This document shows, one piece after another, positions 1 to 30,092 of a stretch of 30,092 nucleotides of DNA. The notes beneath the pieces are model-generated. The model made no database searches, was not told the origin of the DNA, and saw nothing but the letters and a program-made list of their open reading frames with translations. The stretch is from assembly GCA_018304175.1 (NCBI GenBank), contig JAGVWT010000017.1:1-30092 (forward strand), given 5' to 3'. The stretch is from Candidatus Pacearchaeota archaeon. GTDB taxonomy: Archaea > Nanobdellota > Nanobdellia > Pacearchaeales > GW2011-AR1. Positions within the stretch are counted from its first letter, which is position 1. Each line of letters begins with the position of its first letter. The position numbers were made by a program, and so were the translations under genes.

Positions 1-1175
1 ACACAAATATTATGACAAAGAACCTTCAAAAGCAGTTCATTAATTTGTGCTGTCTTATCCTTACTTCTAAGATTATCTCGGAATTTTGTCTTCAACATAT
101 GGAAGCAAGTTTCAGCGTTGCTTCTCTTATGGTAATGCTCAAGAAATTCATCGTGTTTGTAAATAAAGTAATGATACATCTTTTTCCAGATTCCATATCC
201 TGACCTCTTTCCTCTAACATTTTTCTTAAAGGGAATGAAGGGGACAGCACCTACATCCTCAATCGCTTGTAAGTTCTTACGAGAACTATAAGCCTTGTCT
301 CCACTTACTTCGCCCACCTTGAAAGTCTTAGCTGTCTCCTCAACTAAGCGAGGCAATGAAGGACTATCGTTCACCTCTCCTTCAGTAATTTCACATCCAG
401 TAATGATATTAGTTTTTGTTCCACTAATTAAATGTGCTTTTAACCATACTCTATATGTTTTTTCTTTGCCCCATTTGTAATCAAAGTAACGGGCAAAACG
501 AGATGTAGAAAAACCACTGGAATCTATCGCAAAATCTGTTTCAACTTCTCTTAATGGGCTTGAACTTATTGAGATTAATTTTTTAAGAATATCTGTAATC
601 TCTCCCCTCTGCATAAAGTGTCCTACAGAAGCGTAGCAAGGTATAGAATCAATTAAATTCATTTCTTTGACTATCTTCATATCAGACATAAATCTTCTCA
701 AACTGAAAGTAGAATAAACCTTTAAGGCAGAAGCAAAAATCATTTTAGATAATGGTAGTGTTGGTCTTCCAAATTTATAATTAGGTTGTTCTGTAAAATC
801 ACATAATTCTCTAAGCAATTTTAGGAATACTAATTTTTCATTGGTCTGGGAATTATCATAAGCCTTCCAATCTTGGCTATAACTTATCTTAACTCCTTTA
901 GTTTGTGTTAATTTTCCTTCTTGGTCTATTTCTTGTTTGATATAGAACTCAACAGCGTAAATATGCTTACATTTCTTATGTCTTAATTCACAATCAGGAC
1001 AGGTGCATTTAGGATTATCTTTTATGAATCTAACCATATATTGTCTTGAAGTGTTCGTTTGTGAAGTAACTCTCCAACCGAAAGGAGTTTTGACTATCCT
1101 TGTAGATTTAGCCAAGAGCTTTCCTCTCTCTTCTCTTGAAAGCTTTTTCCAGTTTGTCTTTAATATCTGTTCCAT
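1..1175 (-). mobile_element. SWIM zinc finger + DDE transposase (IS4/IS5-like, DDE_Tnp_1 type); 3' end runs off the window edge
   Basis: Not in the ORF track because it has no stop in the window. My minus-strand translation from ATG 1175 gives MEQILKTNWKKLSREERGK...KCTCPDCELRHKKCKHIYAV (SWIM CxC..CxH), FAIDSSGFS (D), SGDKAYSS (D) and YHKRSNAETCFHMLK (Y-2-R-3-E-6-K signature). The frame is open to base 1. Confidence 0.88.
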
Positions 1176-1260
1176 GTAATATATATTACTTTACTACTTT
1201 ATATATATTGTTATACTTCATTATATATATCTTTAAATACTACTTTATTATTATATTACT
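1176..1260. promoter_or_regulatory. Divergent promoter region with TATA-like boxes and a TACTACTTTA direct repeat (candidate operator)
   Basis: TACTACTTTA at 1192-1201 and 1238-1247; TTTAAATA at 1232-1239, about 21 nt upstream of ATG 1261; TA-rich tract at about 1198-1208 upstream of the transposase ATG. Confidence 0.5.
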
Positions 1261-1401
1261 ATGTCAAAGACAACTAAGAGTTTTCGTGTTGACCCTGAAT
1301 TGTGGAAAGAGGTTAAAGTTTATGTTGCAAAAAGCGATAACCTTGACATCTCCTCTTTTATTGAACAGGCAATAAAGGAGAAATTAGGCAAGAAGAAATA
1401 A
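1261..1401 (+). CDS. Ribbon-helix-helix (CopG/Arc/MetJ-like) DNA-binding protein, 46 aa
   Basis: Below the ORF-track length cutoff. MSKTTKSFRVDPELWKEVKVYVAKSDNLDISSFIEQAIKEKLGKKK shows an alternating beta-strand (TKSFRVD) followed by two helices, the RHH pattern. Confidence 0.82.
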   Translation: MSKTTKSFRVDPELWKEVKVYVAKSDNLDISSFIEQAIKEKLGKKK

Positions 1402-1429
1402 ATTATTGTGATGGAGTATATAGATTAAA

Positions 1430-1630
1430 ATGCCAGATATAAACCTACCAAAGATGAACCAGCCATTATATGTTTTAATAATATTTTTAATAGGTTTAGG
1501 ATTTTCTGAAATAAAGAACATACCTTTTTTATTTTGGATTTCTTTAATTGGTTCTATTTGGATGGCTTTGCTTATCTGCTGGTCAATGACGAGATATTCA
1601 TTACATTATAACAAAAAGAAGTTAAAATAG
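1430..1630 (+). CDS. Small membrane protein (2 TM), 66 aa, unknown function
   Basis: Two hydrophobic stretches and a basic C-terminal tail; co-oriented 28 nt after the RHH gene. Confidence 0.55.
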   Translation: MPDINLPKMNQPLYVLIIFLIGLGFSEIKNIPFLFWISLIGSIWMALLICWSMTRYSLHYNKKKLK

Positions 1631-1732
1631 ACTTTATACACAGAGACTACTTAATACACAAAGCCCTTCTAATGGAAAGCTTTATAAAGGAATGATTGAT
1701 ATCTATTTATAAATTTTACTCTTATTTTTAAT

Positions 1733-2662
1733 ATGGCTACCTTTATAAAAAAATGTCCTGAATGTGGAAGTGTTAATCTAACTTACGACCCTAATCTTGG
1801 AGAGGTAATTTGTAATGATTGTGGTTTAGTTGTCGAGGAGAAAATGGTTGACACAGGAATAGACCTTCAAAGCAAGTTCGACAAGGGTGAGAAAAAAGGG
1901 CGTGGTGGCGCTCCAATAAGCATGCAAAAATTCGACTCTGGATTAACAACAAACGTTGGAGAAATTTCAGACATTTACAAACTCGAATCAGGACAAACAC
2001 GTAAATTCTTAAGATTAAAAAAATGGCAAGAAAGAGTTTCAACAAGCATTGAAAGAAATCTCAGACTTGCAATGGCTGAATTAAGAGTTATTGCTTTCTA
2101 TTTGAATTTACCAAGCGTTGTCAGAGACGAGGCGTCAAGAATTTATCGTTACGTTCTGCAAAGGGGAATGGTTCGTGGAAGAAGCATGGAATCAGTAATA
2201 GCAGCATGTTTGTACATCGCGTGTCGTTCTTACAACATCCCAAGAACACTTGACGAAATGGCGACAGCTTCTGACGTCGAGAGAAAAGAAATAGGAAGAA
2301 CATACAGATTCATAATAAGAAAACTTGGAATAAAAGTCAAGCAGAGCTCTCCAAAAGATTATGTCTCAAGATTCTCTTCTGTTTTGAAGTTAAGCCCAAA
2401 AACACAAAACGATGCCTTGAAAATTTTGAAAAAAGCAGAGGAAATAGAATTGACTTCTGGAAGAGGTCCTGCAGGAATTTCTGCAGCAGCACTTTACGTC
2501 GCTGCTTTAATGAACAACGAGAAAAAAACACAAAGAGAAGTTGCAGACATTGCAGGAATCACAGAAGTTACAATAAGAAACCGTTACAAAGAACTCATTG
2601 AAAAACTCGACTTGGAAGAAAAAATAAAACAAAAAGAGAAAGAGCTTGCAAAAGTTAAGTGA
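1733..2662 (+). CDS. tfb: Transcription initiation factor IIB (TFB)
   Basis: N-terminal CPECG...CNDCG zinc ribbon, two cyclin repeats (RGRSMES, GRGPAGISAAALY) and C-terminal TQREVADIAGITEVTIRNRYKEL HTH. Confidence 0.98.
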   Translation: MATFIKKCPECGSVNLTYDPNLGEVICNDCGLVVEEKMVDTGIDLQSKFDKGEKKGRGGAPISMQKFDSGLTTNVGEISDIYKLESGQTRKFLRLKKWQERVSTSIERNLRLAMAELRVIAFYLNLPSVVRDEASRIYRYVLQRGMVRGRSMESVIAACLYIACRSYNIPRTLDEMATASDVERKEIGRTYRFIIRKLGIKVKQSSPKDYVSRFSSVLKLSPKTQNDALKILKKAEEIELTSGRGPAGISAAALYVAALMNNEKKTQREVADIAGITEVTIRNRYKELIEKLDLEEKIKQKEKELAKVK

Positions 2663-2678
2663 TTTTTGTTTTCAATCG

Positions 2679-2698
2679 CTCACACTAAAGTGCTCGCT
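2679..2698 (+). repeat. Dispersed intergenic repeat, copy 1 (CTCACACTAAAGTGCTCGCT)
   Basis: Matches 14042-14059 (CTCAC-CTAAAG-GCTCGCT) with two 1-nt gaps; both copies lie just after a stop codon. Confidence 0.55.
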
Positions 2699-2760
2699 TT
2701 AATATTTTACTCCGAAGTCGCGAAGATTTTTATTTAGGATATAACTAAAATTCTGTTTTA

Positions 2761-2847
2761 GGGGTTAATTTTCCTGTTTTGCAATAATCGGTTTTAATTA
2801 GTATTAAATTCTGTTGGGTGGGTGGGCCTAAAATTCTAATTAACCCC
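2761..2847. repeat. 10-bp perfect inverted repeat GGGGTTAATT/AATTAACCCC enclosing GGGTGGGTGGG
   Basis: Arms at 2761-2770 and 2838-2847; G-run motif at 2816-2826, repeated at 3116-3126. Confidence 0.55.
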
Positions 2848-2882
2848 AATCTTTTTAACTTAGAAAATTTATTCTTTTTCAC

Positions 2883-2966
2883 GCGGAGATGCCAGAGTGG
2901 TCAAATGGGCTGGATTTAGGCTCCAGTGGCTTAGTGCCTACGTAGGTTCGAATCCTATTCTCCGCA
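2883..2966 (+). tRNA. tRNA-Leu (TAG)
   Basis: Acceptor GCGGAGA/TCTCCGC, anticodon arm CTGGA-TTTAGGC-TCCAG, long variable arm, GGTTCGAATCC T-arm, then a T-run. CCA is not encoded. Confidence 0.96.
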
Positions 2967-3224
2967 TTTTTCTGTATAAGTGTTCGCTTAACCCTCGCTC
3001 AAGTTTAATATAAACTATTAATATAAAATTTTATTTTGATATTAATCATTTTTATGGTAGGAGAGTGTTTTGACTTTGGCAATTTTATGTTTTGGATTTT
3101 TATTTAGTAGTTTTAGGGTGGGTGGGTAAGTTCAGTGTTTTTGGGATAGCAATAACAGAGTCAAAATGTGATTATGGTGGGAAATTATGACTAAAATATC
3201 AAGCAAAGCGAGAGAATTTTAATT

Positions 3225-6200
3225 TCAAAGATTCCTTTCATATTCTAAAATATTCGCAACATACTGCAAAACTTCAGGAGGGATATTTTTGCAATTTACC
3301 CATTTATCTTCTGCACAATTATCATTAATATTTCCCCTTCCCCAATTGTAAGCAGCAAGCGCAATTTTTTTCACTTCATCAGAATTGCCTTTACTAAAAT
3401 AATAATTATACAGAAGCGTGTAATAAAGCGTTCCAGCGTAAATATTTTTCTTCGCGTCAGACATTTCTGTTTCAAAGCTATTCAGATTTATAGACACTAT
3501 CACAGGTTCAACACCATAAACACTGTTTTTCACGTCGGTTACTGCACCCCTACTTACCTGCATTAATCCCCACGAACCCAAATTATCAGTAATACCTGCC
3601 GAAGGATTTTGCGCGTTTGACTCCTGCAAGATTATTCCTTTAATCAACTCATCAGGGATATAATACTTCAAAGAAACTTCACTAACAATGGAATCATAAC
3701 TTTCAAGATTCTTCATCACTAAAACACTATTTAATATATTTTGAACTCTATCTTCAGGTAAAGGTAATGAAACATCTCCTTCAATACATGTTCCACCAAA
3801 AATTCCCCCTAAAGCTCCAGGAGTATACAAACAACTATCGCTAATACTTCCACAATCATCTTTATAACATGCATAACCTCCGTCTCCACAGCTTTCACAT
3901 TTTATTTGTTCAATTTGTTCAATTTCACTAATTTCTATTTCATCCGGCGCTTCTATTAAATCTGTAACTGAAACAGGAGAAACTCCTGGAAAGGGTTTTT
4001 TTGCAATTATGTCTTTAACAATCTGTGCATGAGCATCTCCTCTAAAAAGATATAGCTGAGCTTTCTGATTTGATAAAATTGCTCTCTCAATTAAATTCTT
4101 TCCAGAAACAATATTATTTATTCTCTGTATAATTTCGCGCGCTTTTATTTGCACTAAACTCATCAAATCTCCGATATCTTTTATTTCCTTGTCAACATTT
4201 TCTGTTTCTGCAATTATTTTATCAGAAGCTTCAGCCCTTTCAGTTATTGAATCAAGAGTTTCATCCTCGAGATTCACAACTTTAATAGTATCTTTAACAC
4301 TCTGTGTATCAATGTAACATTTCACTCTTCCTTCTCCATTGTCACACGTTCCAACTTCCTGCCACCTTCCATCTTTTGTTCCTGTTAATGAATCTGTGTT
4401 TTTCCCGGGATTATCTGTCGCACAAACTCTTATAATCCCCCTATTGTAAATTTCAGGATTCAATGCTTCTTCAGCTCCTGCTTGCAAGTTAGGATTAATC
4501 AAACCTAAAGCGCTCGGCGTTCCAGCAACACACTCTGTTTCAGTCATTATATCTGTCCTGCTCGCTTCTTCTTCCAAGTATTTATCTTTCAGATAATTCA
4601 AAGAGAAATCAGTTGAGACTTGTTTGAAACCACATTCCTCCTGCGCATTAACTCTTACACATAATTCTTTGTATCCTTCCGGAGCAATAAAGTCCCTTGT
4701 CTCTGATGCGTAACCTCCTGGAGCAATATACCCTGAAGCAACATTCACCGTCGGATTTGTCTGATAAAATGAAACTCCACTAGGACTTCTCAAATAAATA
4801 TTGTAATAAACTCCAATATTGTCTATTTGCCCTGTGTTTTCTCCGGCGAAAATATGATAAAACACTTTGTACTGTGATGTTGCTGGAACCGTCGCTGTTG
4901 TATAAGTCTGCTCTGAAAACCACGCTGTGAACTGAGGCGGTGACCTTGGTTCAATTAAAGAACTCAAACCAACATCTGTGGGGTAAGTTGCTGAAATAAA
5001 ATTCCTGCATATTGCGCTTCCAATTTGATTCGTGGATTGAACATTAAATGCCTGGAATGCATTGTTCCCATAATAACTAGTGAAATAATTTGCAGAGTCT
5101 TGTGCATTTTGCCACGCACTTTGAATTGCTAAATACTCTCCACCCCCTCTTTTTCCTGAACTTAATGAACCTGTAGTTAAAAATTCAAAAATTTTCGGAA
5201 CTGCTATCTGAGATATTGGTTGTGCCTGATCCCAGAAAAAGTCGCAAAGATAAATACTATGAATCTCATCACAAATTCCAATTGTCTTTCCTGTATCTAA
5301 ATTAGTTTGCAAGCAATCCCTGTAGCTTTTCTGAACTGAAATCAAAGAATCAATTCCTGCTTTTATTCCAGTAAGACAAACAGGAACATAAATATTTTCT
5401 TCTATATTCGGCAAACATAACAAAGCACTTCCAACAATTCCACTTTGGACAACATCAGCGACGTAATAATTTCCCCCAAGGTTACATCTACTTGAAGGAC
5501 ATACAACAGGGTCGCAAACATTGAATAATAAATTACATTCACTAGGTGACATGAAATCCTGGCATTGAACTTCAGGAACTCCTACTGCCGGCTCGCCAAC
5601 AGGAACATCCTCTGTACCTATTCTTATAACCCCACTTATTCCCGGCCTATAAGCACTAGCTACACTATTTATTGCTCTCGTTGCTTTATCAACCAAGCTT
5701 CTTACTTCTCTAGGATCATCTATTCCTGCAAAACTGTAAGATACAGTTCCTGTTGCCGGATTAAATTGCTGGCATTCATCATCGCCCAAATTCGGAGAAT
5801 TAAATTCAGCTTTTCCATTAAATCCTACATTGCAAAGATAAAAACTTCCAACATTTCCAGAATCATCATAAGTCCTAATTCCTCCAAAACCTGGGAATGT
5901 TTGCTTTGTCACTGCATACCATCCGTTTTGTAAGTCAAATGGAACCAAAGCAGGTAAGCCCTTGTATTGCCCTGTTTCAAAATACTGAACCTTTGGATCT
6001 AAGAAATTGTTGTTGTAAGATGAAGAATCTCTTTTTATGAATCCCGAGGAAAATTCTTGCCTGACTTGAGTAATAATATTTTCATCAGTAATTTTATTCC
6101 CACTAATGTCATAAACTGCTGTTCCGTCATCATCAATTGCATATTTATTGCTTCCTAAATCTCTTAAAGCAACATAATAAGACATTTGAGTACTCCTCAA

Positions 6201-9200
6201 AGTTATTCCTTGAATTTTCTTTCCTGAATTAATATCTCCAAAACCAGAAGTGCTTTTTCCTTGATAAGTTGTTGGAGGTCTTGTATCTTGAGTTGGGCCT
6301 GAAAATGGAAAACTCATTCCTGGCAAACCATTTTGTGATGCAGAAGCTTGTGCAACTCTCTGTGCAACAATTCCTTCAACATTTGAATTTATATTTGACA
6401 AAATTTTATACCTCTCAATTTCAGCAGATGTTTTTATTTCAGCACTTATATCATTTGACTCTGCGATTAAATTCAATCTTTCCAAATCTCGTGCCTGAGT
6501 TAAAGAAACCATATCACATTTTCCTTCATTATCTGTACCAAATGCAGCATTCAAATCATCTGAAAAAGTTACATCCTGGCTTGTAATTTCATTTCTCGGG
6601 TCTACGATTTGATTTCCTAAACCTTGCCTTATATCTCCAAGTCTTCCACACAAGTTACCTTCATTAATCGCTTCCTGAGACTGAATTATTTCATGAACAG
6701 CTTCGACATCTTTGTCAATTGCTTCGGTATTGTCTAAGAAACACGCGTCCAATGAACTGTATTCGCCGGCAGTTGTTTTTTTGTCGCAAATATCTGTCCA
6801 ACCTCCCTCGCTTCTCATAACTTCCTGTCGTGAAATAGATTTCCCGTCGAGGTTTTCAAAAAAGTTCTTAACAGTTAAAGCAGTTCCTGTAGCAAGACAC
6901 ATTCCATTAAATCCTTTCACAACATTTCCCAAAGCTTCGGAGTTGCCTTCCCACTTGTTTATTGAATCATTCAAGTTGTTTATCTTGTTCTTTATTTCAC
7001 TAGGAGACAATTGAATTGCTCTTTTTTCAATTCCAATCTTGAAACTCAAATTCGCTTCTGTGCCTGCGTTCTCAACTCCAGGAATCACAGAAACTTTTGC
7101 CTGTTTTTCCAAATTTATGTCAGTCAAAGTGAAAGTATATTTGCTTCCGAAACTATCGCCAACATCTTCTCTTAGTGTTTTTCTAGGATTTCCAAAAGCA
7201 GCAACCAAAGTGCTGTCTATAAAACTGTCTGACCTCAAATTAAAATTCAAGACAGCTGAATTATCATTAAGAGATAAAAGCTGTATAGTCTCGCCGGTTT
7301 CTTCATTTAATACATATACTTCATTTTTAGTCAGCTTAATTGGAATAAAATCATTATTAGGATATCTTATTGAAATCTCTGCTCCAAATTCTTCAGAACT
7401 TGGTTCATAAATTCCGTCAAAAGAAATTTCACGAATTTTACCGTTGATTATTACATCCTGTCGGGCAATTTCAGAGCTTGCAATCTTTAATGCATTTTCA
7501 CATATATCAGGATAAATACTTGTATCTGGATAACTATCCCTAAATTCTTTACATAATTCAACCATTGTTTTTTTCTGATTTGTTTTTTCAGCAAGAATTA
7601 TTGAGTTGACAAATGCCTGTTCTGCAAATGTAGGTGTGTTTTCTATTTTATCGCCGGGCTTGTCGCTCGGATAATTGTCGATTATTTCTCTGTAATCAGA
7701 CATTGCATTTTCGTAAGTTTGTTCTAATTCATCGCGTCCAGATATTGTTTCATCGCTCGGCCTAAGAGTTTCGAGATAATTCTCGAATGAAATATAATCA
7801 TCTTCTCCAGAAAACTTTATCCTAATTGAATCCCTGTTTTGGTTTCTGGTAAAAAGATCTTTTACTTGAGCATCGGTGTAAGATGTACCAATATTCCATG
7901 TCCACTCATTGTTTCCAACTTTCTCACGATTAACTTCATTGTCAAAACTACCAGCTAAAATAGTATCTCCTATCCCACACCTCGACGGCTCAAATCCTCC
8001 ATTTACAACACAGCGTCCGTTTAATCTTTCATCAACGCCAAAAATATTTCTGTTGTTTGTTGCTTCTGACAATCCGTCGAAAAAGACTGTTTTGCCTTTC
8101 ATCTCATAACCATGCCCTTGAGGAATTATAGCATAAATTTCTCCTTTCCCAAAAAATCCATAAGCCTGCCTTGCCAATGAAATATAAGATTCAAACAAAT
8201 CAAGAGAGAAATCAATAACCCCTATGCTTGTCTTCTCATCGCGAATCATCTGCTTGTATAGTGTCTCTGATTTTGAAATTTCATCATTATCTAATCTTTC
8301 CTTGTCTTGAGTTGATGTCTTTAAAAAAACAACCAAATCCAAATCCCCTTCATCATTTGAATATTTTTTCGCTTCAGCATATGCAAAATAAACAAACTTT
8401 CCTTCTGACTCGTAAAGTTTATCACCAATTTGGTAATCTCCTTGATTTTCGTCTATGCTCAATGTAAGTTCAGGGGAATTTATCAATGAAAAAGTTCCAT
8501 CACTTCCAGGGTCTGTTCTGCAATTAACATCAACTCTCTCAAACAATCCATTTTTTTCAATGTCTGTAACCCTACACAAATTCTCAAGGAATCTTTCTCT
8601 TTCCCCAACTTCAACAATCTCTCCGTTAATACTAAGCTTTGCTCTTGTATTTGGAACTGTCAAACTATCAAGTCTCAACCTCAAATTAGCAGCACAATAA
8701 TACCCTGGAAGATAAATTTGATTTGAAGTCTCTCCAACTCTTAACGTTTGCGTTGTTAATCTGTTATTTTCATCAAGATAAATTGAAATCACAGCGCTGT
8801 TATCTTCAACATCTTCGGCTCTTAGAAGTGCTTTTCCATTCCAGAAGCCATATTGTCTAAACTTATTACTCCATTCATCATTATCTATTAAAGGCAAATA
8901 TCTCGTCGCAGGACCAATTCCGTAAGCATTTTCAATGTCATATCTGATAAACGCTGTTAAATTTCCTTGAACAAAATTAGGCATCGCTGACTCATTCGGC
9001 TGTTGATTCAAAACAATAACTGCATAACCAACATTTTCCAGAGTCGGTGAATTGATTAAAGTTGAATAAGTTCTTTTCACAGCAGCCCTCGCAGGATAAA
9101 ATCCAACTCCAGAAACTCCCGGAGAATATTCTCCTCGAAAAGTCATAGATTCAATAGCTTCAACATCAATTAATGGATTTATTTTTGTTGCAAGAACAGG

Positions 9201-9488
9201 ACAGAAAACAGGTACGTTTCTTTCTTCAAGCAAATCGCTTCTCACAACCGCAGGAGAACAGCCAAATGGCGCGATTTGTAAAATAAAATCCTGGCTTTTG
9301 CCACACATCTGGGCATTAAAACCGGAAATACCACTAATTCCCTGAATTCCACTTAATCCAGGAGAAAATCCAGGGGAAGTATATTGTGGATTCGAATAAA
9401 TTGACTGCGCGGAAATAAAACAAATCAAAAATAAAATTGCAAATAAAGAAATTATTGCAAAAGTCAAATCTTTGTTTTTTGTTATCAT
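3225..9488 (-). CDS. Giant (2087 aa) secreted or membrane-anchored Cys-rich protein with C-terminal lytic transglycosylase (SLT-like) domain
   Basis: N-terminal signal-like hydrophobic segment; Cys clusters (e.g. VQCQDFMSPSECNLLFNVCDPVVCPSSRC); C-terminal IILQES (catalytic Glu codon 3621-3623), GLMQ (3558-3569) and ALAAYNWG (about 3339-3362) motifs. Confidence 0.88.
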   Translation of the reverse strand: MITKNKDLTFAIISLFAILFLICFISAQSIYSNPQYTSPGFSPGLSGIQGISGISGFNAQMCGKSQDFILQIAPFGCSPAVVRSDLLEERNVPVFCPVLATKINPLIDVEAIESMTFRGEYSPGVSGVGFYPARAAVKRTYSTLINSPTLENVGYAVIVLNQQPNESAMPNFVQGNLTAFIRYDIENAYGIGPATRYLPLIDNDEWSNKFRQYGFWNGKALLRAEDVEDNSAVISIYLDENNRLTTQTLRVGETSNQIYLPGYYCAANLRLRLDSLTVPNTRAKLSINGEIVEVGERERFLENLCRVTDIEKNGLFERVDVNCRTDPGSDGTFSLINSPELTLSIDENQGDYQIGDKLYESEGKFVYFAYAEAKKYSNDEGDLDLVVFLKTSTQDKERLDNDEISKSETLYKQMIRDEKTSIGVIDFSLDLFESYISLARQAYGFFGKGEIYAIIPQGHGYEMKGKTVFFDGLSEATNNRNIFGVDERLNGRCVVNGGFEPSRCGIGDTILAGSFDNEVNREKVGNNEWTWNIGTSYTDAQVKDLFTRNQNRDSIRIKFSGEDDYISFENYLETLRPSDETISGRDELEQTYENAMSDYREIIDNYPSDKPGDKIENTPTFAEQAFVNSIILAEKTNQKKTMVELCKEFRDSYPDTSIYPDICENALKIASSEIARQDVIINGKIREISFDGIYEPSSEEFGAEISIRYPNNDFIPIKLTKNEVYVLNEETGETIQLLSLNDNSAVLNFNLRSDSFIDSTLVAAFGNPRKTLREDVGDSFGSKYTFTLTDINLEKQAKVSVIPGVENAGTEANLSFKIGIEKRAIQLSPSEIKNKINNLNDSINKWEGNSEALGNVVKGFNGMCLATGTALTVKNFFENLDGKSISRQEVMRSEGGWTDICDKKTTAGEYSSLDACFLDNTEAIDKDVEAVHEIIQSQEAINEGNLCGRLGDIRQGLGNQIVDPRNEITSQDVTFSDDLNAAFGTDNEGKCDMVSLTQARDLERLNLIAESNDISAEIKTSAEIERYKILSNINSNVEGIVAQRVAQASASQNGLPGMSFPFSGPTQDTRPPTTYQGKSTSGFGDINSGKKIQGITLRSTQMSYYVALRDLGSNKYAIDDDGTAVYDISGNKITDENIITQVRQEFSSGFIKRDSSSYNNNFLDPKVQYFETGQYKGLPALVPFDLQNGWYAVTKQTFPGFGGIRTYDDSGNVGSFYLCNVGFNGKAEFNSPNLGDDECQQFNPATGTVSYSFAGIDDPREVRSLVDKATRAINSVASAYRPGISGVIRIGTEDVPVGEPAVGVPEVQCQDFMSPSECNLLFNVCDPVVCPSSRCNLGGNYYVADVVQSGIVGSALLCLPNIEENIYVPVCLTGIKAGIDSLISVQKSYRDCLQTNLDTGKTIGICDEIHSIYLCDFFWDQAQPISQIAVPKIFEFLTTGSLSSGKRGGGEYLAIQSAWQNAQDSANYFTSYYGNNAFQAFNVQSTNQIGSAICRNFISATYPTDVGLSSLIEPRSPPQFTAWFSEQTYTTATVPATSQYKVFYHIFAGENTGQIDNIGVYYNIYLRSPSGVSFYQTNPTVNVASGYIAPGGYASETRDFIAPEGYKELCVRVNAQEECGFKQVSTDFSLNYLKDKYLEEEASRTDIMTETECVAGTPSALGLINPNLQAGAEEALNPEIYNRGIIRVCATDNPGKNTDSLTGTKDGRWQEVGTCDNGEGRVKCYIDTQSVKDTIKVVNLEDETLDSITERAEASDKIIAETENVDKEIKDIGDLMSLVQIKAREIIQRINNIVSGKNLIERAILSNQKAQLYLFRGDAHAQIVKDIIAKKPFPGVSPVSVTDLIEAPDEIEISEIEQIEQIKCESCGDGGYACYKDDCGSISDSCLYTPGALGGIFGGTCIEGDVSLPLPEDRVQNILNSVLVMKNLESYDSIVSEVSLKYYIPDELIKGIILQESNAQNPSAGITDNLGSWGLMQVSRGAVTDVKNSVYGVEPVIVSINLNSFETEMSDAKKNIYAGTLYYTLLYNYYFSKGNSDEVKKIALAAYNWGRGNINDNCAEDKWVNCKNIPPEVLQYVANILEYERNL

Positions 9489-11380
9489 CTGAAATTTATA
9501 TTCAAACTTTTTTCGTCAAGTAAAATATAATTTTGCTGAAGCTGCTCAATTGTGTTTGGAGTTGGGAATGATTGAACATTTATTTCAATAACATTTGAAC
9601 TAGAAAGCTGAGATTCCAAAATATAATATCCTTGCTTTCCCCCTCCAGCTAATGCATTCGAAACAACTTGTGCAGGGAATTCAACTGTATAGCAGTTTTC
9701 TTTCGTAAATCCGAAAAATCCCCCTATCCCTGTCTGCAGAACTTCAACACATTGTTCGCTTTTAGTTTCTCCTAAACGCAAAGAGGAATTCCTGAATGCA
9801 AAAACCTGAACTTCATAATCACCTTCGCTTAATTTTATTTTTTTCTGTTCTGGATAAATAATTGTCTGTATGTAATCATCAGAAACAAAACTAACTGTTG
9901 CTTGACCATTGTAATTAACTCCGTCGAGAGTTAATTCAACATTCAATTCGTAAAGTTTGTCAATAACTACATCAACAATTCCCTGTTCAACAGTTGAAAA
10001 TTGATGTCTTGCATTTTTGTAACCTTCTGCCTTGACTATTACATCCCCATTTATACATTGTGGGAAATCAGATTTCAAGATTCCACTCGTTGCTTGACCG
10101 ATAGAACATTTTGTTCCAAAACACTCATAAGAAATTTCGGCATTATTAACTAAATTGAGCTTTGTGTCATAAACATTCACAGTTATTTCTGTATTTTTTT
10201 GTTCACACAATTCAGGAATTTCAAAATCAACAGCCTCTGAATCAAGCAGAGGTTCTCTAGGATTATTTCCCTGAATTACAACTGCAAAAGGAAACTGGAA
10301 TAATTCTTCTCCCTCAGATATTTGAACTAAAACGGGATATTTCACATCATAAACAAAATGATATGGTGTATAGCAAAATCCAAGGATTCCTAGTCCAAGT
10401 TGATTCGCTCCAGCAGGATTTGCAACCAAGATATTATTCTCTGAGGGATTTACTTCGTAAGCATAGCTCCAGGATTTTGAATTCAAAAACCTCACATCAC
10501 CTTCCACAGAAATGTCATTCACAAAATATTTATCTTCTTCATCATTCAATGTGAATTCATTACCAGATATTTTTATTGCCTGAGTGTTTGCCTCAATTGC
10601 GTTTTGCAATTCAGAGAAAACTTCATTAGTTTTCCAGACTAATGGACTGCATGTAAGTTCAACACCGTCGACAGGAGAATAAAGTCTTAATGTATCAACA
10701 GCATATCTTTCCAAGAAAAGGGTCTCCTGTTCGTGGTCATAAATTTCTCGCGCAGAATCATACAAAGTTCCTAATTTTGAATTCATAGAAATATCATGAT
10801 TGCTTATTAATACACTATCATTTCCTCTTTCAATGCTCAAATCCATGTCCAAGTCAATATTAATATTATTTTTGTTTATTTTTACAGTTGATTTTGGTTC
10901 TCCCATAGAAATTTCAAATCCTTCTTCATAATAGCTTTCAAGTTCGCAGTCCCTTATCCTTTCATCGACAAATACCTCTAATTGAGACTCCACATCATTC
11001 AAAGAAGGAACTTGCTCTTTCTGCAAACCATTACCAGAAACATAGTACCAATAAGGAATTGGATTTCCTAAAAAATCCAGTTGATTCGAAAACGGCATGT
11101 ATGTGCTTCCGGGTTGAAATTCAGGAAGTTCAATATACCCTGCTTGACTTCCAAGAACTCCTGCTCCTGTTAATACATCATCTCCCAAACACTCTGTAAA
11201 AGAAACATAAACTGGTTCAATGCTTGCAGGAATTGTTGAAAAAACAAAAAAATTTCTTGCTACAAAAAACAAAACCACTGCTGCCAATATAATAACTGCA
11301 ACTAGTATAAAAATTGTAAGCTGTCCGCGTCTTTGTTTTCCCAACGAGAAAATACCATCATCACCTCTCGGATTCATCAA
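9485..11380 (-). CDS. 631-aa surface protein with class III signal/pilin-like N-terminus (RRGQ + hydrophobic helix)
   Basis: KQRRGQLTIFILVAVIILAAVVLFFV followed by a Cys-containing beta-rich body; the stop overlaps the start of the giant gene (4-nt ATGA overlap at 9485-9488). Confidence 0.75.
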   Translation of the reverse strand: MMNPRGDDGIFSLGKQRRGQLTIFILVAVIILAAVVLFFVARNFFVFSTIPASIEPVYVSFTECLGDDVLTGAGVLGSQAGYIELPEFQPGSTYMPFSNQLDFLGNPIPYWYYVSGNGLQKEQVPSLNDVESQLEVFVDERIRDCELESYYEEGFEISMGEPKSTVKINKNNINIDLDMDLSIERGNDSVLISNHDISMNSKLGTLYDSAREIYDHEQETLFLERYAVDTLRLYSPVDGVELTCSPLVWKTNEVFSELQNAIEANTQAIKISGNEFTLNDEEDKYFVNDISVEGDVRFLNSKSWSYAYEVNPSENNILVANPAGANQLGLGILGFCYTPYHFVYDVKYPVLVQISEGEELFQFPFAVVIQGNNPREPLLDSEAVDFEIPELCEQKNTEITVNVYDTKLNLVNNAEISYECFGTKCSIGQATSGILKSDFPQCINGDVIVKAEGYKNARHQFSTVEQGIVDVVIDKLYELNVELTLDGVNYNGQATVSFVSDDYIQTIIYPEQKKIKLSEGDYEVQVFAFRNSSLRLGETKSEQCVEVLQTGIGGFFGFTKENCYTVEFPAQVVSNALAGGGKQGYYILESQLSSSNVIEINVQSFPTPNTIEQLQQNYILLDEKSLNINFR

Positions 11381-11417
11381 AAAAAGATGGAAATTATATA
11401 TAAAAATCTATCTGACC

Positions 11418-11882
11418 TTATATGGGATATATTCTTTTACCAGTCATTTTAACCCACTTTGTTAAGAAATTGATATGTCCAATCTTATTTTTACACAATC
11501 TTAATTGCCTTTTAACTTCTTTAAGTACATCCGCAGTTTCTAACCTGTAAATTTCTTCAACTGTAAGATGGTCTTCAAAAAAAGCGAAATAAAACCCACT
11601 ATTTCTAATAATTCTTTTTAAGTTACTTTTTGTTAATCTATCAATCTGAAAGCTACTTCCTTTATTAGTTTTCACATTTTTTCTATTAATACTTGATAAA
11701 TATTCATAATAATGATTCTGATTGTCCCTTGCATCAGGCAAATTCTTTTGAGGTATTAAAGTGTGTCCTAAAATTTCGGCAATAATTAATTCTTTTATTA
11801 CTCCAGGTTGTAAGATATTATTAATGCCAATACTTGTGGCCAATTTTTGAGCTTTTTTTAATAAGTTTATAATTTCCGACAT
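11418..11882 (-). CDS. PvuII-like restriction endonuclease fold protein (orphan; catalytic Lys position is Leu)
   Basis: By-eye similarity along the whole length to PvuII as I recall it: GINNILQ ~ GINDIFQ; PDARDNQNHYYEYLSSIN ~ NDAVDNAGQEYELKSIN; EEIYRLETAD ~ EAIYRLEPKD; GKRIY ~ GTKIY; similar length (154 aa). Confidence 0.72.
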   Translation of the reverse strand: MSEIINLLKKAQKLATSIGINNILQPGVIKELIIAEILGHTLIPQKNLPDARDNQNHYYEYLSSINRKNVKTNKGSSFQIDRLTKSNLKRIIRNSGFYFAFFEDHLTVEEIYRLETADVLKEVKRQLRLCKNKIGHINFLTKWVKMTGKRIYPI

Positions 11883-11931
11883 ACTGTTATATAGCTATAT
11901 TAATATAGATATAAACCTATCCATATAAATG

Positions 11932-12144
11932 TTATTCATTAACGGCTAAAATTTTCTTATTTCTGCCGCCGATTAAAAAATGTTCAAACCCACTTAGTAT
12001 AATTAGTGCTCCCCCAATAAGCATTATCCAAGAGTCTAAATCTGAAATGAATTCTGGAATTTCAACAAAATTAAGTGATACGTTAATAAAATAAAAACCG
12101 AACAGAACATAAATCAAAAACAGGAAAATTTTCCATCTCATCAA
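11932..12144 (-). CDS. Small membrane protein (2 TM), 70 aa
   Basis: Two hydrophobic helices; TATTTAAATA box about 20 nt upstream. Confidence 0.72.
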   Translation of the reverse strand: MMRWKIFLFLIYVLFGFYFINVSLNFVEIPEFISDLDSWIMLIGGALIILSGFEHFLIGGRNKKILAVNE

Positions 12145-12162
12145 AAAAATATGATATCATTA

Positions 12163-12172
12163 TATTTAAATA
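12163..12172. promoter_or_regulatory. Palindromic TATA box TATTTAAATA between divergent 70-aa gene and tRNA-Val
   Basis: About 20-23 nt from both the ATG at 12144 and the tRNA 5' end at 12195. Confidence 0.55.
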
Positions 12173-12194
12173 TTTCTCAGTTCATAAAATTTCA

Positions 12195-12336
12195 GGTCCC
12201 ATAGTCCAATGGCTAAGACGTGTCCTTGACGATCAATCAACCTTCTCTTGACGCTGAAGCCAACTTCCTTCGGCACCTCTACGGAGTTGATAACATCAAA
12301 ATGGACGAGACCGCGGTTCGATTCCGCGTGGGACCA
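12195..12336 (+). tRNA. tRNA-Val (GAC) with 70-nt intron at 37/38 (12232-12301)
   Basis: Acceptor GGTCCCA/TGGGACC; anticodon stem TGTCC/GGACG; bulge-helix-bulge with TTGA paired to TCAA and 3-nt bulges CG|A and AA|T; T-arm CGCGG-TTCGATT-CCGCG. Confidence 0.92.
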
Positions 12337-12344
12337 TTTTTGAA

Positions 12345-12538
12345 ATGGAAAAACCAAGAGAAAAATTGTTGAAAAAAATGCTTTCTTTAATCAAGAAAAA
12401 CCAGGGATAAGACCATCTGAACTTAATCGCCTATTAAAAGTTAGACACTCTGCAAATCTTCGTGAAGTTTTAATCAAAAAAGGAGTTATAATAAAAAAGA
12501 AAACCAAGAACGTCGCGCGTTATTACTCAAAAGACTAA
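12345..12538 (+). pseudogene. Frameshifted winged-HTH protein (about 64 aa if repaired)
   Basis: The ATG 12345 frame gives MEKPREKLLKKMLSLIKKN and stops at 12408-12410. The -1 frame from 12401 continues PGIRPSELNRLLKVRHSANLREVLIKKGVIIKKKTKNVARYYSKD*, a wHTH-like pattern. The break is at an A-run. Confidence 0.65.
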
Positions 12539-12543
12539 TCTAA

Positions 12544-12978
12544 TTACCTATAATTCATTTCTACGTAACGGGCTAGTTCTGTTGCAAAATTCAATTTTGC
12601 CCTATGATCTTTTGGTTTTTCACTAGCATAAACTTTCCCATGAGCGCCAGGAATATAAAATGCAACACGCCCTTTATGCGTTTTCTCTGTCTCAATTCCA
12701 AACCGTTCTAGTATTCTTCTTCTATCTGAATTTAATTTACCATCCCAATTTCTAAAAGCATTTTTTATTACTTCTTTTTCATTATGACCCAACCTTCCTT
12801 CCAAACTCGAAGACTCAACAATTAGTGTAATTCCTCCAACAATTAAAACCAAACCAAATATCCCACTTAAACTTCCTGCTGTATCAGAAACTACATTTCC
12901 TGTAATATTCACATGAAAAAAAATAATCAAAACAGTCCCTATAATAAATGATACACCCCCTAAGATCTTTTTAATCAT
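12544..12978 (-). CDS. Two-TM membrane protein with C-terminal HicA-like (dsRBD-like) domain
   Basis: Two TM helices around an ITGNVV loop; C-terminal ILERFGIETEKTHKGRVAFYIPG..KVYASEKPKDHRAKLNF resembles the '(S/T)PSDxRxxxN' HicA-like pattern. First ATG at 12978 (the track starts at TTG 12984). Confidence 0.6.
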   Translation of the reverse strand: MIKKILGGVSFIIGTVLIIFFHVNITGNVVSDTAGSLSGIFGLVLIVGGITLIVESSSLEGRLGHNEKEVIKNAFRNWDGKLNSDRRRILERFGIETEKTHKGRVAFYIPGAHGKVYASEKPKDHRAKLNFATELARYVEMNYR

Positions 12979-13185
12979 AATCAAAAATAGGCTTTGGCTT
13001 ATTTAAATATTTCTAATATTCATCACATTAATTTTTCAGTGTTTTACGATGCGTCCATGCTCCATTCAAATCTTCTGAAAGAATTTTATTTCTCTGCGTA
13101 ATCGCCTTTCTATCTCAGTGTCTCACGATGTGTATTTGTAATCGCTTATCAACACTTTTAAAAACCTAATTTTTCTCATCAAATA

Positions 13186-13503
13186 ATGAAACTACCTAAA
13201 AACACAAAAAGGTATTGCCCTTATTGTAAAAAAGTTACAGACCAAAAAATCAAGTTAGTCTCGACAGGGGCGAAGCGTGGAACACTTACTCGTGGTTCAA
13301 TTTCAAGGGCAAGATCTCGTGGCTTGGGAAGGGGAATAGGAAATAAAGGTAAATGGGGTTCTAAACCTGCTGTATCAAAATTCAAAAGAAAAAGTAAAAC
13401 CACGAAAAAAACAAATATAATGTACACTTGCTCAACATGCGGAAAGTCTAAATATCGTCAAGGTAGAAGAAATAAAAGAACAGGAAAAATAACACAAGAA
13501 TAA
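13186..13503 (+). CDS. rpl44e: 50S ribosomal protein L44e (eL42)
   Basis: MKLPKNTKRYCPYCKK...YTCSTCGK zinc-binding Cys pairs; very basic. Confidence 0.95.
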   Translation: MKLPKNTKRYCPYCKKVTDQKIKLVSTGAKRGTLTRGSISRARSRGLGRGIGNKGKWGSKPAVSKFKRKSKTTKKTNIMYTCSTCGKSKYRQGRRNKRTGKITQE

Positions 13504-13504
13504 A

Positions 13505-14038
13505 ATGGCGCAAGCAAAAAAAAGAAAAAGATTTTTCGAAGTTGATATGCCTATATTGGGAAAAGAAACAGACCTTCAAGCATACGAACAAAAAGAAATC
13601 GGGGGAAGAATAATAAATTACGATTTGACTCGCTCTCTAAAAGGAAAAAGCATGATTCTACAATTAGAGGTAAAAGCTGAAAAAGAAAATCTTGTTGCCC
13701 ATCCCATCCAAGCTAAAGTACTTCCTTATTTTCTGAGGAGAATGATTCGTAAAGGTACAAACTACGTCGAGGATTCTTTTATAGTTCAATGTGAAAATTC
13801 AAAAGCAAGAATAAAACCTTTCTTGATTACAAGAAGAAAAGTTTCAAGGGCGGTAAGGAAAGCGCTAAGAGAAAAAGCAAAAGAAGAAATATTAAACTAC
13901 GTTAAAGACAAAACAACAGACGAAATATTCGACGATATAATAAAAAGCAAAATTCAGAGAGAGTTAAGTTCAAAACTAAAAAAAATTTACCCATTATCTT
14001 TATGCGAGATAAGAATCTTTAAGGTTGAGAAAAAATAA
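13505..14038 (+). CDS. rps3ae: 30S ribosomal protein S3Ae (eS1)
   Basis: YFLRRMIRKGTNYVEDSF and KIYPLSLCEIR motifs of eS1. Confidence 0.93.
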   Translation: MAQAKKRKRFFEVDMPILGKETDLQAYEQKEIGGRIINYDLTRSLKGKSMILQLEVKAEKENLVAHPIQAKVLPYFLRRMIRKGTNYVEDSFIVQCENSKARIKPFLITRRKVSRAVRKALREKAKEEILNYVKDKTTDEIFDDIIKSKIQRELSSKLKKIYPLSLCEIRIFKVEKK

Positions 14039-14041
14039 TCT

Positions 14042-14059
14042 CTCACCTAAAGGCTCGCT
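14042..14059 (+). repeat. Dispersed intergenic repeat, copy 2 (CTCACCTAAAGGCTCGCT)
   Basis: See 2679-2698. Both copies are followed downstream by GAAGATTTT..TATAAC. Confidence 0.55.
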
Positions 14060-14314
14060 CCTGATTGTTCTTAGAATTGCTTCGCTAAATCTCGAAATTT
14101 TCTGAAGATTTTGATGTATAACCTTTTAAGAAGATGGTTTTACAGGTTATTATATTAGATAAATGGTTTTTGTGTTAGTTGTTGGGAATTAATACTTTAG
14201 TGGTAGCGAAGAGAATTTAGGACTTTGTCAGCGAGGCTCAAACATCAACAACAGTAAGGTGGAAAATTTTTTTATACAATAAATTTTAAAAGTAGTTTTC
14301 TTCTTAAAATAATG

Positions 14315-14414
14315 ATGCCTGTGTAGCTCATGAGGGGACGCCCCTTACACTAACCCCGTTCGCAAAACGAGATTAGTTCGCTACACATAAAATCAAATAT
14401 GCCTGTGTAGCTCA
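14315..14414 (+). repeat. 16-bp direct repeat ATGCCTGTGTAGCTCA duplicating the tRNA-Thr 5' end, enclosing a structured spacer (84-bp period)
   Basis: Copies at 14315-14330 and 14399-14414. TGTGTAGC (14320-14327) can pair with GCTACACA (14380-14387) around two hairpins. Confidence 0.85.
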
Positions 14415-14515
14415 GTGGTAGAGCACTTGACTTGTACGCTGAAATCAAGATTTTGCATGCTTCGCGATTTCGCAAAGCAATCAAGGGGTCGGGAGTTCAA
14501 ATCTCTCCACAGGCT
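14401..14515 (+). tRNA. tRNA-Thr (TGT) with 43-nt intron at 37/38 (14437-14479)
   Basis: Acceptor GCCTGTG/CACAGGC; anticodon stem CTTGA/TCAAG; relaxed BHB (CTTG vs AAAG, 3 of 4 pairs; intron stem GC-GAAATC/GATTTC-GC); T-arm GGGAG-TTCAAAT-CTCTC. Confidence 0.9.
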
Positions 14516-14530
14516 TTTTAAAAATAAAAA

Positions 14531-14782
14531 ATGACTTGGCAAGACATTGCAATAACTGTAATAATAATTGCATTTAGCTACGCACTTCTTCCTCAAGTCT
14601 ATCAAGGATTCAAACAGAAAAAAGGTTTCATAAATCTGCAGACATCAGCCATAACCTCGACAGGAATGTACATTCTATGTTTTGTCTATTTCACTTTGGG
14701 ATTATATTTTTCCACGGTTATGGCATTCGTAACCGGAACTTTATGGACAATACTCTTCCTACAAAAAATAACTTACAAATAA
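14531..14782 (+). CDS. PQ-loop / SemiSWEET-like 3-TM transporter
   Basis: 83 aa, three hydrophobic helices, LLPQVYQ PQ motif after the first helix. Confidence 0.72.
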   Translation: MTWQDIAITVIIIAFSYALLPQVYQGFKQKKGFINLQTSAITSTGMYILCFVYFTLGLYFSTVMAFVTGTLWTILFLQKITYK

Positions 14783-14786
14783 TAAA

Positions 14787-15341
14787 TCAAATTTTTTCAA
14801 CTAATTTTGCTTTTCCGTCTTCAATTAAAATTTTTGCAATTTCTTTTGGAACAGACACTTTTTGCCCTTTTTTAAAAGGACCCGTCTTTTCCCCATTAAG
14901 CCCCACAAACTCAGCAACATCCTCTTTGAAAAATAATAAATCCATTACATTAATGTTCCCTCCGTTTTCTAAAACACTGCTTATTTTTCTGTTGGAGTTT
15001 TCAATGCAAGACATCATTTCGTTGAAGAGATTTTTCTCAAACTCCATCATATTTTCAAAATCTCTTTTTGAAATCCCTATTTCTGCGGCAATCAAAATCA
15101 AGTTGAGTATTTTCTTACGCCTTATCACAATCAACTCTTTAAACAAAGTTCGTGCATTCTCAAGCTGCTTTTGATTTTTTGCAATCACGTCTGAGAACAA
15201 TTCGTTTTCCTTGGAAGCTATTCCTTTTTTCCCTTTGAAGTAATCCGCAACATCAGAAACAAAATTTTCAGACAGCTTCTGCAACTCCTTAGTAATTCTT
15301 TCTTTTCTCGCAGATTCGTATATGTCGTTAAATGTTATCAT
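14787..15341 (-). CDS. GINS complex subunit (Gins15/Gins51 type)
   Basis: Helical A domain (RKERITKELQKL, RRKKILNL) plus C-terminal B domain FVGLNGEKTGPFKKGQKVSVPKEIAKILI. Confidence 0.88.
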   Translation of the reverse strand: MITFNDIYESARKERITKELQKLSENFVSDVADYFKGKKGIASKENELFSDVIAKNQKQLENARTLFKELIVIRRKKILNLILIAAEIGISKRDFENMMEFEKNLFNEMMSCIENSNRKISSVLENGGNINVMDLLFFKEDVAEFVGLNGEKTGPFKKGQKVSVPKEIAKILIEDGKAKLVEKI

Positions 15342-15404
15342 ATTCAGAAAAACATATCCTCATTTTTAAGAATTGCTATGATGTAATACATTAAAATAAA
15401 ATGT

Positions 15405-15671
15405 TTAGGGTTTTTGATAAACTACCTTTGCATTTATGACGGAGCCGTCTTTCAGAATTTCCATACTAGTCCCAAGCCATTCTAAAATAGCATCCCAACT
15501 ATCCTTCATTAAAACAGCTCTTGGTGTTCCAGCAGTATTCAGGTAACTCTCAAGAGAATTTACAAACTTCCTGCCAGAAGGAGCTTTTTCCTTAATTTCA
15601 ACTTTTATTGTATCTCCACAAAATCCGTCCTGATATTGAAGATTTTTGTAAAATGAAGATTTAAAATTCAT
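15405..15671 (-). CDS. Hypothetical protein; the reading frame stays open about 45 codons upstream of the annotated ATG
   Basis: Upstream in-frame translation AYEKNKLRRIVLLFPGSEDYRESHFPFEGEDDRLARLRKRYGEI joins MNFKSS without a stop. An out-of-frame ATG sits before an A7 run near 15800. Confidence 0.5.
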   Translation of the reverse strand: MNFKSSFYKNLQYQDGFCGDTIKVEIKEKAPSGRKFVNSLESYLNTAGTPRAVLMKDSWDAILEWLGTSMEILKDGSVINAKVVYQKP

Positions 15672-15837
15672 TATTTCACCATATCTTTTTCTAAGGCGGG
15701 CTAACCTATCATCTTCACCTTCAAAAGGAAAATGAGATTCTCTATAATCCTCTGACCCCGGAAAAAGAAGAACAATCCTTCTTAATTTATTTTTTTCATA
15801 CGCAATTTTAATTTTTATTTAATTTATTAACTTCATC

Positions 15838-17076
15838 TCACACAAACCCGACTTTCTTCAAAAGGTCTTTGCCGTAGATTCTTCCGAGTGTTCCGGTTCT
15901 TGCCTCTCTCTCTATAAACCTTTTTTCTTTAGGGGCAGTTTCTTTTGCAGAATAGAGAAGTACAGGAACAGGGTCTGCACTATGTCCTTTCAGCTTGCAA
16001 GGGGTTGAATGATCTCCTGTTATTACAACTTTTATGTTTCTTTGTGGCGCAAACTTTCTCAAAAAATTAATCAAAGTCTTGTCTATATATTCTATCATCA
16101 TCTTTTTTTCAACCGGCTTGTTATCATGTCCAGGAATATCTGTCTCCTTTATGTGTATATAAGCATAATCAAATTTTTTATGATTTCTTTTTATTTGTTT
16201 GATTGAAAATTTGCAGGCTTTTCTTAAACCTTTGTTCAAATTAGAATAGGCATCAAACCATCTCAGCTTAGGATAATTAAATGAAAAAACTTTCATTCCA
16301 GAAACCCTGGAGAACCCGATTTCTAAAGGCATATATGCAACAGAAAACCATTTTCTGTAAAATTTTAATTTTGGCTGTTCAATCCCCGGGCCTCGCACAA
16401 GAAGATAATTCACCGGCGTTAAACCCTTTTTGATTCGCTTCTGATTTATCTCATGATTTTTAAGAACATTATATGCTTTTTCAAGAAATTCATTTACAAC
16501 ATTCGCTGAATACTGCGAATTTTCATCTTCATCTAAAGGCTTTACACTTCCTACTTTGTTTGTATTTGATTTTCCTTGAATATAAGCCATGTCATTTCCG
16601 GATATATTATCTGAAAAACCTCCTTTGAAAACCAAAACACCACGGTGCTGAATTGTCGGCTTGAAAATAAACTTGCATGACAGGTCTATTTTGTTTAAAT
16701 CACTTGAAAGCTTCTCTGCTTCTTTTGTCGTCAGTGTACGAATTCTCCTGTCTATTATATTTCCATCTTTTAAGGAATCAATGCATGCAAAATTCGTCCT
16801 AAAAGTTAAATCTCCGCGCATTATTTTCAAGTCAGTTCCTCGCGCTTCCAATTGTCCTCTGCTACTTGAGGATAGCTCATTGCCAAACATGGAAACAATG
16901 GCCTGGTCAGAGCCAGGAATAAAATCTGGCTTCACAGAATACATAAAACCTAACTCGCCACGATGAGCAAAAAAATCCATATTCGGAGTTTGCGCAGCCT
17001 CTAAAGGAGTTTTATCACCGAGTTGGCTTGTTGGCAGATCTCCCAAACCATCAAGAATAATCAAAATACCTTTCAT
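15838..17076 (-). CDS. apgM: 2,3-bisphosphoglycerate-independent phosphoglycerate mutase (archaeal type)
   Basis: ILDGLGD, KTPLEAA.TPNMD, PGSD (phospho-Ser), HIKETDIPGHD and TGDHSTP metal-binding motifs. Confidence 0.95.
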   Translation of the reverse strand: MKGILIILDGLGDLPTSQLGDKTPLEAAQTPNMDFFAHRGELGFMYSVKPDFIPGSDQAIVSMFGNELSSSSRGQLEARGTDLKIMRGDLTFRTNFACIDSLKDGNIIDRRIRTLTTKEAEKLSSDLNKIDLSCKFIFKPTIQHRGVLVFKGGFSDNISGNDMAYIQGKSNTNKVGSVKPLDEDENSQYSANVVNEFLEKAYNVLKNHEINQKRIKKGLTPVNYLLVRGPGIEQPKLKFYRKWFSVAYMPLEIGFSRVSGMKVFSFNYPKLRWFDAYSNLNKGLRKACKFSIKQIKRNHKKFDYAYIHIKETDIPGHDNKPVEKKMMIEYIDKTLINFLRKFAPQRNIKVVITGDHSTPCKLKGHSADPVPVLLYSAKETAPKEKRFIEREARTGTLGRIYGKDLLKKVGFV

Positions 17077-17175
17077 AAAAGTACCCCTTATTTATTTCCA
17101 TATAAGGTAAAAATACTATCACTTTATAAAAATTTATGTAGGAAATATTATAAACAAAGTTCAATTAATCAAAAG

Positions 17176-18240
17176 ATGTTTAATCTGTTAAAAGACAAGC
17201 TGAAAAACTGGACAAAGAAAATTTCCGAGAATATATCTAAAAAACCAGAAGTATCAGAAGAAAAACCAAGAGAAAAAAAGCCGAAAATAGGAGAGGTAAA
17301 GGAAAAAAAGAGCAAGAAAATAGTTGTCGAAGCTCCGGAAAAAGAAGAGACCAAAGGTATTTTTAAGTCAATATCTGAAAAACTGTTCAAGGTAAAAATT
17401 TCCGAGAAAGAATTTGAGGTTTATTCAGAAGACCTTGAAATGCTTTTACTCGAAAACAACGTCGCCCTAGAAGTCGCAGAAGAAATTGTAAAAAAACTCA
17501 AAGAAAAAATAATAGGGCAAGAATTTCTAAAAAAAGAAATTGAATCTCAAATAAAGGAATCTTTCAAGGAAATAATTGAAGATATTTTGATAGAACCGTT
17601 TGATATCATTGGAAAAATAAATGGAAAGAAAAAATCCCAAGAAAAAGAACCTTATGTCATTTTGTTTTGTGGAATAAATGGTTCTGGAAAAACAACGACG
17701 ATTGCGAAAATTGCTGATTTTCTAAAAGAAAGAAAATTGTCGTGTGTTCTTGCAGCCGCAGACACATTTCGTTCGGCAGCAATTGAGCAATTGAAAAAGC
17801 ACGGTGAAAAACTAAATGTGAAAGTCATTGAACATGAATATGGAAGCGATCCTGCCTCAGTTGGTTTTGATGCTATAAAATACGCGAAAAAAAATTTTAT
17901 TGACTGTGTTTTGATTGACACTGCCGGAAGAATTCACACAGCAAAAGATTTGTTGAGGGAAATAGAAAAAATCTCAAGAGTCTGCAAGCCAGATTTGAAA
18001 ATCTTCGTCGGAGAATCAATAACAGGGAACGACGCTGTTGAACAGGCAAAAAGTTTCAACTGGCACATTGGAATTGATGGAATAATCCTAACAAAATCAG
18101 ATATAGATGAAAAAGGTGGCACTGCACTAAGTGTTGGCTACGTAACAAAAAAACCAATTTTGTATTTAGGCACAGGGCAAGAATACGACAAAATTGAACC
18201 TTTTAACAAACAAAAATTCATAGAAAGACTGGGATTGTGA
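17176..18240 (+). CDS. ftsY: Signal recognition particle receptor FtsY
   Basis: GINGSGKTTTIAK, AADTFRSAAIEQL, DTAGR, TKSD and KGG motifs. Start placed at ATG 17176 (MFNLLK); the longer track ORF overlaps apgM. Confidence 0.96.
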   Translation: MFNLLKDKLKNWTKKISENISKKPEVSEEKPREKKPKIGEVKEKKSKKIVVEAPEKEETKGIFKSISEKLFKVKISEKEFEVYSEDLEMLLLENNVALEVAEEIVKKLKEKIIGQEFLKKEIESQIKESFKEIIEDILIEPFDIIGKINGKKKSQEKEPYVILFCGINGSGKTTTIAKIADFLKERKLSCVLAAADTFRSAAIEQLKKHGEKLNVKVIEHEYGSDPASVGFDAIKYAKKNFIDCVLIDTAGRIHTAKDLLREIEKISRVCKPDLKIFVGESITGNDAVEQAKSFNWHIGIDGIILTKSDIDEKGGTALSVGYVTKKPILYLGTGQEYDKIEPFNKQKFIERLGL

Positions 18241-18246
18241 AACTAA

Positions 18247-18477
18247 TCACTTTTTAATTGAACACTTGTAAGATTGTAAATAATAACCTTCTGTTTTTGT
18301 AGTTATAGGATAAGCATGCCTTAGTCCTACTTTATCCATCGGTTCAATCTCAACAAGATGACCTCCATTTCTCACAGCAAAAATCAGTTTTCCCCTTAAA
18401 TCCTTTTTACCAGGTTTTTCTAAGATGACTTCTTCACTAATATGCCTTGCAAGTCCATCTTCACTAACAACACTCAT
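18247..18477 (-). CDS. Hypothetical protein, 76 aa
   Basis: Fills the FtsY-SRP54 gap without overlap; TATA-like box about 22 nt upstream (18499-18507). Confidence 0.55.
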   Translation of the reverse strand: MSVVSEDGLARHISEEVILEKPGKKDLRGKLIFAVRNGGHLVEIEPMDKVGLRHAYPITTKTEGYYLQSYKCSIKK

Positions 18478-18557
18478 AATTAATTTATAATCATATATTA
18501 TTTAAACATTTCTAGCAAAACCACAAATTTATTAACTATTATTCGGCTTCTTAAAAC

Positions 18558-19943
18558 ATGCTGGAAAAACTTGGAGAGGTTTTGAGAAGAGCAACAGATA
18601 AAGTCATGAACGCTGTATTTCTAGACAAAAATCTCGTTGATTCTATAATAAAAGATTTACAAAGGGCATTGATTGAGGCAGATGTAAATGTCTCGCTTGT
18701 AAAAGAGCTAAGCGACAAAGTCAGAAAAGCAGCTTTAGACGAAAGAATAAAGGACATTGAAAAGAAAGAACATATAATTAAAATCCTCCATGACGAACTG
18801 CTGAAAATAATTGGAGAAAAAAAAGAATTAAAGTTGAGAAAGGGTCAAAACAGAATTCTTCTCCTTGGACTTTATGGAGCAGGAAAAACAACTACAGTTG
18901 CTAAGCTGGGAAATTATTTTGCAAAACGAGGCAACAAAGTCGCAGTAATAGGGTTAGACGTTCATCGTCCTGCTGCTTCAGAACAATTAAAACAGCTTGC
19001 TGAGAAAAACAAATTAAGTTACTTTATTGACGCGGACGAAAAAGACGCAACTAAAATCTGGAAAAACCTTGAAGCAAAGGGCAAACTCAAAGATTTCGAT
19101 GTTTTAATTGTAGACACTGCTGGAAGGCACAATCTCGAAGCTGAATTAATAAAAGAAATAAAATCCTTAAATAAGGAGATAAAACCTACAGAGTCAATTC
19201 TCGTAATGCCTGCAGACATCGGACAAGCGGCAAAACAGCAAGCGCAGGATTTCAAAAAAGCCGTAGACATTACAGGAATTATAATAACACGTATGGACTC
19301 AACAGCTAAAGGTGGTGGTGCTTTGACAGCATGTAGTGAAGTTAATACAGGAGTTTACTTCATAACTACGGGAGAAAAAATAAATGACATAGAATCATTC
19401 AATCCAAAGGCATTCCTATCAAGACTTCTCGGAATGGGTGACCTTGAAAACTTAATAGAAAAAATAAAATCCGTAACAGACGAAAGCAAGCAAAAGAATA
19501 TCCAAAAAGAATTAGAGGGTGGAAAAATTAATCTTGATGATTTTATAGAACAAATTAAATCTATGAACTCGCTCGGGGGATTTGGAAAATTAAAAGAACT
19601 AATTCCTGGCTTTTCCGGAATGAAAACAAAAATCCCTGAAAATGCTTTGGAAAACCAAAGTGCGAAAATATCAAAATGGGAGCACATAATAAAATCAATG
19701 ACACAACATGAAAAAGAAAATCCAGAAATTCTTGAAAAAGAAACTTCAAGGATTTCAAGAATTGCAAAGGGCTCAGGAGCAAACAGTTCAGACGTGCGTG
19801 CACTATTGAAACAGTACAAAATGATAAATGAGATGGTAAAAAGTGGGATGGCAAGTGATTTCTCTTCGGGAGCAGAGTTAAATCCAAAACAAATGCAAAA
19901 ACTCGCGAGAAAATTCATGAAGGGGGGAAAGTTGAAGTTTTAA
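18558..19943 (+). CDS. srp54: Signal recognition particle protein SRP54
   Basis: GLYGAGKTTT, DVHRPAA, DTAGRH, DSTAKGGGA, SRLLGMGD and a Met-rich M domain. Confidence 0.97.
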   Translation: MLEKLGEVLRRATDKVMNAVFLDKNLVDSIIKDLQRALIEADVNVSLVKELSDKVRKAALDERIKDIEKKEHIIKILHDELLKIIGEKKELKLRKGQNRILLLGLYGAGKTTTVAKLGNYFAKRGNKVAVIGLDVHRPAASEQLKQLAEKNKLSYFIDADEKDATKIWKNLEAKGKLKDFDVLIVDTAGRHNLEAELIKEIKSLNKEIKPTESILVMPADIGQAAKQQAQDFKKAVDITGIIITRMDSTAKGGGALTACSEVNTGVYFITTGEKINDIESFNPKAFLSRLLGMGDLENLIEKIKSVTDESKQKNIQKELEGGKINLDDFIEQIKSMNSLGGFGKLKELIPGFSGMKTKIPENALENQSAKISKWEHIIKSMTQHEKENPEILEKETSRISRIAKGSGANSSDVRALLKQYKMINEMVKSGMASDFSSGAELNPKQMQKLARKFMKGGKLKF

Positions 19944-20662
19944 TGTCTCAAAAAATTCTCTTCCACGGCGCTGAAGCTAAAATCGTTTTAGTTGATAGAG
20001 AATTTCTTGCGACCGAAAGGCGAGGGAGTGGGGAAGAAAAATTCAGTGAAGAAAAAAAGGGGTTTGTAAGAAATTCTGATAAAAAATTTATTATAAAACA
20101 ACGCATTCCAAAATCTTATCGCCTTAAAGAGCTTGACGAAAAAATCAGAAAACTTCGTACACGAAGCGAAGCAAAACTTATTGAAAAAGCATCTAAAATA
20201 ATTAAAGTCCCAAAAATCATTAAATCAGATGAAAATACAAAAGAAATAATAATGGACTTTGTCAGAGGAAAAAGGCTTTCTGATTGCCTCAATGATTTTC
20301 CATTGGGCAAGCAGTTGTCAATAATAAGGAAAGTTGGTGAGTTGGCGGCAATATTGCACAATTCAGACATAATTCATGGAGACTTAACCACAAGCAATAT
20401 GATAATAAAAAAAAATGGAAATAGTTATGATGAAATTTTTTTTATAGATTTTGGGCTTGGATTCATAAGTCGAAAGGTAGAAGACAAAGCAGTCGATATT
20501 CACCTGATTATGGAAGCTCTCGAAGCAAAACATTTTGAAAATTTCGTTGGATTGAAAAAAGCGTTCTTACAGGGATATAAAATACGCTCAAGAGAGTTTC
20601 AGAAAATTTTGGAAAGATTCAAAAAAGTCGAGCAAAGGGGAAGGTACAAGGAGCAATATTAA
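19943..20662 (+). CDS. bud32: KEOPS kinase Bud32 (stand-alone) with a 28-aa in-frame insertion
   Basis: GAEA, KQRIPKSYR, RTRSEAK, HGDLTTSN, IDFGLG and EDKAVD motifs; TAATG overlap with SRP54. Confidence 0.94.
   Translation: MSQKILFHGAEAKIVLVDREFLATERRGSGEEKFSEEKKGFVRNSDKKFIIKQRIPKSYRLKELDEKIRKLRTRSEAKLIEKASKIIKVPKIIKSDENTKEIIMDFVRGKRLSDCLNDFPLGKQLSIIRKVGELAAILHNSDIIHGDLTTSNMIIKKNGNSYDEIFFIDFGLGFISRKVEDKAVDIHLIMEALEAKHFENFVGLKKAFLQGYKIRSREFQKILERFKKVEQRGRYKEQY
19993..20081. mobile_element. MITE/RPE-like palindromic insertion inside bud32 (TGATA direct repeats, 12-bp inverted repeats, 84-nt in-frame)
   Basis: TGATA at 19993-19997 and 20077-20081; AGAATTTCTTGC (19999-20010) vs GTAAGAAATTCT (20066-20077), 11 of 12 Watson-Crick plus one G-T. 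Confidence 0.65.
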
Positions 20663-20664
20663 AA

Positions 20665-20737
20665 TAGCCCCGCCAGGATTCGAACCTGGGTCTCAGGCGC
20701 CAAAGGCCTGAATACTTGACCGCTGTACTACGGGGCT
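20665..20737 (-). tRNA. tRNA-Gln (TTG)
   Basis: Reverse complement: AGCCCCG acceptor, CAGGC-CTTTGGC-GCCTG anticodon arm, CCAGG-TTCGAAT-CCTGG T-arm; 73 nt, no intron. Confidence 0.96.
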
Positions 20738-20761
20738 TTAAAAAATCCAGGAATTTTTTAT

Positions 20762-21139
20762 TTATAATGCTTTTCCCTTAAAATCAAAATCCCAAAAACC
20801 TAATTTGCCTTTAGCAGGAATTGGTTTTACTCTTTTGGGATTTTTTAACACAAAACCAAATCTTCCAAAAGAAGGATTCGCCAAATGAAAATTCTTGTCT
20901 TTTTTGTGTTCATTTTCATTTGTATATTTCTTGACATCGACAAGCTCAGCTTTCCCAACAATAAACCCCAACGGCAAATTGTCAAAATCAAACTTTTTCA
21001 TTGCTTCTTTATCAGAAATTTTCGAGCTGTGCACTAAAAACTCGCCACGGAATTTAGTATTCCATTTCCTTAACTCAATTTTCTTTTTTCCAGAAACAAC
21101 CAATTCTGCAAAAGGCTGCTTCAAAGAAAGAACTTTCAT
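20762..21139 (-). CDS. ASCH domain protein
   Basis: LSLKQPFAELVVSGKKKIELR (GxKxxExR) and KGKLGFW motifs. Confidence 0.92.
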   Translation of the reverse strand: MKVLSLKQPFAELVVSGKKKIELRKWNTKFRGEFLVHSSKISDKEAMKKFDFDNLPLGFIVGKAELVDVKKYTNENEHKKDKNFHLANPSFGRFGFVLKNPKRVKPIPAKGKLGFWDFDFKGKAL

Positions 21140-21196
21140 CTGAATTGTCTCATAAATTTAATTCGGATAAATAAAAATCTTTGATTCACTTTCATC

Positions 21197-21346
21197 TTAA
21201 GGATCTGAGCAATCCCTTTTATATCCGCAGTTCAAGCACTGAATTTTACATTTCGTTTCTAAAATGTCATCTGAATAACAAATTATACAAGTCTGAATCT
21301 CAACTTCATTTTCTTCTTTTATCTGGTTATTTAAAGTAGCTTTCAT
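21197..21346 (-). CDS. Small zinc-finger protein, 49 aa (HVO_2523-like, ends DCSDP)
   Basis: Below the track cutoff. MKATLNNQIKEENEVEIQTCIICYSDDILETKCKIQCLNCGYKRDCSDP has two CxxC motifs; the start overlaps the 3' end of the MinD-like gene. Confidence 0.75.
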   Translation of the reverse strand: MKATLNNQIKEENEVEIQTCIICYSDDILETKCKIQCLNCGYKRDCSDP

Positions 21347-22118
21347 AAAATATATCCCGATTTATATCTTGTTTTTTAGGAGTTATACCCATAAATCTCC
21401 TTATTGAAAATGGGTTATGTTTTTTTCCAGATAATATTGCAGCTAGCTTCATGTACTCATTGCTAGCTCTTGAGTAAGGATTAAAAGTTACCGAGGGGGT
21501 GAACTCCGAAACAGATTCCAAGATGTTTGTGTCATAAGGAATTACTGCAAGAACAGGAACTTCCGCTGTTTTTTCTATGTTATCAATGGACAACTCAAAA
21601 TCTCTCCCATGAACTTTGTTTAATATCAATCCATTAATTGGAATACCCCTTTTCCTGGCGAGTTTGATTGTTTTCAAAGTCATACTCAATGTGGGATAGT
21701 CTGGAGTCGTAACAATAAAAACTTCATCTGATGCAATCAAAGCACCTATTGTCTCCTCACTTAAAGAAGGTGAAGAATCAATAATCACAAAATCATATTT
21801 TCCTTTTACCATTCCAAGTTTTTTCCTAAGCTCAATAGGGCTTATCAAAATATCCTCAAACATCGAAGATGGTAGAACATCAAAATTGTCCATTTTCTGA
21901 ATTGCATCCTTAAAGCTTGCAGTTCTATTGAGAACATGGTGTGCAGTTTTTTTCGGCTCAATTATGTTTAAATGGACTCCGAGATTCGGTGCTGAAAAAT
22001 TAGCGTCGACGAGCAAAACTTTCTTTCCAAATTTGGAAAATGCGTCTCCCAAAGCGATAACACTTGAAGTTTTCCCAACACCTCCCTTCACACTAAGAAT
22101 ACCTATCGATTTCCCCAT
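21327..22118 (-). CDS. minD: MinD/ParA-family ATPase
   Basis: Deviant Walker A KGGVGKT, VDANF, IIDSSP and ILNKV motifs. Confidence 0.9.
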   Translation of the reverse strand: MGKSIGILSVKGGVGKTSSVIALGDAFSKFGKKVLLVDANFSAPNLGVHLNIIEPKKTAHHVLNRTASFKDAIQKMDNFDVLPSSMFEDILISPIELRKKLGMVKGKYDFVIIDSSPSLSEETIGALIASDEVFIVTTPDYPTLSMTLKTIKLARKRGIPINGLILNKVHGRDFELSIDNIEKTAEVPVLAVIPYDTNILESVSEFTPSVTFNPYSRASNEYMKLAAILSGKKHNPFSIRRFMGITPKKQDINRDIFYESYFK

Positions 22119-22200
22119 TTATTAAACAAGCATTTTACATTTAAATATTTTACAATACACAAATGACAAGTTTTAAAAATCGTCTTTGACAGTTTAATAA

Positions 22201-22602
22201 ATGGTAAATAATACAGAAGAAAAAGCAAATAGACCAAGGTCTAAAAAATCTTCTTTAGAATCACAATCCAAGGAGAAAAAACCTGAGAAAATCTCAAAGA
22301 AAATTTCACAGGAGGAATATGAGAAAAAAATAATTGAGTTAGCAAAGCAAGGATTAACCTCTGAAAAAATAGGAGAAACACTCAGAAACAGCGGAATTCA
22401 CTCAAAAGAGCACGAAGGAAAAATATCTTTTATTCTAAAAAAGAATAAACTTTATGTAAATCCAGACTTGAAAAATATCACAGAAAAGATGGAAAATATA
22501 AACAAACACTATATAAAAAATAAGCAAGACAAAAGAGCTATGCGGGAAGGAGCGAGGTTTGCTTCACATCTTAGAAAATTAAAGACATATTACAAAGTTT
22601 AA
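22201..22602 (+). CDS. rps15: 30S ribosomal protein S15/S13e (uS15), divergent N-terminus
   Basis: IIELAKQGLTSEKIG, KISFILK, PDL, KHY..NKQDK and RKLKTYYK correspond to the archaeal uS15 core. Confidence 0.85.
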   Translation: MVNNTEEKANRPRSKKSSLESQSKEKKPEKISKKISQEEYEKKIIELAKQGLTSEKIGETLRNSGIHSKEHEGKISFILKKNKLYVNPDLKNITEKMENINKHYIKNKQDKRAMREGARFASHLRKLKTYYKV

Positions 22603-22642
22603 TGGTAAAAACCTTTAAAACTGTATAATTTATTCTTAACTT

Positions 22643-23362
22643 ATGATATTAGAAATAGGAGATTTGGTTTTATGCACTGTTGAAAAAATAGAGGGAACAA
22701 CTGTTTTTGTAAAAATTAATGTAGGATTGGGGGCAAAAGAAATAGAAGGAAGTATAAGTTTCAGCGAAATTGCGCCAGGAAGAATAAGAAACATTCGTGA
22801 TTATGTTTTTCCAAAAAAAAGAATTGTGTGTAAAATCCTAAGAATTACTCCAAAAGGGAACATTGAGCTTTCATTAAGAAGAGTTACTCAAAAGGAAACA
22901 AAAGAAACGACTGAAAGATACAGCCAAGAGAACAGCTACGTAAAAATAATAAAAAGTGTCGTCGGGGAAAAATCAGATGAAGTAATAAAAAAAATAGTGG
23001 AAAAAGAAAACCTTTATGATTTCTTGCAGGAAGCAAAAATAGACCAAAAAAATCTTGAAAAATTCTTCGTAAAAAAAGATGCTGAAAAAATTCACAAAAT
23101 TTTAGCTGCACAAAAAAAGAAAAAATTGGTAATAAAAAGAGAAGTTGACTTGAAGACAAACTTACCAGATGGAATAAATATTATAAAAAAAATCCTTGGA
23201 GATTTTAAAGGCTATGAAATCGTATATATCTCAGCAGGTAGGTATTTAATTAAAAAAGAATCTGAAGATATTAAAAACGACAACAAAAAACTGAAGGAAA
23301 TTCTCGAAGAAACTGAAAAAAAGGCTAAAAAGCTCGGCGTAGAATTAATGATGAAACCATGA
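22643..23362 (+). CDS. eif2a: Translation initiation factor 2 alpha subunit (aIF2-alpha)
   Basis: S1 domain GDLVLCTV...SEIAPGRIRNIRDY...IELSLRRV and C-terminal YISAGRY. Confidence 0.92.
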   Translation: MILEIGDLVLCTVEKIEGTTVFVKINVGLGAKEIEGSISFSEIAPGRIRNIRDYVFPKKRIVCKILRITPKGNIELSLRRVTQKETKETTERYSQENSYVKIIKSVVGEKSDEVIKKIVEKENLYDFLQEAKIDQKNLEKFFVKKDAEKIHKILAAQKKKKLVIKREVDLKTNLPDGINIIKKILGDFKGYEIVYISAGRYLIKKESEDIKNDNKKLKEILEETEKKAKKLGVELMMKP

Positions 23363-23444
23363 TTTGTTTTTAAAGTGTTGTATTCTCTCATCAAGAAAAA
23401 CATAGTATCAAAAACTTTAAATATGCAGAAAAAGATGAATTTTT

Positions 23445-23873
23445 ATGGAACAAGGAACAAAAGCTCCGTTTCATGTGGTGCTATTGGCAGTTATTTTTGA
23501 TCCTGCAAAAAGAAAGATCCTCATAGCCAAAAGAGGCCATGAAGACGAAGATATCCAAAACTTAGTATGGCAATTCCCAGAAGCAAGATTAAGACATGGT
23601 GATAACATTGATGAAATATTGAAGGTAAAAGTCAAGGAAAAAACAGGACTCAATATTGAAAATTTAGGTGCAATTTTTTCAAAGGTTTATCCAGAAAAAA
23701 AAGATTTGTTAGGAATTTATTATCTTTGTGAAGCTACCAGTGGAAAGATAAAAGCTGCAAATGATTTTGTAGAATTAGAGTGGATTTCTCCAAAAGAAGT
23801 TGAAAAATATTTTACTACTTCCTTCCATCCGAAGCTGAAGGAATATTTGAATGGATTAGTTAATGGTCAATAA
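23445..23873 (+). CDS. NUDIX-fold protein with degenerate Nudix box
   Basis: ILIAKR...WQFP...GD...EKTGL...WIS pattern; the box reads FPEARLRHGDNIDEILKVKVKEKTGL instead of GX5EX7REUXEEXGU. Confidence 0.8.
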   Translation: MEQGTKAPFHVVLLAVIFDPAKRKILIAKRGHEDEDIQNLVWQFPEARLRHGDNIDEILKVKVKEKTGLNIENLGAIFSKVYPEKKDLLGIYYLCEATSGKIKAANDFVELEWISPKEVEKYFTTSFHPKLKEYLNGLVNGQ

Positions 23874-23938
23874 TAAACAACGTAAATCAAAATATATTTT
23901 TATAAATCATATAATTGTGTAATAAGAAGGAATTCAAA

Positions 23939-24088
23939 ATGAAACTTCGTAAATGCCAAAATTGTAAAACTTACACTTTAAAAGATTCTTGCCCGAAATG
24001 CGATTCAAAAACATCCAACGCCCATTACAAGTTCTTGAAGTTTTTTGAGAGGAAATTAGAGAACTATTCTGTTCCTAGTAAACATTGA
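23939..24088 (+). CDS. nop10: H/ACA RNP protein Nop10, 49 aa
   Basis: Below the track cutoff. MKLRKCQNCKTYTLKDSCPKCDSKTSNAHYKF has the zinc ribbon with YTLK..CP.C; downstream of aIF2-alpha as is usual in archaea. Confidence 0.88.
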   Translation: MKLRKCQNCKTYTLKDSCPKCDSKTSNAHYKFLKFFERKLENYSVPSKH

Positions 24089-24940
24089 ATCAATTTTAAC
24101 ATTTCCATTTCCCTTAGTAACATTTCCAATAACGCTTGCTATCAATCCTTTGTTTTCTAAATCATAAATAATATCTTTTTCATCAGCCGGCGATACAGAA
24201 AGGGTAAAACCAATTCCACAATTAAATGTTTTATACATTTCTTCATCGGAAATTACTTTTGAGATATCTCTAAAAATTTGTTGAGGAAGTAAAATATGTT
24301 TGTCTGAGATTGTTGCATCATTACTGTTGAGGTATTGCTTTATCTTTGTAAATGCTCCCCCAGTTATATGGCATAATCCTGGTATGTCATATCTTCTAAT
24401 TAAATCCAAAACAGCGTCGTAATATACCTTTGTTGGCTCAATAAATTCATTTCTAAATGTTTCTCCAAAAATCTCCCTAACTTTAGTAAATCCATTTGAA
24501 TGTAAACCACTACTAGTAATTCCAACTAAAGAGTTTCCTCTTTCAAATTTATTCTCTCTTTTCTGTACATATTCTCCAATAACACTTACACTTATTTCAA
24601 GTTCACTTAATGTGTTGTGAATTGCTGTCTCGCCGCTAAGAATTTTTATATCTCTTCTCTTACATTCCCTCGCAATGTTTCCAACAATTTCCAATATTGC
24701 CTCTTCATCTTCTTCTGGTAAAATTATATGATTATGTAACCCAGTAACTTTCGCTCTAAGGACAGCCATATCATTCAAATTCATCGCCATTGCATCTAAA
24801 ACAGCATTTCTGAAGGTTCTGTATTTCCAATGATAAATTCCTTTTGTCCCAATTCCGTCTGTAGAAGCAGGAATATCTGCTTTGCAATCCTTAATTAACT
24901 CAAGAATTTTTTTCGTGTATGGTTTTGTAGTATTGTACAT
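24056..24940 (-). CDS. purM: AIR synthase (PurM)-like protein, N-terminally shortened and divergent
   Basis: STDGIGTK, AMNLND, SGETA, GLHSNGF, HITGG and TFNCGIG motifs; 294 aa. Confidence 0.82.
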   Translation of the reverse strand: MYNTTKPYTKKILELIKDCKADIPASTDGIGTKGIYHWKYRTFRNAVLDAMAMNLNDMAVLRAKVTGLHNHIILPEEDEEAILEIVGNIARECKRRDIKILSGETAIHNTLSELEISVSVIGEYVQKRENKFERGNSLVGITSSGLHSNGFTKVREIFGETFRNEFIEPTKVYYDAVLDLIRRYDIPGLCHITGGAFTKIKQYLNSNDATISDKHILLPQQIFRDISKVISDEEMYKTFNCGIGFTLSVSPADEKDIIYDLENKGLIASVIGNVTKGNGNVKIDSMFTRNRIVL

Positions 24941-24941
24941 T

Positions 24942-26171
24942 TTAAATCAAAGTTTTTTGTTTTTCAACAAAAATTATTTTTCCGTATTCTCCGTCGAAAC
25001 CTGGCTTCAAAGGTAGCTTTCCGCTTCTGTTCAGCATTATCAAATCAACAAGTCTCGCATCAATTCCCTTGTTTAACAAATCATTCCCATCAACATTTAA
25101 TAAAATATTAAATTCGTTTTCAAATTGGTTAATAAGATTGTTATAAACATCCCAAGATCTTTTTGATTCTAATGGCGTATTGAAAATAAAAGAAATCAAT
25201 TCATGCAGTGGAACAACTGAATGAAATGGTTTTGCATTTTTTGGTTTGAAACCAAGGGGATGTTTCGCGATTTCTTCAACTCTGTAGTCAACGCCAATTG
25301 TCAACGGCTTTCCACATACAGGACAAATTCCATTAAGCTCTTTTGTTTCTCTCGGAGAAGAAGAAAAATTACAATTCCTGTGCCCATCATAATGATATTT
25401 CCCATAACTTGGTGGTGTTTCAATCGTAGAACTTAAACCTTCTCCTGTTCTAATTGATTTTATTACGTTATCATAACTTAATTCAGGAATTTCAAATATA
25501 GTGCATTCTCTGCCTAAACGCCACGGCCAAAAGCTGTGTGCATCGCTGAATGAAACAACATTCACTTTTCCTTCGGCAACTTCATCAAATCTCCATAGCA
25601 TTTCAGGATCAGCACTTATTCCGGATTCAATCGCATAAATTTTTCCAACCTCTGAACCAAAACATTCTTTCAGCGAATCAAAACCTGATTTACTACCAAA
25701 AAGCCCGAACCAAGGTGTCATGCAATGCGCAGGAATTATTTCGATTTTATCGTCGATTTCCTTCAAACCCTTCACAAAATTCCTGCATGAAATTCCAAAT
25801 ATTGGCCTTCCGTCGTAATCCAGTCTTCCTTTGCTTCCGAGATATGCTGTAATTTTATCAGCGACTTTTCCGTTCGGTGCAAAAACAAGCAGATGCACAG
25901 CCCTTCGTTTTTCTTCTTGAGAATACATCAAACTTATTTCTGTCTGCCACAAAAAAGCAACCTCTCCTTTACTAGTTCTCAAAATTCCCTTATCATCTTC
26001 AGTTAATTTTTCATCAATCTCTTTTCTATGAAGCGGATGCTGAAAATCGCCAACACCCATTAAATCCAAGCCTTTCATTTTTCCATATTTCTCAAGATTG
26101 TCAATGCTCAAATTCTTAGAAGTCGCCCTTGAATGACGAGAATGAATCTGCAAATCAGCAATAATTTTCAT
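24942..26171 (-). CDS. endoQ: Endonuclease Q family (PHP domain + zinc finger)
   Basis: ADLQIHSRHSRATS, VHLLV, PAHCMTP, SDAHS, GKYHYDGHRNC...CPVCG and GFDGEYG motifs. Confidence 0.88.
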   Translation of the reverse strand: MKIIADLQIHSRHSRATSKNLSIDNLEKYGKMKGLDLMGVGDFQHPLHRKEIDEKLTEDDKGILRTSKGEVAFLWQTEISLMYSQEEKRRAVHLLVFAPNGKVADKITAYLGSKGRLDYDGRPIFGISCRNFVKGLKEIDDKIEIIPAHCMTPWFGLFGSKSGFDSLKECFGSEVGKIYAIESGISADPEMLWRFDEVAEGKVNVVSFSDAHSFWPWRLGRECTIFEIPELSYDNVIKSIRTGEGLSSTIETPPSYGKYHYDGHRNCNFSSSPRETKELNGICPVCGKPLTIGVDYRVEEIAKHPLGFKPKNAKPFHSVVPLHELISFIFNTPLESKRSWDVYNNLINQFENEFNILLNVDGNDLLNKGIDARLVDLIMLNRSGKLPLKPGFDGEYGKIIFVEKQKTLI

Positions 26172-26680
26172 GAAACCTCCACGACAATATCTCCTCTTTT
26201 AACAAATCCCGTTTTCAATACTCTTGCATACCAACCCCTTCTATTTAACAATAAGCTAACAGGATTCAATTTTTTAAAATAAGATAATTCCTCCTCAAGG
26301 TTTTTACATGGCGTAATTGATTCAGTTAATTCTATGATAACTTCATTAAATTCACAACCTAATCTAAACTTATGACCTGATTTTAACAAATTATATGGTA
26401 TTCCCTTGAAAGTTAAATTCTCACCTAAATCTCCTTCAGAGACAGGGTATCCTTCTTCCCTTAAAATATTAATCATATCATGAGTATAAATGGAAACTGC
26501 CCTGGAAAGAAATTTTTCATAAGAATGCTTTCCTTTTTCATACCTTTGATTTCTAAAATGGTTGAAATCACCTTCAAAACCTTCCAGAGAAAGATATGCT
26601 CGATTTACAGAATCTTTTGGTAATCCAGACCCACATATTTGTCGGTTTTTAATATTTAAAGAGTGTATTTCTCCGTGCAT
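26168..26680 (-). CDS. MOSC domain protein (YiiM-like)
   Basis: GFEGD, RAVSIY, GDLGENLT, TPCKNL (conserved Cys) and GWYARVLKTGFVKRGD motifs. Confidence 0.9.
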   Translation of the reverse strand: MHGEIHSLNIKNRQICGSGLPKDSVNRAYLSLEGFEGDFNHFRNQRYEKGKHSYEKFLSRAVSIYTHDMINILREEGYPVSEGDLGENLTFKGIPYNLLKSGHKFRLGCEFNEVIIELTESITPCKNLEEELSYFKKLNPVSLLLNRRGWYARVLKTGFVKRGDIVVEVS

Positions 26681-26807
26681 AAAATCTAAGAACTAACTTT
26701 GCTTAAATAATTTGTTGTGTTGAAAATAATTTTATCCTTGTATAATATCAAGCGAAGTAATTATTTAATAAGTTATAGTAGTTGTAATTCTTTACGCCAA
26801 GAATAAT

Positions 26808-28463
26808 TTATCTTCTTTTTCTTGCGGTGAAGTAGGCACCAGCAATTATTAGTACTACAATAACCACTATAACCCACATCCATGTTGTTGTATTACTAGT
26901 TGTTTCTTCGCCGCCACTAATTAAATCGTTTATAATTCCTCCAGAATCTTCTTCCTCTTCAACAACATTTCCACTAATAGCAAAGAAGCTGAACGAATTC
27001 ACTTCTGTTTCAAAGTAAGCGTAAGTCTCATCTTCAGAATTAAACATTGTTGTTAGTTCATTCCACTCTCCTGTTGACTTATCAAATTTCGAAACAACAA
27101 CATCTTCATTTGCAATTCCATTGGTTGCAAGCCATGATTTCTCAACCTTCACCGTTATCGTCGCCTTGTTGAGTTTTTCATTCAGGTTAGTTGTATCTAT
27201 TTCGAAATATTGGTATATAGTTCCTGTCTTTTCAACTTCCACTTCTGCTGGTTTTCCTGAATATTTCTTTACAGTTATCTGAACATTCTGTGCTTCGTTA
27301 TTAACTTCAATTTCAATTTCCTTTACCCCAATTTCAGGGTCAGTGTATTGCTTTATTGTAGCTACTCCAGGAGTTATCTTTGTGAAAATGTGTGGTCCTG
27401 TAGATGATGAAACTGTTCCTGTAGTAGTTCCTCCTCCACCTCCGCTAGATGAAGAAGATGATGAACCTGCAGCACTCGTAACAGTATATGTTGCATCTTG
27501 AGATGCAGAATTACTTGCCTGGTCTGTAACAGTACATGAATATGTGAATGTTCCTTTCGTAGAAGTTGTAACCACTAAATCTGCTGTCGTAGTATTTACG
27601 CTTGTTATAGAATCTGTTCCAGAACATGAACATGTAAGTGTTGTTCCAGATGTGACAGATGAAGGATTGCAAGTTGCAGATGCAGTAGGATTTGAAGAAT
27701 CAACCCAAATATAAACAGAACTGTTTTGTCTCATATTTCCCGCAGAGTCATTCATCCATATTCTGCTTATGTTTACTCCATCAACAGTATTTTTAAGTGT
27801 CAAAGCTGTTGAATTACACCAACCGTGAGTTGAGTTAACTTTTGCAATTGTGACGCTTTGGTTTGCTTCGCCTAAAGATTGATTAAGATTAAATTTACAT
27901 TTATACGAATCTGTAAGCCAAATAGTATCAGCAACAAAAACTTTGTAAGTTACTGATTCTGTATTTTTATAAACTGTAGCGTTATCATGCTTAGTGGAAA
28001 CACTTGCCTTGTAAACTTTCACAACAGGCGCTGTTCTATCTATTGTTATATTAGTGATATTGTAATAACTTGAATTTACTACATATCCTGTTTGGTTTAT
28101 CGCCCTGCACCAGAAAGTATATGTGTCTCTATTAGATAATCCAGTAATTGTAGTAAGTATAGTAAAACCATTTGATTGATTTACAGATGTGTTTGTAGTA
28201 TAATTTAACATATCTGTTACAACAGCAGCTCCTCGGTGAGCTGTTGCATTATAATAAAGAGTCACGTTAGTAACATCCCCAAGTGATGCTCTATTACAAG
28301 TGACATTGATAGTAGTAGCTGTTGCTGAAACATTTGACTTATTTGCTAAAGCAGTTTTACTCACAACAATTCTTCCCTGTCCAAGCGCATCAACAGAAGC
28401 AAGACTCATAACTAATACGAGCAGAAAAATTCCAGCAATCAGTAAATTCTCTCTTTTCATCAT
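26808..28463 (-). CDS. Cell-surface glycoprotein with PGF-pre-PGF domain and C-terminal TM anchor
   Basis: Signal peptide, many NxS/T sequons, Ser/Gly/Thr linker, YQYFEI...W..L.T...YFETEVNSFSFFAI pattern, then TM and RKRR tail. Confidence 0.85.
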   Translation of the reverse strand: MMKRENLLIAGIFLLVLVMSLASVDALGQGRIVVSKTALANKSNVSATATTINVTCNRASLGDVTNVTLYYNATAHRGAAVVTDMLNYTTNTSVNQSNGFTILTTITGLSNRDTYTFWCRAINQTGYVVNSSYYNITNITIDRTAPVVKVYKASVSTKHDNATVYKNTESVTYKVFVADTIWLTDSYKCKFNLNQSLGEANQSVTIAKVNSTHGWCNSTALTLKNTVDGVNISRIWMNDSAGNMRQNSSVYIWVDSSNPTASATCNPSSVTSGTTLTCSCSGTDSITSVNTTTADLVVTTSTKGTFTYSCTVTDQASNSASQDATYTVTSAAGSSSSSSSGGGGGTTTGTVSSSTGPHIFTKITPGVATIKQYTDPEIGVKEIEIEVNNEAQNVQITVKKYSGKPAEVEVEKTGTIYQYFEIDTTNLNEKLNKATITVKVEKSWLATNGIANEDVVVSKFDKSTGEWNELTTMFNSEDETYAYFETEVNSFSFFAISGNVVEEEEDSGGIINDLISGGEETTSNTTTWMWVIVVIVVLIIAGAYFTARKRR

Positions 28464-28599
28464 CCCTCTTTTAACACCATACAATAAATTGTATTGTTAT
28501 ATTAAGAAATTTGTGGTTTATAAATGTTTTTCTGAATTGTGCTTGAATCTAGTAATAAATTATACATAAATTTATAAAATAAATTACTCAGGAATTTTA

Positions 28600-29175
28600 A
28601 TGGATGAAAGAACTTTGGTTTTAATAAAACCCGACGGAGTAAGAAAAAGTATTTCTGGAAAAATAGTCTCAAGATTTGAAGATGCCGGGTTGAAAATCAT
28701 TGGAATGAAAATGGTTTATGCAGATAAAGAGCTTGCAGAGAATCATTACTATCTTAACGAGGAATGGGCGAGGAATGTTTATGAAAAAACAAAAAAAGGA
28801 TATGATGAATCAGGGAAAAAATTTCCATACAAGGACCATCTCGAAATCGGAAAAACAATTCAGAAATGGAACATGGAATTCTTGATGGAAGGTCCTGTTA
28901 TCGCGATTGTTTTTCAGGGACCGCATGCAATAGAAATCTCAAGAAAAATCATCGGAAGCACAGAGCCTCGCACATCACCTGCAGGAACTATCCGCGGAGA
29001 TTTCGCATCTGTGGAATCTTACGCAGTTGCCGACGAAGGAAAAAGGGTTTTGAGAAATTTAATTCACGCATCAGATTCAACAGCGTCGGCAAAAAGAGAA
29101 ATCGCACTTTGGTTTTCCGTTGATGAATTGCACTCAAACTACAAGACAGTTCATGAGCTGATTCTTGAAAAGTAA
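28600..29175 (+). CDS. ndk: Nucleoside diphosphate kinase
   Basis: ERTLVLIKPDGV, GTIRGDF and NLIHASDS (catalytic His). Confidence 0.97.
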   Translation: MDERTLVLIKPDGVRKSISGKIVSRFEDAGLKIIGMKMVYADKELAENHYYLNEEWARNVYEKTKKGYDESGKKFPYKDHLEIGKTIQKWNMEFLMEGPVIAIVFQGPHAIEISRKIIGSTEPRTSPAGTIRGDFASVESYAVADEGKRVLRNLIHASDSTASAKREIALWFSVDELHSNYKTVHELILEK

Positions 29176-29478
29176 TCAGGAAACTTTCGATTCCAAATTT
29201 AACATTTTCTTGAAAACATTCAGCAAAATTGCATCTCTTAAGGATTTATTTCCAGTATCATGTGCACATCTAAGAGAATCGTCTTCGGGATTCCACTCTA
29301 TTCTTATTGAATAAATATTCTTTACTTCAGGCTCGCTGTTATCAATTCCTTCATTCATTCGACTTCTCAAGAAATTCTCCAAAATTTCACATTGCCCTTC
29401 TTCATTTAAATTTCCGTCAATTTTATAAGAGCCGTCCCTAACATCATATTCAAGGGCCATATAAAGTGTCTCGCCCAT
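29176..29478 (-). CDS. Hypothetical protein, about 100 aa
   Basis: Non-overlapping ORF; ATG 29478 lies about 20 nt below a TATA palindrome. Confidence 0.6.
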   Translation of the reverse strand: MGETLYMALEYDVRDGSYKIDGNLNEEGQCEILENFLRSRMNEGIDNSEPEVKNIYSIRIEWNPEDDSLRCAHDTGNKSLRDAILLNVFKKMLNLESKVS

Positions 29479-29494
29479 ATTAAAACACAAAGTT

Positions 29495-29510
29495 ATTTAT
29501 TTAAATAAAT
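29495..29510. promoter_or_regulatory. 16-bp perfect palindrome ATTTATTTAAATAAAT, candidate bidirectional TATA box
   Basis: Lies between the divergent ATG at 29478 and tRNA-Arg at 29535. Confidence 0.55.
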
Positions 29511-29534
29511 TTGGCTATTTTGTTATACACAATA

Positions 29535-29621
29535 GCCCTCATAGTTAAGTGGACATAACACAACCTTGCGGCGAGAAATCGTAAAAAGGTTGAATCCGGG
29601 GTTCGACTCCTCGTGGGGGCA
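29535..29621 (+). tRNA. tRNA-Arg (GCG) with 15-nt intron at 37/38 (29572-29586)
   Basis: Acceptor GCCCTCA/TGGGGGC; anticodon stem CAACC/GGTTG; canonical BHB (TTGC/GTAA helix, bulges GG|C and AA|A, GA-GAAA-TC hairpin). Confidence 0.93.
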
Positions 29622-29623
29622 TT

Positions 29624-29995
29624 TTAAAAATTAAACTCTAGCTGTCCCGAATATTTTCTCATGCTTTCTTCAATATACTTCCTTGCATTTACATAAAAAT
29701 TGCCTGAAAGAAAAGTGCAAACATCTTCTACGTGTGAAATCGATTTAAAAAGTTCATTATAAACTCTTTCATAATTATCTGGCCAAGAACCAATATCTTT
29801 GATTATCCCTGCAAATCCTAAGTGTCTGTAGATTCTATCATCAACACTCCTTACAGAAACATCATCAATGCTCTTAGAACCCATAACTTCATCCCAATAA
29901 CCATCAATAGCATTGAATGTTTTTTCAAAATCATCAAAAAGTCTTCTATGAAAATATTCCGTGAAATCTTTTCCTTGCCTATCTAACACCCTCAT
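29624..29995 (-). CDS. Hypothetical protein, about 123 aa
   Basis: ATG 29995 follows the radA stop by 2 nt; no recognisable motif. Confidence 0.62.
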   Translation of the reverse strand: MRVLDRQGKDFTEYFHRRLFDDFEKTFNAIDGYWDEVMGSKSIDDVSVRSVDDRIYRHLGFAGIIKDIGSWPDNYERVYNELFKSISHVEDVCTFLSGNFYVNARKYIEESMRKYSGQLEFNF

Positions 29996-29997
29996 TT

Positions 29998-30092
29998 TCA
30001 ACCCTCGTCTTGAATTCCTTTTTCAGTCAAGAAAAACATAACTTCATTTTCAGGAAGATTTGGAGAGTCAATAAGTTTAGCAACTCTCGAAC
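29998..30092 (-). CDS. radA: DNA repair/recombination protein RadA, 3' end only
   Basis: Translation [30 protein letters not shown] matches the RadA/Rad51 C-terminus. Confidence 0.9.

What the first reader, a model, noticed from the sequence alone, without database searches (positions are those of the whole stretch)
3225..11380. Candidate bacterial cell-wall attack apparatus: giant Cys-rich secreted protein with lytic transglycosylase, coupled to a pilin-like protein
Seen: a 2087-aa exported protein ending in QES, GLMQ and AAYNWG motifs, preceded by a small Cys-rich module, translationally coupled (ATGA overlap) to a 631-aa RRGQ-hydrophobic protein. Known: these three motifs define the SLT/goose-lysozyme-like lytic transglycosylase active site acting on peptidoglycan, which archaea do not make; such domains have been noted in DPANN genomes. 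Inferred: a large disulfide-stabilised surface stalk or complex carries a muralytic tip for attachment to, or feeding on, a bacterial host or prey. About 1900 residues of scaffold match no family I recognise.
Basis: partly seen in the sequence, partly recalled or inferred. Interest (0 to 1): 0.85.

Follow-up and report, generated by a model that had tools for sequence, protein, structure and literature searches.

The report
Pacearchaeal giant wall-cutting surface protein pair
A tiny-genome DPANN archaeon encodes a pilin-signal protein coupled to a secreted 2087-residue protein ending in an enzyme domain that cuts bacterial cell wall; the giant family is already published, so this is an ordinary member of it.

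Summary
Window 3225-9488 (-) encodes a 2087-aa Sec-signal protein. Its C-terminus is an SLT lytic transglycosylase domain (Pfam 38 bits, cut-off 21.3) with the ES, GLMQ and AYNWG motifs intact. It overlaps by ATGA a 630-aa protein with a class-III (prepilin-type) signal.

The organism is a Pacearchaeota-type DPANN archaeon (544 kb). No Mur ligase was found in it, so the substrate must be foreign.

The giant family is already published: fam00969 of Castelle et al. [quoted passage not shown] This scan has also met the module repeatedly on other DNA (75 notes, at least 69 genomes).

What I add:
- The partner lies directly upstream in 22 of 24 sampled genomes that carry the scaffold.
- The body (residues 50-400 and 600-1830) is conserved, but the tail after about 1835 is swapped at one orthologous locus. 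Heads seen include SLT, M10, VanY, amidases, M23 and OmpA; more than half have no recognised domain.
- SLT presence is almost randomly scattered on the scaffold tree.
- Both proteins avoid N-glycosylation sequons.
- Distant relatives carry the same anchor-plus-giant pairing but no wall hydrolase.
- The scaffold model has no recognisable solved-structure relative.

Best reading: a 1:1 surface complex that presents an exchangeable head, here an intact-looking wall-cutting domain, to bacteria. Verdict: new member of a known kind, moderate interest.

The parts
3225..9488 (-). Giant secreted protein P0001 (2087 aa), a member of the published fam00969-type family
   Evidence: ORF and translation. 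At least 774 homologues of 1150-3650 aa, several named Pacearchaeota or Nanoarchaeota. It holds the only SLT match in the 544-kb genome.
9408..9488 (-). Sec-type signal peptide, residues 1-27 (predicted cut ISA|QS)
   Evidence: It is the only hydrophobic segment at TM level in the protein (Kyte-Doolittle 2.77). The cleavage site is read from the sequence (inference).
8289..9341 (-). Conserved N-terminal scaffold block, residues 50-400
   Evidence: Aligned in 87-99% of 120 homologues. No Pfam family. Not modelled here.
7689..8141 (-). Variable insert, residues about 450-600
   Evidence: BLAST coverage falls to 10-46% of homologues. Insert length varies by up to about 550 aa.
3999..7688 (-). Conserved scaffold body, residues 601-1830
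   Evidence: Aligned in 98-100% of homologues up to residue 1800. AF2 model m6bea192cc655 has mean pLDDT 70 and shows beta-sandwiches, long helical hairpins and a terminal coiled coil. Foldseek found no PDB match at E<=0.001. VIA found only generic coiled-coil matches, Z about 8. A profile found no PDB sequence relative.
5244..5564 (-). Invariant Cys-rich core, residues 1309-1415 (QCQDF...NVCDPVVCPSSRC...CLPN...DCLQ...C...C)
   Evidence: Ten Cys, all invariant in 52 sequences. The CLPxI...CLQ...G...C...C part recurs in the 1000-1680-aa partner giants of distant genomes. The family HMM aligns the same region in four of them, with E 2.5e-7 and 0.002 for the best two and E 0.5-1.8 for the others; the fifth was aligned by eye.
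3786..3899 (-). Small six-Cys module, residues 1864-1901, after an acidic linker
   Evidence: Sequence. A similar module is seen in some relatives; 29 of 120 tails have a window with at least 6 Cys.
3288..3680 (-). SLT / GH23-type lytic transglycosylase domain, residues 1937-2067
   Evidence: Pfam PF01464, 38.3 bits against a cut-off of 21.3; same span in the genome search. Also matches MltC NCBIfam, MltC PDB chains, and PHROG endolysin and lytic tail protein families in this region only.
3621..3623 (-). Codon of the predicted catalytic glutamate E1956 (QES)
   Evidence: Aligns with the TES motif of MltC. That motif holds MltC's catalytic Glu (my own knowledge). Glu is kept in 34 of 35 SLT-bearing family members.
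9485..11377 (-). Partner protein P0002 (630 aa from ATG 11377; stop overlaps the giant's start)
   Evidence: At least 1416 homologues at 55-67% identity, no Pfam family. Found in 122 of 151 genomes sampled across the phylum.
11249..11377 (-). Class-III (prepilin-type) signal, QRRGQ|LTIF, and N-terminal hydrophobic helix (residues 1-43)
   Evidence: The motif is kept across the homologue N-termini examined. AF2 places a helix at residues 16-43. It is the single hydrophobic segment. A Peptidase_A24 gene and a pilin-like gene with the same RRGQ motif lie on contig C2.
9488..10201 (-). Beta-sandwich domains of P0002, residues about 393-630
   Evidence: Model m597f86ecc8e3. Residues 393-476 match transthyretin-like / carboxypeptidase-regulatory / CnaB-type domains (VIA Z 10-12, rmsd about 2 A over about 80 residues), including SlaB of the Sulfolobus S-layer. 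The strand-rich part continues to residue 630.
11394..11406 (-). TATA-like box (TTTTTATATATAA) about 23 nt upstream of the P0002 ATG
   Evidence: Read from the sequence. Promoter function is inferred.
11932..12141 (-). Small 2-TM protein gene (69 aa, FGxYFIN motif), third conserved member of the array
   Evidence: 30-35% identical to the gene directly upstream of the P0002 orthologue in G031, G106 and L002. Genes of 71-73 aa lie at a similar upstream position in L018 and L019; their sequences were not compared.
11418..11882 (-). PvuII-like gene P0003, inserted between the 2-TM gene and P0002; not part of the conserved module
   Evidence: Pfam Endonuc-PvuII 26.8 bits, cut-off 25. No ORF of comparable size lies at this position in G031, G106, L002, L018 or L019.

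Best explanation
This is the Pacearchaeota version of a conserved surface module of two genes plus a small 2-TM gene.

P0002 is exported and probably cut by the genome's prepilin peptidase. That would leave an N-terminal hydrophobic helix, which holds it in the membrane or in a pilus-like fibre, with transthyretin-like beta-sandwich domains at its C-terminal end.

P0001 is made in equal amounts through the ATGA start/stop overlap and exported by Sec. It has no anchor of its own, so it most likely docks on P0002 as a disulfide-rich, unglycosylated 1:1 complex.

The conserved body (residues 50-1830) is a presentation scaffold. After a terminal coiled coil and an acidic linker comes an exchangeable head. 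In this genome the head is a six-Cys knot plus a family-1-type lytic transglycosylase with catalytic Glu E1956. That enzyme type cleaves the MurNAc-GlcNAc bond of peptidoglycan. The archaeon makes no peptidoglycan, so the target is a bacterium it touches.

Shown here: domain identities, export signals, gene coupling, conserved synteny, head exchange, conserved catalytic residues.
Inferred: physical complex, surface retention, contact-dependent action on a bacterial partner or prey.
For: - SLT over the Pfam cut-off with all three motifs.
- Catalytic Glu kept in 34 of 35 SLT-bearing relatives, which argues for activity rather than mere binding.
- No Mur ligase in the genome.
- One Sec signal and no other TM segment in P0001; a single N-terminal helix in P0002.
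- Peptidase_A24, two T2SSE ATPases and an RRGQ pilin-like gene in the genome.
- ATGA overlap here. A 4-nt overlap in two other members, and directly abutting genes in a third.
- Partner directly upstream on the same strand in 22 of 24 genomes with the scaffold.
- Same orthologous locus (S3Ae ... TFIIB) with SLT, VanY or M10 heads.
- Alternative heads, several from families that act on or bind peptidoglycan, lie in the C-terminal tail.
- Sequon depletion in both families (observed/expected 0.31 and 0.38, against 0.80 genome-wide) with AglB present, as expected for co-evolving extracellular proteins.
- Published proposals for the same family (PMC8204110, PMC9723730).
Against: - No direct evidence for a P0001-P0002 complex, for surface retention or for any bacterial partner.
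- About two thirds of close homologues have no recognisable SLT and more than half have no recognised domain at all.
- Distantly related anchor-plus-giant modules carry only Ig-like domains, so wall attack cannot be the scaffold's ancestral job.
- The SLT tail was not modelled, so the lysozyme-like fold rests on sequence only.
- Both AF2 models are of moderate confidence (pLDDT 70-72, pTM 0.44-0.47).
Confidence: 0.55

Rival explanations
1. The pair is a core envelope or cell-surface structure of Pacearchaeales. Its main role (adhesion, envelope architecture, contact with any partner) has nothing to do with peptidoglycan. The SLT is an accessory add-on used for occasional competition or defence against bacteria.
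For: - Single copy in 23 of 24 other sampled genomes that have it, at a housekeeping locus.
- The body and the partner are far more conserved than the head.
- Most members lack a recognised wall enzyme.
- Distant modules have none.
- SlaB-like beta-sandwich domains in the partner.
Against: - The recognisable heads include several that act on or bind peptidoglycan (SLT, amidases, M23, VanY, OmpA), and the catalytic Glu is under selection.
- Sequon depletion contrasts with the S-layer-like 914-aa candidate on contig C6, which has 13 sequons against 11.5 expected, so this is not the usual glycosylated S-layer.
Confidence: 0.25
2. P0002 is a minor-pilin-like subunit at the tip of a type IV pilus-like fibre and P0001 is its tip-associated giant. 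This would be analogous to the minor pilins plus PilY1 of bacterial type IV pili. The wall-cutting head would then be carried away from the cell surface rather than sit on the membrane.
For: - The class-III signal shares its RRGQ motif with a 164-aa pilin-like gene next to the prepilin peptidase and an ATPase on contig C2.
- A 256-aa paralogue of the P0002 N-domain heads a row of class-III-signal genes on contig C6.
- P0001 has a Sec signal and no anchor, as PilY1 does (my own knowledge of PilY1).
Against: No fibre evidence exists. No sequence or fold link to PilY1 or to minor pilins was found. The module is not adjacent to the pilus machinery.
Confidence: 0.2
3. P0001 is released as a soluble polymorphic bacteriolysin (bacteriocin-like). 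The conserved body serves for secretion or target binding, and P0002 only assists export.
For: - Conserved body with a variable C-terminal module, as in polymorphic toxins.
- No anchor in P0001.
- Archaeal secreted peptidoglycan hydrolases that kill bacteria are documented (PMC12352652).
Against: - An 1800-residue conserved body and a strictly coupled membrane partner are costly for a diffusible enzyme in a 544-kb genome.
- No downstream immunity-like gene: tRNA-Leu and tfb follow.
- Many heads are not recognisable enzymes.
Confidence: 0.12
4. The locus is a prophage or mobile-element remnant and the giant is a virion-associated wall hydrolase (tape-measure or tail-fibre-like).
For: The PHROG endolysin and lytic tail protein matches cover the SLT region only. 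One weak BFVD hit to a phage tail fibre has TM-score 0.05. A tRNA gene and a transposase lie in the window.
Against: - The same housekeeping neighbours (FtsY, PGM, GINS51, S3Ae, L44e, TFIIB) flank it in distant relatives.
- One copy per genome.
- No phage structural families in the body, the partner or the 2-TM gene.
- Composition is unremarkable.
Confidence: 0.02

Closest known systems
[quoted passage not shown] 2021, PMC8204110; earlier Castelle 2015; 'large lytic murein transglycosylase' of Vigneron et al. 2022, PMC9723730)
   Same: Very large (up to 3000 aa) exported proteins of small-genome Pacearchaeota/Woesearchaeota with an SLT domain, proposed to bind or degrade bacterial walls. P0001's homologues are named Pacearchaeota or Nanoarchaeota SLT-domain proteins.
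   Different: The passages I searched in those papers by keyword define the family by the SLT domain. Here the SLT is one of many exchangeable heads on a conserved body. In those passages I also found no mention of the coupled class-III-signal partner, the small 2-TM gene or the fixed housekeeping locus. I did not read the papers in full.
Family-1 lytic transglycosylases (Slt70 / MltC type, Pfam PF01464, CAZy GH23)
   Same: ES, GLMQ and AYNxG motifs and the domain length. phmmer aligns residues 1926-2069 to the MltC catalytic domain.
   Different: Fused to an archaeal 1900-residue body. This SLT subtype is lineage-specific. Among 1.84 billion representatives only 26 score E<=1e-10. Most of these are long proteins matched at their C-terminus, and the short ones I looked up lie on short contigs, three of them named partial or SLT-like proteins of Nanoarchaeota or Pacearchaeota. 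No close stand-alone small SLT was found.
Bacterial polymorphic toxin systems (Rhs, CdiA, MafB types)
   Same: Conserved delivery or presentation body with a rapidly exchanged C-terminal effector at one locus. SLT presence needs 26 changes on a 120-tip scaffold tree, against 32 for shuffled labels.
   Different: No sequence relation. No immunity gene downstream; for wall-directed heads none would be needed, since the archaeon has no peptidoglycan. No T5, T6 or T7 secretion system; export is by Sec with a pilin-signal partner.
Two-component archaeal S-layer SlaA/SlaB of Sulfolobales
   Same: Adjacent genes for a large secreted protein and a smaller membrane-anchored protein with tandem beta-sandwich domains. 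SlaB (8qox_B) is among the structural matches of P0002.
   Different: The similarity is confined to a generic 80-residue beta-sandwich. P0002 is anchored at its N-terminus by a prepilin-type helix, whereas SlaB is anchored at its C-terminus (my own knowledge). Both proteins here avoid N-glycosylation sequons. A separate S-layer-like 914-aa candidate exists on contig C6.
Type IV pilus tip complexes (minor pilins plus PilY1) and archaeal class-III-signal surface proteins
   Same: Prepilin-type signal on the partner, a Sec-exported unanchored large protein, and a prepilin peptidase and pilus ATPases in the genome.
   Different: No homology was detected, and no evidence of a fibre. At 630 aa and 1:1 coupling, the partner is unlike a major pilin.

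Membership tests
SLT / GH23 family-1 lytic transglycosylase (PF01464) | Profile match above the curated threshold | tested here: met
   38.3 bits against a cut-off of 21.3, residues 1937-2067; 44.3 bits in the genome search.
SLT / GH23 family-1 lytic transglycosylase (PF01464) | Catalytic Glu in the E-S motif, plus the GLMQ and AYNxG motifs | tested here: met
   E1956-S, GLMQ at 1974 and AAYNWG at 2045 align with TES / GLMQ / AYNGG of MltC. Glu is kept in 34 of 35 relatives with SLT.
SLT / GH23 family-1 lytic transglycosylase (PF01464) | Lysozyme-like alpha-helical fold | not tested
Support is by sequence only.
SLT / GH23 family-1 lytic transglycosylase (PF01464) | Cleaves MurNAc-GlcNAc and forms 1,6-anhydroMurNAc | not testable with these tools
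   Needs an enzyme assay on sacculi.
fam00969-type DPANN giant SLT proteins (Castelle 2021) | Very large exported protein with an SLT domain in Pacearchaeota or Woesearchaeota | tested here: met
   2087 aa with a signal peptide and an SLT domain. Homologues at 40-57% identity are named Pacearchaeota or Nanoarchaeota SLT-domain proteins. The genome is archaeal and 544 kb. The family's own sequences or HMM were not available for direct comparison.
Archaeal class-III-signal (type IV pilin-like) proteins, for P0002 | N-terminal [KR]G|X motif followed by a hydrophobic stretch of about 20 residues | tested here: met
   QRRGQ|LTIFILVAVIILAAVVLFF. Q19 and F23 are invariant in 65 sequences, and the [KR]GQ pattern holds across the N-termini printed. 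The FlaFind-type pattern is recalled from memory.
Archaeal class-III-signal (type IV pilin-like) proteins, for P0002 | A cognate prepilin peptidase in the genome | tested here: met
   Peptidase_A24 at G000:C2:9722-10042, 45-48 bits.
Archaeal class-III-signal (type IV pilin-like) proteins, for P0002 | Pilin architecture (alpha-1 helix packed on a small beta-sheet head) and assembly into a filament | tested here: inconclusive
   The model has the long N-terminal helix (16-43), followed by a 330-residue alpha/beta domain with no match and then beta-sandwich domains. Polymerisation is not testable. The 630-aa size and 1:1 coupling argue against a major pilin.
Polymorphic toxin systems | Conserved body with a variable C-terminal module at one locus | tested here: met
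   Coverage falls from 0.99 to 0.16 across residues 1800-1850. Tails are 18-1846 aa with different Pfam domains. The same locus carries SLT, VanY or M10 heads.
Polymorphic toxin systems | Cognate immunity gene immediately downstream | tested here: not met
   tRNA-Leu and tfb follow the gene here. In relatives, tfb or small unannotated ORFs follow.
SlaA/SlaB-type S-layer pair | Heavily N-glycosylated lattice protein with a C-terminally anchored stalk partner | tested here: not met
   Sequons are depleted: 4 observed against 20.7 expected, family ratio 0.31. The partner's only hydrophobic segment is N-terminal. Lattice formation is not testable.

The most novel reading that the evidence does not exclude
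The pair would be one branch of an undescribed superfamily of 'prepilin-signal anchor plus Cys-core giant' modules, spread across Pacearchaeales and Woesearchaeales-type archaea and sometimes found in tandem. On this reading it forms an archaeal contact-dependent display system. In the Pacearchaeota branch the heads have become a recombining arsenal against bacterial envelopes, an archaeal counterpart of polymorphic toxin systems aimed across domains. It would also be direct genomic evidence that these DPANN archaea use bacteria as hosts or prey.
Probability: 0.3. Interest if true: 0.75.

Novelty: new member of a known kind. Interest (0 to 1): 0.4.

Why it matters
Whether Pacearchaeota and Woesearchaeota live on bacteria rather than on other archaea is an open question. 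All cultivated DPANN archaea have archaeal hosts (PMC11291902). This module is the main genomic argument for bacterial partners.

This window shows an intact, typical copy. The family-wide picture points to experiments: a fixed anchor partner, heads exchanged in place, conserved catalytic residues and avoidance of glycosylation. Obvious ones are activity of the isolated head, localisation of the pair, and use of head type to predict the target's wall chemistry. The gene family itself is already in the literature, so the gain is in mechanism and context rather than discovery.

Tried and rejected
- Scaffold fold. Foldseek against the PDB gave no match at E<=0.001; BFVD gave one at 5.7e-4 with TM-score 0.05. 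VIA-wide returned only generic helical hairpins at Z about 8. The ESM Atlas gave no usable hit.
- PDB profile searches with alignments A1 and A2 gave only low-complexity noise.
- The word-index search with the 188-aa SLT tail for small stand-alone relatives found nothing at E<=1e-5.
- Single-linkage clustering of tails by BLAST merged nearly everything and was uninformative. I used an SLT HMM and the precomputed Pfam columns instead.
- Pfam on four long 'no-domain' tails gave nothing above threshold.
- Feeding on anhydromuropeptides: AnmK and LdcA were not found in the 88%-complete genome.
- Action on the archaeon's own wall: no Mur-type ligase was found.
- Prophage reading: rejected on the conserved housekeeping synteny and the absence of phage families outside the SLT region.
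- S-layer reading: weakened by sequon depletion and by a separate S-layer-like candidate on contig C6.

Full report
**Organism and setting.** The window is archaeal. It encodes TFIIB, GINS51, ribosomal proteins L44e, S3Ae and S15/S13, eIF2-alpha, SRP54 and FtsY, at about 34% G+C. It lies in a 544-kb assembly that is 88% complete. Homologues of the two genes are named Pacearchaeota or Nanoarchaeota archaeon by their sources. This is a small-genome DPANN archaeon.

**Observation.** The ORF at 3225-9488 (-) gives 2087 aa. It starts with a Sec-type signal peptide, which is the only hydrophobic segment at TM level. Pfam places an SLT domain at residues 1937-2067 (38.3 bits, cut-off 21.3). This is the only SLT match in the genome. 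phmmer aligns residues 1926-2069 to the catalytic domain of MltC, pairing QES (E1956), GLMQ and AAYNWG with MltC's TES, GLMQ and AYNGG. A six-Cys module (1864-1901) precedes the domain. There are 42 Cys outside the signal peptide.

The upstream ORF ends in TGA inside the ATGA that starts the giant. Its N-terminus, QRRGQ-LTIFILVAVIILAAVVLFF, is a prepilin-type (class III) signal. The pattern holds across the homologue N-termini printed, and Q19 and F23 are invariant in 65 sequences. By comparison with those homologues the true start is ATG 11377, giving 630 aa. A TATA-like box lies about 23 nt upstream.

**What is already known.** Castelle et al. [quoted passage not shown] It is widespread in Pacearchaeota and Woesearchaeota. 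They propose it as extracellular enzymes for attachment to bacterial walls. Vigneron et al. 2022 (PMC9723730) report a 'large lytic murein transglycosylase' in Woesearchaeota and argue for predation. The 2024 ISME J paper PMC11537232 repeats the idea for Pacearchaeota. Strock et al. 2025 (PMC12352652) show experimentally that other archaeal peptidoglycan hydrolases kill bacteria. The kind is therefore published. Earlier notes of this scan show the same module was met repeatedly on other DNA, with the same verdict. I reached my reading before seeing them.

**Family anatomy.** At least 774 homologues of 1150-3650 aa exist.
- BLAST coverage over the best 120 shows two conserved blocks, residues 50-400 and 600-1830.
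- A variable insert lies at about 450-600.
- Coverage collapses from 0.99 to 0.16 between residues 1800 and 1850.
- Tails beyond that point are 18 to 1846 aa long.

Precomputed Pfam columns and my own scans place different domains in the tails. These are SLT, matrixin M10 (1961-2119 of 2120), VanY (2595-2728 of 2776), OmpA (1851-1913 of 2436), DUF1615, Amidase_2, Amidase_3, M15_4, M23, polysaccharide deacetylase, GDSL, TPM and ankyrin. Combining an iterated SLT HMM at E<1e-8 with the Pfam columns labels 38 of 120 members, the window's protein included, as SLT-bearing. The loosest HMM threshold (E<=1e-3) reaches 52. Four long unlabelled tails gave nothing in Pfam.

On a FastTree of the Cys-core region (120 tips), SLT presence needs 26 changes, against a mean of 32 (range 25-37) for shuffled labels. 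The head is therefore exchanged almost freely. The caveats are that the tree carries no support values and that domain detection is incomplete.

Where SLT is present, the catalytic Glu is kept in 34 of 35 members and GLMQ is nearly invariant. Two subtypes differ in the third motif. This SLT subtype is specific to the lineage. Of 1.84 billion representatives, only 26 score E<=1e-10. Most of these are long proteins matched at their C-terminus. The short ones I looked up lie on short contigs, and three of them are named partial or SLT-like proteins of Nanoarchaeota or Pacearchaeota.

**The partner and the locus.** P0002 has at least 1416 homologues at 55-67% identity and no Pfam family. In a sample of 151 genomes of the phylum it is found in 122, often with paralogues. 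The giant's Cys-core (residues 1201-1750) is found in 25, with a single match in 23 of the 24 genomes other than this one. In 22 of those 24 genomes the strong P0002 orthologue lies directly upstream on the same strand. The two exceptions, G027 and G063, have the genes on different contigs.

Three fetched loci show the same order: S3Ae, L44e-sized gene, small genes, a partner of 611-625 aa, the giant, then TFIIB. Two have a 4-nt overlap between partner and giant and the third has them abutting. The heads are SLT, VanY and M10 respectively. The head is thus exchanged in place at an orthologous housekeeping locus, which excludes a mobile or viral origin.

A small 2-TM gene (69 aa, window 11932-12141) is homologous to the gene directly upstream of the partner in relatives. 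In this window a PvuII-like gene (11418-11882) is inserted between them, and no ORF of comparable size lies there in the relatives examined.

**Structure.** AF2 with 65 sequences gives P0002 a mean pLDDT of 72. The model has a long N-terminal helix (16-43), an alpha/beta domain without a match, and C-terminal beta-sandwich domains. Residues 393-476 match transthyretin-like, carboxypeptidase-regulatory and CnaB domains of pilins, adhesins and SlaB (Z 10-12, rmsd about 2 A).

AF2 of P0001 residues 601-1800 (52 sequences, pLDDT 70) shows beta-sandwiches, long helical hairpins, a helical Cys-core and a terminal coiled coil. Foldseek found no PDB match at E<=0.001. VIA found only generic coiled-coil matches. 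PDB profile searches were empty. The body has no recognisable relative, but residues 30-600 and the tail were not modelled.

**Context in the genome.**
- A prepilin peptidase, two T2SSE ATPases and a 164-aa gene with the same RRGQ motif are present.
- A row of class-III-signal genes on contig C6 is headed by a 256-aa paralogue of the P0002 N-domain.
- No Mur ligase, AnmK or LdcA was found. The wall substrate is therefore foreign, and nothing supports use of anhydromuropeptides as food.
- AglB is present, yet both families avoid N-X-S/T sequons. P0001 has 4 against 20.7 expected. The family ratios are 0.31 and 0.38, against 0.80 for the genome's long ORFs.

The sequon pattern fits exposed extracellular proteins under a shared constraint. 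It argues against the usual glycosylated S-layer.

**Wider superfamily.** In more distant genomes of the same class (G004, G148, G035), P0002-like proteins of two paralogous types each precede a large Cys-containing secreted protein. The 690-760-aa type precedes a 1000-1065-aa protein. The 622-631-aa type precedes a 1673-1680-aa protein. In G004 and G148 the two modules lie in tandem.

All these large partners share a motif of about 60 residues with P0001 residues about 1358-1415 (CLPxI ... CLQ ... G ... C ... C). The family HMM aligns the same positions in four of them. E is 2.5e-7 and 0.002 for the best two and 0.5-1.8 for the others; the fifth, G004_1680, was aligned by eye. They carry only Ig-like Pfam domains and no wall hydrolase. 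The anchor-plus-giant pairing is therefore older and broader than the wall-cutting heads.

**Mechanism.** The best-supported reading is a 1:1 surface complex. P0002 would be processed by the prepilin peptidase and held by its N-terminal helix. P0001 would be exported by Sec and docked on it. An exchangeable head sits on a coiled coil and an acidic linker. Here the head is a lytic transglycosylase with intact catalytic motifs, which would open the glycan strands of a bacterium in contact.

Shown: domains, signals, coupling, synteny, head exchange, selection on the catalytic residues. Inferred: the complex, its location and the bacterial target.

The rivals are:
- a core surface structure with an accessory head;
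- a pilus-tip complex analogous to minor pilins plus PilY1;
- a released polymorphic bacteriolysin;
- a prophage remnant, which is rejected.

**Verdict.** This is a typical, intact member of a published family. In the passages of the papers I could search, the fixed partner, the in-place head exchange, the sequon avoidance and the wider paired-module superfamily are not described.

Noticed in passing
window 11418-11882 (-): A PvuII-like gene (Pfam 26.8 bits, cut-off 25; PHROG 28628) sits between the conserved small 2-TM gene and P0002. No ORF of comparable size lies at that position in G031, G106, L002, L018 or L019. It looks like an insertion into the conserved array.
   Followed up: partly
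window 3225-11377 and both protein families: N-glycosylation sequons are strongly depleted. P0001 has 4 against 20.7 expected. The family ratios are 0.31 and 0.38, against 0.80 for the genome's long ORFs, although AglB/STT3 is present (G000:C12:38690-41392). Other large secreted proteins of the genome (C10 1478 aa, C3 1333 aa) are depleted too. The 914-aa protein on C6 is not.
   Followed up: partly
G000:C6:6373-13697 (-) (locus L017): A row of seven genes, most with class-III-like or Sec signals. It is headed by a 256-aa paralogue of the P0002 N-domain and includes Cys-rich proteins of 512 and 709 aa. Next to it is a 914-aa protein with a signal-like N-terminus, 0.2% Cys and no sequon depletion, which is a candidate S-layer protein.
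   Followed up: partly
G000:C2:6-10540 (+) (locus L016): A type IV pilus-like operon: a T2SSE ATPase (736 aa), a 721-aa protein with only a weak DUF2207_C hit, several small ORFs, a 164-aa pilin-like gene with the same RRGQ motif as P0002, and a Peptidase_A24 prepilin peptidase.
   Followed up: partly
L007 (G004:C1:657001-676500) and L008 (G148:C4:503500-523000): Tandem paired modules in distant relatives: a 747-760-aa anchor-like gene followed by a 1009-1051-aa Cys protein, then genes of about 490-590 aa and about 250 aa, then a 622-631-aa anchor-like gene followed by a 1673-1680-aa giant. None has a wall-hydrolase domain.
   Followed up: partly
window 3-1175 (-): A SWIM plus DDE_Tnp_1 transposase at the window edge, about 2 kb from the end of the giant gene. 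It is not linked to the module in relatives.
   Followed up: no
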